64,000 nt of DNA from Bacteroidota bacterium. GTDB taxonomy: Bacteria > Bacteroidota > Bacteroidia > Bacteroidales > P3. The DNA is taken from NCBI GenBank assembly GCA_023415495.1, contig JAEZKK010000023.1:145323-209322 (forward strand). The letters run 5' to 3'. Positions 1-64,000 of this stretch are shown here, piece after piece. The stretch's first letter is position 1; the number at the start of each line of letters is the position of its first letter. Under the pieces are notes generated by a model. That model worked only from the letters and a program-made list of their open reading frames with translations. It was not told the DNA's origin and did no database searches. The position numbers and the translations under genes are program-made.

Positions 1-1058
1 CCAGGAGTATTAATTATATCACCTAAATTCTTTGCCTCTGACCATTCTCCATTTTCTCCCTTATAAGTATACCAAATATCACTATTCCCAAGCCCACCAG
101 GACGGGAAGAAACAAAGAAAAGTGTTCTGGAATCGGATGCTATTGAGGGTTGAGAATCCCAAGCTGCAGAATTAACCTTTGCTCCAAGATTTTTGGGTTC
201 GCTCCATTTATCTCCTTTTCTTGTTGAAACATAAATATCGCAAGAACCATAGCCATCCTTAGCATTGCATCTTGCAAAATAAGCATCCTTACCGTCAGGA
301 GAAATAGAAAGAGCTCCTTCATTTACATTAGAATTAAAAGGAGGAGGCATTAGCTCTGCCTTACTCCAAGTATTTTTTAACTTATTAGAAACATAAAAGT
401 CTTCAAAATAAGGTTCTCTTTTGTTTGTTGTATCTGGGTTAGGAGTTTGTCGAGTAAAGATTAAAGAGGTTTCATCTGCTACAAGTGTAGGGAAATACTC
501 ATCATCCTTAGTATTTATACTATTACCAATATTTCTTGGCTTAAACTCCACAGGATTATCCAAAGCATAGCGAACAAAATCAAGCTTTGATAATTGTTTC
601 TTAACATATTCCCTCCTTGCAAGATAACGGTTAGTATTTAGTTTTTCTAAAGCATATTGGTAATGATACTCCGATTTATCTATTTCGTAATTGCTAAGAT
701 AATAATCTCCAACCCTAACATGAGAATTTGGATCAAAATCAGGATGATTATTAACTAATTTCTCGTAATACTTATATGAAAGTAGCTTAGAGTTATTATC
801 ATTCTTTTTATTATAATATATCTCAGCCAAAGCCAAAAGAGAATGAGGATAGAGAGAATCATATCTTAAGGATAGTTGGAAATGTTTTATTGCCAATTCA
901 TCTCTATACGTATTTAGGTATTCTAATGCTTTGCTAAACTCCTTTTCAGCTCTTTTCTTGTTTTGAGCCATTGAAATATTTACAGATAAGATAACTATGA
1001 TTAAGAATATAGCTTTGAGATTTATGTTTTGTAATTTATTAATTAGGTGTTTCTTCAT
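1..1058 (-). CDS. TPR plus PD40/TolB-like beta-propeller repeat protein, N-terminal part (gene continues beyond window start; OmpA-family architecture likely)
   Basis: Manual translation of the minus strand from ATG at 1058 stays open to position 1. It shows a signal-like N-terminus (MKKHLINKLQNINLKAIFLIIVILSVNISMAQ), a TPR-like helical region and PD40-type motifs (SISPDGKDAYF; SIASDSRTLFFVSSRPGG.GNSDIW). The ATG overlaps the queE stop (TAATG). This ORF is absent from the track because it runs off the edge. Confidence 0.7.
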   Translation of the reverse strand, partial: MKKHLINKLQNINLKAIFLIIVILSVNISMAQNKKRAEKEFSKALEYLNTYRDELAIKHFQLSLRYDSLYPHSLLALAEIYYNKKNDNNSKLLSYKYYEKLVNNHPDFDPNSHVRVGDYYLSNYEIDKSEYHYQYALEKLNTNRYLARREYVKKQLSKLDFVRYALDNPVEFKPRNIGNSINTKDDEYFPTLVADETSLIFTRQTPNPDTTNKREPYFEDFYVSNKLKNTWSKAELMPPPFNSNVNEGALSISPDGKDAYFARCNAKDGYGSCDIYVSTRKGDKWSEPKNLGAKVNSAAWDSQPSIASDSRTLFFVSSRPGGLGNSDIWYTYKGENGEWSEAKNLGDIINTP

Positions 1059-1705
1059 TATGGGATTCTAATATATTTATGACTTTGCAATGATATCCTC
1101 CATTTCGGATTTGCTTTAATATAATCTACAATCAAGGGAATCATCGTATTACTAACGCTCCATTCGCATTGAAGGTATAATTTACATGTTTTTTCTACCT
1201 TTTTTGCATATTGTTCAGCAAAAAGAAAATCATCTTCATCGCATATTATCATCTTTAGCTCGCTTGCAAACTTCATATTCTCTTCCAAAGGGGGAAGATT
1301 TCTCTTAGCACTTAAACAAATCCAATCCCAAACTCCACTTATTTTTGAGCTCCCAGAGGTTTCTAATATTGTTTCAATTCCTTTTTCTTTAAGCTTTTGG
1401 CAAAGTAAATCAAGATTATAAAGCAATGGCTCTCCGCCAGTGATAATTACCGACTTAGCAGGATAGGAATTAGCTCTTTCAATAACCTCATCAATAGGAG
1501 TTGGAGATAATAAAGAAGCATCCCAAGCCTCTTTTACATCGCAAAAATGGCAACCCACATCACACCCTCCAATTCTAATAAAATAAGCAGCCTTACCAGT
1601 GTTAAACCCTTCTCCTTGAAGACTGTAAAACTCTTCCATTATTGGTAAATACTCTCCCTTTAGGATTAAATCTTCAGTATTTTTTAAATTGCTTTCATTA
1701 TTCAT
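1058..1705 (-). CDS. queE: 7-carboxy-7-deazaguanine synthase (radical SAM, queuosine pathway)
   Basis: 215 aa. Has a GGCDVGCHFCD cysteine cluster, SLQGEG near the N-terminus and ITGGEPLL. Size and motifs are typical of QueE. Confidence 0.8.
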   Translation of the reverse strand: MNNESNLKNTEDLILKGEYLPIMEEFYSLQGEGFNTGKAAYFIRIGGCDVGCHFCDVKEAWDASLLSPTPIDEVIERANSYPAKSVIITGGEPLLYNLDLLCQKLKEKGIETILETSGSSKISGVWDWICLSAKRNLPPLEENMKFASELKMIICDEDDFLFAEQYAKKVEKTCKLYLQCEWSVSNTMIPLIVDYIKANPKWRISLQSHKYIRIP

Positions 1706-1727
1706 TAATCTATCGCTTATTTAGGTG

Positions 1728-1735
1728 CAAAATTA
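1728..1735 (-). promoter_or_regulatory. -7 box for queE
   Basis: CAAAATTA on the plus strand equals TAATTTTG on the minus strand, 23 nt before the ATG. Confidence 0.5.
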
Positions 1736-1823
1736 AAACTTATTTCCCAATAAAACGATAATACCTCAATCAATATCATTAGAGCTTAAGTTAAATTGGA
1801 AAACATCAAAGAAGAAATTACTG

Positions 1824-1855
1824 AAATCAAGAAACAAAGAATTCTTTCTTGATTT
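1824..1855 (-). terminator. 11-bp perfect hairpin closing element A
   Basis: AAATCAAGAAA / TTTCTTGATTT with the loop CAAAGAATTC. Read on the element strand, the loop is identical to that of the element B hairpin, and the stems differ by two compensated pairs. The trailing T-tract is weak. Confidence 0.45.
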
Positions 1856-2031
1856 AAAAGAATTCTTTCTTGAATAGAAAGTCACTATGGTAGCTACCAT
1901 AGCAGCATTATGGTAGCTACCACAAGGGTGTTATGGTACCTACCACACGACCCTTATCATAGCTACCATAACGTAGTTTTTGAAATTTTTTGGATTTAGA
2001 AGGAAATAAAGATTTCTATTCCTTGTGTTTA

Positions 2032-2039
2032 CAAAGATA
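2032..2039 (-). promoter_or_regulatory. -7 box (TATCTTTG on minus strand) reading into array A
   Basis: CAAAGATA on the plus strand. The surrounding sequence ATTCATTTATTTTTCGTATCTTTG is conserved with element B (ATTCATTTATTTTGCGTATATTTG). Confidence 0.55.
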
Positions 2040-2078
2040 CGAAAAATAAATGAATTATGACTAAAAAAATGTGTTTAT

Positions 2079-2975
2079 TTAGTCTTTATAAATTTCGTTT
2101 TTGTATGCTTTTAATGTGTTTTGCAATAAAGATACTATTGTCATTGGTCCTACTCCTCCAGGAACTGGTGTTATATAAGAGCATTTAGGAGCTACATTTT
2201 TAAAATCCACATCCCCAACAATTCTATAACCTTTCTCAGTCGTATTATCCTCAACTCTGTGAATACCAACGTCAATTACAACAGCTCCATCTTTAACCAT
2301 TTCTTCTTTAACGAATTCAGGCTTTCCAATTGCAACAATTAGTATGTCAGCTTCAGCACAAATCTTTTCAATATCCTTAGTCTTGGAATGGCAAAGAGTT
2401 ACTGTACTGTTTGCTAAAGGATTATTTCTCGACAAAAGTATAGCCATAGGAGTTCCTACAATATTACTTCTTCCTAATACAACTGTGTTTTTACCAACTG
2501 TATCGATATTTGAACGATTTAAAAGGTTCATTATCCCCATTGGAGTAGCTGGAACAAAACAAGGCATATTATACATCATTCTTCCTCCATTGGTTGGATG
2601 AAAACCATCAACATCCTTTCGTGGATCAATGTTTTGAATTATCTTACTCTCATCAATATGTTTTGGTAAAGGTAATTGAATAATAAAACCATCTACCTCT
2701 GGGTCTTTATTTAAAAAATCAACGGTCTTTAGCAATTCTTCTTGAGTAGTTTCAACTGGAAGTCTATAAACCGAGGAGATAAATCCCACTTCTTTACTTT
2801 GTTTTTCTTTACTTGCTACATAAGAAAGGCTTGCACCGTCTTCTCCAAGAATAACAGCTACTAAATGAGGAGCTCTTTGTCCATTATCTATTATCTCAGC
2901 TACTTCTTTTGCAATTTCATTCTTAATCTCTTTAGCTATTGCCTTCCCGTCAATTAAAATTGGTTTCTTTTCCAT
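2079..2975 (-). CDS. folD: bifunctional methylenetetrahydrofolate dehydrogenase/cyclohydrolase
   Basis: 298 aa. Motifs LPLP, DVDGFHP, VVLGRSNIVG.P and TPVPGGVGPMT are diagnostic of FolD. Confidence 0.95.
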   Translation of the reverse strand: MEKKPILIDGKAIAKEIKNEIAKEVAEIIDNGQRAPHLVAVILGEDGASLSYVASKEKQSKEVGFISSVYRLPVETTQEELLKTVDFLNKDPEVDGFIIQLPLPKHIDESKIIQNIDPRKDVDGFHPTNGGRMMYNMPCFVPATPMGIMNLLNRSNIDTVGKNTVVLGRSNIVGTPMAILLSRNNPLANSTVTLCHSKTKDIEKICAEADILIVAIGKPEFVKEEMVKDGAVVIDVGIHRVEDNTTEKGYRIVGDVDFKNVAPKCSYITPVPGGVGPMTIVSLLQNTLKAYKNEIYKD

Positions 2976-4303
2976 TATCTTCTTTTCTTAAGATTTTTCA
3001 ATGCACTTAATTTACTACCTCCCCCGCTCATCATCTTCATGGCCTTGCGGGTTTCGTCAAACTGTTTCAATAATCTATTTACATCCTCAATCGTAGTACC
3101 TGATCCTTTTGCAATTCTCTTTCTTCTGCTTCCATCAATTCTTGTTGGGTTCTCTCTTTCAAATGGAGTCATTGAACCAATTATAGCTTCAATTCCCTTA
3201 AAGGCATCATCATTAATCTCTACATCCTTCATCATCTTGCCTACTCCTGGAATCATTCCCATAAGGTCCTTGATATTTCCCATCTTCTTGATTTGCTTAA
3301 TCTGACTAAGGAAATCATTAAAGTCAAACTCGTTGGTTTTAATCTTTTTGGATAGCTTTCTTGCTTCTTGTTCATCATATTGTTCTTGAGCCTTTTCTAC
3401 TAAGGAAACAATATCTCCCATTCCAAGGATACGAGAAGCCATACGCTCAGGATGGAATACATCTAAAGCATCCATCTTCTCCCCAATACCAACGAACTTA
3501 ATTGGTTTCTTAACAATTTGGCGAATAGTCAAAGCAGCACCACCCCTTGTATCTCCATCCAATTTTGTTAATACTACACCGTCGTAATCCAATCTTTCAT
3601 TAAATGCCTTAGCAGTATTAACAGCATCTTGACCTGTCATACTATCTACGACGAAAAGAGTTTCCTGAGGATTGATTGTAGATTTAATAGATGATATTTC
3701 ATCCATCATTTCTTGGTCAATCGCTAAACGACCTGCAGTATCTACAATAACTACATTTATTCCTCTATCCTTTGCTCTTTGAACAGCGTTCTTCGCAATT
3801 TGAATAGGATTCTTTGAATCTTCAGTATAAACTTCAACTCCTATTTGCTCACCCAGAACTTGTAATTGATTAATAGCAGCAGGACGATAAACGTCGCCAG
3901 CTGTCAATAATACAGATTTTCCTTTTTTTGTCTTTAGATAATTAGCAAGTTTTGAAGAGAAAGTAGTCTTACCACTACCTTGCAAACCAGCTATAAGAAT
4001 TATTGCAGGGGAACCTTTAATATTAATTGTTTCTGCACCTCCCCCCATTAATTCGGTAAGCTCGTCCTGCACAATCTTTACCATTAACTGACCAGGCTCA
4101 ACAGAGGTTAGAACATTCTTCCCTAAGGCTTTTTGTTTAACTGTATCACAGAACTCTTTTGCAATAGCATAGCTTACGTCAGCATCAATTAAAGCCTTGC
4201 GAACTTCCTTTAGAGTATCAGCAATATTAATCTCGGTAATCTTCCCTTGACCTTTTAAAATCTTAAACGCTTTATCAAACTTTTCGCTTAAATTCTCAAA
4301 CAT
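2975..4303 (-). CDS. ffh: signal recognition particle protein Ffh
   Basis: 442 aa. SRP54 N and G domains (GLQGSGKTT, DTAGR, TKLDGD.RGGAAL) and a Met-rich M domain. The stop overlaps the folD start by 1 nt. Confidence 0.95.
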   Translation of the reverse strand: MFENLSEKFDKAFKILKGQGKITEINIADTLKEVRKALIDADVSYAIAKEFCDTVKQKALGKNVLTSVEPGQLMVKIVQDELTELMGGGAETINIKGSPAIILIAGLQGSGKTTFSSKLANYLKTKKGKSVLLTAGDVYRPAAINQLQVLGEQIGVEVYTEDSKNPIQIAKNAVQRAKDRGINVVIVDTAGRLAIDQEMMDEISSIKSTINPQETLFVVDSMTGQDAVNTAKAFNERLDYDGVVLTKLDGDTRGGAALTIRQIVKKPIKFVGIGEKMDALDVFHPERMASRILGMGDIVSLVEKAQEQYDEQEARKLSKKIKTNEFDFNDFLSQIKQIKKMGNIKDLMGMIPGVGKMMKDVEINDDAFKGIEAIIGSMTPFERENPTRIDGSRRKRIAKGSGTTIEDVNRLLKQFDETRKAMKMMSGGGSKLSALKNLKKRR

Positions 4304-4346
4304 AGTATGTAAATAGAAATGTGTTAAATCTTAATTTATTGGCTTG

Positions 4347-4354
4347 CAAAGTTA
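4347..4354 (-). promoter_or_regulatory. -7 box for ffh-folD
   Basis: CAAAGTTA equals TAACTTTG on the minus strand. Confidence 0.5.
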
Positions 4355-4378
4355 ATTCTTTTTTGCCTAACAGCGAAA

Positions 4379-5581
4379 TTAGTAAATCAAGTATTTCTCT
4401 CTTATCTTTTTAAACTCTTCTAAGTCTTTTGACCATGAGTTTTTTATAAATGTTTCAGATTGGTTTTGTTTTATCTGTGCTTTCAATTCTCTGGAGCCTG
4501 AGAGTTTGTCGAAAAAGGGTTGGAAAAATTTGTCTTTATTTGGATATGCTCTATACATTTCAATTAAATAGCTTAAATCTATTTCATTCTTTATTTCACA
4601 TTTCAATTTTAAACCATTGCATTGCTGGTTTTTGTATGGAGGATTATCACTTACTCCTTTAATTATCCTTGGAGTAAAACTTATTATATCTTTTCCTTCA
4701 AGTCTTTTTGTATAATAATTAGGAAAACCTATAATCTCAAAAGGGGTATCAGTTCCTCTACCTACACTTACTGGTGTTCCTTCAAACCAACATATTGAGG
4801 GATATAATATAATTGAGCAATCGGTTCTTAGATTTGGGCTTGGAGAAATTGGGAGTGAATATTTTGAATTATGATTATAGTTATCAATCTGTATTACTTT
4901 TAAATCGCAAATCAGATTTCCCCTTTCTCCTTCTACTCTTTTATTAGAAGTTCCTAACCACCTCTCTCCATTTATCATAAGGGCATATTCCCCAATAGTC
5001 ATTCCATAAACAATTGGCACTGGATGCATGCCGACAAAACTTACCAAATCTTTATCCTTTAATACTGGACCATCGATATAAGAAGCATTTGGATTAGGTC
5101 TGTCAAGAACTATTAATGGTATATTATTCTCGCTACATGCTTCCATAACATAGTGAAGAGTTGAGATATAGGTATAGAACCTTGTCCCTACATCTTGTAA
5201 ATCGAATATAATTATATCATTATTCTGGAATTCTTCTTTCTTTGGCTTTTTATTATTTCCATATAGCGAAATAATAGGAAGATTGGTTTTAGAATCTATT
5301 GAGGAGTTGATTGCAGCTCCCGCCTCTGCCTCTCCTCTAAATCCATGTTCAGGACAATAAATAGCCCTTAGATTTACATTTAAGCTAATCAAGCTATCAA
5401 CCAAATGAGTCTTCCCAATCAATGAGCTTTGGTTCGAAACAACACCTACCTTCTTATTTTCTAATAATGGAAGATAATCCTCAATGCATTCAGCCCCAAC
5501 CTTAATATAAGTGTGATTATCTTGGGAGAAGAGATTAGTATTAATAAAGAAAAGAATAATAAAAAGAAAGATTTGCCTCAT
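4379..5581 (-). CDS. DUF1343 family protein (exo-beta-N-acetylmuramidase NamZ-like)
   Basis: 400 aa with a signal-like N-terminus. Motifs CPEHGFRGE, FDLQDVG.RFYTY and LDRPNP are characteristic of DUF1343. Confidence 0.75.
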   Translation of the reverse strand: MRQIFLFIILFFINTNLFSQDNHTYIKVGAECIEDYLPLLENKKVGVVSNQSSLIGKTHLVDSLISLNVNLRAIYCPEHGFRGEAEAGAAINSSIDSKTNLPIISLYGNNKKPKKEEFQNNDIIIFDLQDVGTRFYTYISTLHYVMEACSENNIPLIVLDRPNPNASYIDGPVLKDKDLVSFVGMHPVPIVYGMTIGEYALMINGERWLGTSNKRVEGERGNLICDLKVIQIDNYNHNSKYSLPISPSPNLRTDCSIILYPSICWFEGTPVSVGRGTDTPFEIIGFPNYYTKRLEGKDIISFTPRIIKGVSDNPPYKNQQCNGLKLKCEIKNEIDLSYLIEMYRAYPNKDKFFQPFFDKLSGSRELKAQIKQNQSETFIKNSWSKDLEEFKKIREKYLIY

Positions 5582-5614
5582 AAGTAAAACGTATTAATAG
5601 TTTAATTTATAAGG

Positions 5615-5622
5615 CAAATATA
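5615..5622 (-). promoter_or_regulatory. -7 box for the DUF1343 gene
   Basis: CAAATATA equals TATATTTG on the minus strand. Confidence 0.5.
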
Positions 5623-5649
5623 CAATTGTTTTTTTAGATAATAAGAAGT

Positions 5650-6444
5650 CTATTCCTTTCTTCTGTTTTTCTTATATCGCTTATACACCCACCTTGATAA
5701 GAATACTACTAATATTATTACCCATAAATAGGTTAGGGTTGTGAAGACTTTTAAAAAGACTTGAAGTCCTTGGGTTAGAGCTTCCCATAACTCGGAGAAA
5801 AATCTATTAGAATATTTATAATCCTTGTGGAAACTAATGTTTAAGGTGCTGTAATTTACTTGGTCATTTAAGTATTTCAATCTTCCTTGAGTTGCCTCTA
5901 TCTCTATTCTTAAATCATTCAATTGTTTGTAAATCTCAGTAGTCTCATTAACATTCTTAGCCTTAGATAATAAATCCAATAGTTTGGTTTCGTATTCTCT
6001 CTTTACCTTTAACCTTGACTCAATATCGATAAACTCTTCGGTAACATCCTTAACCATTATGGTCTTGCTCTCAATCTCCTTTATATTCTCGTCTTCAATT
6101 ATCTTATTTAGAAAATTATCAAAATCCTTGGATGGCACCCTTATAATTAAGTCATACCCCTTTGAATCTTCATAATTCTCAATCTTTTCGTCTGAAATAT
6201 ATCCCTTATACAATATAACCTTAGACTTTATCCAATTATAAGTTTTCTCTATGCTATTAGTCTTGAAACTAATATATCCGTCTTTAATAAGTTTCTCACC
6301 AACTCTTTTTTCATTAGAATTTGTTTGCTCGTGTGTAACGCTTGCCTCAACCATTGTTCCTTCTCCGCTTTCGGTTTTACTTCCACAACCAAAAACAATT
6401 AGTATAAAGAAAGATAGCAAGCTAAGTTTAAGTTTCCTTTGCAT
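5650..6444 (-). CDS. DUF4349-like lipoprotein
   Basis: 264 aa. Lipobox (LIVFGCGS), a central coiled-coil segment (DVTEEFIDIESRLK...) and a C-terminal transmembrane helix. The pattern matches DUF4349 from memory. Confidence 0.6.
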   Translation of the reverse strand: MQRKLKLSLLSFFILIVFGCGSKTESGEGTMVEASVTHEQTNSNEKRVGEKLIKDGYISFKTNSIEKTYNWIKSKVILYKGYISDEKIENYEDSKGYDLIIRVPSKDFDNFLNKIIEDENIKEIESKTIMVKDVTEEFIDIESRLKVKREYETKLLDLLSKAKNVNETTEIYKQLNDLRIEIEATQGRLKYLNDQVNYSTLNISFHKDYKYSNRFFSELWEALTQGLQVFLKVFTTLTYLWVIILVVFLSRWVYKRYKKNRRKE

Positions 6445-6466
6445 AGTCTTAGTTTATTTCAATTTT

Positions 6467-6949
6467 TTAGTCTTTTAGTTCTCCAATAATTGGAACGTAG
6501 TTTTTACCGTATTTCTTTGCACATTTTGGACATGTAGTGTACCACATATACATTTTGCTTACCTTTAGATTCTTTTTCTCTAAATGAGATTCATAGTCTT
6601 TACACCATTTGCCATTTTCTTGAAACTTACCTTCGTAAACCTTAGAGTAGTATTTTCCAGTGAACTTTACATTCTCAATTCCCTCAACCTCTTTGTCTAT
6701 TGCAATGTAAATATTCATTTTCCACTTGGAAACATGCTCGCTAAGGGATATCATTTCTTCCTGATTAATAGATGAGAAATTAATTAGCTTATCTAATCGT
6801 TTCATTACCGATGAGAAATTAATCGGCATATAGAAGAATGTTTTTACCTCCGACTTAACAAAGTTCTTATTCTCCCATTCCAAAACCTTATCATCCCATT
6901 TTTCGGGTTTAAATTCTGGACAACAAATGTTTTCTTCTTTATTACTCAT
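6467..6949 (-). CDS. conserved hypothetical Cys-containing protein (CCPEF...CPKC)
   Basis: 160 aa ORF with its own -7 box upstream (7004-7011). I recall homologues with the same CCP...WYTTCPKCAKKYGKNY layout but know no function. Confidence 0.5.
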   Translation of the reverse strand: MSNKEENICCPEFKPEKWDDKVLEWENKNFVKSEVKTFFYMPINFSSVMKRLDKLINFSSINQEEMISLSEHVSKWKMNIYIAIDKEVEGIENVKFTGKYYSKVYEGKFQENGKWCKDYESHLEKKNLKVSKMYMWYTTCPKCAKKYGKNYVPIIGELKD

Positions 6950-7003
6950 AATTTACCTCCTTGATTTTAAATTGAAATTAATAATTATATTTATTTATGA
7001 CAG

Positions 7004-7011
7004 CAAAGATA
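7004..7011 (-). promoter_or_regulatory. -7 box for the 6467-6949 gene
   Basis: CAAAGATA equals TATCTTTG on the minus strand. Confidence 0.5.
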
Positions 7012-7096
7012 GTATTATTTTCTGACCTTTTGTCATATTTATTGGTTTGGAATCTAATTTGAGGCTTAAGATATAAAATTAAACACATTAAAAGTT

Positions 7097-9241
7097 ATGG
7101 AAGGAAATAAAAAAAGATTTGACCAATTAAATCGTTATGCTCGAAATTTAAACGAAGAGGCTAAGAACAACAAGCTTGACCCTGTTATTGGTCGTGATGA
7201 GGAAATTCGTAGGGTATTGCAAATTCTATCGCGTAGAACTAAGAATAATCCAATACTTATTGGTGAGCCTGGGGTTGGAAAGACAGCTATTGCCGAAGGC
7301 TTAGCTCAGAGAATTGAAAGAGCAGATGTACCAGAGAACCTTAAGGATAAGCAAATATACTCCTTGGATATGGGAGCTTTGATTGCAGGAGCTAAGTATA
7401 AGGGAGAGTTTGAGGAGAGATTAAAAGGAGTTGTGAATGATGTCATTAGTTCCAATGGAGATGTTATCCTTTTTATTGATGAGATACATACTTTGGTGGG
7501 TGCTGGAGGAGGCGAAGGCGCTATGGATGCAGCAAACATTCTTAAACCAGCTCTTTCCAGAGGGGAATTAAGAGCAGTTGGAGCAACAACCCTCAATGAG
7601 TATCAAAAGTATTTTGAAAAAGATAAGGCACTTGAAAGAAGGTTTCAAATGGTAATAATCGATGAACCATCAATTGCTGATACTATATCTATACTAAGAG
7701 GTCTTAAGGAGAAATACGAAGTACATCATAAGGTTAGGATAAAAGACTCAGCAATTATATCGGCTGCACAAATGAGTGCAAGATATATTACTAATAGATT
7801 CTTACCCGATAAGGCTATTGACTTAATCGATGAGGCAGCTGCAAAGCTTAGGATGGAAATAAATTCTTCTCCAGAGGAGATAGATGAGGTTGAAAGAAGA
7901 CTTAGACAATTGGAGATTGAAAGAGCTGCAATTAGAAAAGAAAAAGACAAGAAAAAAGAAGAGGAATTAACGAAGGAGATAGATGAATTAAGCAAAACAA
8001 AAGAAACTCTAAGAGGAAAATGGGAGAAAGAAAAGAATTTGGTCGATGCTATTCAAGATGAGGTTAAAAAGATTGAAAAATATAAGATTGATGCTACTCA
8101 GGCAGAGAGGATGGGAGATTATGGTAAGGTTGCTGAGCTAAGATATGGCAAGATTAAACAAGCCGAAACCGACCTTGAAAACTATCAAACTAAGCTTAAA
8201 GAAATTCAAGGTAATGAAGCACTTATTACCGAAGAGGTTAATGAGAACCATATTGCAGAGGTTATTTCTCGTTGGACTGGTATTCCTGTTCAAAAAATGC
8301 TTCAAAGCGAAAAAGAAAAACTAATTAAGCTTGAGGATGAATTATCTAATAGAGTAATAGGTCAATTTGAAGCAATACAAGCTGTATCCAATGCTATTAG
8401 ACGTTCAAGAGCAGGTCTTTCGGATGACAAACGACCAATAGGTTCCTTTGCTTTCTTAGGCTCTACTGGAGTTGGGAAGACCGAGCTTGCAAGAGCATTG
8501 GCAGAATTGCTTTTCGATGATGAGAATATGATGGTTAGGATAGATATGAGCGAATACCAAGAAAGACATTCTATTTCAAGACTAATTGGGGCTCCTCCGG
8601 GATATGTTGGATATGATGAGAGCGGACAATTGACCGAAGCTGTTAGAAGAAAACCTTATTCTATTGTCTTATTGGATGAGATAGAAAAAGCACATCCTGA
8701 TGTATTTAATATATTACTGCAAGTATTGGAAGATGGAAGACTAACCGACAATAAGGGAAGGGTTGTGGACTTTAAGAATACAATTGTGATAATGACAAGT
8801 AATTTAGGTTCGGAACACTTGCAAGAGGCTATTGAGTCGAGCAAAGAAAATTTTGATTCAGAGTGGAATAAAGGCAAGGAAAAGGTAATGGAATTGCTTC
8901 GAAGAACCATTAGACCTGAGTTCCTTAATAGGATTGATGAGATAATTGTATTTAAACCTTTAAGAATTGAAGAAGTTAGAGAGATTGTTGTATTGCAAAT
9001 CAATAGGCTAAAGGCTCAACTTAGAGAAAAGGATATTAGAATTGAATTTACCGATAAGGCAATTGATTTCTTAGCCGAAAGAGGTTATGAACCTTCCTTA
9101 GGAGCAAGACCAATCAAAAGAGCATTACAAAAACTTGTAATTAACGCCCTATCAATCGAATTAATAAAAGGAATAATATCCCAAGAGAACAAAATAGAGG
9201 TAGACGAAATTGATAATCAATTAGTATTTAAAAAAGTATAA
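7097..9241 (+). CDS. clpB: ClpB-type AAA+ disaggregase lacking the N-terminal domain
   Basis: 714 aa. Two AAA+ modules (GEPGVGKTA; GSTGVGKTE), a long coiled-coil middle domain between them, and the motifs [14 protein letters not shown] and GARPIKR. The protein begins about where E. coli ClpB residue 150 aligns. Confidence 0.9.
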
Positions 9242-9263
9242 TCAACCCTCAAAACAACAAACA

Positions 9264-9302
9264 AAAAGCTATAATCAAAATTGGTTATAGCTTTTGTTTT
9301 TT
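9264..9302. terminator. bidirectional rho-independent terminator between clpB and the convergent YD-like gene
   Basis: An 11-bp perfect stem (AAAAGCTATAA / TTATAGCTTTT) is followed by GTTTTTT on the plus strand and by a T-rich run on the minus strand. Confidence 0.7.
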
Positions 9303-11009
9303 CTATTCATAATATTCATATTCAAACCTTACCAAATAAGAAGGATGTCTTTCTTCAACAAGATTTCCTATATCATCATACTTATAATAAACATTTTCAA
9401 TATTAGAATTGTCGCTATATACTATTGTATAATCCTTGCTAAAGGGTTTGTATTTATAATCTGATATTATAATATTCCCTTCGTTATCATTAATAATTCC
9501 TCTTATTAGTTTGCCTTTTGAGTTATAGAAAAAATTAATTTTTGAAGAAAAATAAGGATAATTATAAGCGTACTCTATTAGTCTTTTATTTGAATCGTAT
9601 TTCCAATTTTTAATTATACAATAATCTAAAGTATTTCCTTTATATATTTCTTCTCTTTTATAAACTAAAGTATCATTATCATATTTATATATTTCTCTCC
9701 TATTGTTATATCCTATTATTTCTTTTTCAATTAATCTTTTTTTATCATCATACTTATATGTAGTTTGAGGAGTTTTAGTCTCGCAATCAAATCTTTTTAT
9801 TAATAATCCATTTTCATAAATCAAAGTATCAATGCTAATGTAATTTGAAAATAATTCTGGAGTTTTAATAAGAATAATTTGCTTTTCATCATTGTAGTTA
9901 TATTCTTCAACATTACTCTCTCTCCATTTAATATTTTCTCCTACACGATCTTCATAATAAAATCTTACTTTACTTGATAATGTATAATCGTTATTATATA
10001 AATATTCAATTTTATATGTTTGGTTATATGAGTCAGTTGGTTCATCAAATATCTCCTGAAGTATTTTATCATTTTTATATATGAATCTATGTATTATTGG
10101 AGGAGCATCTGCTCTATAAGTTTTGCTTTCAACCAATCTTCCTTTTTTATCTAATCTAACAACTTCTTTTTTTGGTTTTGTATAGATATCCCTTTCCCAA
10201 CTAATAGTTTGGGATTTTCTGTTTAAACTATCATAAACATAAGTCTTTGTATTAGTTAATTCATTTCTAAAATATGATTTCTTTTGTATTAAATCATTTT
10301 GAGAGTTATAAATATATATAGTTTTCTCTAAACGTTTATTTTTAAGATATTCTATTTCTTTTATTAGATTTCCTTTTTTATCGTACTTATATAGAGTGTA
10401 TTCTCCCTTTGTTTCAGGTGAATAATCTTTAATCTTTTGTCCTTTATTATTGTATTCTATTATGTAACTACTAAATTCAACATTATTATTATAACTATAT
10501 TTAGATGTGTTATTTTTATTAGAATCATAAGTGTACAAAACTCTATGTGAAAACTTACCATTAAAATCTGTAAGTTCTTCAATTAGATTATCAAATCTAT
10601 CGTATTTATAAGTTTTTATTGATTGGATACTATCATTACGATAATCCTCCTTTTTTATACGTTTACCTTTTGAATCATAGTAATACTTAGAAATTTCTAC
10701 ATAATCTCTTTTAGTATATGCACTATCTAAAACAATATTTAGATTTTCATCAAAGTATTTTACAGTTTTATTGATTCTATGATTTTTCTTGTGGATTTTC
10801 GTTTCTTTTAAGTTTTGGAAATCTACAAAGATTGATTCAGAAGGTGTTATTGTATCTAAATAGCCATCTTTGCTGTCCTCGTATGTCTTTTTGTAAAAAG
10901 ATTTTACTTTTCCCTTGAGTTTATAATCGTTTAATGATTGAGCATTAGCCAAGATAGTTAAGCAAAGAAAAACTATTAATCCCAAGAATGCTTTTAAAGG
11001 AATACTCAT
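9303..11009 (-). CDS. secreted YD/RHS-like repeat protein (no toxin domain recognised)
   Basis: 568 aa with a signal peptide (…LTILANAQS). Many degenerate Y.YD..GNLI-type repeats (YKYDRFDNLIEE, YKYDKKGNLIKE, YVYDSLNRK). Confidence 0.6.
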   Translation of the reverse strand: MSIPLKAFLGLIVFLCLTILANAQSLNDYKLKGKVKSFYKKTYEDSKDGYLDTITPSESIFVDFQNLKETKIHKKNHRINKTVKYFDENLNIVLDSAYTKRDYVEISKYYYDSKGKRIKKEDYRNDSIQSIKTYKYDRFDNLIEELTDFNGKFSHRVLYTYDSNKNNTSKYSYNNNVEFSSYIIEYNNKGQKIKDYSPETKGEYTLYKYDKKGNLIKEIEYLKNKRLEKTIYIYNSQNDLIQKKSYFRNELTNTKTYVYDSLNRKSQTISWERDIYTKPKKEVVRLDKKGRLVESKTYRADAPPIIHRFIYKNDKILQEIFDEPTDSYNQTYKIEYLYNNDYTLSSKVRFYYEDRVGENIKWRESNVEEYNYNDEKQIILIKTPELFSNYISIDTLIYENGLLIKRFDCETKTPQTTYKYDDKKRLIEKEIIGYNNRREIYKYDNDTLVYKREEIYKGNTLDYCIIKNWKYDSNKRLIEYAYNYPYFSSKINFFYNSKGKLIRGIINDNEGNIIISDYKYKPFSKDYTIVYSDNSNIENVYYKYDDIGNLVEERHPSYLVRFEYEYYE

Positions 11010-11052
11010 AATGGTTTAAGTTTGTATATAGTATTATATTGATTTTCTTTGG

Positions 11053-11060
11053 CAAAGATA
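11053..11060 (-). promoter_or_regulatory. -7 box for the YD-like repeat gene
   Basis: CAAAGATA equals TATCTTTG on the minus strand, 44 nt before the ATG. Confidence 0.5.
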
Positions 11061-11106
11061 GTGAAATTTGAATTAGAAATCCTAAAGTCTAATTCCCTTC
11101 TAATGA

Positions 11107-11406
11107 AATTTGATTCTATTTTAATATAATGCCATTATACTTGCAATATAATGGCATTATTCTTACGATATAATGGCATTATATTAGATTGGAATTTGAT
11201 AAGAGTAGATTGAGGCTTGATTATGCGAGTTTTAAACTTGATTTAAAAGCTTGGTTTTTGGGATACAACCGATGGTTTTGTTGAATTATTGTATTGAATA
11301 AGGCTTTTTCTCATCGTTTCATCCAATTAATACTCTCTAACCTTTTGTTAATTAACATTTGAGTTAAGAGAACTATCTCTTGATTCTACGAAAATAGAAT
11401 CAAATT
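11107..11406. mobile_element. MITE-like element C: 16-bp perfect terminal inverted repeats enclosing a 3 x 22-bp TAATG-S-CATTA array
   Basis: AATTTGATTCTATTTT at 11107-11122 has its exact reverse complement at 11391-11406. Dyad cores are centred at 11132, 11154 and 11176. No ORF longer than about 20 aa lies inside. Confidence 0.7.
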
Positions 11407-11473
11407 GCATTTTTTTAGAATCCCGAGTTAGTTTTCTGTAATATGATTCTATTTTTCTGTAATTTGACTCTAA

Positions 11474-11512
11474 TCAAAAATAAGAGTTGATATCTTTATA
11501 TTTTCACTCTTA
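11474..11512 (-). terminator. terminator after umuC
   Basis: On the minus strand a 7-bp stem (TAAGAGT...ACTCTTA) is followed by TTTTTG. Confidence 0.45.
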
Positions 11513-11519
11513 TCATTTA

Positions 11520-12779
11520 TTAATGCACCTCGAGGATTTCGTTTATATTGGTTGTGTAGTGGTTTGATAGTTTTTCTTGTCTCATTTTCCATGTTCTTCC
11601 ATGGCTTTGTGCGGCAAGTCTTACAATATCTTTACTATAATATGAATTAATTTTATCAACAGCCTTCATTAGTTTCCAATGTCTTGGGTCACTTTCTTCA
11701 AAAAGAGATAGCTGTTTGTTCGACTCATTTATAAAGTCCATTACAATAACTCCGGCCTTCTTATACTTAAAGCCTTTTTGATAAATCTTCTTTAGACCAT
11801 TTGTTGCAAACTTAGATAATTCAATACTGCTATTGGTAGGATAGGGTAGCTTGAGGATAACGAAGTTTGAATATTGCTTTAAATCTTCTCGGAAATAATT
11901 TGTTGTTATAAAAACTTGAATCCTTGTGCAAAGGGAATGTTGCTTCCTTAGTTTCTCTGCACATTTACTTGCAAAAGTGGAGATTCTTTCTTCTATATCT
12001 TCCAAATCCTCCTTCATATTATCGAAGGTACGAGTTACAGCTATTGATTTTTTATCTTTAAATTTTTCTAATTCAATACTTGGTATTCCTTTTAAATCTC
12101 TCATTAGTAATAACCCTACAGAGGTGAGGTTTTTCTTTACCCAATTCTCATCTAAATTAGTAAAATCAAAAGCGTTATTAATATTCATTGCAAGTAACCT
12201 TTTTGAATGTTGTCGCCCTATTCCCCATACATCTCCAATCTTTGTCCACTTTAGGGCTTTAATCCTTTTATATTCGCTATCTATAATATGAATTCCATTG
12301 GTTTGTTTTGGAAATTTTTTAGCAACTCTTGTAGCAGTCTTAGCAAGGCTTTTTGTTGGACCAATTCCTATACTTATAGGTAGATGAGTGCATTTTTCAA
12401 CCTTTTTTTTTATCTCTAAAGCATATTCATAAATATCTTTTTCAATTCCTTTTAAACTAAGAAAGCACTCATCAATACTATATATTTCCATTTCTGGAGA
12501 AAAGCCCGAAAGAATAGTCATAACCCTATTAGACATATCTCCATATAGTTCGAAATTGGCAGAAAACACAGCAATATTATGCTTCTCTATTAAATGTTTT
12601 ATCTTAAAAGCAGGAACGCCCATTTTTACTCCGATATCTTTTGCCTCTTGGGAGCGAGCAATAGCACAACCATCATTATTGCTAAGTACAATAACAGGTC
12701 TTCCGATAAGTGAGGGATTAAAAACCCTTTCACAAGAGGCATAGAAATTATTACAATCTATATGTGCATAAAGGTTCAT
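11520..12779 (-). CDS. umuC: Y-family translesion DNA polymerase, UmuC-like
   Basis: 419 aa. The N-terminus (HIDCNNFYASCERVFNP...PVIVLSNNDGC) and SIDECFL are typical of UmuC. It lies immediately downstream of a UmuD-like gene. Confidence 0.85.
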   Translation of the reverse strand: MNLYAHIDCNNFYASCERVFNPSLIGRPVIVLSNNDGCAIARSQEAKDIGVKMGVPAFKIKHLIEKHNIAVFSANFELYGDMSNRVMTILSGFSPEMEIYSIDECFLSLKGIEKDIYEYALEIKKKVEKCTHLPISIGIGPTKSLAKTATRVAKKFPKQTNGIHIIDSEYKRIKALKWTKIGDVWGIGRQHSKRLLAMNINNAFDFTNLDENWVKKNLTSVGLLLMRDLKGIPSIELEKFKDKKSIAVTRTFDNMKEDLEDIEERISTFASKCAEKLRKQHSLCTRIQVFITTNYFREDLKQYSNFVILKLPYPTNSSIELSKFATNGLKKIYQKGFKYKKAGVIVMDFINESNKQLSLFEESDPRHWKLMKAVDKINSYYSKDIVRLAAQSHGRTWKMRQEKLSNHYTTNINEILEVH

Positions 12780-12788
12780 AATTTATCT

Positions 12789-13250
12789 CTAAATATGTTT
12801 TCTAAGGCTCCAAGTAATAACACCTAAGATTTGAGAATTCATTTCTGGATTAATCTCAATTAATGGGAATTTTTCGTTAGAAGAAACTAAGAAACATTTA
12901 TCCTTTGTTCTTTTTATTCTCTTTGTTGTAAACTCACCATCAATAAATATCATTGCAATATTATTATCTTTATATTCTAAGCTTGAATCAATCACTAATA
13001 AATCTCCTTCAAGAAAATCCTTATTCATAGAAGTTCCCACAACTCTTGCAAAATAAGTTGACTCAGGATGTGGCACACATTCCTTATTTATATCTATTCT
13101 CTGTCCGGTAAAATCGTTTGCTGGTGAAGGGAACCCAGCCCATATATTTCCTATAAATGGGAGACTAAGCTCTTGAGACTCTTTTGAGCCGTAAATCTCA
13201 AAGTCCTGTGTTTTTATTATTGGTCCTTCTAATTTTATTTTTGTCATCAC
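12789..13250 (-). CDS. umuD: S24 peptidase, UmuD-like (no HTH domain)
   Basis: 153 aa. Motifs GFPSPA, VGTSM and a later K (TTKR) match the LexA/UmuD self-cleaving fold. It is paired with umuC. Confidence 0.8.
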   Translation of the reverse strand: MMTKIKLEGPIIKTQDFEIYGSKESQELSLPFIGNIWAGFPSPANDFTGQRIDINKECVPHPESTYFARVVGTSMNKDFLEGDLLVIDSSLEYKDNNIAMIFIDGEFTTKRIKRTKDKCFLVSSNEKFPLIEINPEMNSQILGVITWSLRKHI

Positions 13251-13257
13251 AAAAAAA

Positions 13258-14379
13258 TTAATACTGAAAATCTATTACAAGTAGTTCTGATATAGAGCCT
13301 ATTCTATATTGTGGTCCCCAAATTCCCAAACCAGAGGATACGTAGTAATGAGTATTGGTCTTTTTCTTATATCCAAAAGGAAGCTCATACATAAGTTTCT
13401 CTATAATATTCACAGGAAAGAATTGACCATTATGAGTATGACCAGAGATTTGAATATCTATATTTAATTTTTCAGCCTCTGAGAGATTATATGGCTGGTG
13501 ATCTAATAGAATGGCAGGAAGATTAGCATTTAATTTCGTAACTATTTCTTTTAAATCCTTTCTTAAACGGCTGCTCCTATCTTTTCGCCCAATAATATAA
13601 AGGCTATTATCTATAATAACACTTGAATCCAATAAGACTCCAACATTAGCTTTGCGTAAGAAGTCAAAGTTTCTTTCTTTACCCTCTCCATAATAATCGT
13701 GATTTCCACTAACAGCATAAACTCCAAATTTTGTTTTGATGCTTAAAAACTCTTCATCCATTTTTTGAGACTCTACTGGATGCAAATTTCTATCTACGAT
13801 ATCTCCGACAAAAAGAACTAAATCCGGATTTTGATAATTAATCAGTTCTACGTATTTCTTAAACTTATTCTTATTAATATCATGACCAAGATGTAAATCG
13901 CTTGCAGCTACAATCCTTATGCTTTTTCCAAGTTTAGGCTTATTAGACTCAAGGTTTAATTTTGTAATTTGTGGATTATTAAATCTATAATTGCCTATAA
14001 TTAAACTAATCACTATTATCCCAGCACCAATTCCAAAAGCATATAATCGTGTTTGTAAAAACAAATCGTTAGGTAACTTTATCCAGAAACGATCAATCAG
14101 GGAATAAATATCTATCAATACAAATAGCAGGAAGAGATAGATTAGAATAATAAAAAAAGTATATGATATAAAATAAAGGATATTTGCTAATTGAGAGTGA
14201 AGTGTATCCCCATAGCTTAATGTATAGATAAATAATCCAAAAAGCGTTATTGAGCTTATTAGATAAATCCATTTACCAATTTTAAAATCACCGAGTATTT
14301 GAAATCCTCTTGTACTTATATAACTCAATAAAATTCCAAAAAAGATAATTAATACTAATATAAATCCTATGTTTTTCAT
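13258..14379 (-). CDS. membrane-anchored metallophosphoesterase
   Basis: 373 aa. N-terminal transmembrane helices followed by calcineurin-like motifs (SDLHLG, GDIVD, GNHDYY, GHTHNGQ). Confidence 0.8.
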   Translation of the reverse strand: MKNIGFILVLIIFFGILLSYISTRGFQILGDFKIGKWIYLISSITLFGLFIYTLSYGDTLHSQLANILYFISYTFFIILIYLFLLFVLIDIYSLIDRFWIKLPNDLFLQTRLYAFGIGAGIIVISLIIGNYRFNNPQITKLNLESNKPKLGKSIRIVAASDLHLGHDINKNKFKKYVELINYQNPDLVLFVGDIVDRNLHPVESQKMDEEFLSIKTKFGVYAVSGNHDYYGEGKERNFDFLRKANVGVLLDSSVIIDNSLYIIGRKDRSSRLRKDLKEIVTKLNANLPAILLDHQPYNLSEAEKLNIDIQISGHTHNGQFFPVNIIEKLMYELPFGYKKKTNTHYYVSSGLGIWGPQYRIGSISELLVIDFQY

Positions 14380-14389
14380 TCTCTTAGTT

Positions 14390-16291
14390 TTAATTATTAA
14401 TGTAGATTAAACCATTTTTAAAAGTCAAAATCTCTTTATCTATCATATCTCTTATAATAGGAATAATAATTTCTTTTCTTCCAAACTCATTATTGTCTGA
14501 AAAATATGAAATTTGTTTTGGTGAATACTCAAGCGATTCAATTATTTTTTCTTCAATTGATTTTCTATTTGTTTTAGCTCTTTTGTTAAGGCAATTATCG
14601 CATTTATTGCAAGAAATAGAATTAATAGAGAAATACTTTAACAAGTACTCTTGTCTGCATTGATCGCTATCTATATAATTTATTATTTGATTTGCCTTTT
14701 TTATATTTATTTCTTTCATCCTATGGTACGTCTCTTGAGATAAGGAAAAATTTGAATCAGGCAATCTGTTTTCTAAGAATAGTATTTGTGGATTCTTGCT
14801 CTTTTGGTCAAAATATAGTATTTCGTATTTTTCTAAGGTCATTAAGCTTTTATGTATTGAATCCTCTGTTTCATAAATTAACTTGGATATATCTCTTTCG
14901 TTAATATTTACAAAGTCTATCATAATAAAAGGATAAAGACGAATTAAAGTTATTAATAAGGGCTCGTAAGAAGGGTGTTGAGAAATAAAATTATATAAAT
15001 TAGGTTTTGAGCATATTATCTTTACTTTTGAAAATGTATTAAGGTTTTCAACAACAGAAAACAATTGTGAGGTCTCCATTATCTTAATTGCATTTGCTAC
15101 AATATAAGGTTGGTAATTATAAGTATGTGAAAACTCTAAAATATCCCAATTAAATCGTCTATCCTTACCAGTTGAAATAGGAACATTACAATAATTACCA
15201 ATAGCATTATATATTTTTTTAATACTATCAAGTTCTGGATATCTGTTTCTTGTAAAGCTAATCAATTCCTTTTTATCATTATCATTATAAAGTAAAACAC
15301 AATAAGACTTTTGTCCATCTCTTCCTGCACGTCCTACTTCCTGAAAATAATTTTCTATACTTTGAGGTATGTCGTAATGAATAATAAATCTTACATCTGG
15401 CTTATTAATCCCCATTCCAAATGCAGTAGTGGCAACAATCACTCTGGTTTTGTTTTCTATCCAATAATTTTGGTTGTGATTCCTCTCGGCCATTGTCATT
15501 CCTGCATGATACGCCATAGAGGAAACATTGTGATTGTTTAATAAAGCATTTATTATGGTAGCTTTATTCCTCGACCTTACATAAATTATTCCTGATCCTT
15601 CAATTCTTTCTAATATCTTAATAATTTTGGCAATTTTATTATTGTCATATTCGTAATATGCAGCGTATATTAAATTATTTCTCTCAAAACTGGAAGTGAA
15701 AAATCTAAAAGGACTTTTCATTAGTTTGGAACGGATATCTACTAAGACTTCTTCTGTGGCAGATGCAGTAAGGGCTAATAATGGAATATCAGGATGATAA
15801 TCTCTGATGTCGATAATTTTCATGTAAGATGGTCGAAAATCATATCCCCATTGAGATAAACAATGAGCCTCATCTACTACGATGAAGCTAACCTTCATTT
15901 TTTTAAAATGAGATATAAATGTTTCGGAACTGATTCTTTCAGGTGATATATAAAGTAGTTTTATCTTTGAATAAAGGCAGTTATTAAGAATTACTTCAAT
16001 TTCACCCTTAGACATACCCGAACATATATACTTAGCCGCAATTCCTCTTCTTTGTAAATCTTCTACTTGATCAATCATTAATGATATTAGGGGAGAAATA
16101 ACTATACAAACACCTTTTTTGATTAGGGCAGGCACTTGGTAACAAATACTTTTTCCCCCACCAGTTGGCATTAAACCGATGGTATCGTTATCAGACAAAA
16201 CTGAGGATATGATTTCTTCTTGATTTAATTTGAATTCTTCATATCCCCAGTATTTCTTAAGTATATTTAATGGTGTTAAGCTCTCAGACAT
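14390..16291 (-). CDS. RecQ-family ATP-dependent DNA helicase
   Basis: 633 aa. Motifs PTGGGKS, VDEAHCLSQWGYDFRPSY, TTAFGMGINK and QE.GRAGRDG, plus a C-terminal Cys cluster (C..C.NC). Confidence 0.85.
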   Translation of the reverse strand: MSESLTPLNILKKYWGYEEFKLNQEEIISSVLSDNDTIGLMPTGGGKSICYQVPALIKKGVCIVISPLISLMIDQVEDLQRRGIAAKYICSGMSKGEIEVILNNCLYSKIKLLYISPERISSETFISHFKKMKVSFIVVDEAHCLSQWGYDFRPSYMKIIDIRDYHPDIPLLALTASATEEVLVDIRSKLMKSPFRFFTSSFERNNLIYAAYYEYDNNKIAKIIKILERIEGSGIIYVRSRNKATIINALLNNHNVSSMAYHAGMTMAERNHNQNYWIENKTRVIVATTAFGMGINKPDVRFIIHYDIPQSIENYFQEVGRAGRDGQKSYCVLLYNDNDKKELISFTRNRYPELDSIKKIYNAIGNYCNVPISTGKDRRFNWDILEFSHTYNYQPYIVANAIKIMETSQLFSVVENLNTFSKVKIICSKPNLYNFISQHPSYEPLLITLIRLYPFIMIDFVNINERDISKLIYETEDSIHKSLMTLEKYEILYFDQKSKNPQILFLENRLPDSNFSLSQETYHRMKEINIKKANQIINYIDSDQCRQEYLLKYFSINSISCNKCDNCLNKRAKTNRKSIEEKIIESLEYSPKQISYFSDNNEFGRKEIIIPIIRDMIDKEILTFKNGLIYINN

Positions 16292-16839
16292 CAGTATTCA
16301 AATGGAGAATTAAAATCTTTAAACAATGGGTTATTCAAATCTCTTTGGGAAAGGATTGGATTTTCTACTCCCCAATCAATCCCTATTGTTTCATCGTTCC
16401 AATAAATTGCTCCTTCAGATTCTCTATTATACACATTAGTACATTTATATGTAAAAATAGTATCATCCTCAAGGGTTATAAATCCGTGAGCAAAACCTTC
16501 AGGAACGTAGAACATTCTTTTTGATTCTCCATCTAATTCAACAGAAAAGTATTTGCCATAAGTTGGAGAATTCTTTCTAATATCAACAGCATAATCTCTT
16601 ACCCTCCCTTGAAAAACTCTTACCAATTTCCCTTGAGCAAAAGGGGGCTTTTGGAAATGCAAGCCCCTTATTACACCTTTTGAAGATTTTGATTCATTAT
16701 CTTGAACAAACTCCATATCCAAACCATTGGCAAAAAATCTCTCTCTATTATAGGATTCAAAGAAATAACCCCTTTCGTCTCTAAAAACTACAGGTTCAAT
16801 AATTACAAGTCCTTCTATAGGAGTTTTAATTATCTTCAT
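16291..16839 (-). CDS. rfbC: dTDP-4-dehydrorhamnose 3,5-epimerase
   Basis: 182 aa. Motifs F.DERG.F.E, RGLH.Q and FAHGF. The stop overlaps the recQ-family start by 1 nt. Confidence 0.9.
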   Translation of the reverse strand: MKIIKTPIEGLVIIEPVVFRDERGYFFESYNRERFFANGLDMEFVQDNESKSSKGVIRGLHFQKPPFAQGKLVRVFQGRVRDYAVDIRKNSPTYGKYFSVELDGESKRMFYVPEGFAHGFITLEDDTIFTYKCTNVYNRESEGAIYWNDETIGIDWGVENPILSQRDLNNPLFKDFNSPFEY

Positions 16840-16851
16840 AAAAGAATTATA

Positions 16852-18237
16852 TTATCCGTGAATAGCTTTATTGTAAGCAGCCTCAATAGCTTCCATTATT
16901 CCTTCACTCATTGTTGGGTGAGGATGAACTCCATTGATTATATTATGAGCTTTAATTCCGTTTTCTCTTGCAACTACTGCTTCTGCAATCATTTCTGTAA
17001 CATTATCACCAATTAGGTGGCATCCTAATAACTCATCTGTTTTAGAATCTATAATTACCTTTACAAACCCATCTTTATTTCCAGAAGCGGAAGCTTTACC
17101 TGAAGCCATAAACATAAACTTACCTATTTTAATTTCTTTTCCACTCTCTAAAGCTTTTTCCTCAGTAAGCCCAACTGATGCTATTTCAGGAGAAGTATAG
17201 GTACAACCAGGGATATTCGCATAATTGATAGGTTGAGGTTTTTCTCCAGCTATTGCTTCAACACAAATAATAGCTTCTTTTGAAGCAACATGAGCTAAGG
17301 CTGGTCCATGAACAATATCTCCAATAGCATATACTCCATCAATATTAGTTCTGTAATAATCGTCTACAATTACCTTTGTTCTTTCAGTTTTAACTTCTAC
17401 TTCTTCTAATCCAAGGTTTTCAATATTAGTACTTACTCCAACAGCAGAAAGAACTATATCAGCCTCAATTATCTCATCTTTCTTTTTGCCCTTAACGTTA
17501 ACTAATAGCTTTTCTCCGCTTTTGTCAACTGATTCAACAGAAGTAGAAGTCATAATTTTCATACCCATTTTTCTAAATGATCTTTGAAGTGCAGCTGAAA
17601 CTTCTTCATCTTCGTTAGGAACAATTCTTGGTAAAAATTCAATTAAATGAACCTTTGTTCCCATACTTTGATAGAAATATGCAAATTCAGAACCAATTGC
17701 TCCCGAACCTACAACGACCATCGTTTCTGGTAAAGAAGGAAGAGTCATTGCTTGGCGATAACCTATAATTTTACTTCCATCTTGAGGTAAATTATCCAAT
17801 TCTCTTGAACGAGCACCTGTTGAAAGTATAATATGATTAGCTTCGTAAACTTCTTTTTCTCCAGATTTAGAAACTACTTCAACTTTCTTATCCCTTAATA
17901 ATTTGCCTACTCCTTCTATTACGTCGATATTATGTTTTTTCATTAAATATTCAACACCCTTGCTCATATTTTCAGCAACTCCTCTACTTCTTGAAACAAT
18001 TGCTTGCATATCAGCCTCTCCATTTGCTTTTATTCCATAACTATCGCTATGGTTTATATAATTAAATACTTGAGCAGATTTTAAAAGTGCCTTGGTTGGG
18101 ATACATCCCCAATTTAAACAAATTCCTCCAAGATTTTCTCTTTCAACAATTGCAGTTTTAAATCCAAGTTGTGAAGCTCTAATAGCAGCAACATAACCAC
18201 CAGGTCCTGCTCCAATTATTAATATATCGTATTTCAT
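16852..18237 (-). CDS. lpdA: dihydrolipoyl dehydrogenase
   Basis: 461 aa. Motifs GAGPGGY and the redox centre GGICLNWGCIPTK, a second NAD fold (VVGSGAIG.E) and a C-terminal HPHPT.SE. Confidence 0.9.
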   Translation of the reverse strand: MKYDILIIGAGPGGYVAAIRASQLGFKTAIVERENLGGICLNWGCIPTKALLKSAQVFNYINHSDSYGIKANGEADMQAIVSRSRGVAENMSKGVEYLMKKHNIDVIEGVGKLLRDKKVEVVSKSGEKEVYEANHIILSTGARSRELDNLPQDGSKIIGYRQAMTLPSLPETMVVVGSGAIGSEFAYFYQSMGTKVHLIEFLPRIVPNEDEEVSAALQRSFRKMGMKIMTSTSVESVDKSGEKLLVNVKGKKKDEIIEADIVLSAVGVSTNIENLGLEEVEVKTERTKVIVDDYYRTNIDGVYAIGDIVHGPALAHVASKEAIICVEAIAGEKPQPINYANIPGCTYTSPEIASVGLTEEKALESGKEIKIGKFMFMASGKASASGNKDGFVKVIIDSKTDELLGCHLIGDNVTEMIAEAVVARENGIKAHNIINGVHPHPTMSEGIMEAIEAAYNKAIHG

Positions 18238-18265
18238 AATAATCTATTTTATTCTGTTTTAATAT

Positions 18266-19693
18266 TTAGTCATTAAACTTTTTTTCTAATTCATCTACAA
18301 AGCTTTTAAAATCCTTGTCTGTTTCATAATGTTTTTCAACTTGGTTGCATGCATGCAATACTGTTGCGTGATTCTTCTTTCCACATTGAGAACCTATTAC
18401 AGTCAATGAATTTTTTGTAAGCTTTTTTGCAAAATACATCGAAAGCTGCCTGGCTCTAACTATCTCAAATTTTCTTGTAGGAGAATTAATCTTATCAACA
18501 GGCAGATCAAAATAATCACATACTACTTTTTGAATATAATCTATAGTTAATTCCCTCGCATTATTCTTAACGAATTTATCTATCATTTGTTTTGCAAGGT
18601 CAATAGTTATTGTTTTTTTATTAAATGAACTTTGTGCAAGTAGAGAGATTAAAGCTCCTTCTAATTCTCTAATGCTTGAATTAATATTATAGGCTAAATA
18701 CTCAATTATTTCATCACCCATTTCAATTCCGTCCTTGAATAGTTTTGTTTTAAGAATTTTAATTCTTGTTTCTACATCTGGATTCACTAAATCACAACTC
18801 AGTCCCCATTTAAGTCTGGATATTACCCTTTGTTCGAAATCAGCTAATTCAATTGGGGTTTTGTCGGAAGTAATTACTAATTGTTTGCCATTAGAATGTA
18901 GGGTGTTGAATATGTGGAAGAATGCTTCTTGAGTGCTATTTTTCTTTGCAAAGAATTGAATGTCGTCAATTATCAAAAGGTCAATCATTTGATAAAATTG
19001 CATGAAATCATTCTTTGAATTATTCATTATTGATTGAGTATATTGTTGGAAAAACTGTTCCGCAGAAACATATAAAACTGTTTTGTCAGGGAAATTCTTT
19101 TTTGTTTCAATTCCTATTGCATGTGCCAAATGAGTTTTACCAAGTCCGACTGAAGAGTAAATAAATAAAGGATTAAAAGAGCTTTTTCCTGGATTTTTAC
19201 TTACGGCATAACCAGCACTCCTTGCTAAACGGTTACAATCTCCTTCAATAAAATTTTCAAAGGATAAGTTATCGTTTAATTGAGAATTGATTTTAATTTT
19301 TTTAAGCCCAGGTAATATAAATGGATTAGGAAAATCCTTTTGATGAGAATTATTAATATTTACAGGAACATTTACTGGCTTGTTGTATGTAGCAGATTTA
19401 TTAGATGATGGTTGAAGAGTGTTATTAGGCACTCCTGAGTCAATTACATAAGAATAAAGAAGCTTAGCATCAGTCCCAATAACCCTTCGAATAGTTTTTT
19501 TTAGTAAATCCACATAATTCTCCTCAAGCCATTCGCAAAAGAATGGGCTAGGAACTTGAATGGTAAGTATTTTATTCTCTAATTGAAGTGGTTTTATTGG
19601 TTCGAACCATGTTTTGTACATATATTCATTGTCAAGAGCATCCTTAAATACATTAAGGCATTCTTTCCATACGTCCACATGATTTCTTTGCAT
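18266..19693 (-). CDS. dnaA: chromosomal replication initiator DnaA
   Basis: 475 aa. AAA+ motifs (NPLFIYSSVGLGKTHL, LLIIDDIQF) and a C-terminal DnaA-box-binding domain (R.R...AR...MY..K..T..S...IG..). Confidence 0.95.
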   Translation of the reverse strand: MQRNHVDVWKECLNVFKDALDNEYMYKTWFEPIKPLQLENKILTIQVPSPFFCEWLEENYVDLLKKTIRRVIGTDAKLLYSYVIDSGVPNNTLQPSSNKSATYNKPVNVPVNINNSHQKDFPNPFILPGLKKIKINSQLNDNLSFENFIEGDCNRLARSAGYAVSKNPGKSSFNPLFIYSSVGLGKTHLAHAIGIETKKNFPDKTVLYVSAEQFFQQYTQSIMNNSKNDFMQFYQMIDLLIIDDIQFFAKKNSTQEAFFHIFNTLHSNGKQLVITSDKTPIELADFEQRVISRLKWGLSCDLVNPDVETRIKILKTKLFKDGIEMGDEIIEYLAYNINSSIRELEGALISLLAQSSFNKKTITIDLAKQMIDKFVKNNARELTIDYIQKVVCDYFDLPVDKINSPTRKFEIVRARQLSMYFAKKLTKNSLTVIGSQCGKKNHATVLHACNQVEKHYETDKDFKSFVDELEKKFND

Positions 19694-20086
19694 AGTTTGT
19701 TGATAGTTTAAAAATTAGACATTATATATATATTGTAAGACTTCTTGCATTACAAAGACAAAATTAGACAAAAGAAAAAACAAGTCTAATAAATTTATTT
19801 CTTTGTCAATTCAAATTTATTTATATATAAACCTTGTTCAAGGTAAATCCATTATGAGGACAAAGTTTAAATGGTTTTCATTTCATGGAGTTATCAACAA
19901 TTCAGAATAAAAATAATGAAGAGCGGGCAATATAAGTATTTTTTATTTAATACAAAAATCTAAATCTAATTTTATTGTTTTTTTTATCAACATTAAACCT
20001 TTAAGGAATTAGTATGAATATCAATCATTAGAAAAAGTGTTTACTCGATTGGCATGCTTTTTTGTGGAAAAAAATATCGAATCAGA
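19694..20086. promoter_or_regulatory. candidate oriC region adjacent to dnaA
   Basis: 393-bp AT-rich non-coding gap. It holds 9-mers one mismatch from TTATCCACA at 19891-19899 and 19984-19992 (TTATCAACA) and at 20063-20071 (TGTGGAAAA, reverse orientation), plus a two-mismatch site at 19698-19706. TA-rich runs lie at 19721-19735 and 19813-19832. The coding-strand bias flips nearby. Confidence 0.45.
19759..19766 (-). promoter_or_regulatory. -7 box for dnaA
   Basis: CAAAATTA equals TAATTTTG on the minus strand. AAATTAGACA occurs twice nearby (about 19712 and 19761). Confidence 0.45.
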
Positions 20087-20698
20087 TTAAAACTCTTCAA
20101 TAAATTTTATTTCTACCTTTTCTAAATCCCTAAACTTATCAACAATTTTCTTTTGCTCATTTTTCCTAACACAAAACTCCAAATAACATTCCAAATCAAA
20201 ATTATGATTCTCTTGAATAAGTGAATATTCTTTTAGTATTCTCATTACATCATTCATTGAAGAATAATCAAAACTAATACTATACCTATTCATAATAGTT
20301 TTGGTTACAATAACTGAATTCTCAAGCAAATCTATTGTTGCTTGCTTATACGCATTAGTTAATCCCCCAACACCAAGTTTTACCCCTCCAAAATATCTAA
20401 TTACAACAACTAATATATTGGTAAGGTCTTTTGAAACTAATTGCCCATAAATTGGTTTACCCGCACTATATGATGGTTCCCCATCATCATTCATCCTAAA
20501 TTCTTTTTTATCGAAACCCAATATATAAGCATAGCAATGATGCCTTGCATCATAATACTCTTTCTTTACATTATTAATTATCTCCTTTGCCTGTTCTGAA
20601 CTTTTTATACTATACCCAAGGGAAATAAATTTACTTCCCTTTTCTTTATACATCCCTTTTGACTCCCCTTCTATTGTATAATATATATCATCCATCAT
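20087..20698 (-). CDS. yigZ: YigZ/IMPACT family protein
   Basis: 203 aa. Motifs KGSKF and ARHHCYAY.......DDGEP..AGKP, typical of UPF0029/YigZ. Confidence 0.75.
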   Translation of the reverse strand: MMDDIYYTIEGESKGMYKEKGSKFISLGYSIKSSEQAKEIINNVKKEYYDARHHCYAYILGFDKKEFRMNDDGEPSYSAGKPIYGQLVSKDLTNILVVVIRYFGGVKLGVGGLTNAYKQATIDLLENSVIVTKTIMNRYSISFDYSSMNDVMRILKEYSLIQENHNFDLECYLEFCVRKNEQKKIVDKFRDLEKVEIKFIEEF

Positions 20699-20723
20699 TA
20701 TTTATACTTTCAAAACAAAATAA

Positions 20724-21773
20724 TTACAAGTAAATTCTGTTTCTATAATTCAAAATATAATTATCTGCATAATCCTCTCTTGAACTAAGATAAACATCTT
20801 CAATATTACAAGCTCTTAAACCTTTATGAAAGAATTTGTTTCCAACCAAAACATTTGCCTCGTCCCATAAATTTGAATTAATAAAACTCTCCAAAGTATT
20901 TTTACCACCTTCTACAATAATACTCTTAACCTTAATGCTATGAAGATAGGAAAGCAATTGAGGTATAATATTATCATTAAAATCTAATTTATAATAAATC
21001 AAATTTTCATCCTCAATATGATTTTTTTTAGAATTAAAAATTATGGTTTTCTGCTTCTTATCCATTACTTTATAATCTTTAGTTATTTCAAGGTTTCTGT
21101 CAATAACTAATCGTAAAGGATTCTTACCCGAATAATACCTAATATTTAAATTAGGATTATCATTGATAACTGTATTCTTGCCAACTAACATAGCATCCTC
21201 AAAAGCTCTTTGTTTATGTACCCACACTCTTAGATTATCATTGGTTATCCAATAAGATTTTACCTCCTTCTCTCTTTCAATATCCATATATGAGTCAAGA
21301 GTTTGTGCCCATTTAAGGGTGATATAAGGTCTCTTGAGGATATGTGAAGTAAAAAACCTCTTATTTATTTCCTTACCCTCTTTTTCTAATATTCCAGTAA
21401 TTACTTCAACTCCTCCATCTCGAAGTATTTTGATTCCTCCTCCAAATACTTTTGGATTAGGGTCGAAATTTGAGATAACAACCTTTGGAATCTTCTTTTC
21501 AAGGATTAAATTTGCACAAGGAGGAGTCTTGCCGTAATGACAACAAGGCTCAAGACTTACATAAATTGTGCTTTTCTCTAATAAGGATTTGTCTTTAACA
21601 GAATTAATTGCATTAACCTCTGCATGAGCCTTCCCATATTGCTTATGAAATCCTTCGCCTATTATTTTCCCATTATAAACAATAACACATCCAACCACAG
21701 GATTAGGGCTAACCCTTCCGCTCCCTAATAAAGCAAGCTCAAAGCAACGTTTTATGTATTTTTCCTCTTCCAT
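20724..21773 (-). CDS. ribD: bifunctional riboflavin biosynthesis deaminase/reductase RibD
   Basis: 349 aa. A CMP/dCMP deaminase zinc motif (HAE...PC..C) is followed by a RibD C-terminal reductase domain. Confidence 0.9.
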   Translation of the reverse strand: MEEEKYIKRCFELALLGSGRVSPNPVVGCVIVYNGKIIGEGFHKQYGKAHAEVNAINSVKDKSLLEKSTIYVSLEPCCHYGKTPPCANLILEKKIPKVVISNFDPNPKVFGGGIKILRDGGVEVITGILEKEGKEINKRFFTSHILKRPYITLKWAQTLDSYMDIEREKEVKSYWITNDNLRVWVHKQRAFEDAMLVGKNTVINDNPNLNIRYYSGKNPLRLVIDRNLEITKDYKVMDKKQKTIIFNSKKNHIEDENLIYYKLDFNDNIIPQLLSYLHSIKVKSIIVEGGKNTLESFINSNLWDEANVLVGNKFFHKGLRACNIEDVYLSSREDYADNYILNYRNRIYL

Positions 21774-21792
21774 TCTAAATTCAATAAAAGTA

Positions 21793-21800
21793 CAAATTTA
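21793..21800 (-). promoter_or_regulatory. -7 box for ribD
   Basis: CAAATTTA equals TAAATTTG on the minus strand, 20 nt before the ATG. Confidence 0.5.
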
Positions 21801-21854
21801 AGCATTTTTCTCCGAAAGGGAATTGAAAACCTAATTCAGGAAAGAAAAAACTAT

Positions 21855-21862
21855 TATTTTTG
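21855..21862 (+). promoter_or_regulatory. -7 box for prmC
   Basis: TATTTTTG, 18 nt before the ATG. Confidence 0.5.
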
Positions 21863-21879
21863 CAAATAAAAAACACTCT

Positions 21880-22734
21880 ATGAGAATTCCCTCCAATAGA
21901 ATCAAGGATATTAAACGTTTTGCAATTAATGAATTAAAGGATATTTATTCTGAAAATGAGATAAAGATAATGATAAGTCAATTAATCTCTCATTTCACTT
22001 CCTTCGACAATATCCAACAGTTAATATCTGAGGACAAAACAGTATTGGAGTCAGACCTTTTAAAGCTCAACTTCGCCATAAAAGACCTTAAGCATAATAA
22101 ACCCTTACAATACATAATAGGATTTAGTGAATTTTATAATCTAAGAATAGGCCTAAGAAACAAAGTCTTAATTCCGAGGGGGGAAACAGAGGAATTGGTC
22201 GATTTGATAATAAAAGAGAATAAGGATAGAGAGGGTTTAAAGATAGTTGACCTTTGCACAGGGAGCGGAGCAATTGCTTTGGCTCTCAAAAAGAATATTC
22301 CAAGCGCTAATGTATGGGCTGTTGATAATGATATTAATGCAATAAATCAAGCAAGGGAGAATTCCCAAACTCTTGGCATAGATATAAATATTTTAGAGCA
22401 AGATATTTTGAAACAAGGGTTTACTACGGAGAAATTTGATATTATTGTTTCTAATCCACCCTATGTTATGGAAAAAGAAAAGCAATTAATGAAAGAAAAT
22501 GTATTAGATTACGAGCCTCATCAAGCTCTTTTCGTTGAGGATAATAACCCATTAATTTTCTATAAGGCAATTGAGAAATTTTCTCAAACAAATCTAAACC
22601 CAAAAGGCAAGGTTTACTTAGAAATTAATGAAAATCTCTCAAAGCAAACCTCAGATTTATTTAAATTAGGGAGTGTAGAGGAGAGGAAAGATATTAATTC
22701 CAAAGACCGTTTTGTAATTGTTCGATTTTCTTGA
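21880..22734 (+). CDS. prmC: release factor glutamine N5-methyltransferase
   Basis: 284 aa. Has a SAM fold (DLCTGSGAIA) and NPPY. Confidence 0.85.
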   Translation: MRIPSNRIKDIKRFAINELKDIYSENEIKIMISQLISHFTSFDNIQQLISEDKTVLESDLLKLNFAIKDLKHNKPLQYIIGFSEFYNLRIGLRNKVLIPRGETEELVDLIIKENKDREGLKIVDLCTGSGAIALALKKNIPSANVWAVDNDINAINQARENSQTLGIDINILEQDILKQGFTTEKFDIIVSNPPYVMEKEKQLMKENVLDYEPHQALFVEDNNPLIFYKAIEKFSQTNLNPKGKVYLEINENLSKQTSDLFKLGSVEERKDINSKDRFVIVRFS

Positions 22735-22777
22735 TTTTTTTCTTTCAAATTTTACTTCGTAATTCATTTATTTTGCG

Positions 22778-22785
22778 TATATTTG
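22778..22785 (+). promoter_or_regulatory. orphan -7 box TATATTTG reading into array B
   Basis: Perfect TAnnTTTG between two convergent gene ends (prmC stop at 22734, T9SS gene stop at 23034). There is no plus-strand CDS downstream. Confidence 0.55.
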
Positions 22786-22981
22786 CAATTGTAAGGATAG
22801 AACTCTAATTTCCTTATATAAATCACCCCATTTTGTAAAACTACATTATGGTAGCTACCATAAGAGGCGTGTGGTAGGTACCATAACACCCTTGTGGTAG
22901 GTACCATAATGCTCGTGTGGTAGCTACCATAGTGAGATTGTAATCAAAGAAGAATACTTTGTAATCAAATAAGAAAAGTAT

Positions 22982-23015
22982 GGAATCAAATAAGAATTCT
23001 TTGTTATTTGATTCC
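22982..23015 (+). terminator. 12-bp perfect hairpin closing element B; may also terminate the convergent T9SS gene
   Basis: GGAATCAAATAA-GAATTCTTTG-TTATTTGATTCC. AT-rich, with only weak T-runs on both sides. Confidence 0.45.
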
Positions 23016-23033
23016 ATTAAATTTATTCTTGAC

Positions 23034-24464
23034 TTAGTTTACGATTAGCTTTTTAGAATTTGAGTATTTTCCACTTCTTAGATTTATAATATAGGTTCCC
23101 TTTCTTAGATTTCTTGTATTAATTACTAATTCTACTCTTTCATTTATTGGAGAGGACTTAATATTTTCAACCAATCTGCCTTTTATATCATAAATCAAAA
23201 TATCTAAGTCCTGGTTCAAGCCCTCAACCACAAGTTTTGCCTCAGTATTTGTAGGATTTGGATAAAGAAGAAAATCTTTTCCGTTAAAGCTAATCCCTTC
23301 TCCAAGAGAAACAATAATGTTTTTCATAGAATAATACAAATATGTTGAGTCATCACTCCAAGAATTTAAATCATCTGGGAATCCACTCGAATAAACAATA
23401 TTAGTAAGCATATTATTATAATTATCGAAGAATTCTGGCTTCATATAACCCAATTTGTCAGAAAATTGCAAAACATCATCTGAGGTATAATTATAATCAA
23501 ATAAGTTAATATACTTTTGAGTGCAAGCCATTTCTTGATTGTAATTAGTATATGTATTAATAAGGGTTTGATTATTGTTATTATCGTAATACAATGAATC
23601 AATGCTGTGAAGAACAAAGCCATCTGTTGCGTTGTGCATAAAATTATTTCTTGAAACCATTAAATTATTAGGATTGTATGTTAATGTTTGTTTCATTGAT
23701 GGCTTCCACAAGCTATCTTGATAAGCACTATAGTTTTCCATTAAGATTTGAGTAAGCAAATTATTAGAATTATAAGAGTTAAATGTTTTTGAACCATAAC
23801 TTAGCTCTCCTTCACTATTATAATACTCATTTTGTATATGTACTGGATTATTATTATTATCGTATAAATACTCAGTCTTAGAGCCAAGTTCTTCAATCCC
23901 TTCATTTTTATAATATGTTTCTATTTTGGTAATTAAATTGCTTTCATTGTAAAGGTAATCTGTCTTTCCATAATAAATCCAATAATTAGAGTCAAGGTCA
24001 AAAAAGTAATTTTCTTCTTTAGTAAGGAGATTATTTGTGTAATCCGAAAGAGTTTTCTGATTAAATAACCAGGCACTATCTATAAAAATACTCATTATCT
24101 CAGATATTTTGTTTCCGTTATTATCATAAAGATAATCGATATTCTCATGTTGGCGGAAAAAATTAGAGTCATAGTCCCAAATATAGTATAGAGTGTTAAT
24201 TAGATTCTCATTATTGTCATAAGTGTAAACATATTTACTGAATACATCCTTCATTAGGATTAATCTCCCGTATGAATCGTATTCATAAATTGTGGGTTCA
24301 TTTGGAGCATAGGCGTATGCGACGCTATCAAGCGCCATTAATTGGACATTTGCCTTTGATAAAATCTCTGATTTTGATTTGTTTTTCTCTGCTTTGCTTT
24401 GAGAAAAACTATTTTGTGAACCAATAATAATGAAACACAAAACAAGGAAGTAAATCTTTTTCAT
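23034..24464 (-). CDS. secreted YD-like repeat protein with T9SS C-terminal sorting domain
   Basis: 476 aa with a signal peptide. Carries Y.YD..G.L repeats (YEYDSYGRLI, YTYDNNENLI, YLYDNNGNKI). The C-terminus (LYPNPTN...LIYDIKGRLV...GTYIINL...KKLIVN) matches the Por/T9SS CTD pattern. Confidence 0.7.
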   Translation of the reverse strand: MKKIYFLVLCFIIIGSQNSFSQSKAEKNKSKSEILSKANVQLMALDSVAYAYAPNEPTIYEYDSYGRLILMKDVFSKYVYTYDNNENLINTLYYIWDYDSNFFRQHENIDYLYDNNGNKISEIMSIFIDSAWLFNQKTLSDYTNNLLTKEENYFFDLDSNYWIYYGKTDYLYNESNLITKIETYYKNEGIEELGSKTEYLYDNNNNPVHIQNEYYNSEGELSYGSKTFNSYNSNNLLTQILMENYSAYQDSLWKPSMKQTLTYNPNNLMVSRNNFMHNATDGFVLHSIDSLYYDNNNNQTLINTYTNYNQEMACTQKYINLFDYNYTSDDVLQFSDKLGYMKPEFFDNYNNMLTNIVYSSGFPDDLNSWSDDSTYLYYSMKNIIVSLGEGISFNGKDFLLYPNPTNTEAKLVVEGLNQDLDILIYDIKGRLVENIKSSPINERVELVINTRNLRKGTYIINLRSGKYSNSKKLIVN

Positions 24465-24511
24465 AATTTTTAGGTATAAGTTGTTTGTAATATGATTTTA
24501 TTATGATTTGG

Positions 24512-24519
24512 CAAAGATA
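24512..24519 (-). promoter_or_regulatory. -7 box for the T9SS-CTD gene
   Basis: CAAAGATA equals TATCTTTG on the minus strand. Confidence 0.5.
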
Positions 24520-24629
24520 CATAATAGAATATGAAAATCCTATTAAAAATATCCTAAAAATTCAAAGAAGGCATTGAAATTTTAATCTTAAAAAATGATT
24601 AATTAATTGTTTGATTTTAAAAAGAGTTT

Positions 24630-24637
24630 TACTTTTG
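24630..24637 (+). promoter_or_regulatory. -7 box for the PEPCK gene
   Basis: TACTTTTG, 30 nt before the ATG. Confidence 0.5.
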
Positions 24638-24666
24638 CATAATTAATCAATTAAAACAGTATTGAA

Positions 24667-26457
24667 ATGACTAAGAATAAAAAATTAATTGAGTGGGTTG
24701 AGAGCTGGGCTAAGGTATTTAATCCAAATAATATACATTGGTGCGATGGAAGTGATAAAGAATACTATGGTATTTTAGAAGAAATGGTCGCTAAAGGCTC
24801 GGCAGTAAAGCTAAATGAAGATAAGAAGCCAAATTCTTATTATTTCCAATCCGACCCTTCCGATGTTGCAAGAGTTGAGAATAGAACCTTTATATGTACT
24901 AATACAAAAGAAGAAGCAGGTCCTACAAATAATTGGCATGAGCCAAAGAGCATGAAGGAAATACTGACAAAGCGATATACTAATTCGATGAATGGGAGAA
25001 CAATGTATATTATCCCTTTCTCAATGGGACCTTTGGGAGGAGATAAATCTTATATTGGAGTTCAAATTACCGATTCCCCTTATGTTGTAGTCCATATGAG
25101 GGTAATGACAAGAATGGGAAAACCAGCTCTTGATGTTTTAGGGGAAAACGGAAGTTTTATACCTTGTCTTCATTCTCTTGGAGCACCTTTGAAAGAAGGA
25201 CAAAAAGATGTAGCTTGGCCTTGTACTCCAATTGAAGAGAAATATATATGCCAATTTCCTCAAACTCGTGAGATATGGAGCTATGGCTCTGGTTACGGTG
25301 GTAATGCACTATTGGGTAAAAAGTGTTTTGCACTTAGAATTGCCTCATATATGGGGAAACAAGATGGCTGGTTAGCAGAGCATATGCTTATCCTTGGATT
25401 AACAAACCCAAAGGGAGAAAAGAAATATATAGCTGCAGCCTTCCCTTCAGCATGTGGAAAAACTAATTTAGCAATGCTGATTCCAACTATTCCAGGTTGG
25501 AAAGTAGAAACAGTAGGAGACGATATTGCATGGATGAAATTTGATTCCAATGGTCAGCTTTGGGCAATAAATCCTGAGGATGGATTTTTTGGGGTTGTGC
25601 CTCAAACCTCAATGAGTACAAATCCAAATGCTTTTCTTTCAATTCAAAACAATACGTTATACACTAACGTAGGTTTAACTCCAGATAAGGATGTTTGGTG
25701 GGAAGGAATAGGATGGGATTGTCCAAATAATACTATTGACTGGCAAAACAATGTGTATAACAAAGAAAGTGGAAAGCCTTGTGCTCAACCAAATTCTCGT
25801 TTTACTGTAAAAATTGAAAATTGTCCTTGTGCAGATAATGAGTATAATAACCCTAAAGGCGTTCCAATTTCAGCAATATTGTTTGGAGGAAGAAGACCAA
25901 GTACTATACCTTTGGTTTATGAGTCAAATAATTGGAATCACGGAGTAATGTTAGGCTCTGTTGTGGGAAGTGAGATAACCTCTGCTGTTATAGGTCTTAC
26001 AGAAGGAGAACTTAGAAGAGACCCATTTGCTATGTTACCTTTCTGTGGTTATCATATGGGAGAGTATTTCCAACATTGGATAGATATTGTTAAAGATGTG
26101 CCTGAAAGCAAAAGACCAAAAATCTTTAGTGTAAATTGGTTTAGAAAAGAAGGAAAACAATGGTTGTGGCCTGGATATGGAGAAAACTCAAGAGTCTTAG
26201 CTTATATATTTGACCGTTGTAATGATGCTCCAATTTATGAAGAATCTCCAATAGGTAGGATTCCAAAACAAGGAGCAATAGATATAAATGGTCTTGATAT
26301 TAGCCAAGAAGATATGGATAAGGCATTGAAGATTAATCCAGAGGAATGGAGAGGTGAGATAGAAAATATTGAAGAATACTACAAGGAGTTTGGAGATAAA
26401 ATGCCTAGAGAACTAATCAAGGAATTAGAGGAATTGAAAAAGAGATTTGGATTCTAA
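24667..26457 (+). CDS. pckG: phosphoenolpyruvate carboxykinase (GTP-dependent type)
   Basis: 596 aa. Motifs FPSACGKTN, GDDIAWM and the WF/NWFR region are typical of GTP-PEPCK. Confidence 0.9.
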   Translation: MTKNKKLIEWVESWAKVFNPNNIHWCDGSDKEYYGILEEMVAKGSAVKLNEDKKPNSYYFQSDPSDVARVENRTFICTNTKEEAGPTNNWHEPKSMKEILTKRYTNSMNGRTMYIIPFSMGPLGGDKSYIGVQITDSPYVVVHMRVMTRMGKPALDVLGENGSFIPCLHSLGAPLKEGQKDVAWPCTPIEEKYICQFPQTREIWSYGSGYGGNALLGKKCFALRIASYMGKQDGWLAEHMLILGLTNPKGEKKYIAAAFPSACGKTNLAMLIPTIPGWKVETVGDDIAWMKFDSNGQLWAINPEDGFFGVVPQTSMSTNPNAFLSIQNNTLYTNVGLTPDKDVWWEGIGWDCPNNTIDWQNNVYNKESGKPCAQPNSRFTVKIENCPCADNEYNNPKGVPISAILFGGRRPSTIPLVYESNNWNHGVMLGSVVGSEITSAVIGLTEGELRRDPFAMLPFCGYHMGEYFQHWIDIVKDVPESKRPKIFSVNWFRKEGKQWLWPGYGENSRVLAYIFDRCNDAPIYEESPIGRIPKQGAIDINGLDISQEDMDKALKINPEEWRGEIENIEEYYKEFGDKMPRELIKELEELKKRFGF

Positions 26458-26466
26458 ACAAAGGGA

Positions 26467-27324
26467 ATGAGTAAAATATCCTTTTTCTTTCAAGATGCAA
26501 AGCCATTTGTGAAGCTAATGATGTTAATAGCAATATTTATGTTTATTACTTCACTCTATAGCTTTGCATCTTATTTCTTTTCTTTTAACGCTTATATTTC
26601 CCAATCAATTGCTCAAATCCTTATGTTTGGGCTTTCTGTAATTATTTGGGGATATATGTTCGAGGGAAATCCTATAAGCTTTATTAAAACCAAGGGGAGG
26701 AATTTAAGATATTATCTAATAATCTCCTTTCTTTTAGTGTTTATCCTTCTCCCTTTTATTGACGGCATTTCAATTTGGAATAATTCGTGGAGCTTTGAAG
26801 GAGATGAAACCTTAAGAAAGATGGAGGAAAATTCAAAGTTAATTACTTCTTCATTATTATCGGTAAATAGTATTTCAATGCTATTTGTAAATCTCTTAGT
26901 CTTTGCATTAATACCTGCATTTTTAGAAGAATACTTCTTTAGAGGAGCTATGCAAAAGACAATAATAGCAATGTTTAGAAATGAATTCTTTGGGATTCTT
27001 CTTACATCAATTATTTTTTCCCTTGCTCACTTCCAATTCTTTTCATCTATTCCAAGAGTTCTTCTGGGAATGATACTTGGATATCTATATGTATACAGCA
27101 AAAATATATATGTCCCAATTCTATTTCATTTTCTAAACAATTCAATCGGTATAATTAGCGTTTACTTATATTATAATTCATTTGTGGATAAAGATTATGC
27201 TCAAAGTGGGGAGATATATTCTCCATGGCTTTTTACTATTAGTCTCACCCTAATTTGCATTTTCTTTGCAATAGAAATAAGGAAAAGGAGAAAAAGCCGT
27301 ATATTTGTAGAAAATTTAAAGTAG
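26467..27324 (+). CDS. CPBP family intramembrane glutamic endopeptidase (CAAX protease-like)
   Basis: 285 aa polytopic protein with motifs EEYFFRG, SLAHF and HFLNN. Confidence 0.75.
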   Translation: MSKISFFFQDAKPFVKLMMLIAIFMFITSLYSFASYFFSFNAYISQSIAQILMFGLSVIIWGYMFEGNPISFIKTKGRNLRYYLIISFLLVFILLPFIDGISIWNNSWSFEGDETLRKMEENSKLITSSLLSVNSISMLFVNLLVFALIPAFLEEYFFRGAMQKTIIAMFRNEFFGILLTSIIFSLAHFQFFSSIPRVLLGMILGYLYVYSKNIYVPILFHFLNNSIGIISVYLYYNSFVDKDYAQSGEIYSPWLFTISLTLICIFFAIEIRKRRKSRIFVENLK

Positions 27325-27340
27325 AATTCGGATTAAATTA

Positions 27341-29608
27341 ATGTTATTAGACGATTTAAATCAAGAACAAAGATCAGCAGCCCAGCAGACAGAGGGTGCA
27401 GTGATGATAGTTGCAGGAGCTGGCTCGGGTAAAACAAGAACCCTAACTTATAGAATAGCCCATTTAATAGAAAAAGGAGTAGATCCATTTAATATATTAT
27501 CCCTTACCTTTACCAATAAAGCAGCAAAGGAGATGAAGGAGAGAATTATTAAGCTTGTTGGGAGGGATGCAAGGAATATTATGATGGGCACTTTTCACTC
27601 TGTTTTTGCAAAGATACTTAGAGTTGAGGCTGAGAAATTAGGTTATATGTCAAATTTCACTATCTATGATACTGATGATGCAAAGAGTGTAATTAAATCA
27701 ATTATCAAAGAACATAATTTAGACCCTAAAATCTATAATCTATCTTATGTAATTGATAGAATATCCAAAGCGAAAAGCAGTTTAATCTCCTCATACGATT
27801 ATCAGAATAATATTCAGTTAATGACAGAGGACAAAGCCTCTAACAAACCCCTAATTGCAAATATTTACCAAGAGTATAATATGAGGTTAAGAAGGGCTAT
27901 GGCAATGGATTTCGACGATTTGCTTTTCTATATGAATGTTCTTTTAAGAGATTTTCCTGAAGTATTATATAAGTACCAAGAAAGGTATAGATATATACAT
28001 GTGGATGAGTATCAAGATACAAATTTCTCTCAGTATTTAATAATCAAAAAACTTGCAGCAAGGTTTGGGAATATATGTGTTGTTGGAGATGATGCACAAA
28101 GTATCTATGCTTTTAGAGGTGCGAATATTCAAAATATACTAAACTTTAAATCCGATTATCCTGATTGTCAAATTGTGAAATTAGAACAAAACTATCGTTC
28201 AACTCAAAATATAGTAAATGCTGCAAATTCGGTAATTGCAAAGAATAAAGACCAAATTAAGAAAGAAATATGGACAAGTAATTCTCAAGGAGATAAGATT
28301 AGCTTAGTTGAATGCGATAACGAGAAGGAGGAAGCTAATTGGATAGTAAGTTCAATTAAGAAAAGACTAAATGAGAATACAAATTATAAGAGCTTTGCAA
28401 TCCTATATAGAACTAACCAACAATCTCGTTCTCTTGAAGAAAGTCTAAGAATTTCTAATATTCCTTATAGAATATTTAGTGGGACATCTTTCTATGATAG
28501 AAAAGAAATACGCGATGTACTTGCTTATTTTAGATTAGTTGTAAATAATTGGGACGATGAGGCATTCCTTAGAATCATAAATTTCCCTTCTCGTGGCATT
28601 GGTGATACAACAATTAACCGTTTAAAAGTTGTAGCTTCTCAAAATAATCTATCATTATTTGAAACATCACAAAGATTAAGAGAATTTCCAACGGATATAA
28701 ATCTAAGTACTATTCAAAGGATAATAGATTTTACAATGATGATTAAAGCATACACTGTAAATGTGAATAAAACGGATGCTTTTGAATTAGGTTCAGAGAT
28801 AATTCATACAAATAAACTAATTCAATATTGGAAAGAAGATACAGACCCATTGAGCGATGATAGAGCAGATAATATTAATGAAATGCTTAATGCTATCAAG
28901 AGTTTTGTAGAGGGAGAGGATAATGCAATTATTGATGAGCAAACTGGAGAAGAGATATCTCTTGAGGATAAAACCTTGGATGTATTTCTTTCTCAAGTAA
29001 GTCTTATGAGCGAAACAGATAGAGACGATAAGGAAGATGAGAATAGGGTTTCACTTATGACTATTCATGCTTCAAAAGGTTTAGAATTTCCTTATGTATT
29101 TGTAGCAGGTATGGAGGAAAATCTTTTTCCAAGTGTAATGTGTTTGGCCTCAAGGACAGAACTTGAGGAAGAGAGGAGATTATTCTATGTAGCTATGACA
29201 AGGGCTGAAAAAGAATTATTCTTAAGTTCTGCTGTTTCGAGATATAGAAATGGTCAATTGAATTTTAATGAGAAAAGTAGGTTTTTAGACGATATTGAAG
29301 ATAAATTTATAAACGAAACGTCTTTATGTAATAAATCAATAAATCCATTTCAAAGCAAAACCTCATTTGTAAGAAACACTCCTAAGTCAAGCTTTACAAC
29401 TCAAAAGCCATTACCAAAACCAATAGGTGGAGAAGATGTGAAGACAGGAGAGTATTTTATTAATATGAAAGTGGGTCATGATAAATTTGGTTTTGGAGAG
29501 ATAATAAACCTTGATGGAAATGGCGACGATATGAAAGCAGAGGTTAGATTTGAAGCCTTTGGAACAAAAACATTGGTACTTAGGTTTGCAAAATTAAAAA
29601 AGATATAA
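27341..29608 (+). CDS. UvrD/PcrA/Rep-family ATP-dependent DNA helicase
   Basis: 755 aa. Motifs AGAGSGKT, VDEYQDTN, YRS and TIHASKGLEF. Confidence 0.9.
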   Translation: MLLDDLNQEQRSAAQQTEGAVMIVAGAGSGKTRTLTYRIAHLIEKGVDPFNILSLTFTNKAAKEMKERIIKLVGRDARNIMMGTFHSVFAKILRVEAEKLGYMSNFTIYDTDDAKSVIKSIIKEHNLDPKIYNLSYVIDRISKAKSSLISSYDYQNNIQLMTEDKASNKPLIANIYQEYNMRLRRAMAMDFDDLLFYMNVLLRDFPEVLYKYQERYRYIHVDEYQDTNFSQYLIIKKLAARFGNICVVGDDAQSIYAFRGANIQNILNFKSDYPDCQIVKLEQNYRSTQNIVNAANSVIAKNKDQIKKEIWTSNSQGDKISLVECDNEKEEANWIVSSIKKRLNENTNYKSFAILYRTNQQSRSLEESLRISNIPYRIFSGTSFYDRKEIRDVLAYFRLVVNNWDDEAFLRIINFPSRGIGDTTINRLKVVASQNNLSLFETSQRLREFPTDINLSTIQRIIDFTMMIKAYTVNVNKTDAFELGSEIIHTNKLIQYWKEDTDPLSDDRADNINEMLNAIKSFVEGEDNAIIDEQTGEEISLEDKTLDVFLSQVSLMSETDRDDKEDENRVSLMTIHASKGLEFPYVFVAGMEENLFPSVMCLASRTELEEERRLFYVAMTRAEKELFLSSAVSRYRNGQLNFNEKSRFLDDIEDKFINETSLCNKSINPFQSKTSFVRNTPKSSFTTQKPLPKPIGGEDVKTGEYFINMKVGHDKFGFGEIINLDGNGDDMKAEVRFEAFGTKTLVLRFAKLKKI

Positions 29609-29618
29609 ATAAAGAAAA

Positions 29619-30308
29619 ATGGAATACAATACAGAAAGAAAGGAACTGATTATCCCTGAATACGGAAGGAATATTCAAAAGATGGTGGAAAATGCCATGA
29701 AGATTGAAGATAGAGAAAAGAGGACTGAATATGCAAATAGTATTATTGCGTCCATGAATAATGTGAATCCAGATGCTAAAAACATATTAGATTATAAACA
29801 TAAACTTTGGGACCATCTTTATATTATATCTGATTATAAACTCGATGTTGATTCTCCATATCCAATGCCAGATAAGGTGAAGATTCAATCACAACCTCAA
29901 AAACTATCTTATAAAAACAGCAAGATAGAGTTTGGACCCTATGGAATGTTAATAGAGAAAATGATTGAGACTATAATCCAAATGGAAGATGGAGAGGAAA
30001 AACAAGAACTTATTTCACTTCTTGCCCAGCAGCTTAAGAAGTCTTATCTGCAATGGAATAGAGATTCAGTTGATGATGAGCTAATACTTAAACATTTTGA
30101 GCAGCTTAGTAAAGGCATGCTAAAATTACAAGAAGACTTTAAGCTTAATACTACAAGAAATATTCTAAATAGCGGAAGCAAGAAGAGGACAGGAGCTAAG
30201 GGACAGATTAAAGTTCAGTCCAAAAACCAAAACAAAAGCTATACGGGTGGAACTAACCAGAAAAGAAGTAAGTTTATTGGACAAAAGTTTAATAGAAACC
30301 AAAAATAA
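29619..30308 (+). CDS. DUF4290 family protein
   Basis: 229 aa. Motifs PEYGRNIQKMV and KLWDHLYIISD. The position directly upstream of murA is the usual Bacteroidota arrangement (from memory). Confidence 0.7.
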   Translation: MEYNTERKELIIPEYGRNIQKMVENAMKIEDREKRTEYANSIIASMNNVNPDAKNILDYKHKLWDHLYIISDYKLDVDSPYPMPDKVKIQSQPQKLSYKNSKIEFGPYGMLIEKMIETIIQMEDGEEKQELISLLAQQLKKSYLQWNRDSVDDELILKHFEQLSKGMLKLQEDFKLNTTRNILNSGSKKRTGAKGQIKVQSKNQNKSYTGGTNQKRSKFIGQKFNRNQK

Positions 30309-30332
30309 TTAACTAATTAACAAAACAATACT

Positions 30333-31640
30333 ATGAGCTCTTTTGAAATTATCGGAGGCACAAAATTAAAAGGCGAGATTACTCCTCAGGGAGCTAAGAA
30401 CGAAGCCCTACAAGTCATTTGTGCTGTACTTTTAACTAAGGAAGAAATTATTATGGAGAATATCCCAGATATTAGGGATGTTAATAAACTAATAGAATTA
30501 CTTTCTGTCTTAGGTGTTGAGGTAAAGAAAATATCAAAAGGCAAGTACTCTTTTAAAGCTGAGAATATTGATATATCAGTAATTAAAACAGAAAAATATT
30601 CTAAGATAGCCTCTGTACTTAGGGGTTCAGTTATGCTTGTTGGTCCTTTGCTTGCTCGTTTTTCTCAAGCCTCTATCCCAACTCCTGGAGGAGATAAGAT
30701 TGGTAGAAGAAGATTGGATACTCATTTTATAGGCTTCGAAAAACTGGGAGCTAAGGTTAATTACGATTCAGATTCTTCTTGTTTTAGTGTAAAGACCCAT
30801 GGTTTAAAGGGATGTTATATGCTTTTGGATGAGGCTTCTGTTACTGGAACTGCAAATATTCTTATGGCAAGCGTACTTGCAAAAGGAATTACAACAATAT
30901 TCAATGCTGCTTGTGAACCTTATCTTTATCAATTATGCACCATGTTAAACTCTATGGGTGCAAAAATCACTGGAGTTGGTTCAAACCTTCTAACAATTGA
31001 GGGCGTTGAAAGCCTCAGTGGTTGTACTCATAGACTTTTACCCGATATGATTGAGATTGGTTCATTTATTGGGCTTGCAGCAATGACCTCTTCCGAAATC
31101 ACCATTAAGGATGTTAACTATAAGCAATTGGGAATTATTCCTGATGTATTTAAGCGTTTGGGAATTAAAATGGAGTTAAGAGGGGACGATATTTTTATTC
31201 CAGAACAAGAGGTTTATGAAGTAGAGAAATTTATGGATGGTTCGATAATGACAATTGCCGATTCTCCATGGCCTGGTTTTACTCCTGACCTTATTTCTAT
31301 TGCCCTTGTGGTAGCAACTCAAGCTAAGGGCTCTGTTCTTATTCATCAAAAGATGTTCGAGAGTCGTTTATTCTTTGTTGATAAGCTTATAGATATGGGA
31401 GCTCAAATTATATTATGCGACCCTCATAGAGCAACAGTTATTGGTTCAGCTAAGGCTTATCCTTTGAAAGGAGTAAGGATGAGCTCACCTGATATACGTG
31501 CAGGTGTTGCTTTACTTATAGCTGCCCTATCTGCAAAGGGTACAAGTATTATTGATAATATTGACCAAATAGATAGAGGATACGAAGATATTGATAAGAG
31601 ATTAATTTCTCTTGGAGCAAAGATTTCCAGAATAGATTAA
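30333..31640 (+). CDS. murA: UDP-N-acetylglucosamine 1-carboxyvinyltransferase
   Basis: 435 aa. EPSP-synthase-like fold with motifs GAKNEAL, P.GGD.IG.RR.D and DRGYE. Confidence 0.95.
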   Translation: MSSFEIIGGTKLKGEITPQGAKNEALQVICAVLLTKEEIIMENIPDIRDVNKLIELLSVLGVEVKKISKGKYSFKAENIDISVIKTEKYSKIASVLRGSVMLVGPLLARFSQASIPTPGGDKIGRRRLDTHFIGFEKLGAKVNYDSDSSCFSVKTHGLKGCYMLLDEASVTGTANILMASVLAKGITTIFNAACEPYLYQLCTMLNSMGAKITGVGSNLLTIEGVESLSGCTHRLLPDMIEIGSFIGLAAMTSSEITIKDVNYKQLGIIPDVFKRLGIKMELRGDDIFIPEQEVYEVEKFMDGSIMTIADSPWPGFTPDLISIALVVATQAKGSVLIHQKMFESRLFFVDKLIDMGAQIILCDPHRATVIGSAKAYPLKGVRMSSPDIRAGVALLIAALSAKGTSIIDNIDQIDRGYEDIDKRLISLGAKISRID

Positions 31641-31803
31641 ATCTGTTAACTTTATTATTACCATTTTAAGAGGATGATTATATTATCCTCCATAACTTCT
31701 TTTATCCTGTTATTCCTAATTTTGGGAGTAATGGACATTTTTAATGGTTTATATTTCCCCACTTTTGTTATTCATTAGATTTTATTTGTTCTTTGGTAGT
31801 ATC

Positions 31804-32072
31804 CCTCTGTAGGGTTATTACTGATGAGAGATTTAAAAGCAATACCAAGTATTGAATTATCTAAGTTTGCAACAAATGGCCTAAAGAAGATATACCAAAA
31901 AGGCTATAAGTACAAAAAAGCAGGAGTAATTGTTATGGACTTTATTAACGAGTCGAACAAAGATATTGTAAGACTTGCCGCCCAAAGCCACGGAAGAACA
32001 TGGAAAATGAGACAAGAAAAACTATCAAACCACTATACAACCAATATAAACGAAATCCTCGAGGTGCATTAA
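31804..32072 (+). pseudogene. internally deleted relic of the 3' part of umuC (82-aa ORF still open)
   Basis: Three colinear DNA blocks match the reverse complement of the full gene: about 12069-12126, about 11715-11828 and about 11520-11633. The track ORF 31824-32072 is a splice-like concatenation of UmuC residues (LMRDLKGIPSIEL / SKFATNGLKKIYQKG.KYKKAGVIVMDFINESNK / DIVRLAAQSHGRTWKMRQEKLSNHYTTNINEILEVH). Confidence 0.85.
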
Positions 32073-32203
32073 TAAATGATTAGGTTCTTTTTTGGTTTCA
32101 TTTAGATGATACTTATAGATATAAAAATAGAATCAGATTAAATTTTCTTTGATTAAAGAAATAGAAAATGGGGCTTAGCGATGAAAAAGACTTTTAGATT
32201 TAC

Positions 32204-32211
32204 TATCTTTG
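32204..32211 (+). promoter_or_regulatory. -7 box for the methyltransferase-rarA-dus string
   Basis: TATCTTTG, 8 nt before the ATG. Confidence 0.5.
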
Positions 32212-32218
32212 CAAAACT

Positions 32219-32926
32219 ATGAATAAAGCAGTTTTATTTCTCTTCCCTACTCCTATTGCTGATGGAGATATTAATTTATCTCTACCACAAAAGAATTTGG
32301 AATTATTATTAGAATGTGATTATTTTGTTGTTGAGGAAATACGCACAGCAAGAAGATTTTTAAGAAAGGCAGGTTATAATAAAAACTTCGATGAGGTTGT
32401 ATTCTTTGAGTTAAATGAACATACTAAAGAAGAAGATATTTCAGAATATCTAATCCCTATTAGCCAAGGGAATAGTATTGGACTTATGTCTGAGGCAGGT
32501 CTCCCTTGTGTTGCTGACCCTGGTGCAATGATAGTTAGTATGGCTCAGAGCAAAGGGATAGAAATTATTCCATTGGTTGGTCCTTCCTCTATTATGATGA
32601 GTTTGATGGCTTCAGGATTTAATGGTCAAAACTTTGCTTTTGTTGGCTATTTGCCAATTGATAAGACTCAAAGAGCTAAGAGAATAAAAGCCTTAGAAAC
32701 GATTGCTTTTAAAGAGAATCAAACACAAATATTTATTGAAGCTCCTTATAGAAATAATTCTATGCTTGAGAGTTTGATTTCAATTTTAAATCCCAATACT
32801 AAGATTTGTGTTGGAGTAGATATAATGTTACCTACACAAAATATCATTTCACATACAGCACAAGAATGGGAAAAGATAAAAATTGATTTACATAAGAGGA
32901 ATACTGTGTTTTTAATATACAAATAA
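32219..32926 (+). CDS. SAM-dependent methyltransferase, tetrapyrrole-methylase (RsmI-like) fold
   Basis: 235 aa. Motifs SEAG.P.V.DPG and GPSS are typical of the TP_methylase family. Confidence 0.7.
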   Translation: MNKAVLFLFPTPIADGDINLSLPQKNLELLLECDYFVVEEIRTARRFLRKAGYNKNFDEVVFFELNEHTKEEDISEYLIPISQGNSIGLMSEAGLPCVADPGAMIVSMAQSKGIEIIPLVGPSSIMMSLMASGFNGQNFAFVGYLPIDKTQRAKRIKALETIAFKENQTQIFIEAPYRNNSMLESLISILNPNTKICVGVDIMLPTQNIISHTAQEWEKIKIDLHKRNTVFLIYK

Positions 32927-32927
32927 T

Positions 32928-34181
32928 ATGCAACCACTTGCTGAAATACTAAGACCAAGCAGCCTTGAGGATTATATTGGTCAAGCACATTTAATTGGGA
33001 AAGATGCTATTCTTAGAAATGCTATTGAGAATAATAATATCCCTTCAATGATATTGTGGGGACCTCCAGGAGTAGGCAAAACTACTCTTGCAAATATTAT
33101 AGCTAACCAACTTCTAAGACCTTTTTATTCCTTAAGTGCTATAAATTCTGGAGTAAAGGATGTTAGGGAGGTTATTGAAAAAGCAAGACATAATCAAGGG
33201 AGTATTTTATTTATAGATGAAATACATAGGTTTTCAAAATCTCAGCAAGACTCTCTGCTGGGAGCTGTTGAACAAGGAATAGTTACACTAATAGGTGCAA
33301 CAACCGAGAATCCTTCTTTTGAGGTTATCTCCCCATTGCTCTCAAGGTGTCAGGTCTATATTCTTAAAAATCTAACTAAGGATGAATTAAATCAATTAAT
33401 AGAGAAAGCAAAACTATATTACCAAAACAAATTAAATAGAAACCTTAAGATAAAAGAAACCGAAGCCCTTTTGAGAATAAGTTCTGGGGATGCAAGAAAA
33501 CTATTGAATGCAATAGAGTTAATAGCTCTTCAAACAAGCTCGGATATTGAAATAGATAATGAAATTGTAAAGAAAATAATACAACAGAATCTTAATGTTT
33601 ATGATAAAAAGGGAGAAATGCATTATGATATTATTTCTGCCTTTATCAAGAGTATAAGAGGTTCCGACCCAAATGCAGCAATTTATTGGTTAGCCAGAAT
33701 GTTAGATAGTGGAGAGGATATTCTTTTTATAGCAAGAAGATTATTAATTATAGCATCTGAGGATATAGGTATGGCAAACCCAAATGCTCTTCTAATGGCT
33801 AATTCTTGTTTTGAGGCTATTCATAAGATAGGTATGCCAGAGGCAAGAATTATTCTTGCTCAAACTGCAGTTTATCTTGCAACCTCAGCAAAGAGCAATT
33901 CTACTTATCTTGCAATTAATGCAGCAATGGAATTTGTTAGAAAAACAGGTTCTTTGCCTGTTCCTTTGGATATAAGAAACTCCCCAACAGAGCTAATGAA
34001 AGAGATTGGATATGGAGAGAATTATAAATACGCCCATGATTATGAAAATAATTTTGCTCAGATGGAGTTCTTGCCAAGAGAGATTTTTGGAACTAAGTTT
34101 TACGAGCCTGGGAATAATCCAAAGGAAAATGAAGTAAAGAAAACCCTAAGTAATATATGGAAGGGATATTATGAGTATTAG
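32928..34181 (+). CDS. rarA: replication-associated recombination protein A (MgsA/RarA AAA+ ATPase)
   Basis: 417 aa. Motifs LRP..L.DYIGQ.HL, WGPPGVGKTT, FIDEIHRF and RGSDP.AA.YW.ARM. Confidence 0.9.
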   Translation: MQPLAEILRPSSLEDYIGQAHLIGKDAILRNAIENNNIPSMILWGPPGVGKTTLANIIANQLLRPFYSLSAINSGVKDVREVIEKARHNQGSILFIDEIHRFSKSQQDSLLGAVEQGIVTLIGATTENPSFEVISPLLSRCQVYILKNLTKDELNQLIEKAKLYYQNKLNRNLKIKETEALLRISSGDARKLLNAIELIALQTSSDIEIDNEIVKKIIQQNLNVYDKKGEMHYDIISAFIKSIRGSDPNAAIYWLARMLDSGEDILFIARRLLIIASEDIGMANPNALLMANSCFEAIHKIGMPEARIILAQTAVYLATSAKSNSTYLAINAAMEFVRKTGSLPVPLDIRNSPTELMKEIGYGENYKYAHDYENNFAQMEFLPREIFGTKFYEPGNNPKENEVKKTLSNIWKGYYEY

Positions 34182-35121
34182 CAATAAGGATGTATTTATT
34201 TTAGCTCCTTTACAAGGACTTACTGATTATGAATTTAGAAATGCCTATTCTAAGATATTTCCTAATTCATTTGAAATGGCAGTAACGCCTTTTATTTCTT
34301 TAACTCATGGGAATAATGAAACCTCTAAGAAAAAGTATAGAGATGTTCTACCTGAAAATAATAAGAATAATATTAAACTAATACCTCAGGTTCTTGGGAA
34401 TGATGAGAAGGGAATAATTGAGGTGGCAAATGGTGTTTATAATTTAGGATATAGAGAATTAAATATTAACCTTGGATGTTCAGTCAAAAGGATTACTCGA
34501 AAGACAAGGGGTTCTGCACTGATGAAAGATACAGAAGAATTGGAGAGAATCCTAAATAAAGTCTGCAAAGCAAGCCCTTGTTCAATATCTTTAAAACTAA
34601 GATTAGGCTATGATATCAATGAAGATATATTTAGATTAATTCCTATTATCAATTCCCTCCCTATTAGTTCTGTGATAATTCATCCAAGATTAGGAATAGA
34701 AGATTTCTCTTCTCAATTAGATTTAGATAGTTTTGAAAAAGCATATTCACTAATAAAAACCAAGTTAGTTTATAATGGAGAAATTAGAACTAAGGAGGAT
34801 TTTAATAAACTAAAATCTCGTTTTCCAAATATTAATTCTTGGATGATTGGCAGAGGTGTTTTAAATAATCCTACACTTATTGAGGAAATAAAATCGACCA
34901 AGCCTACTGATAAGAGAAAGAAAATAATGGATTTAAGTAATGAGCTTATAAATAATTCGATAAGATTAAATAAGCTAAAAGAGTTTTGGACTTATTTCTC
35001 TATTGGATTTGGAATTAGCCCTAATGATTACAAACTATTATTGGAATCAAATAGCCTTGAAGAGTTTATAGAGATAATTAATAAATTAATGGAATTTGAC
35101 TTTGAAGATGAAAAAGAATAA
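34171..35121 (+). CDS. tRNA-dihydrouridine synthase family protein
   Basis: 316 aa. Has an APLQGLTD start, N.GC (TIM-barrel Dus motif) and HPR. Overlaps the rarA end by 11 nt. Confidence 0.7.
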   Translation: MSISNKDVFILAPLQGLTDYEFRNAYSKIFPNSFEMAVTPFISLTHGNNETSKKKYRDVLPENNKNNIKLIPQVLGNDEKGIIEVANGVYNLGYRELNINLGCSVKRITRKTRGSALMKDTEELERILNKVCKASPCSISLKLRLGYDINEDIFRLIPIINSLPISSVIIHPRLGIEDFSSQLDLDSFEKAYSLIKTKLVYNGEIRTKEDFNKLKSRFPNINSWMIGRGVLNNPTLIEEIKSTKPTDKRKKIMDLSNELINNSIRLNKLKEFWTYFSIGFGISPNDYKLLLESNSLEEFIEIINKLMEFDFEDEKE

Positions 35122-35617
35122 AAACCTTGAAAAAGAGTTTGAAACATCCTTATTGCTTAGAATTATTATTATTCTATGTGTCTTGTTTTTTACGTTTATT
35201 TCAATCCTATATTTATTCTCCGGATTATTCCCAAATACTATTAAAGACTTTGTAATGAGTGATAGTTTTCCAAAAGTGCTTCATTTTTACAGAGAGAATC
35301 TAATAAGCAGAATAATGGATTTTAGATTATATTATCTTATTGGCTTTTTTGTCTATATAATATTAAATTACGGCCTATTGCTTATTTATAAAGGAAGTTG
35401 GCTGGGCTTTATCCTATTTTCTACATCTTTGTCAATTGTCCTTATCTCACCAATTCTAATTCAAGGCACAAGAGGAATTGCTCTTGGTGATATAATGTTG
35501 GGTTTCCTATTAATCATATTCTTTCTAATCCAGATTTCTAAAGCAAAGATAAGGTATAAGAAGAAGATAAAAGCCAATAAAGAAGAAACAACGCATATAA
35601 TTGAAGAAGAAATTTAA
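35108..35617 (+). CDS. hypothetical polytopic membrane protein
   Basis: About 169 aa with four hydrophobic helices. I prefer the ATG at 35108 to the TTG at 35096 used by the track. No family recognised. Confidence 0.45.
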   Translation: MKKNKNLEKEFETSLLLRIIIILCVLFFTFISILYLFSGLFPNTIKDFVMSDSFPKVLHFYRENLISRIMDFRLYYLIGFFVYIILNYGLLLIYKGSWLGFILFSTSLSIVLISPILIQGTRGIALGDIMLGFLLIIFFLIQISKAKIRYKKKIKANKEETTHIIEEEI

Positions 35618-35638
35618 ATAAATAAAACTATAAATATT

Positions 35639-35980
35639 ATGGCATCAAGTTCAGAATTTATGGAATTCGTTTACGAAAGAATTAAACACGTTGGTGATAT
35701 ATCCTATAAGAAGATGTTTGGGGAATATGGAGTCTATTATAAGGAGAAATTTATAGCCTTTGTTGCAGACGATAGGTTTATTCTAAAGAAAACGGACAAG
35801 GCATATAGTCTTATTCCAAAGGCTGAGTTGGTAGAACCTTACCCTAATGCGAAACCTCATTTACTAATTGAGAATTTAGATGATAAATCCTTAATCAGAG
35901 AATTAATTACCTTAACATATCAAGAGCTTCCTGAAGCAAAGCCAAAGAAAAAGAAAATAAAAAAAGATAAAACAAAATAA
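35639..35980 (+). CDS. TfoX/Sxy N-terminal-domain-like protein
   Basis: 113 aa. The motifs KKMFGEYGVYY..KFIAFV.DD are reminiscent of the TfoX_N domain. Lys-rich tail. Confidence 0.55.
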   Translation: MASSSEFMEFVYERIKHVGDISYKKMFGEYGVYYKEKFIAFVADDRFILKKTDKAYSLIPKAELVEPYPNAKPHLLIENLDDKSLIRELITLTYQELPEAKPKKKKIKKDKTK

Positions 35981-35981
35981 T

Positions 35982-36317
35982 ATGGAAAACTGGGCAAAAG
36001 AATTACCAATAGCAATAACTGTTAGCGATAAAGAAGGAAAAATAATTGAAATGAACGACAAGAGTGCTAATACATTTCAAGCTTATGGAGGATATGAATT
36101 AATTGGCAAAGCATTATTGGCTTGTCATGGAGAAAAAGCACAAAACACTATCAAATCTATGATGGAAAATCAAAATATTAATGCTTATACTATCGAGAAA
36201 CAAGGTCAAAAAAAACTAATCTATCAAATGCCTTGGTATGAAAAAGGCGAATTTGCAGGCTTGGTTGAGCTAAGTATTGTATTACCTGAAGATATGCCTC
36301 ATTTTATTAGAGGATAA
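35982..36317 (+). CDS. small PAS-like domain protein
   Basis: 111 aa. The segment PIAITVSDKEGKIIEMNDKS....GG is a PAS-like N-terminal strand pattern. Weak call. Confidence 0.4.
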   Translation: MENWAKELPIAITVSDKEGKIIEMNDKSANTFQAYGGYELIGKALLACHGEKAQNTIKSMMENQNINAYTIEKQGQKKLIYQMPWYEKGEFAGLVELSIVLPEDMPHFIRG

Positions 36318-38163
36318 ATTTCATTTTCATTAGGCATTCTTGGCAGTCGAAGGTTATTTGGTAGGTGTTTTTGTTGTCTTTGAGATATAGGGGTTGGTTA
36401 TAGTCTTTTGGGAGGTTGTTTTTCAGTTTGCAATAGCCCAATTGGAATAAAATGCAATGGCGAGAGGTGAATATTTCCTTGTTTTCAAAGTTCAGAGTTT
36501 CATCTAATCCTTTTTCAATTTCCTCTACTCCATGTCTCTTAAAGAATTCTATGGCTTTTTGATTTATTATGTTTGCCCTATAATCTAATTTGGTTTGAAA
36601 ATAAGGGTAGTTATTTGGTTTGAACTCCTTTGGTTGGGGTTTATTCTCCTCTATTCTTTTTCTTTCTAAACTCTCGCAAGCTTTTCTTCTTAGAGAATTG
36701 ATATAACTATTTGGGAAGAAGTATTTTTCTTTTGTATTGTTTGTAAAGCTTTTTAGATAGAAGGGTGTTTGTCCTAATGCAGCGATTTGGTTTAGTAGTT
36801 TTTCATCATAAGAGTCAAGATTTTTGGCTTTTGTCTTTTCAAAATCCTCATTTACCCTTACTTCTACCTCTGATTCGTCTTTAATAATTAGTTCAAAGCC
36901 ATTTAATGTTTCCTCAAGGATAATATCCACCCCTATCCTCCTTCTTGTCTTGCTCTGCAATAGGGATTTTTCAAATGCTTTATCGTAGTTTCTATATATT
37001 GGTGTAGAGATATTTAATTCTAATTCTTTATTGGGTTTAATCCAAATACCATCAAATCCATTCACTAAAAAACCTTGGATATTATTATTATTATCCTTAT
37101 CCATAAACCATAATCCATCACCATTTTCCATTTTCACTTTATTGTCTAAGGCAAAACTATTTCCTTTAATTCTCTCTATCTTACCTAAATACTCTCCTTT
37201 TGCTCTTGGATTGTGAATATCTCCAATCTCAGATTTCCTTTCCTCTAAATAGAAATTGGTAAAGCCACGATTAAAACTCTTATAGGGGTTGGGCTGAAAT
37301 TCAATATCAACCCTACCAATAGATGAACGAGTATATTTCTCTGGATTATTATTTATACACTTATCTATTTCTCTTCGGTAATAGGCAGTAATATTTTTTA
37401 AATAAGTTATATCCTTTAATCTACCCTCTATCTTAAATGAGGTTATTCCAGAGGATATGAGCTGGGGGATTAATTCACTTGCATTAAAATCTTTAGGTGA
37501 AAGGAGGTATTTGTCTTTAATTAAAATCTTGCCTTCTTGATTTACTAAAGTATATTTATTCCTACATGGTTGAGCACAAACTCCCCTATTACCTGAGCGT
37601 GAAGTAAGAGCAAGAGATAAGTAACATTGTCCTGAAAGTCCTGAACATAGAGCTCCATGAACAAAGGCTTCTAATTCTATATTAGGAGAAAAATTATATA
37701 TTCTATCAATTTGATTTAGGGATAATTCTCTTGCAAGGACTACTCTTTGAATACCTATCTTTTCCAAGAAATCTACCTTCTCCTTAGTGAAATTATTCAT
37801 CTGGGTTGAAGCATGTATAGGAATTGGAGGTAGGTTTAACTCCAAAATTCCTAAGTCTTGGATAATTATTGCATCAGCTCCAATTTGGTAAAGCTTATGA
37901 ATAAAACTCTCTACTTGAAGTAATTCATTATCATATAAGAGGGTATTGACTGTTATATAGACCTTGACCGAGAAAAGATGAGCATAAGAAATAAGCTCTG
38001 CTAAATCCTCAATACTATTACCTACCGAGGCTCTCGCTCCATAACCCTCTCCTCCAATATATAAGGCATCAGCTCCGTAATCCACAGCAGCCTTGCCATA
38101 TTCTAAGTTCTTGGCAGGTGAAAGCAGCTCAATCTTTCTCAAATCCCTTTTTATTTCAAGCAA
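36307..38163 (-). CDS. U32 family peptidase-like protein
   Basis: 618 aa. Motifs ELLSPA, GADALYIGG and E.FVHGALC.S.SGQC are diagnostic of family U32. There is no ATG near the N-terminus; candidate starts are TTG at 38163 or 38142. Overlaps the pdxJ end. Confidence 0.8.
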   Translation of the reverse strand: MLEIKRDLRKIELLSPAKNLEYGKAAVDYGADALYIGGEGYGARASVGNSIEDLAELISYAHLFSVKVYITVNTLLYDNELLQVESFIHKLYQIGADAIIIQDLGILELNLPPIPIHASTQMNNFTKEKVDFLEKIGIQRVVLARELSLNQIDRIYNFSPNIELEAFVHGALCSGLSGQCYLSLALTSRSGNRGVCAQPCRNKYTLVNQEGKILIKDKYLLSPKDFNASELIPQLISSGITSFKIEGRLKDITYLKNITAYYRREIDKCINNNPEKYTRSSIGRVDIEFQPNPYKSFNRGFTNFYLEERKSEIGDIHNPRAKGEYLGKIERIKGNSFALDNKVKMENGDGLWFMDKDNNNNIQGFLVNGFDGIWIKPNKELELNISTPIYRNYDKAFEKSLLQSKTRRRIGVDIILEETLNGFELIIKDESEVEVRVNEDFEKTKAKNLDSYDEKLLNQIAALGQTPFYLKSFTNNTKEKYFFPNSYINSLRRKACESLERKRIEENKPQPKEFKPNNYPYFQTKLDYRANIINQKAIEFFKRHGVEEIEKGLDETLNFENKEIFTSRHCILFQLGYCKLKNNLPKDYNQPLYLKDNKNTYQITFDCQECLMKMKFIL

Positions 38164-38861
38164 CGCTTATACAATTCTACTGTATTCTTAATTCCATAAT
38201 AGAGAGAATCGCAAATAAGAGCATGCCCAATGGATACCTCCAAAAGGTTTGGAATCATATTCTTAAAATATTCTAAGTTCTCAAGATTAAGGTCATGTCC
38301 TGCGTTAAGTCCTAAAGATGCTTTCTCTGCTGCCTTTGCTGCAATTACATATTCCTTAATTGCCTCTTCCTTATTCTTGGAATAATCTCTGGCATAAGCC
38401 TCTGTATATAATTCTACTCTATCTGCTCCTATCTCTTTTGCTCCAAAAACCATATCTTCTGCAGGATTAACAAATACCGAAACCCTTGAATAAGTCTTCA
38501 TTTCAGATATAATTTCACTAAGAAAGGCTTTATATTTGATAGTATCCCATCCTGAATTGGAGGTAATTGCTCCAGGAGGATCTGGAACAAGAGTAATTTG
38601 GTGAGGCTTAATCTCTTTTACAAGCGATATAAATTCTTTACTCGGATATCCTTCGATATTAAATTCAGTACTTAATATAGGTTTTAAATCTCTTACATCC
38701 TGATAACGAATATGTCTTTCATCTGGCCGAGGATGCACAGTAATTCCCTCTGCTCCAAAGCTCTCAATATCCAAAGCCATTTTTATTAAATCAGGAAGAT
38801 TACCTCCTCTTGCATTCCTCAGAGTTGCAATCTTATTTATATTAACGCTTAATTTAGTCAT
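38151..38861 (-). CDS. pdxJ: pyridoxine 5'-phosphate synthase
   Basis: 236 aa. Motifs LSVNI..IATLRNARGG, HPRPDERH, LVPD and GHAL. Confidence 0.9.
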   Translation of the reverse strand: MTKLSVNINKIATLRNARGGNLPDLIKMALDIESFGAEGITVHPRPDERHIRYQDVRDLKPILSTEFNIEGYPSKEFISLVKEIKPHQITLVPDPPGAITSNSGWDTIKYKAFLSEIISEMKTYSRVSVFVNPAEDMVFGAKEIGADRVELYTEAYARDYSKNKEEAIKEYVIAAKAAEKASLGLNAGHDLNLENLEYFKNMIPNLLEVSIGHALICDSLYYGIKNTVELYKRCLK

Positions 38862-38905
38862 AGAATTAAAAATTAAATAGCTTAGCTAAAACATCTAAGC
38901 GTTTG

Positions 38906-38913
38906 CAAAAATA
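38906..38913 (-). promoter_or_regulatory. -7 box for pdxJ
   Basis: CAAAAATA equals TATTTTTG on the minus strand. Confidence 0.5.
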
Positions 38914-39022
38914 CAACCAAATCAGAGATAAATAAAATCATATATTAAAATAATACGATTTTTTGCTTGAAATAAATCTTGTAAAACTTAGTATTAAAGT
39001 CAATTAATAGGACTTTGAACTA

Positions 39023-39195
39023 TTTTTTCTTGATTTCAATCTCTAATTCATGGCATGATACTCTGCATATCATGCCATGATATTGTCAGAATCATGGCAT
39101 GATGTTACCGGAATCATGGCATGATGTTGACAGAATCATGCCATGATGTTGAGAACTTCATGGCATGATGTTGAGATTGAAATCAAGAAAAAAAA
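39023..39195. mobile_element. MITE-like element D: 21-bp perfect inverted repeats enclosing a 6 x 22-bp TCATG-S-CATGA array
   Basis: TTTTTTCTTGATTTCAATCTC at 39023-39043 pairs with GAGATTGAAATCAAGAAAAAA at 39173-39193. Core centres at 39053, 39075, 39097, 39119, 39141 and 39163 are exactly 22 bp apart. Confidence 0.8.
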
Positions 39196-39428
39196 GTTTG
39201 AATCTTGATTTGATTAGTTCTTTATTTGATTTTGCTACTCTAAACTCAAGGATATTTTCTTTTATTGCAAGGATAACTTGTATTTTAAAACTCAAGAGCT
39301 GAAAGAATAGGGTTCTAAAATAAATTCAATTTGATTGGTTTCAATTTTTTATCGTATCTTTGAAGGTTAATTATACTGTCTTCTGCAGGATAATTATCTT
39401 GAAAAAAGGAAAAGATTTAAATATATAT

Positions 39429-41204
39429 ATGGAAAAAACATGGGTAATAAAACCAAGGGGAGATGAAAGATTAGTAGATGAATTAGCAAGAGAACTTACA
39501 GTAGATAAGGATGGTAAACCTGAAGACAAACAGGTTTATAATATTATTTCCAACCTCTTAGTTCAAAGAGGGATTAAGGATTACGAGAGTGCTAAGGACT
39601 TTTTCAGACCCTCTCTTTCCAAACTGCACGACCCCTATCTTTTAAATGATATGGATATCGCCGTAGAGAGGATTCTTTTTGCCCAAAAGGGTTCTGAGAA
39701 AATTTTAGTTTATGGGGATTATGACGTTGATGGGACTTCGGCAGTAGCTTTGGTATATTCTTATTTAGAAACTTTTTGTACTGGCGTGGAATTCTATATT
39801 CCTGACCGTTATACTGAAGGTTATGGGGTTTCTTATCAATCTATTGATTGGGCTCTTGAGAATGGAATAAAACTAATTATTGCTTTGGATTGTGGGATTA
39901 AGGCTATTGAACAAGTTAAGTATGCCAAGGAAAGGGGAATTGACTTTATAATCTGCGACCACCACCTTCCGAGCGAAGAACTTCCTGATGCATGTGCTAT
40001 TCTTAATCCAAAGAGATTAGATTCGACTTATCCTTACAAGGAACTTTCGGGTTGTGGAATAGGTTTCAAACTAATACATGCTATTAATAATCAAAGAAAT
40101 CAAGCTTTTGAGAAACTACATCATTATCTCGATTTAGTTGCAATATCTATTGCTGCTGACGTTGTGCCAATTACTGGGGAGAATAGGATTTTGGCCTTTT
40201 TTGGTTTGAAAGTTATTAATAAAATGCCAAGACCTGGTCTTGAAGCGATTTTAGAGTATAGTAAGGTATTGCATGTTGAGGATAATCTGCCTTTTTATTT
40301 CAATAGGGAGCTATCCTTAAGCGATTTGGTATTTCTTGTAGGACCAAGAATCAATGCAGCTGGGAGAATAGAAACAGGGAAGCACTCTGTTGAACTATTG
40401 ATTTGCAAGAAAAAGGAGGAGGCTGCGAAAATTGCTAAGCAAATCAATAATAATAATGACCAAAGGAGGAAATTTGACATTGAAGCTACTGAGCAGGCAT
40501 TAGAAATGATAGACACTTTGCCTGAATATAAGAATTCTAAGTCCACAGTGGTATATAATAAGGATTGGAATAAGGGAGTTGTGGGTATAGTTGCCTCAAG
40601 ACTAATTGAGAAATGCTATAAGCCAACAATTGTTTTTACAAAAAGCAATGGACATATTACAGGGTCGGCTCGTTCTGTCAAAGATTTTGATATATATGCA
40701 GCAATAGAGTCCTGTTCTCACTTACTTGAGCATTTTGGAGGGCATAAATTTGCAGCAGGGCTATCCCTAAAGGAAGAAAATCTTGAAGAATTTAAGAGAT
40801 TATTCGAAAAACAGGTAGAAGAAAATATTAGCGATAAGCAATCTCAAAGAGAAATAGATATAGATATGCAAATTTCTCTTAGCGATATAAGTCCTAAGCT
40901 CTTTAGAATACTTAATCAATTCTCTCCTTTTGGTCCTGAGAATAGTATTCCAGTATTTCAATCTAATAATGTAGTTGATACTGGGCTTGGCAGGCCTGTT
41001 GGGGCAAATCACTTGAAGTTAAATGTTCTTCATCTAAATGTTAGACATAATCCCTTTGCTTGCATTGGGTTTGGTCTAAGCAGTTATTATAAAGACATTA
41101 GAGGAGAGAAACCATTTGATATTTGTTATCAGATAGATGAGAACCTATGGAATGGCAAAACCTCTTTACAATTAAAATTAATGGACATTAGAATTAATAA
41201 ATAA
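39429..41204 (+). CDS. recJ: single-stranded-DNA-specific exonuclease RecJ
   Basis: DHH motifs (GDYDVDGTS, DCG, CDHH) and a DHHA1 motif (GGH..AAG). I use the ATG at 39429; the track's TTG extension from 39360 adds a hydrophobic, non-conserved peptide. Confidence 0.9.
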   Translation: MEKTWVIKPRGDERLVDELARELTVDKDGKPEDKQVYNIISNLLVQRGIKDYESAKDFFRPSLSKLHDPYLLNDMDIAVERILFAQKGSEKILVYGDYDVDGTSAVALVYSYLETFCTGVEFYIPDRYTEGYGVSYQSIDWALENGIKLIIALDCGIKAIEQVKYAKERGIDFIICDHHLPSEELPDACAILNPKRLDSTYPYKELSGCGIGFKLIHAINNQRNQAFEKLHHYLDLVAISIAADVVPITGENRILAFFGLKVINKMPRPGLEAILEYSKVLHVEDNLPFYFNRELSLSDLVFLVGPRINAAGRIETGKHSVELLICKKKEEAAKIAKQINNNNDQRRKFDIEATEQALEMIDTLPEYKNSKSTVVYNKDWNKGVVGIVASRLIEKCYKPTIVFTKSNGHITGSARSVKDFDIYAAIESCSHLLEHFGGHKFAAGLSLKEENLEEFKRLFEKQVEENISDKQSQREIDIDMQISLSDISPKLFRILNQFSPFGPENSIPVFQSNNVVDTGLGRPVGANHLKLNVLHLNVRHNPFACIGFGLSSYYKDIRGEKPFDICYQIDENLWNGKTSLQLKLMDIRINK

Positions 41205-41243
41205 ACAACTCAACAAATAAACAACTAAACATTAAATATAGAA

Positions 41244-42926
41244 ATGGCATTAGAAGAAAAGAAAATTATATTTTCTATGGTAGGAGTAGGGAAGGTTTTC
41301 CCTCCAAATAAGCAAGTTTTGAAAGATATTTATCTTTCATTTTACTATGGAGCTAAAATCGGGATAATTGGTTTAAATGGGTCAGGGAAATCTACCCTTT
41401 TAAAGATAATTGCAGGGATGGACAATTCTCATCTTGGAGATGTTCACTTTTCTCCAGGCTATAGCGTAGGGATGCTTGAACAAGACCCTAAGCTTGATGA
41501 TAATAAAACAGTTAAAGAAGCAATTCTTGAAGGAGTTAAGGAAGTAGCTGATATTGTTGCAGAATATGAAGCCATAAATAATAAATTTGCTGAACCTATG
41601 AGCGACGATGAGATGAATAAGCTAATCGAACGCCAAGGTGAGGTTATGGAATTAATGGAACAACATGATGCATGGAACCTTGATAATAAATTAGAAAGAG
41701 CAATGGATGCTCTTCGTTGCCCAGAGGAAGACTCTTTAATCAAGACTCTTTCTGGAGGAGAAAGACGTAGAGTTGCTCTTTGTCGTTTATTATTACAAGA
41801 ACCAGATATCTTATTATTAGACGAACCTACAAACCACTTGGATGCTGAAAGTATTGATTGGTTGGAGCAACATCTTAAACAATACAAGGGCACAGTTATT
41901 GCTGTAACCCACGATAGGTATTTCTTAGATAATGTTGCTGGATGGATTTTGGAATTAGATAGAGGCGAGGGTATTCCTTGGGAAGGAAATTATTCTTCTT
42001 GGTTAGAGCAAAAGACCAAGAGAATGGAAATGGAAGAAAAAACTGAAAGCAAGAGAAGGAAAACACTTGAAAGAGAATTAGAATGGGTTAGAATGAGCCC
42101 TAAAGCAAGACACGCTAAAGGGAAAGCTCGTTTGAATGCTTATGAACAAATGCTTTCTCAAGACAGCAAAGATAAGGAAGATAAATTAGAGATATTTATT
42201 CCTAATGGTCCAAGATTGGGTAATAAGGTTATTGAGGTAAATAATATTAGCAAGGCTTTTGGGGATAAGATTCTATTTGAAAATCTTAGCTTCTCATTAC
42301 CACCTGCTGGTATTGTAGGGGTTATTGGACCTAACGGAGCTGGTAAGACTACTTTATTTAGAATGATAATGGGATTACAGACTCCAGATACTGGAAGTTT
42401 TGAGGTAGGAGACACTGTAAAGGTTGGTTATGTTGACCAACAACATGAAGAGATTGACCCTAAGAAATCGGTTTGGGAAGTTATTTCTGGAGGAAATGAA
42501 CAAATACAGGTTGGTTCAAGAATGATTAATTCAAGAGCCTATGTATCAAGATTCAATTTTGCTGGAACTGACCAAAGCAAGAAAACAGGAATACTTTCAG
42601 GTGGGGAAAGAAATAGATTGCATTTAGCTATGACTTTAAAATCTGAAGCAAATGTTTTACTATTAGATGAGCCTACTAACGATATTGACGTAAACACTCT
42701 TAGAGCCTTAGAAGAGGGACTTGAGAACTTTGCTGGTTGTGCTGTGGTTATTTCTCACGATAGATGGTTCTTGGATAGAATTGCTACACATATACTTGCT
42801 TTTGAAGGAAATTCTGAGGTTTATTTCTTCGAGGGGTCTTATACAGAATATGAAGAAAACCGCAAGAAAAGACTTGGAGATATTACTCCTAAGAGAACAA
42901 GATATAGAAAACTTATTGCAGATTAA
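41244..42926 (+). CDS. ettA: energy-dependent translational throttle protein EttA (ABC-F)
   Basis: 560 aa. Two ABC cassettes (GLNGSGKST; GPNGAGKTT; two LSGGE signatures). The N-terminus and size are typical of EttA. Confidence 0.9.
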   Translation: MALEEKKIIFSMVGVGKVFPPNKQVLKDIYLSFYYGAKIGIIGLNGSGKSTLLKIIAGMDNSHLGDVHFSPGYSVGMLEQDPKLDDNKTVKEAILEGVKEVADIVAEYEAINNKFAEPMSDDEMNKLIERQGEVMELMEQHDAWNLDNKLERAMDALRCPEEDSLIKTLSGGERRRVALCRLLLQEPDILLLDEPTNHLDAESIDWLEQHLKQYKGTVIAVTHDRYFLDNVAGWILELDRGEGIPWEGNYSSWLEQKTKRMEMEEKTESKRRKTLERELEWVRMSPKARHAKGKARLNAYEQMLSQDSKDKEDKLEIFIPNGPRLGNKVIEVNNISKAFGDKILFENLSFSLPPAGIVGVIGPNGAGKTTLFRMIMGLQTPDTGSFEVGDTVKVGYVDQQHEEIDPKKSVWEVISGGNEQIQVGSRMINSRAYVSRFNFAGTDQSKKTGILSGGERNRLHLAMTLKSEANVLLLDEPTNDIDVNTLRALEEGLENFAGCAVVISHDRWFLDRIATHILAFEGNSEVYFFEGSYTEYEENRKKRLGDITPKRTRYRKLIAD

Positions 42927-42935
42927 TTGATTTAT

Positions 42936-45410
42936 ATGCTTAGAAAGATTAGTATTCTAACTCTTTTATTATTAATTTCCTGTGCTTTTAATGCTGATTT
43001 ATTAGCACAGGAAAATAATTTTAAGGGACAGATTTTAGATATTGAAAGTAAACAAGGAGTTCCTTTTGCTACTCTGAGTTATGTAATTGAAGGAAGTGGC
43101 TATGGGGCTACTTCTGATTTTGAAGGGAATTTCACAATAGATATTCATCAGGATATTGATAGCATTATGATTTCCCATCTTGCTTATAGCCCTATTTACT
43201 TCAAGGTTGCAAATCTTAAAAAGAAGAATACTAAGATTTATCTAAAACCCCTTGCTAATCAAATACAAGAAATAGTTATAACTGCAAAGAAAGAGAAATA
43301 CTCTAACAAAAACAATCCTGCTGTTGATTATATTAGAAATGTTATAGATAAAAAGGCAGATAATCAAATTATCAATTACTCTCCTTTGAATTACCAATCT
43401 CATAATAAATCCCTTATCGCCTTGGACAATATGGGAGATAAGGAGATTAAACGCTTGGGATTAAAGTCAATTAAAGGACTTATGAGTAATTTAGAACCAA
43501 CTTATTTTGGAAACACTGATTATCTCCCTATTTATTTCTTTGAAGAGCTTACTTCAATTTATGCCGGGAAGAATACCCCTTTTGAAGAGCAGGTATTAAA
43601 AACCAAGGATATTGAATTAATGGAGGTATTGGATCATGAGAAGGCCAAACAAATCAAATCTACTTTCTTTTCCAAGATAAATCTTTATGACGACTACATT
43701 AATATATTAGGAAATCAATTAATGAGTCCTTTACACTCTGCCTCTCCAAGCTTTTATAAGTTCTTTATAGAAGATACTGTTATTTTGGAGGGAAGAGAAT
43801 GTATTGTTATTGACTTTATCCCAAGAAATATCTATGACCTTGGATTCTTAGGCGATATATATCTTACTAATGATGGCAAATACGAACTTATAAAGGCAGA
43901 GCTAAGCTTATCACAATGGGCTAATATTAATTTTGTTGATAAGATATACTTTACTCAAAAGTTTAAAACAGATAGTTTGGATATTCGTGGGAATAAAAAG
44001 CTAATTACTTATATTGAAGAGGATGCAGTATATGCAAAACTAAAGATTTATGGTCTTAAAGTTTATGGTTATAGTATAAATAATTACTCCACTCCTTCTT
44101 TTGCTGAATACAAAATAAAGAAAGATTCAGAATTAAGCCTAATAGACTTAGACCAAAATACGAGAATTTCAAAACTAAGTGATATTGAAAAGAAAACCTA
44201 TCAATTACCAGATAGTTTAAATAAAATTACATGGTTTAGAATAACTAAATTCCTTTCTCAAAGTTTTTATGGTGGATATTTTGTATCTGGTCCATTAGCT
44301 TTTGGACCTTTAGATAATACTGTTTCTTTTAATGATATTGAAGGAACAAGACTAAGGTTTAGCGGTAAAACTAATTACAAACTAAGCAGAAGGGTTTATG
44401 TGAATTGGTTATTGGCATACGGTACAAAAGATGAGAAATTCAAATATGATTTAGATTTAAAATACAGTTTTAACACCCAAGGAAAAACCCCAATGTATTA
44501 TCCTGCAAATTATTTGGGTGCTAAGATTACAAATAACACCTTCGTACCGAGTCAAACTCTCGGAGGGAGCAATTATGACAGAATTAGTCTATCTCTTACA
44601 AATATTCTTAACTTTAAATTAGCTATTGAAGAATCATATCTTTTCCAATGGTATAAACAATCTCGTAAAGGATTTATATTTAATCCTTATATAAAGCTCC
44701 AAAAGGTAGATGCTTATGGGAATTGGACATTTGAAAACTTATTAGGAAAAGAAATAAAAGGCTTTGAGTATAATCGAATTGGTTTGAATTTTAGTATTAC
44801 TCTCAATGGCAGGATAATTCCAAGCTTTAGACCTAAATATAAGCAAGGAGTAAATAGAACTAATCTATCTTTTAATTATGAGTATGGATTTGAAAATACT
44901 CATTTATTAAAACTAAGAGCTTCGAGGAAATATAATTTTATGCCTTTAGGTTATATGAATGTTTGGGCTGAGGCTGGGAATATCTGGGGGAGAATGCTTT
45001 CTCCTTATCTTTTTGTAAACCCAACTTTCAATAATATTGTTTATAGTCGAACTTCATTTAATCTTATGCGTCCATTGGAATTCTATTCAGATAGATATAT
45101 ACAATTTATGGCTGCATATAATATGAATGGTTATATATTCAACAGAATTCCATTAATAAGGAAACTAAAACTTAGAGAGGAATTTAATATTAAGATCGCT
45201 CACGGAAGCCTTAGAGATGAAAATAGGTTTATGATTAATGGTTTTGAAGCAAAATCCTTTGGCAATAAACCTTATGTTGAAGCAGGTTTTGGTTTCCAAA
45301 ATCTTTTCGGAATTCTTGGAGCAGAATATATACAAAGATTAACCCATAATGAGAATATCCCAAACAACCAGAAATGGGGAATAAGACTAAACCTTGTCTT
45401 TGGTTTCTAA
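42936..45410 (+). CDS. carboxypeptidase-regulatory-like domain plus DUF5686-like outer-membrane-associated protein
   Basis: About 824 aa with a signal peptide. Has an N-terminal CarboxypepD_reg-like segment (G.ILD..S..GVPFATL......GATSDFEGNF) and a C-terminal beta-rich region ending in F. ATG at 42936 is preferred over the TTG at 42927. Confidence 0.6.
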   Translation: MLRKISILTLLLLISCAFNADLLAQENNFKGQILDIESKQGVPFATLSYVIEGSGYGATSDFEGNFTIDIHQDIDSIMISHLAYSPIYFKVANLKKKNTKIYLKPLANQIQEIVITAKKEKYSNKNNPAVDYIRNVIDKKADNQIINYSPLNYQSHNKSLIALDNMGDKEIKRLGLKSIKGLMSNLEPTYFGNTDYLPIYFFEELTSIYAGKNTPFEEQVLKTKDIELMEVLDHEKAKQIKSTFFSKINLYDDYINILGNQLMSPLHSASPSFYKFFIEDTVILEGRECIVIDFIPRNIYDLGFLGDIYLTNDGKYELIKAELSLSQWANINFVDKIYFTQKFKTDSLDIRGNKKLITYIEEDAVYAKLKIYGLKVYGYSINNYSTPSFAEYKIKKDSELSLIDLDQNTRISKLSDIEKKTYQLPDSLNKITWFRITKFLSQSFYGGYFVSGPLAFGPLDNTVSFNDIEGTRLRFSGKTNYKLSRRVYVNWLLAYGTKDEKFKYDLDLKYSFNTQGKTPMYYPANYLGAKITNNTFVPSQTLGGSNYDRISLSLTNILNFKLAIEESYLFQWYKQSRKGFIFNPYIKLQKVDAYGNWTFENLLGKEIKGFEYNRIGLNFSITLNGRIIPSFRPKYKQGVNRTNLSFNYEYGFENTHLLKLRASRKYNFMPLGYMNVWAEAGNIWGRMLSPYLFVNPTFNNIVYSRTSFNLMRPLEFYSDRYIQFMAAYNMNGYIFNRIPLIRKLKLREEFNIKIAHGSLRDENRFMINGFEAKSFGNKPYVEAGFGFQNLFGILGAEYIQRLTHNENIPNNQKWGIRLNLVFGF

Positions 45411-47330
45411 TTCTATTGATAACTCTTCCCATTTTTCTAATGCTTTTTGAAGATTATCTTTAAGGGATTGGTAGTTGTCGAAGAAAGTTTTATCGTTTAA
45501 TAGCTCTAAAGATGTTTTAAAATCAGAAAGTTTTTGATCAATAATCTCTATCTCTTTTTCTAAGCTCTCAATTTCTGATTCTGTCTTTTGAATTTGATTC
45601 TTTATTTTACGAATTTCTCTTTCAAATTCCTTATTCTTTTCGTAGTTGATTTTGTTTTCTGTAATAATAACTTGCTTATCTTCCTTTCCTTTCTCATCCT
45701 TCTCCAATTCTTTTAAATCCTCCATCTTTCTATGCTCAAGGTATTCAAAGATATCTCCCTTAAACTCAGTTATAGTTCTATTTCTAAACTCATAGAGATT
45801 ATCTGTTAATCCTTGAAGGAAATCTCTATCGTGGGAAACTAAAATCAAAGTCCCGTCGAAATGAATAAGTGCAGTTTTAAGAATATCTTTTGAATCCATA
45901 TCCAAGTGATTGGTAGGCTCATCCAAGACAAGGCAGTTTATAGGAGAAAGAATAAGTTTTGCAAGAGCTAAACGAGATTTCTCCCCACCAGAAAGTACTT
46001 TAACCTTCTTTTCAATATCATCTTCATCAAATAAGAAACTACCTAATATACTCCTAATCTTAGAACGACTATCACCAGTTGCAATATGGTCAATTGTTTC
46101 AAAAACTGTTAATTCTCCATCTAATAATGCAGCCTGATTTTGTGCGAAATAACCTATCTTAAGCTGATGACCTAATTTACATTCTCCTCTAAAATCATCT
46201 ATTTGCCCTACAATAATCTTTGCAAGGGTAGATTTTCCTTCCCCATTCTTGCCAACGAAGGCAATCTTCTCCCCTTTTTTAATAATTATATTCACATCAT
46301 TAAGCACATGATTATCCCCATAGCTCTTATAAAGATGATTAATTTCTAAGGATATCTTACCTGAGTGTGGTGAGGGTGGAAATTTAAAATGAATTGAAGA
46401 TGTATCTATCTCATCAACACTTTCCAATTCCATTTTCTCAATCAGTTTAATTCGGGATTGAACTTGCTTTGCCTTTGTTGCTTTATATCGAAATTTCTCA
46501 ATAAACTTCTCTATTTCTGCAATTTGTTTTTGTTGATTATTTAAGATAGATGCTTGAGTTTCTCTCCTTTCTTGAAGTTGTATTACATACTGAGAATAAG
46601 GACATTTATAGTCATAAATCTTTCCTGAAGTAATTTCAATTGTACGCTTGGTAATATTATCCAAAAAAGTCCTATCGTGAGAGACTAATACTACAGCTCC
46701 AAAATAGTTTACAAGGAAATTCTCCAACCATTCTATTGACTCTATATCCAAGTGGTTTGTAGGTTCATCTAATAGTATGAAATTCGGTTTTTGGAGCAAT
46801 ATCTTCGCAAGCTCAACCCTCATTTGCCAACCAGAGCTAAACTCGTCTAATTTCCTTTCAAAATCACTTCTTTCAAAACCAAGCCCAAGCAAAACCTTTT
46901 CTGCCTCCCCTTCTGCATTATTCGCTCCAATAAGGTTTAGATACTCACTTGTTTCGAAATGTTTATTTAATAATTTCTCATAATCCGAAGATTCATAATC
47001 AGTTCTTCGCTCAATCTCAGAAGTAATTTTCTTAAGATTATCTTCTAATTGTCTAACCCTTACAAAAGCCGTCATTGTCTCTTCAAAAACACTTACCTTA
47101 GAGCTTGGAATCATTTCCTGAGGTAGATATCCTACACTCTGGTCATCAGGAATAATTATTGTCCCAGTTTCTCGCTCTTGAAGATTTGCAAGTATCTTAA
47201 GTAAGGTAGACTTACCTGCACCATTTTTCCCAACAAGACCAATCCTATCTCTATCACCTACAACAAAACTGACATTATCAAATAGATTAACTCCAGTAAA
47301 TTGAACAGAAAGATTATTAACAGTTATCAT
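45387..47330 (-). CDS. ABC-F family ATPase with C-terminal coiled coil
   Basis: 647 aa. Two ABC cassettes (GKNGAGKST; GKNGEGKST; FSGGWQMR, LSGGEKSR) and a Lys/Glu-rich coiled-coil tail. Its 3' end overlaps the convergent gene by 24 nt. Confidence 0.85.
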   Translation of the reverse strand: MITVNNLSVQFTGVNLFDNVSFVVGDRDRIGLVGKNGAGKSTLLKILANLQERETGTIIIPDDQSVGYLPQEMIPSSKVSVFEETMTAFVRVRQLEDNLKKITSEIERRTDYESSDYEKLLNKHFETSEYLNLIGANNAEGEAEKVLLGLGFERSDFERKLDEFSSGWQMRVELAKILLQKPNFILLDEPTNHLDIESIEWLENFLVNYFGAVVLVSHDRTFLDNITKRTIEITSGKIYDYKCPYSQYVIQLQERRETQASILNNQQKQIAEIEKFIEKFRYKATKAKQVQSRIKLIEKMELESVDEIDTSSIHFKFPPSPHSGKISLEINHLYKSYGDNHVLNDVNIIIKKGEKIAFVGKNGEGKSTLAKIIVGQIDDFRGECKLGHQLKIGYFAQNQAALLDGELTVFETIDHIATGDSRSKIRSILGSFLFDEDDIEKKVKVLSGGEKSRLALAKLILSPINCLVLDEPTNHLDMDSKDILKTALIHFDGTLILVSHDRDFLQGLTDNLYEFRNRTITEFKGDIFEYLEHRKMEDLKELEKDEKGKEDKQVIITENKINYEKNKEFEREIRKIKNQIQKTESEIESLEKEIEIIDQKLSDFKTSLELLNDKTFFDNYQSLKDNLQKALEKWEELSIELETKDKV

Positions 47331-47334
47331 ATGT

Positions 47335-47376
47335 ATAAAAAATTAGAGACGGATAAAAAACATTTAACCCGTCTCT
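47335..47376 (-). terminator. rho-independent terminator after the tonB-family gene
   Basis: On the minus strand, AGAGACGG-16 nt-CCGTCTCT is followed by AATTTTTTATA. Confidence 0.65.
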
Positions 47377-47402
47377 ATTATTAAAGAATTAAAATCAAAT
47401 TA

Positions 47403-48098
47403 TTAATTTCCTTTTAAAGTGAAATTAACTGGAAGATTAAAGTATTGTCTTACAGCTTTCCCTCTTTGTTGTGCTGGTTTCCATTTTGGCATCTTGGATA
47501 CAACTCTCATTGCTTCCTCTCCACAACCAGAACCAATATCGCGAAGAATCTTAATGTCTGTAATTCTACCATCAACCTCAACAACAAACTCTAAATAAAC
47601 CCTTCCTTGCGTTCCTGTTTCTTTTGCTTGTTGAGGATACTTAATATTATCAGCTAAATACTGATACATTTCTTTTGGACCTCCAGGGAATGAAGCGTCT
47701 TGCTCTACAACTCTAAAAATAGGTTGTTCTGGAGCAACTTCTTCTTCTTCCTCAATAACAATGGTTTTAGCAGTAACAACAACGTTTGATTTGTTTTCAA
47801 AACTTGTTACCTTAAACTCATTTTCCAATTTAACATCATCCTCTACGATGTCAAATTCGGTAGTTTCTGGTGGTGGTACATCCTCAGGTGGTGGTGGTGG
47901 TTCATCTCTCTGAGTTTGAATTACAGTTTCTTCAACCTCTTGAATAGCTTCACGAACAATAAGATTAGACTCCTTTGTGTCGTAAGTTTTATATTCGAAG
48001 GCGAAGATAACTATACTCAATGCAACCACTAATCCTATTTGAACAAAAAGTGCCTTTTTGTTCTCAAGATTGGCTTTTTCTGATTTCTTTACTTCCAT
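47403..48098 (-). CDS. TonB family energy transducer
   Basis: 231 aa. N-terminal transmembrane anchor, a Pro-rich spacer (EPPPPPEDVPPPE) and a TonB C-terminal domain (A.FPGG......Y....YP..A...G..G.V...F.V...G.). Confidence 0.8.
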   Translation of the reverse strand: MEVKKSEKANLENKKALFVQIGLVVALSIVIFAFEYKTYDTKESNLIVREAIQEVEETVIQTQRDEPPPPPEDVPPPETTEFDIVEDDVKLENEFKVTSFENKSNVVVTAKTIVIEEEEEVAPEQPIFRVVEQDASFPGGPKEMYQYLADNIKYPQQAKETGTQGRVYLEFVVEVDGRITDIKILRDIGSGCGEEAMRVVSKMPKWKPAQQRGKAVRQYFNLPVNFTLKGN

Positions 48099-48280
48099 AG
48101 CATTGAAGTTTTATTGTTAAAAACCTATTTTATTTACTTTACGTTTCAGGTTGCTAAATTACTTCATTTTTGATTACAAGGCAAGTTTTTTTGTTTTTTT
48201 ATAATATTGAAACAATCTAAACACCTATAAACGCTTTAAAACTTAACGCAGTAAGTTTAATATTATTGTATACATTATTA

Positions 48281-49969
48281 TTAATAATCGAAACTTGAAC
48301 CCCCTAAAAACTCCCTCATAATTGAAGTTGGAGGTATAAATTCATGACCTATTGTCTTGAAATTTGATAAAAAACTCAATAATCTCTTTGCCTCAGCATA
48401 CTCAACTCTGTTTTGAGGCACTGCATTTAAAAGTGTTTCAGCAAAAGGTTTTAATACTCCTATCTCATATAATAATGAAGAATTAAATATCTCATCTGCG
48501 TTCTCTTGATAAGGGAATATATGCTTCTCTTCTCCATTTCTAACACTTTGCCAACGTGAAAGAGTATCTAAAGCACTATAACCTCTGTAATTATTATCCC
48601 TAACTATTCTTCTTATCAACCTATTATCACTACTACTTATTAAGTTATGTCTATCCAATGATACCTGTGTAAGAGCTGAAACGAAGATATTAAACTTATT
48701 CTTTTTATCTATCTTCTCCGTTAACCTTGGATTGAGTGCATGTATTCCTTCTATAATTAATATAGAATTTCCCTCCATCTTTAATATATGTCCATTATAT
48801 TCTTTCTTACCTGTAATAAAATTAAATTTTGGAATACTTACCTCTTCTGAATTCATAAGCATATTCATTTGGGTATTGAAAAGATCAATATCTAATGCCT
48901 CTAATGCTTCAAAATCATAATTCCCATCTTTATCTCTTGGTGTAAACTCTCTGTCAAGGAAATAATCATCTAAAGATATTTGAACAGGTTTATAACCTAA
49001 GACTGCCAATTGAGTAGATAATCTCCTGCAACTTGTAGTCTTTCCTGATGATGAAGGACCTGCTAATAAAACCATTTTCACATCTTCTCCCCTTTTATGA
49101 ATTGAGTCAGCAATATTGGAGTATTTCTTTTCATGCAAAGCTTCAGAAATTTGAATAAGTTTTATCTCATTTTTTTTCTCAACAACCTTGTTTAATTCAG
49201 AAACATAAGGAGTCCCCAATATATGCACCCACTGCTCATATTCTTGAAATACAGAAAACATTTTCCTTTGCTTACTCCTGCCATTTGATAATTCCTTAGG
49301 GTTTTTATTATTTGGCATTATCAACATCATGCCTTTATCGAAACTAACTAAATCAAAGACTTCCAGATAGGATGTAGAAGGAACAAGCTCATAATAAAAA
49401 TGATTAACTGTATTTCCTAAATAGTCCACATTTGCATATAATCTATTGAGTGTTTTAATTAGTTCTGACTTTTCTCTCATCCCCTTTTCCTCATATAATC
49501 CTATAGCATTTTCAGCTGGAATTATTTCTTTAGTGAATGGAATATTTTCTATCACTAATTCCCTCATTCTATTCTTAATCCTTTCTATCAATTCAATATC
49601 TAAATCCTTATCTATCTTCTCTATCTCTGCATAGAAACCATTTGACATAGAATGACGAATAATTAATTCTGATTTAGGAAGGATTTCTTTAGTTGCTTTA
49701 TACAATAAGAACATAAGACTCATTGCATACATCCTTCTTCCATTTACATTATTAATATCAATAAACTCTATTGTTTTTGGAATAAAGATTTTATAGTTAA
49801 GGTTCTGAACCTTATTATTAATATAGGCACCAAGTATTGGAAACTCGTTTTTTAAATTAGCAATATCAATTATCTGACCTATTGTTATCCCTGCCTTAAC
49901 TCTAAGAGTAGTATTTGTATTTTTACAAATTACTTCTATTTCATTCACTTCTTTCTTTTCTTCATTCAT
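48281..49969 (-). CDS. uridine-kinase-like nucleoside kinase with N-terminal TGS-like extension
   Basis: 562 aa. A P-loop (LAGPSSSGKTT) lies in the C-terminal half with PRK/uridine-kinase-like spacing. The start is only 12 nt downstream of tcdA. Confidence 0.6.
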   Translation of the reverse strand: MNEEKKEVNEIEVICKNTNTTLRVKAGITIGQIIDIANLKNEFPILGAYINNKVQNLNYKIFIPKTIEFIDINNVNGRRMYAMSLMFLLYKATKEILPKSELIIRHSMSNGFYAEIEKIDKDLDIELIERIKNRMRELVIENIPFTKEIIPAENAIGLYEEKGMREKSELIKTLNRLYANVDYLGNTVNHFYYELVPSTSYLEVFDLVSFDKGMMLIMPNNKNPKELSNGRSKQRKMFSVFQEYEQWVHILGTPYVSELNKVVEKKNEIKLIQISEALHEKKYSNIADSIHKRGEDVKMVLLAGPSSSGKTTSCRRLSTQLAVLGYKPVQISLDDYFLDREFTPRDKDGNYDFEALEALDIDLFNTQMNMLMNSEEVSIPKFNFITGKKEYNGHILKMEGNSILIIEGIHALNPRLTEKIDKKNKFNIFVSALTQVSLDRHNLISSSDNRLIRRIVRDNNYRGYSALDTLSRWQSVRNGEEKHIFPYQENADEIFNSSLLYEIGVLKPFAETLLNAVPQNRVEYAEAKRLLSFLSNFKTIGHEFIPPTSIMREFLGGSSFDY

Positions 49970-49981
49970 AATCCCAATTAT

Positions 49982-50773
49982 TTATTCGTTTTTATTATCA
50001 TATAATATTAATGGCTTTTCTTTTTTATTCGCATAAAACCTATTATCATTTGACTTTGGATATGACTCCATGCCAATCAGTTCTCTAATTACTACCGATG
50101 CACACATACATCCAAATATTGGTGGCATATATGAAATTGTACCTACTGTACTTCTCTTGTTTTGCCCCTTATCTTCAACAACAACATGCTCAGAAACTTT
50201 CTCAGAAGAATAGACAACCGAAAAACCTGAGTAAACTCCCATCTTATGTAATTTCTTTCTAAGTGCTGAGGCAAGGCTACAATTATAAGATTTTGATATA
50301 TCCGATACCTTTACTTGGGTTGGATCAAATTTGCCTCCCGAACCCATAGAACTTACAATAGGAATATTTAATGTAAGAGAATGAATAATTAGATAAAGCT
50401 TAGGAGAAAGAGTATCTATTGCATCTACAATAAAATCATATTTATCTCTTTTCAATAGCTCAATCATAAACTCATCCCTAATAAACTGATTAACCTCAAT
50501 TATCTCTAAATCCTTGTTTATATCTTTTAAACGCTTTGCCAATACCTCTGTTTTTTCCTTTCCTTGGGTTGAATCCAAAGCAATTAACTGTCTATTCTTA
50601 TTAGACTGGTTTACTATATCTCCATCCACAATAGTTATTTTCCCTATTCCTGCCCTAACCAACATCTCAGCCGAATAAGCTCCAACTCCACCTAACCCAA
50701 CAACCATTACGTGAGATTTTTTAAGTTTTTCTAATGATTCTTTTCCGATTAATAGTTCTGTTCTTGTGTGCAT
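49982..50773 (-). CDS. tcdA: tRNA threonylcarbamoyladenosine dehydratase (ThiF/E1-like)
   Basis: 263 aa. Motifs VVGLGGVG and D.D.V..SN.NRQ. The size and lack of a Cys-rich C-terminus fit TcdA/CsdL. Confidence 0.75.
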   Translation of the reverse strand: MHTRTELLIGKESLEKLKKSHVMVVGLGGVGAYSAEMLVRAGIGKITIVDGDIVNQSNKNRQLIALDSTQGKEKTEVLAKRLKDINKDLEIIEVNQFIRDEFMIELLKRDKYDFIVDAIDTLSPKLYLIIHSLTLNIPIVSSMGSGGKFDPTQVKVSDISKSYNCSLASALRKKLHKMGVYSGFSVVYSSEKVSEHVVVEDKGQNKRSTVGTISYMPPIFGCMCASVVIRELIGMESYPKSNDNRFYANKKEKPLILYDNKNE

Positions 50774-50793
50774 CTAAATAATAAATTATACTG

Positions 50794-50801
50794 CAAAGAT
50801 A
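50794..50801 (-). promoter_or_regulatory. -7 box for tcdA and the kinase gene
   Basis: CAAAGATA equals TATCTTTG on the minus strand. Confidence 0.5.
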
Positions 50802-50864
50802 GTAAAGATAAGGGAAAAGAGTGCACTCAAAAGTTCTTAATTTGCTAAAAACAATAATTTTTAG

Positions 50865-50872
50865 TAACTTCG
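50865..50872 (+). promoter_or_regulatory. variant -7 box (TAACTTCG) for the 50907 membrane-protein gene
   Basis: One mismatch to TAnnTTTG; the position is appropriate. Confidence 0.35.
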
Positions 50873-50906
50873 CAGTCTAAAACTACAATAGATTAATTAG
50901 AGAAAA

Positions 50907-51902
50907 ATGTTTGTAAAAACTTTTAAGAAAAACTATCATCTTCAACTATTACTACTAATAATAGTTCCTTTACTTTTATGGATACCTATTTTTACAAATC
51001 CTCCAAAGATGATTTCAAGCGATTTCGATATGCCTATATATCAAACAATCTATAATCTCCTTTCGCTTTATCCTCTTCTTAGCTCAATTATTGCATTCTT
51101 TTTAATTTATTTACAGGCAATATTACTCAATTCTATTTTCTCTTATAATCAATTATCAAGCAAGACTTCTTTTTTCCCTGCTTTTATTTACTTACTTATA
51201 TTAAGCAGTGATAAGAACATTATGACGCTTAATCCAATTATAATATCAAACACCTTTGTAATAATTGCATTATACTTTATATTTAAAAGCTATGATAAAC
51301 GAGATGGAGCTGATGAAATCTTTAATTCTGCTCTTTTAATCTCTCTATCTTCACTTACTTATTCTCCATCAATTTTCTTTATACTTTGGATATGGTTAAG
51401 TTTTATAGCTTATAAAAACTATAAATGGAGATTATGGATAATAAGTTTGCTTGGATTAATCACTCCTTATATTTTACTTGGAGCTTATTATTTTATAATA
51501 GATAAACTTGAGATAAAAACAAATCACTTTCTAACAACACTACAATCAATCCCTGACTTGTATTTCAGCCTACCCCCTATGCAGATAATATTTTACATTG
51601 GAATAGGATTATTTACTATAATATCTCTTTCTTCTTTATTAATGTATAGGAATGATAGTAATATTAGCTTTAGAAAGAAAACATCAGTTATTGTTTTATT
51701 CTTTTTTATATCTCTTTTCCCTTGCTTCTATTTTATTCAGTATAGAGAATTAATAATTATTGCCGCACCAGCCATGGCATATTTATTCTCATACTACTTG
51801 TTTCAAAAAAGAAAACTAATCTATTCTAATATTATCCTTAGCATTCTAATTATATTGGTATTAGCTAAGTTCATTCTTTCGTTCGATATAAGTTTTTTAT
51901 AG
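50907..51902 (+). CDS. hypothetical polytopic membrane protein
   Basis: 331 aa with about 9 hydrophobic helices. No family recognised. Confidence 0.5.
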   Translation: MFVKTFKKNYHLQLLLLIIVPLLLWIPIFTNPPKMISSDFDMPIYQTIYNLLSLYPLLSSIIAFFLIYLQAILLNSIFSYNQLSSKTSFFPAFIYLLILSSDKNIMTLNPIIISNTFVIIALYFIFKSYDKRDGADEIFNSALLISLSSLTYSPSIFFILWIWLSFIAYKNYKWRLWIISLLGLITPYILLGAYYFIIDKLEIKTNHFLTTLQSIPDLYFSLPPMQIIFYIGIGLFTIISLSSLLMYRNDSNISFRKKTSVIVLFFFISLFPCFYFIQYRELIIIAAPAMAYLFSYYLFQKRKLIYSNIILSILIILVLAKFILSFDISFL

Positions 51903-51930
51903 TTATACAAGGTTTTAGAGAGAATTTTCT

Positions 51931-51938
51931 TAACTTTG
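51931..51938 (+). promoter_or_regulatory. -7 box for purQ
   Basis: TAACTTTG, 25 nt before the ATG at 51963. Confidence 0.5.
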
Positions 51939-51962
51939 CAATCAAATATAAAACAAGAAATA

Positions 51963-52652
51963 ATGAAATTTGGTGTAGTTATCTTTCCTGGGTCTAATTG
52001 CGACCACGACATGATTTACTTATTACAAGACCTTTTAAAGCAAGAAGTTGTTGAACTTTGGCATAAAGAAAACGATTTGAAAGGCTGTGATTTTATTGTT
52101 TTACCTGGTGGGTTCTCTTATGGAGACTATCTTCGCTCAGGAGCAATTGCAAGGTTCTCTCCTATTATGGATTCAGTAATCTCCTTTGCGAATAAGGGAG
52201 GTTATGTATTAGGAGTATGCAACGGTTTCCAAATACTTACCGAATCTCATCTCTTAGACGGAGCTCTAAGACATAATAATAGTCAGAAATTCATCTGTCA
52301 AAATCAATTCATAACCCCTCAAACCAATAATACAATCTTCACAAAGGATTCTACTATTGGCAAGGCATATAATATTCCTATTGCTCACGGAGAAGGTAAT
52401 TTCTATGCAGATGCAGACACAATAAAACGCCTTAACGATAACGACCAAATCCTTTTCCGTTATTGCGATAAAAAAGGTAATATTACTCTGGAGTCAAATC
52501 CTAATGGAGCCATTGAAAACATTGCTGGTATCACCAATAAGACAAGAAATGTTTTCGGAATGATGCCTCACCCAGAAAGAGCTGCTGACAAAGAGCTTGG
52601 AAATACTGACGGTTTATTATTCTTCGAAAGCATATTAAAGAATATAAAATAA
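51963..52652 (+). CDS. purQ: phosphoribosylformylglycinamidine synthase, glutaminase subunit
   Basis: Starts MKFGVVIFPGSNCD. Motifs PGGFSYGD, GVCNGFQ and MPHPER. The track's TTG start at 51936 lies inside the -7 box, so the ATG at 51963 is used. Confidence 0.9.
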   Translation: MKFGVVIFPGSNCDHDMIYLLQDLLKQEVVELWHKENDLKGCDFIVLPGGFSYGDYLRSGAIARFSPIMDSVISFANKGGYVLGVCNGFQILTESHLLDGALRHNNSQKFICQNQFITPQTNNTIFTKDSTIGKAYNIPIAHGEGNFYADADTIKRLNDNDQILFRYCDKKGNITLESNPNGAIENIAGITNKTRNVFGMMPHPERAADKELGNTDGLLFFESILKNIK

Positions 52653-52713
52653 TATATTATTAGCATAACAAAGGGTGGGTTAATTGACCTTCCCTTTATT
52701 TTTTTATACAAAT

Positions 52714-53316
52714 ATGTTATTACCATATTACCAATCCCAGGATATATTAGAGTGTGGCTGCGACGAAGCTGGGAGAGGATGCCTTGCTGGTCCTGTTGTT
52801 GCTGCCGCAGTAATTCTTCCAAATGGATTTAAGAGCGAAACACTTAACGACTCCAAACAATTATCCGAGAAAAAGCGTCTAACCTTAAGAAAAGAAATCC
52901 AAGAAAATGCTCTTGCTTATTCAGTATGCTTTATAACAAATGAAGAGATAGATAAGATAAATATACTAAATGCATCCTTTAAAGCAATGAGCGTGGCTGT
53001 AAAGCAATTAAATATTCGCCCAGAATTATTATTAATAGACGGCAACCGTTTCCGCACCGATTTAAAAATCCCATATAATTGCATAATCAAAGGAGATGCC
53101 AAATACCAATCAATAGCCGCAGCGTCAATCCTTGCCAAAACTTACAGAGATGAGTATATGGAAACCTTAGCCAAAGACTACCCAGAATACAACTGGCAAA
53201 AGAACAAAGGCTATCCAACAAAAGCCCATAGAGAAGCCATTAAACAATTCGGCATCACCCCTCATCACCGCCTTACTTTTAACCTATTTGGAGAATTATC
53301 TTTATTTGAGGAATAA
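52714..53316 (+). CDS. rnhB: ribonuclease HII
   Basis: Motifs [21 protein letters not shown] and ASI.AK. ATG at 52714 is used instead of the TTG at 52684. Confidence 0.9.
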
Positions 53317-53325
53317 ATTAATAGA

Positions 53326-54456
53326 CTAATAGGTCAATTGTAGCCACCTCATTAAGAATACATCATAAACTGTAAAACTACTTCCCTCTTTGGTGTTTCT
53401 TTCTAAAATCATTTCCTTTTCAACTAATGAATTAACTACTCTCTTTGCACTTGAAGGTGTTCCGAGATTATATTTCTTAAGAAAATCATTAGAATAGATT
53501 TGCTCGATCTCTTCTTCTTTTGCAAGTGCTATTAGAAACTTCCATTGGTTAGGTGTTAGCAAATTACGATATTGGAAAAAGGAAGGTTCTTTTTCTTTAA
53601 TCAAACCAAGAGATTCGAGTTTGATAATCTCCAAATCTATTTTTTTATTTCTATAAACTTTATTACATAAACTTTGAGTATAGAATGTATATCCCTTTGT
53701 CCAATCTAAAATATAATCAATACATTCTTCTGTAATACTTTTATCTCCTTGAGAGAAATGATATTTAATAAACTCCTTGTATTTACTTCTTTCAATTTTT
53801 TCAAGATTTAGAAACTGAGTACTTGAAAAGAAAGGACGTTTTGAACTTAGGAACATCTCTGCTAATATATGTGCTTGAGAACCGCTAAAAATAAAATTAA
53901 TATTCTTAAGTTGTTGGATATATGTTCTTAGGATTGCTTCTATATTTTTCTCTGGATAGTTTACAATTTGTTGGAACTCATCAATTGCTATTATTATCTT
54001 TGTATCTTGGCTATCTAAGAATAGCAATAATTGTTTAAGGGTATATTCTTTGTCATTTTGCGATTGATAATTAAATTCAATTTGCGGAGCTCCACTTATG
54101 CTATCAAAAGTAAAACGAGGACGAAATCCCTTAATAAGAGTTAGGAACTTCTTACCAAAGGAGGTTTTCTCTGGAAACTTCTCTAATATTGCCTCTGCCA
54201 ATAATCTTATAAAGTCTTCAATATTCAATGAAGAATATATATCTACATATATTGTTTCAATATCTTTTTCATTCTTCAAAGAGTCGAAATAATGGAAGAT
54301 TAATCCCGTTTTCCCTAATCTTCTTGGAGAAATAAGGGTAGTATTTACACCATTTAAAGTGTTTTTCTTTAATATTTCATACTCTGACTCTCTATCGCAG
54401 AAATACTCCTTAGAGATATAACCGCTTATCAAAAAAGGACTTAAAGGCTTTTTCAT
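53326..54456 (-). CDS. AAA+ ATPase of the archaeal-ATPase/DUF234 type
   Basis: 376 aa. Motif F.DRE.E...L then a P-loop (SPRRLGKTGL) and Walker B (IIAIDEFQ), with a winged-helix-like C-terminus. Confidence 0.65.
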   Translation of the reverse strand: MKKPLSPFLISGYISKEYFCDRESEYEILKKNTLNGVNTTLISPRRLGKTGLIFHYFDSLKNEKDIETIYVDIYSSLNIEDFIRLLAEAILEKFPEKTSFGKKFLTLIKGFRPRFTFDSISGAPQIEFNYQSQNDKEYTLKQLLLFLDSQDTKIIIAIDEFQQIVNYPEKNIEAILRTYIQQLKNINFIFSGSQAHILAEMFLSSKRPFFSSTQFLNLEKIERSKYKEFIKYHFSQGDKSITEECIDYILDWTKGYTFYTQSLCNKVYRNKKIDLEIIKLESLGLIKEKEPSFFQYRNLLTPNQWKFLIALAKEEEIEQIYSNDFLKKYNLGTPSSAKRVVNSLVEKEMILERNTKEGSSFTVYDVFLMRWLQLTY

Positions 54457-54477
54457 AACAAATTAATTTAATCCCTG

Positions 54478-54485
54478 CAAAGATA
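54478..54485 (-). promoter_or_regulatory. -7 box for the AAA+ ATPase gene
   Basis: CAAAGATA equals TATCTTTG on the minus strand. Confidence 0.5.
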
Positions 54486-54500
54486 TAAATTAATTTTCAA

Positions 54501-54531
54501 TTACGCATAATGCGTAACGCACTTTGCGTAA
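54501..54531. promoter_or_regulatory. two overlapping 17-bp dyads built from TTACGCA/TGCGTAA heptamers, upstream of the AAA+ ATPase promoter
   Basis: TTACGCATAATGCGTAA (perfect palindrome, 54501-54517) overlaps TAACGCACTTTGCGTAA (one mismatch, 54515-54531). They lie 16-46 nt upstream of the -7 box at 54478-54485 as read on the minus strand. Confidence 0.35.
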
Positions 54532-54609
54532 TAAAATAGCTATATTCAGGTATTATTTTCCCACTTAGTTAAAAGAATTATCTTTATTTGTAGATTGAGA
54601 TTAAAAGTA

Positions 54610-54617
54610 TATCTTTG
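54610..54617 (+). promoter_or_regulatory. -7 box for the 54633 secreted-protein gene
   Basis: TATCTTTG. Confidence 0.5.
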
Positions 54618-54632
54618 CAACAAAAATTACTT

Positions 54633-55358
54633 ATGAAGAAGCTTATACTTTTTATATTCTTTTCTATTTCAATAAACAGTCTTTTTTCTCAAACTGAATC
54701 TGAGACAAGATTAAATCAAGATGACCTTTTGACAATAAGTTATTTTGACTCGACTTTTAATGATAAAGTTAATGGAGATACTCTCAGTAATTTTATTAAT
54801 GTGGAATTTATTACTGAAGAAGAGTTTAACAATCATAAGATAACAGAAGAAAACTACTTAGTTCGTGATACTCTTTCTGTTTTTAAAGACAAAGGAGTTA
54901 TTAGTTTAAACTGTAGTAGTACAACAGTAAAATATATTGATATTGATGAAGACGGCGAAAGCTTCAACTATAGTCAGTATGAATATTTTGGTCAAATTCC
55001 TTTTATAAACAAGTATGTTGTATTGGGGTACTTTTATGAATGGTTTAATTGCTTTTTAATAGATAAGGACTCGGGAAAAGAAATAGTATTATATGACATC
55101 CCAATAATCTCTCCAAATAAGAAACATATTATTTCATTATCCTATAATCCATATCTCAATACAACCGATTTTCAATTGTTTTCAATCAAAGGAAATGATA
55201 TTAATCTAATCACAGAATTACATTTTTCAAAATGGAAAACAACTGAAAGAGATAATTTCTTTTGGGGAAAAGATAATTCTTTTTACTTAGAAGTAATTCA
55301 CGCTGAGAATTATGAACAAGATAAAGATATTCACTATATAAAAATATCAATAAAGTAA
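54633..55358 (+). CDS. hypothetical secreted protein
   Basis: Signal peptide (MKKLILFIFFSISINSLFSQ). The ATG at 54633 lies 16 nt after a perfect -7 box. No family recognised. Confidence 0.5.
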   Translation: MKKLILFIFFSISINSLFSQTESETRLNQDDLLTISYFDSTFNDKVNGDTLSNFINVEFITEEEFNNHKITEENYLVRDTLSVFKDKGVISLNCSSTTVKYIDIDEDGESFNYSQYEYFGQIPFINKYVVLGYFYEWFNCFLIDKDSGKEIVLYDIPIISPNKKHIISLSYNPYLNTTDFQLFSIKGNDINLITELHFSKWKTTERDNFFWGKDNSFYLEVIHAENYEQDKDIHYIKISIK

Positions 55359-55382
55359 ATCAATGACTAAAACACTTTGCGT

Positions 55383-56135
55383 TTAGTTTGTTTTTGTCCT
55401 GTATTTTAGGGTATCTGTCCAGGATTTATAGATTTCTATTATCTCATCTTTTACCAAACCTTTCATTACCTTCATCCCTTTTAGCTCTATATATAGGTCT
55501 TTAATTTCTCTTGAGTGTTTGGTTGGACAGTTAAGGGAATTTGCAAGATAAGCCTCAAGCACCATTGGGTCAAGCTCTAATTCATATTCGCTAAGGACTT
55601 TTAATATTACCTTTGCTTTTTTAATACCAGAGGGTTGACGTAGTCCTGTCGAAATATTTATACCATTTATCAATTCCTCCAAAGCAATCTTAGCAATATC
55701 GGAAGGCTCCTCGATAAATTCCTGCTCTTTAGTTTCTATATTTATTACATTCCTTGTTTTAATCCATTCTTGGATATTCTCCTCACTGCTTGTCATTGCA
55801 ATTATTGCCTTAATTCCAAAAAGGTCTTCAAGCTTATAGGCATCGTTTGAATCCAAATCGCAACAAATAATAATATCCCTATTCGAGGATGAGCCTGTAT
55901 ATGTTTTAATAGTTTCAATCTTAATTGATAAATCACTTTCTGAAGGTCTATAACCGCTAAAAAGCCTATCAATATCAATCCCCGGAATAATATTACCAAT
56001 TAAATCAGTATCCTGCCTTGAGCGAACCACCAAAACAATCCTTTTAATATTCCCCAACTCCTTAGCAACCTCACAAGCATAATCAAAAACCCTCTCCCCA
56101 TGAGAATAAATATAAAACTTCTTTCCAATCATCAT
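55383..56135 (-). CDS. hypothetical cytoplasmic protein, N-terminal alternating beta/alpha (Rossmann-like) pattern
   Basis: 250 aa with its own -7 box (56153-56160). Hydrophobic beta-like runs (FYIYS, RIVLVV, DIIICCD, AIIAMT) alternate with helical segments. No motif I can name. Confidence 0.5.
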   Translation of the reverse strand: MMIGKKFYIYSHGERVFDYACEVAKELGNIKRIVLVVRSRQDTDLIGNIIPGIDIDRLFSGYRPSESDLSIKIETIKTYTGSSSNRDIIICCDLDSNDAYKLEDLFGIKAIIAMTSSEENIQEWIKTRNVINIETKEQEFIEEPSDIAKIALEELINGINISTGLRQPSGIKKAKVILKVLSEYELELDPMVLEAYLANSLNCPTKHSREIKDLYIELKGMKVMKGLVKDEIIEIYKSWTDTLKYRTKTN

Positions 56136-56152
56136 AATAATTATTTACCCTG

Positions 56153-56160
56153 CAAAGTTA
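56153..56160 (-). promoter_or_regulatory. -7 box for the 250-aa hypothetical gene
   Basis: CAAAGTTA equals TAACTTTG on the minus strand, 18 nt before the ATG. Confidence 0.5.
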
Positions 56161-56204
56161 CAACAAAAACCCTACACCACCCAAAGCATCAAGCCAACGC
56201 AATA

Positions 56205-56624
56205 CTATTCATCTTTCGTTACCAATCCCTTTGGTGGTTTGCGCATATTGTCGAATTTCATTTCTTTTATGGCTCTTGTTAGGGAACGTGCGGCTTTAAA
56301 GGTTACTTTTGTTGCTTTAACTTTCTTCGGATTAATATCTTTAGGGTCGTCATAGCCTTCACTGGTTACCCAAACTCCAAACACTCCAATCTTTTTCAAG
56401 TTTACATTTTCACCTTGCATTAAATGATATTCAATACGATTGGAAAGTGCAGCCACCATCCCCAATACGTCTGGTTCAGAGAAAGATGACATTTCTGACA
56501 CCTCTCTTACTAAAGTTTCTTCATCAACAACTCTTGATGTTCTTGGACATGCATAGTATTTTTCTACAACATTTCCCTCAGCATCTTTAAATTTTCTTTT
56601 CCAAATTCCGAATATTTTACTCAT
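56205..56624 (-). CDS. Bacteroidota-type long HU-like DNA-binding protein
   Basis: 139 aa. The central segment (L..G..V.L..IG.F.......G) resembles the HU beta-arm region. The layout matches the HU-related family restricted to Bacteroidota (from memory). Confidence 0.7.
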   Translation of the reverse strand: MSKIFGIWKRKFKDAEGNVVEKYYACPRTSRVVDEETLVREVSEMSSFSEPDVLGMVAALSNRIEYHLMQGENVNLKKIGVFGVWVTSEGYDDPKDINPKKVKATKVTFKAARSLTRAIKEMKFDNMRKPPKGLVTKDE

Positions 56625-56728
56625 AATCAGATAATTTTAATTTTATACTTAGTTTTAATCTTATTTATTCCCAATTCAAATTGAATTAATCCTATTTCAA
56701 ACTATTTATACAAGGTTTCTATCTCCAA

Positions 56729-56899
56729 TTCATATAATGATATAGCAAATATCATGCCATGAATTAGTTGAAATCATGGCATGAATTGGTCGGATTCATG
56801 GCATGATTCTAAGCAATTCATGGCATGAAATGGAGAACATCATGGCATGAATTCGTGTTCATCATGACATGATTCCGAGATCGAAATCAAATAAAAAAA
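56729..56899. repeat. element E: 7 x 22-bp TCATG-S-CATGA array (first and last units degenerate), paralog of D, upstream of the HU-like gene
   Basis: Core centres at 56735, 56757, 56779, 56801, 56823, 56845 and 56867. The right flank GAGATCGAAATCAAATAAAAAAAGTT...CTTGAT aligns with D's right flank. The left arm is degenerate (TTTCTATCTC versus GAGATCGAAA). Confidence 0.8.
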
Positions 56900-56938
56900 G
56901 TTAAAAACTTGATATAATTAGCTTTATACTTGATTTGC

Positions 56939-57709
56939 TTAGCGTTTAACTTGATTTTGTCTTGCAAATTCGGCACAAATTATCGAGGTTGCTATGCTTG
57001 CGTTTAGGCTTTCGATTTTTTGGTCTAAGGAAAAGCATGGTATGGTGATTGGATTGGTAATTAAAGGCAGGATTTCCTTGCTAATGCCGTGTGATTCGCT
57101 ACCTATTACTATTATTCCTTGATTTGGGAGGTCTTGGGTGTAGATATTCTTTCCTCCTTGCACAACGGTGCCAAAAACTTTATACTTCTTATCTAAGACT
57201 TTTAAATATTCCTCAAGATTTTGGCAAGTAACATTTACCCTAAAGAGGGAACCCATTGTGGATTGCACGGTTTTGGGGTTATATAATTCCACAGAATCTT
57301 CCGAACATATAATATCTTTTATACCAAACCAATCGGCAAGGCGAATAATTGTACCAAGATTGCCTGGGTCCTTAATTCCATCCAAAGCAATAACCAATCT
57401 ATTTTCGTTTTCAATAGGTTTGTTAGGAATATTCTCCAATAAGGCTATAACTTTATTAGGAGTGGAGAGATTAGATAGCTTTTGAAGCTCATCACTATTA
57501 ACAATATAAACCTCATCTGCAATATCTTTCAATTCCTTTTCCCTATCCTGAATATAATCCTCAAGAGCAAAAACAGCCAATATCCTCCTCTTGCTTTCTA
57601 TTAGCTCATCCACCATCTTAACTCCTTCAACCAAGAACCTACCCTCCTCTTTCCTATGCTTAAGCGATTTAAGCAACGAAATCTTTTTAATCAAAGCCTT
57701 TGAAATCAT
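56939..57709 (-). CDS. TrmH/SpoU family RNA 2'-O-methyltransferase
   Basis: SpoU motifs (LDGI.DPGNLGTIIR, IGSE..G) and an N-terminal substrate-binding domain. ATG at 57709 is used; the track's TTG at 57736 lies inside the -7 box. Confidence 0.8.
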   Translation of the reverse strand: MISKALIKKISLLKSLKHRKEEGRFLVEGVKMVDELIESKRRILAVFALEDYIQDREKELKDIADEVYIVNSDELQKLSNLSTPNKVIALLENIPNKPIENENRLVIALDGIKDPGNLGTIIRLADWFGIKDIICSEDSVELYNPKTVQSTMGSLFRVNVTCQNLEEYLKVLDKKYKVFGTVVQGGKNIYTQDLPNQGIIVIGSESHGISKEILPLITNPITIPCFSLDQKIESLNASIATSIICAEFARQNQVKR

Positions 57710-57733
57710 ATATTTTATTCGATTTATTATTTG

Positions 57734-57741
57734 CAAAATTA
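57734..57741 (-). promoter_or_regulatory. -7 box for the TrmH-family gene
   Basis: CAAAATTA equals TAATTTTG on the minus strand. Confidence 0.5.
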
Positions 57742-57763
57742 GGGTTTATGGGGGATTAATGCA

Positions 57764-57800
57764 AATAAAAAAACCCTCGAGTTTGTGAAAACCGAGGGTT
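57764..57800 (-). terminator. rho-independent terminator after rplI
   Basis: On the minus strand, AACCCTCG-13 nt-CGAGGGTT is followed by TTTTTTATTT. Confidence 0.75.
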
Positions 57801-57826
57801 AATATGATTATTATTATCTAAAAATA

Positions 57827-58276
57827 TTATTCTGCTACTACGTCGAAGCTAATTTCAGATTTAATATCTTTGTAAATAGAGATAATTGCTTTGTGTGTTC
57901 CAATCTCTTTGATTGTGTCAACAATATTAATTTTCTTTCTATCTACTTCGATATCAAATTGAGCTTTGATTGCTTCAGCAATTTGAATAGTATTTACAGA
58001 GCCGTAAATCTTACCATTTTCTCCTGCTTTTGCTCCAATTTTAAGTCCTTGGATTTTAGAGAATGATTCTACTAAGCTCTCAGCATCCTTACGAATCTTA
58101 TCTTCTTTGAATGCTCTTTGTTTTAGGTTTTCAGCTAAGATTTTTTTGTTAGATGAAGTTGCTACAACTGCAAATCCTTGAGGGATTAAATAGTTATTAG
58201 CGTATCCGTCCTTAACCTTAACTATTTCATCTTTATAACCTAATTTAATTATGTCTTGTTTTAATATAATTTCCAT
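57827..58276 (-). CDS. rplI: 50S ribosomal protein L9
   Basis: 149 aa beginning MEIILKQDI..LG.....V.VK.GYA.NYL.P.G.A. Confidence 0.95.
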   Translation of the reverse strand: MEIILKQDIIKLGYKDEIVKVKDGYANNYLIPQGFAVVATSSNKKILAENLKQRAFKEDKIRKDAESLVESFSKIQGLKIGAKAGENGKIYGSVNTIQIAEAIKAQFDIEVDRKKINIVDTIKEIGTHKAIISIYKDIKSEISFDVVAE

Positions 58277-58291
58277 CGAAAAATCTCCTTA

Positions 58292-58558
58292 TTATTTTAA
58301 TAAATCTGCTACATAAGGCATAAGAGCTAAGTGACGAGCACGTTTAACAGCTTGTGATACCTTTTTTTGATACTTGTTAGAAGTTCCGGTTAGTCTTCTT
58401 GGAAGAATCTTTCCTTGTTCGTTTACAAATTTCAAAAGGAAATCAGCATCCTTATAATCGATGTATTTAATACCGCTCTTTTTGAAACGGCAGTATTTCT
58501 TTCTTTGTGTTTCAACCGCAATTGGGGTTAAATATTTTATTTCAGTTTCGTTTGCCAT
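58292..58558 (-). CDS. rpsR: 30S ribosomal protein S18
   Basis: 88 aa. Motifs IDYKD...L..F....GKILPRR.TG and A.K.AR..A..P. Confidence 0.95.
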
Positions 58559-58579
58559 CGTTATTCAATTTTAAAAATA

Positions 58580-58960
58580 TTACTGAGCTAATTCTTCTCT
58601 TTTAGCTTGTGCAGCTTCTTGTTGTTTTCTTAAGCCACCTGAACGTTTCTTTTCGTTGTATGCTATTGCATGTTTGTCTAAAGAAACTGTAAGGAAACGT
58701 AGTAATTTCTCATCACGTTTGTAAGCTGTCTCTAAAGTAGCAATTACATCTCCTTCAGCTTTAAACTCTATTAGATAATAGAATCCAGTAGATTTCTTTT
58801 GAATAGGATAAGCTAATTTGCGCATCCCCCAATTGTTTTCGTAAACAATCTCAGCGCCACTTTCAGTCAATAAAGACTGATACTTTTTTACCGCTTCCTT
58901 TATCTGTTCATCAGATAAAACGGGAGTCATAATGAAAACGGTTTCATACTGTTTTACCAT
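58580..58960 (-). CDS. rpsF: 30S ribosomal protein S6
   Basis: 126 aa. Motifs YE..FI..P and WG.RKLAYPI. First gene of the rpsF-rpsR-rplI operon. Confidence 0.95.
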
Positions 58961-59018
58961 AGTAGTAAAAATTGTTTTGTTATTAATTTATTCGTTATTG
59001 TCTCAAGATTTGAGTTTG

Positions 59019-59026
59019 CAAAGGTA
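59019..59026 (-). promoter_or_regulatory. -7 box for rpsF-rpsR-rplI
   Basis: CAAAGGTA equals TACCTTTG on the minus strand. Confidence 0.5.
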
Positions 59027-59062
59027 CAAACTTTTTCTAAATCTGCAAGTAAAAAATTGAAT

Positions 59063-62000
59063 TTATTCGTTTTGACCGTGGCAGTTCTTATATTTTTTAC
59101 CACTACCACATGGACAAGGTTCATTTCTTCCAACTTTCTTTTCTACGTGCACTGGTTGTACCTTTTGAGGCTCCGATGGATTGTTTGCACTTAGTTCTTC
59201 TCTGCCTGTTTTCAAATTTTTTGTGTTAGATTGAGGTAAATCGGTTTGCTTAACTTCTTTTTCTCCTATTGGGAGAGATGCTCTGCAAAGGAATGATGTA
59301 ATGTCTTTATTTATTTCATTTATCATCTTTTCAAACAATCCGAATGATTCTAACTTATATATTAATAGAGGGTCCTTTTGTTCGTAAGAAGCATTTTGAA
59401 CTGATTGTTTTAAATCGTCTAATTCTCTAAGGTGTTCCTTCCAAGCATTATCTATAATATGAAGTGTAATACTTTTTTCTATTGATAATCCAATTTCCTT
59501 TCCTCCGCTTAAATAAGACCTTTCAATAGGAGCAATAGCATTGAACATCTTTACTCCGTCAGTTACAGGGAAAGCAATATTTTCATAAGTATAGTTCTTT
59601 GATTCATATAGACTTTCTACATAAGGAAAGGCTAATTTAGCTATCTTTTCCATCCTTGTATTATATGTAGAATAGACTATTTCAAATAGTTTATCAACCA
59701 AATCTGTTTTTCTATAAGAAAAGAATTCCTTTTCATTTTCAATAGGACATTCCATTCCTGTTATCTTCATAAATTCGTATTGGAAACCTTCAAAATCTTC
59801 TGCTTTTTGATATTCAGAGGCCATAAACTCAAGAGTATCATAAATCATATTTGAAATATCTATTGAAAGCTTATCTCCATACAATGCATTTTTTCTTTTA
59901 GTATAAATAACCTCTCTTTGGTTATTCATTACATCGTCATACTCCAATAGTCTCTTTCTTATTCCGAAATTATTTTCCTCAACCTTTCTTTGTGCTCTTT
60001 CAATACTCTTAGTCATCATAGAATGCTGAATCACCTCCCCTTCTTTAAGACCTAGCCTATCCATTACCTTAACCATTCTGTCCGAACCGAACAAACGCAT
60101 AAGATTATCCTCCAATGATACAAAGAATTGGCTGCTACCAGGGTCACCTTGACGTCCTGCACGACCTCTTAACTGACGGTCAACACGTCTTGACTCATGT
60201 CGTTCAGTACCTATAATTGCCAAACCGCCTGCATCCTTAACCCCTTCTCCAAGCTTGATATCCGTTCCACGACCTGCCATATTGGTTGCAATAGTTACTG
60301 TACCAGCTCTACCTGCTTCTGCAACAATATCTGCCTCCCTCTTATGAAGCTTAGCATTTAATACATTATGCTTAATCTTTCTCATTGTAAGCATCTTGCT
60401 TAAAAGCTCAGAAGTTTCAACCGATGTTGTACCAACTAAGACAGGTCTATTCTCTGATACTAATTTTTCAATTTCTTGAATAACTGCATTGAATTTTTCT
60501 CTCTTTGTCTTATATATTAAATCCTCTTCATCGTTTCTAGAAATAGGGCGATTAGTAGGAATTACTACAACATCCAATTTGTATATATTCCATAACTCTC
60601 CCGCTTCAGTCTCTGCAGTACCTGTCATACCTGCTAACTTCTTATACATACGGAAATAATTCTGAAGAGTAATTGTTGCGTAAGTTTGGGTTGCTGCCTC
60701 TACCTTAACGTTTTCCTTTGCCTCAATTGCTTGATGCAATCCGTCGGAATATCTTCTTCCCTCCATAATACGGCCTGTTTGTTCATCTACAATCTTTACT
60801 TGATTGTTTACAACCACATATTCCACATCCTTTTCAAACAAGGTATAAGCTTTTAATAATTGATTTATTGTATGAACTCTGTCCGACTGAACTGCAAAAC
60901 TTTGCATTATCTTATCCTTTGCCTCAGCTTTTTCGATTGGAGAAATATCTTGCTTTTCTAAATCAGCTATTTCAGAACCAACATCTGTAAGCATATACAT
61001 CTTAGGGTCTTCTCCAAGTTTTGCCAAATAATCCATACCCTTATCTGTAAGCTCAATTGAGTTTTGCTTTTCGTCGATAATAAAGTATAATTCATCATCT
61101 ATCTTATGCATTTCCTTATTTTGGTCCTGCATATAAAGATTCTCTGTTTTTAGGAGCAAAGCCTTAATACCTGGTTCTGATAAGAATTTAATTAATGCTT
61201 TATTCTTTGGCAATCCATGATATGCTCTAAGTAATAGTACTGCTCCTTGTTTTTCTTGTTCTGAGGTTCTGCCTTCTGCAAGAAGCTTCTTACTTTCAGC
61301 AAGTATTTGTGTTACAAAATTTCTTTGAACGTTATATAGCTTTTCGATTACAGGTTTAAATTGATCAAACTCTTGATCATCTCCCTTTGGAGTTGGTCCG
61401 GATATAATCAAAGGAGTTCTTGCATCATCTATCAATACTGAGTCAACCTCATCGACAATAGCATAATTATGTTTCCTTTGAACTATTTCATTTGTGTTAT
61501 TACACATATTATCTCTTAGATAATCGAAACCAAATTCATTATTAGTTCCATAAGTAATATCAGCATTATACGCCTGGCGCCTTTCTTCTGAATTTGGTTC
61601 GTGCTTGTCTATACAATCAACTTTTAATCCATGGAATTCAAACAACATACTATTCCATTCAGAGTCACGCTTTGCAAGATAATCATTAACTGTTACAACA
61701 TGAACTCCTTTTCCTGGCAATGCATTTAAATATATTGGCAAAGTTGCAACAAGAGTTTTACCCTCTCCCGTTGCCATTTCGGCAATCTTACCTTGATGTA
61801 AAACTGTTCCCCCTATAAGTTGAACATCATAATGTATCATGTCCCACTTAATCATATTGCCTCCTGCCATCCAAGAATTATCATAGTATGCTTTATCTCC
61901 AATAATATTCACATTATCTTTCTTTGAAGCAAGAAATCTATCGTAATCATTAGCTGTTACTTCAATTTTCTCATTTGTTGCAAACCTTTTAGCAGTTTCT

Positions 62001-62347
62001 TTTACTAAAGCAAATGCTTCTGGGAGAATTTCGTTAAGCACTGCCTGTGTTTTATCATATATGGTTTTCTCTAATTCCTCTATCTCATTATAAAGACTTT
62101 GTTTTAATCCAACTTCCATCTCTAATTCAGTATCTATTCTATGTCGGATTGAAGTAAGGCTTTCTTCTTCTGATTTTATTTTTTCTTTTATCCTTTGCTT
62201 AAACTCTTGAGTTTTTTCTCTAAGTTCATCATTACTTAAGTTTTCAACTTTTGCAGAGCTTTTCAAACATTGCTCCATTATTGGTTTCAATTCCTTTAAA
62301 TCTCTTTGAGATTTATTTCCAAACAATTGTGCAAGAAAATTTGCCAT
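59063..62347 (-). CDS. secA: preprotein translocase ATPase SecA
   Basis: 1094 aa. Motifs [36 protein letters not shown] and [10 protein letters not shown], plus a C-terminal zinc motif ([14 protein letters not shown]). Confidence 0.97.
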
Positions 62348-62372
62348 TTTATTTATATTTTATCTAATTGAT

Positions 62373-63875
62373 TTATCTATGTAATTGTTTATCTTTTCTA
62401 CTATATACATCTAACGCTAAAATTGCTGCAGTAAACATCCAAAACGGTATGCTTAATTTATCAGTATCAAGAAAATTGTTCAATACTCCATGAGTATAAT
62501 ATGTAACAAGACTCATTGTCAAATACAATGCCAGCAACTTAATATTGTCATCTATGGCATGTTTATATACTTTTATTCCTATTGACAATGTAGTTAGAAA
62601 AAGAATAAGCACACTTGCCATTCCTAATACTCCACTATCTGCTAATGCTCCAAAATATTCTGAATGTGCATTACCTAAATTCCCTGCATTTGTACTTATT
62701 GTCGATAACTGATATGATTTTTGGAATCCTGCATATTCAAATTGATATGTTCCAGGTCCCCATCCAAAGACTGGCTTTTCTTTAAACATTCTAAACACAC
62801 AAAACCATCTATTTAATCTTTCAACATTAGATGCGTCTGTTGTAATATTAGAAATAGAACTTATATGCTCAGTTATATTACCTGATGAATCCTGATTGTT
62901 TTTCTCTAAAATTTGTAGTATTGGAGTTTGAAAGGCGAAGAAAATAAAAGCTCCAAAAAACATTAAATAAAAAATAAGCCTGAGTTTAATTTTAAATTTA
63001 AGAATAAGGTAGATTCCAATAGCTGGAATAATACTTAACCATGCTGCTCGCGAATAAGACAGAATTAACCCTGAAATAAAAATAAATAATAGCAATAAAA
63101 AAAATAACTTTTGAGGTTTTGATATTTCTTTACTAATAATAAAGTAAAGAGAAAGAGGAATAAATAATGCTAATATTGCTCCATAAGCAGTGTGGTCATT
63201 ATAGAATGGTTGCATTATATAAAAGGAATATTGGAATTCAAATCCTCTTAGAGCAAATTTTAAACTTGAAATTATTACAATTATTGCAAGAGATATTGAG
63301 TATAAGATATAAAAGGTTTTTATTTTTTTTACATCTTTAAAAATCGGTATAATGGCTATGAAATAAGGTATAATATATACTATCTTAGAAAATACATATT
63401 TAAAAGAAACTAATTGATGAGTACTAGTAAATGATGTAATTATCATCCATATCATGTAAAAATATATAGATATAGATATCGGATGTTTTAATATCTTTGT
63501 ATTATAATTTCCATCTAAAAAGAATTTTATAAGATAAAGAATAGTAAATACAATTAAGAATGGTTCTGTAAGTATACTTATTGAGGTCGACTCACTTATT
63601 AATGTATTTACTGAAAAAGGAGTTAAAAAAGCAACTAAGTAAAGTACTTTATCGAGTTGATAATAGAATAATAATACTCCTAAAAAGAGAAGTGGAATAA
63701 ATCCGTAATTATAGTATTCATAATCTATATACGAATATCCGAACCCAATAAAAAGAGAACATAAAACAAAGATAATTAAATAGGTCTGAGTACTCTCATT
63801 TATCTTTTTCCAAGCTCTATTAATGGGATGTAAAAATACACTTAAGAAATTAAATATTTGATTAATTAATTTCAT
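62373..63875 (-). CDS. O-antigen ligase/polymerase-like (Wzy_C-type) membrane protein
   Basis: 500 aa with at least 10 transmembrane helices. The motif SYSRAAWLS followed by a periplasmic loop is typical of the O-antigen ligase family. Confidence 0.6.
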   Translation of the reverse strand: MKLINQIFNFLSVFLHPINRAWKKINESTQTYLIIFVLCSLFIGFGYSYIDYEYYNYGFIPLLFLGVLLFYYQLDKVLYLVAFLTPFSVNTLISESTSISILTEPFLIVFTILYLIKFFLDGNYNTKILKHPISISIYFYMIWMIITSFTSTHQLVSFKYVFSKIVYIIPYFIAIIPIFKDVKKIKTFYILYSISLAIIVIISSLKFALRGFEFQYSFYIMQPFYNDHTAYGAILALFIPLSLYFIISKEISKPQKLFFLLLLFIFISGLILSYSRAAWLSIIPAIGIYLILKFKIKLRLIFYLMFFGAFIFFAFQTPILQILEKNNQDSSGNITEHISSISNITTDASNVERLNRWFCVFRMFKEKPVFGWGPGTYQFEYAGFQKSYQLSTISTNAGNLGNAHSEYFGALADSGVLGMASVLILFLTTLSIGIKVYKHAIDDNIKLLALYLTMSLVTYYTHGVLNNFLDTDKLSIPFWMFTAAILALDVYSRKDKQLHR

Positions 63876-64000
63876 TTTGAGCCTTAACAGCTTTAGTCCT
63901 GTCTCTTAAAATCAATACAAAAATAGCTAAGAATGTGCAAGAAATACCTCCAATAATGGCGATAATTGAACGTTTTGGTTTGTCTTTCAAATCCGCTGGA
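63862..64000 (-). CDS. C-terminal end of a polysaccharide chain-length-determinant (Wzz/GumC-like) protein; 5' part lies outside the window
   Basis: Manual translation of the minus strand gives PADLKDKPKRSIIAIIGGISCTFLAIFVLILRDRTKAVKAQNEIN-stop. P.KPKR followed by a transmembrane helix is the usual Wzz C-terminus. The stop overlaps the next gene's start by 14 nt. Confidence 0.4.
   Translation of the reverse strand, partial: PADLKDKPKRSIIAIIGGISCTFLAIFVLILRDRTKAVKAQNEIN

Follow-up and report, generated by a model that had tools for sequence, protein, structure and literature searches.

Rows of phased short repeats adjoining the gene of a small dimeric DNA binder are known from plasmids: in the parC/ParR system of plasmid R1 and the sopC/SopB system of F, the protein binds cooperatively and autoregulates. 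Some enterobacterial BIMEs (the IHF-binding BIME-1, or RIP) serve as binding sites for a nucleoid protein from the HU/IHF family. The REP classes, which are associated with RAYT transposases, are imperfect palindromes of 20-40 nt whose orientation alternates and which bear a GTAG or CGTC tag (PMC3733652). The closest published relative of the arrays described here is the BrickBuilt repeat of P. gingivalis, a member of the same order, Bacteroidales, which consists of 23-nt tandem units with dyad symmetry, is intergenic, occurs in 19 copies, shows promoter activity in E. coli reporters and was presented as a MITE whose ends are IS5-like (Klein et al. 2015, PMC4596501). A short copy of 84 nt, BrickBuilt_14, lies directly upstream of PGN_0872, a gene for a PF00216 DNA-binding protein, and no link to HU-like proteins was drawn in that work (PMC4596501). 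The HU-HIG clade, for its part, was defined by Burroughs et al. [quoted passage not shown]

The window analyzed here, a single stretch of 64 kb, contains five arrays of like build and three core types, one of which, array E, adjoins an HU-HIG gene. We know of no function or DNA target for HU-HIG, a large, fast-evolving family of Bacteroidales, and of no partner for the 22-23-bp minisatellites of P. gingivalis (BrickBuilt). Full-text literature searches yielded no publication in which HU-HIG genes are tied to upstream repeat arrays. Repeats of this class and the protein family have been described before; their conserved pairing and the dimer-site anatomy of the arrays are new.

Array E comprises five TCATGSCATGA cores (at 56752, 56774, 56796, 56818 and 56840) with an exact 22-bp period and a sixth at 56862, TCATGACATGA, which has one mismatch to TCATGSCATGA; these six canonical dyad units span positions 56752-56872. 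The original prediction counted seven units at an exact 22-bp period; the period and six of the cores stand, and the seventh unit (TCATATAATGA at 56730), in register with the others, is degenerate. Together with its spacer TATAGCAAATA, this degenerate unit occupies 56730-56751, is invariant among strains and is kept in species L093, L115 and L127. The coordinates bear out the predicted setting: the array begins 105 nt upstream of the HU-HIG ATG (56624), in a gap of 314 bp to the upstream gene, which is located on the same strand and encodes a SpoU-type RNA methyltransferase. The inner right flank (GAGATCGAAATCAA..AAAAAAGTT..CTTGAT, 56873-56906) contains the first flanking dyad of the AAAC-N3-GTTT class and varies between strain alleles; beyond it lie three CTTGAT units with a 21-bp period (56907-56970, with starts at 56908, 56929 and 56950). 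The third of these overlaps the last codons of the SpoU-type methyltransferase ORF (within 56939-56970), and the flank of array E may be the source of the C-terminus of this protein. The left flank (..CAAACTATTTATACAAGGTTTCTATCTCCAAT, 56686-56729) is degenerate, mirrors the right one and holds ATAGTTTG (56698-56705, minus strand). In the whole window, TCATGSCATGA has 12 matches against 0.88 expected, a count reached in none of 100 shuffles, and every one of these matches falls within array D or array E.

Array D (39048-39168) consists of six TCATGSCATGA units with a 22-bp period between the divergent genes pdxJ and recJ and is enclosed by a 17-bp perfect inverted repeat (left arm TTCTTGATTTCAATCTC at 39027-39043, right arm GAGATTGAAATCAAGAA at 39173-39189). 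The right flanks of D and E indeed align (GAGATYGAAATCAA..AAAAAAGTT..CTTGAT), and D is a paralog of E. The further idea that the two copies could recombine and thereby delete or duplicate the intervening segment is not supported: D and E share no exact direct match longer than 14 bp, and homologous recombination requires some 20-30 bp. The remaining arrays carry other cores, namely (T)ATGGTAGCTACCAT(A) with a 23-bp period in array A (1886-1972; 21-bp flank repeats at 1836-1881), ATATAATGSCATTATA with a 22-bp period in array C (11123-11183), and TGGTAGSTACCA with a 23-bp period in array B, which lies in a convergent gap (22849-22931; flank GAGATTGTAATCAAA, 21-bp repeats at 22938-23004). The core type of array C is also found upstream of the HU-HIG homolog at locus L138. 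A GAGATTG-type junction and 21-bp flank repeats are common to all five arrays, and their neighbours are unrelated housekeeping genes (FolD, UmuC, PrmC, PdxJ/RecJ and SpoU). Arrays C and B also adjoin two RHS-repeat proteins (9303-11009 and 23034-24464), one of which has a T9SS sorting domain.

The likeness to BrickBuilt was assessed here by description (its 23-nt unit was published as a logo only). In both cases, tandem units of 22-23 nt with dyad symmetry combine a conserved half and a variable half, the arrays are always intergenic, multi-copy and located beside housekeeping genes (argS, pdx genes), and the number of units varies between strains. The units of array E run head to tail with the exact 22-bp period, an 11-bp conserved core and a variable mid-spacer. 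A pattern scan for two TCATGSCATGA cores 22 bp apart, with one genome per species, yielded at least 114 stretches, and all 86 arrays with at least three units among the matches listed are intergenic, outside ORFs. By contrast, the leader and tail without repeats, the IS5-like terminal inverted repeats (GAGACCTTTGCA) and the target duplications of BrickBuilt were not found here; the flanks are 21-bp dyad repeats without a sharp end.

Array E resembles parC and sopC in the phased short repeats that adjoin a gene for a small dimeric DNA-binding protein but differs from them in being chromosomal, without a partition NTPase and with dozens of dispersed copies, and in that the neighbouring protein has an HU fold and not that of ribbon-helix-helix proteins or ParB. 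Dispersed intergenic palindromic repeats in mosaic arrays recall REP/BIME elements, an assignment that we reject because the dyads are perfect over 11-17 bp (11 bp in TCATGSCATGA), follow one another head to tail with a strict 22-bp period and carry no GTAG or CGTC tag. CRISPR arrays have repeats of ~23-55 bp, unique spacers of ~21-72 bp, a leader and cas genes; with repeats of 11 bp, related spacers of 11 bp and scanned neighbours that are housekeeping genes and not cas, the arrays described here are not CRISPR. The IHF site has the asymmetric consensus WATCAANNNNTTR, which, as judged by eye, is not matched by the symmetric cores or by the flank, where AATCAA ATAA AAA lacks the TTR.

The constraints on the units are symmetric. 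Among 390 pooled units, the central base is C in 208, G in 178, A in 3 and T in 1, that is, G or C in 386, in either orientation, and the spacer profile is mirror-symmetric (W/T/Y at positions 1-3 versus R/A/W at positions 9-11), which indicates that the constrained site is the 17-bp dyad RAW-TCATGSCATGA-WTY, with ~5 free bases between sites. When both flanks of the arrays were aligned outward from the array (144 array ends), a consensus mirrored on both sides emerged, tTT.GAgATtaAA.C...GTtaAAatAGTTt.AAAC...GTTTTA.tAG.TTaAAAC...GTTTTA, in which each flank holds ~4 dyads of the TTAAAAC-N3-GTTTTAA class with centres 23, 21, 21 and 21 bp apart and in which A- and T-tracts recur at about the helical repeat. 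The information in the flanks fades gradually, reaching background by ~90-100 bp from the array, and no sharp end, terminal repeat or target duplication was found in the 144 aligned ends. The whole element is a row of 10-15 dyads over ~300 bp on one helix face, with strong central sites and weak AT-rich outer sites.

The gene downstream of array E (56205-56624, minus strand) encodes a protein of 139 aa that belongs to the HU-HIG family: it matches PF18291 (E 5.9e-22, 78.5 bits against a cut-off of 26.2) and also PF00216, a comparison with HU chains of the PDB agrees with an HU-fold protein, and its structure model (pLDDT 89) has the HU fold, with the HU-HIG structure 4FMR as the best fold match. 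According to the model, an extra N-terminal beta-hairpin rich in K and R (WKRKFK) is added to the HU fold. The arm-tip proline is invariant among the HU-HIG orthologs, and where HU has basic arms, those of HU-HIG are acidic and short (EGYDDPKDINPKK). The neighbour of array E is thus a member of the HU-HIG clade (PMC5499826, 4FMR), and the divergence of this family is matched by the diversity of the array cores. The conserved upstream arrays described below differ from the published picture of the clade in that they constitute a linkage in non-coding DNA, which is invisible to gene-neighbourhood analysis.

The HU-HIG ortholog forms the largest neighbour cluster of the 86 arrays, and no other gene recurs beside the arrays, in both cases among the matches listed. 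The clustered orthologs come from five species, are 58-81% identical to the window protein and always have the array upstream; despite this degree of protein divergence, the orthologous arrays keep perfect TCATGSCATGA cores at 22 bp, with spacers that diverge. When HU-HIG homologs were instead fetched by protein, such that the DNA pattern had no part in the selection, 17 of the 19 scorable lineages (100% to 27% identity) were found to have a dyad array with a 21-23-bp period 60-280 nt upstream, in 15 cases clearly; some of these lineages depend on one another, since orthologs share the arrangement by descent. The original prediction had proposed a link between the HU-like gene and the dyad array and a genome survey of HU-like paralogs; that survey supports the link, with cores that differ between paralogs. 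Accordingly, the upstream sites are conserved across orthologs and change with the protein. Exceptions and unscorable loci comprise a P. nigrescens homolog (L147) with no upstream array, a Treponema homolog (L150) with an ambiguous upstream region, and L126 and L128, where an IS-like end separates the gene from the place of the array. Downstream of the HU-HIG homologs, different lineages have different genes.

The cores change with the protein clade. At 58-100% identity to the window protein, the lineages (L125, L127, L129, L130 and L131) have 2-7 TCATGSCATGA units; in the other lineages, the upstream arrays consist of 4 x ATCATGSCATGAT (L136, 67%), 3 x TATAATGSCATTATA (L138, 57%), 4 x AAACAATGSCATTGTTT followed by GAGATTGAAAC (L155, 56%), 3 x CAAGARTGSCAYTCTTG with inverted flank repeats (L133, 41%), AAGAGTGGCACTCTT with a 23-bp period (L144, 39%; a weaker case), 3 x AAAGATG-YR-CATCTTT (L141, 37%), 4 x GAAATGSCATTTC (L143, 36%), 4 x TTATGGT-N3-ACCATAA (L139, 34%) and 4 x GTAATGGCATTAC (L132, 33%). 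Proteins with at least 58% identity go with TCATGSCATGA and those with 51-57% with xAATGSCATTx (L138, L155), the two clades being separated by C versus A at core position +/-4. Two homologs with the cores CAAGARTGSCAYTCTTG (P0025) and TTATGGT-N3-ACCATAA (P0054), whose entries agree in the length of the longest contig (226,122 bases), may be paralogs of one genome with different cores. Most cores upstream of HU-HIG genes keep an ATG-S-CAT centre. The arrangement extends to cultured species, B. finegoldii (L148; ~30% to the HU protein of query L034), with 4 x TCAYGGCCRTGA, and P. distasonis (L149; ~27% to the same query), with 4 x TTCAC-N4-GTGAA; a second HU gene of P. distasonis has upstream dyads with a 22-bp period, a weaker case. 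Across 200 kb of P. distasonis, just two HU family genes are annotated, and each of them has one of the ~9 arrays with a period of 22-23 upstream; an HU-HIG paralog of this species, WP_008779936, is located upstream of rpsL. Arrays detected through the DNA pattern only in GC-richer gut MAGs (L034, L072 and L078) also lie 140-160 nt upstream of distant HU-HIG genes, and their flank repeats have an entirely different sequence (GGCAACCACCATTTCCGAACAA) in the same inverted arrangement.

As anticipated from array D, the array family also occurs without an HU neighbour; indeed, the majority of the TCATG arrays, 81 of 86 among the matches listed, do not adjoin an HU gene. About ten uncultured MAGs of low GC, labelled 'Bacteroidales bacterium', account for most of the listed stretches; each of them has numerous arrays of 2-7 units, and many arrays share their position in two or three MAGs. 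The neighbours that were read are housekeeping genes, which, judged by eye, presumably encode ArgRS, ClpS, RuvA, a XerD-like recombinase, MetRS, UvrB and an ABC-F protein. Arrays occupy 11 divergent, 30 tandem and 7 convergent gaps, against 34, 124 and 22 in the background; this lack of orientation bias implies that most array copies are not gene-specific operators. Where an array is present, the gap is ~250-600 bp longer than in array-free cases.

Several further observations concern repeats of similar appearance. In the cultured gut species P. distasonis (NZ_OY725757.1), dyad arrays with a 22-23-bp period and various cores, such as TTCCTTC-G-GAAGGAA and GAAAC-AAAA-GTTTC, are dispersed over intergenic regions of housekeeping genes (L152:3068-3144, 13531-13630 and 49557-49641; L153:43847-43902; L154:34702-34775). 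Clade-2 MAGs have 7-8 units of AAAAGTCAGTCTTATTGGGGTA with the core AAGTC-W-GACTT and a 22-bp period (L110:416-600 and L062:5150-5320), the nearly identical spacers of which look like a recent expansion. Many arrays or their flanks are interrupted or directly adjoined, at differing offsets and often at contig ends, by an IS-like end with the sequence ..TTGTCAACCTTATTCAGGACGGGTCA or the variant ..TTTTTTCAGGACAAGTCA (L025:1-19, L042:129-147, L049:78-96, L074:4538-4556, L093:1365-1383, L113:77-95, L117:78-96, L124:75-93, L127 and L130), and the ends between array position and HU gene in L126 and L128 are related; no transposase was seen with the IS-like ends at the array loci, and the pattern suggests an insertion sequence with a preference for the arrays. 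The sole match in the viral collection (IMGVR_UViG_3300021077_000037, L146:5722-5870) has four to five GTTCATGSCATGAAC repeats with a 22-23-bp period that lie within or next to a long ORF on the minus strand, as read by eye, with no HU gene nearby; these could be iterons of a mobile element, and given this different context, we reject a phage origin of the arrays. In GC-rich Actinobacteria (L015, L017, L022, L048, L086, L088 and others), a conserved TCATGSCATGA pair 22 bp apart occupies a divergent promoter region, and the adjacent gene encodes a product that begins with ..IAVFGATGQQGGAVVDALL; these two-unit matches look like an ordinary two-site operator in a GC-rich setting and are not considered relatives of the arrays.

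Alleles of array E differ strongly between strains. Over the array and the inner flank (56730-56906), the allele shared by the window and L001 shows 27-31 differences in 177 positions (15-17%) from nine other strains (L002-L010), which amounts to ~30% outside the cores and 1 in 77 within them, whereas third codon positions of the neighbouring genes differ by 2.5-4.2% between strains. For array D, the comparison with other strains gives only 1 difference in 121 nt, so the excess divergence is specific to E and general hypermutation of spacers is rejected as a trait of the family; an exact look-up of the PdxJ protein for the D locus returned the same strain only. The allele of array E may have been imported.

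In line with the original prediction, a perfect TAnnTTTG is absent upstream of the HU gene; its statement that nearly every other transcription unit in the window has such a box was too strong, as 7 of the 24 lack one, and its favoured candidate, ATAGTTTG, belongs to the flank consensus (AAATAGTTT) and deviates from the box at two positions. A better candidate is TCAATTTG (56677-56684, minus strand), a one-off match to the Bacteroidota -7 box, and a near-consensus box, GATATTTG, occurs on the minus strand at 56746-56753 within the conserved last spacer of the array. In five clade-1 species, a TnnnTTTG box is located at exactly -60 from the ATG; the perfect box of clade-2 species is at -45 and follows their array at a distance of ~140 nt. 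Two metatranscriptomes provide contigs that cover the HU gene and end at 56710 and ~56716, 15-20 nt short of unit 7 and upstream of both downstream candidate boxes; these ends adjoin the strain-variable site, where a break in the assembly is possible. Among the assembled contigs of the true metatranscriptome runs, none crosses array E, and no terminator-like site was found between SpoU and HU. Transcription of the HU gene may start in or pass through the array, as the original prediction had it; a start at the array edge and read-through from SpoU are both conceivable. Simple promoter occlusion does not fit, because the arrays lie 100-280 nt from the ATG and, in clade 2, ~140 nt upstream of the box; nor do the arrays appear to be promoter modules, given the unbiased gap orientation and the perfect -7 box of pdxJ far from array D.

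We put the chances at about even that the arrays are cognate platforms for HU-HIG dimers, with autoregulation at the protein's own gene and architectural sites elsewhere. Array E would provide phased high-affinity sites, each a 17-bp RAW-TCATG-S-CATGA-WTY, for a dimeric protein on double-stranded DNA; the 22-bp spacing, equal to two helical turns, would place all dimers on one helix face, and the ~4 weaker AT-rich TTAAAAC-N3-GTTTTAA dyads on each side, with their 21-bp period, would extend the row to ~300 bp. HU-fold proteins are dimers, and upstream sites that change with the protein are typical of a DNA-binding protein that has an operator to itself. The most likely binder would be the HU-HIG product of the adjacent gene, because of the recurrent upstream placement and the switching of cores with the protein clade. 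The array at its own gene would then provide feedback control of HU-HIG, the dozens of other intergenic copies, such as array D, would be architectural or nucleation sites for the same protein, and arrays A, B and C, with their other cores, would belong to other HU-HIG paralogs. This most likely reading agrees with the autoregulation or nucleation proposed in the original prediction, although binding by HU-HIG, cooperativity of the dimers and the direction of regulation are all matters that we infer. The short acidic arms of the protein, the 81 of 86 arrays away from HU genes among the matches listed and the array-free homolog L147 speak against HU-HIG as the binder, and one common factor would explain the shared ATG-S-CAT centre just as well.

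That factor would be a different conserved dimeric regulator that reads the ATG-S-CAT centre and has HU-HIG genes as constant members of its regulon. Most cores do share (A/G)TG-S-CA(T/C) (TCATGSCATGA, TAATGSCATTA, GAAATGSCATTTC, ACAATGSCATTGT and AAGAGTGSCACTCTT), and the HU-HIG arms look ill suited to DNA contact. We nevertheless find this explanation rather doubtful: some arrays lack the centre or space it otherwise (ATGGT-N3/4-ACCAT, AAGTC-W-GACTT, TTCAC-N4-GTGAA), off-centre positions are as strictly conserved within an array type and switch with the HU-HIG clade, and no gene other than HU-HIG recurs next to the arrays among the matches listed. A dimeric protein need not be invoked at all if the arrays act as RNA or single-stranded DNA, with inter-unit hairpins closed by the flanking inverted repeat, for instance as a terminator, a stabiliser, a small RNA or a hairpin for a REP-type transposase. 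As single strands, the elements would fold much better than shuffles, with z = -6.6 for the RNA of E and z = -12 for D as DNA, but this is automatic for rows of palindromes. Neighbouring unit centres are identical in 62% and complementary in 38% of cases, the latter against 50% expected by chance, which argues against selection for inter-unit hairpins and leads us to reject them; the 5-1-5 palindrome cannot form a hairpin of its own; the whole window has no Rfam match at gathering thresholds; and neither a terminator-like site nor a contig across the array from the true metatranscriptome runs was found. Such an element is highly improbable; both the symmetry of the constraints and the conserved cores in different species weigh heavily in favour of a dimeric protein bound to duplex DNA and not of an RNA hairpin.

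The arrays might also be a selfish or neutral dispersed repeat bearing a minisatellite, of the BrickBuilt/MITE type, in which case the copy at the HU gene would be an old insertion or the source copy, without a functional tie. The many copies per genome with homologous flanks, the absence of gap-type bias, the additional ~250-600 bp in array gaps, the change in unit number from 2 to 7 between species and the IS ends in or beside many copies are all as expected of such a repeat, and BrickBuilt itself, with its 23-nt period, dyad symmetry, intergenic location and 19 copies, provides a precedent (PMC4596501). However, the cores remain perfect at orthologous sites down to 58% HU identity while the spacers diverge, which is unlike decaying junk; the gradually fading flanks lack the sharp ends, terminal inverted repeats and target duplications of an inserted element; and the arrays with different cores at HU-HIG homologs down to 27% identity are left unexplained. 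We regard such a selfish or neutral repeat as unlikely.

Beyond this locus, HU-HIG proteins at large may be sequence-specific chromatin proteins, an extension of the platform reading that we offer only tentatively. Each paralog would have a private class of arrays, with a feedback copy at its own gene and tens of dispersed copies, arrays and paralogs would co-diversify, and the whole could amount to a bar-coded nucleoid-organising or defence/decoy system specific to Bacteroidales, of which BrickBuilt would be one instance. The conserved pairing gives both HU-HIG and BrickBuilt a concrete and cheap test in P. distasonis, B. finegoldii and P. gingivalis. If true, this interpretation would add a sequence-specific, array-nucleated layer to the bacterial chromatin of a major gut phylum and would explain intergenic repeats that break metagenome assemblies and attract IS insertions.
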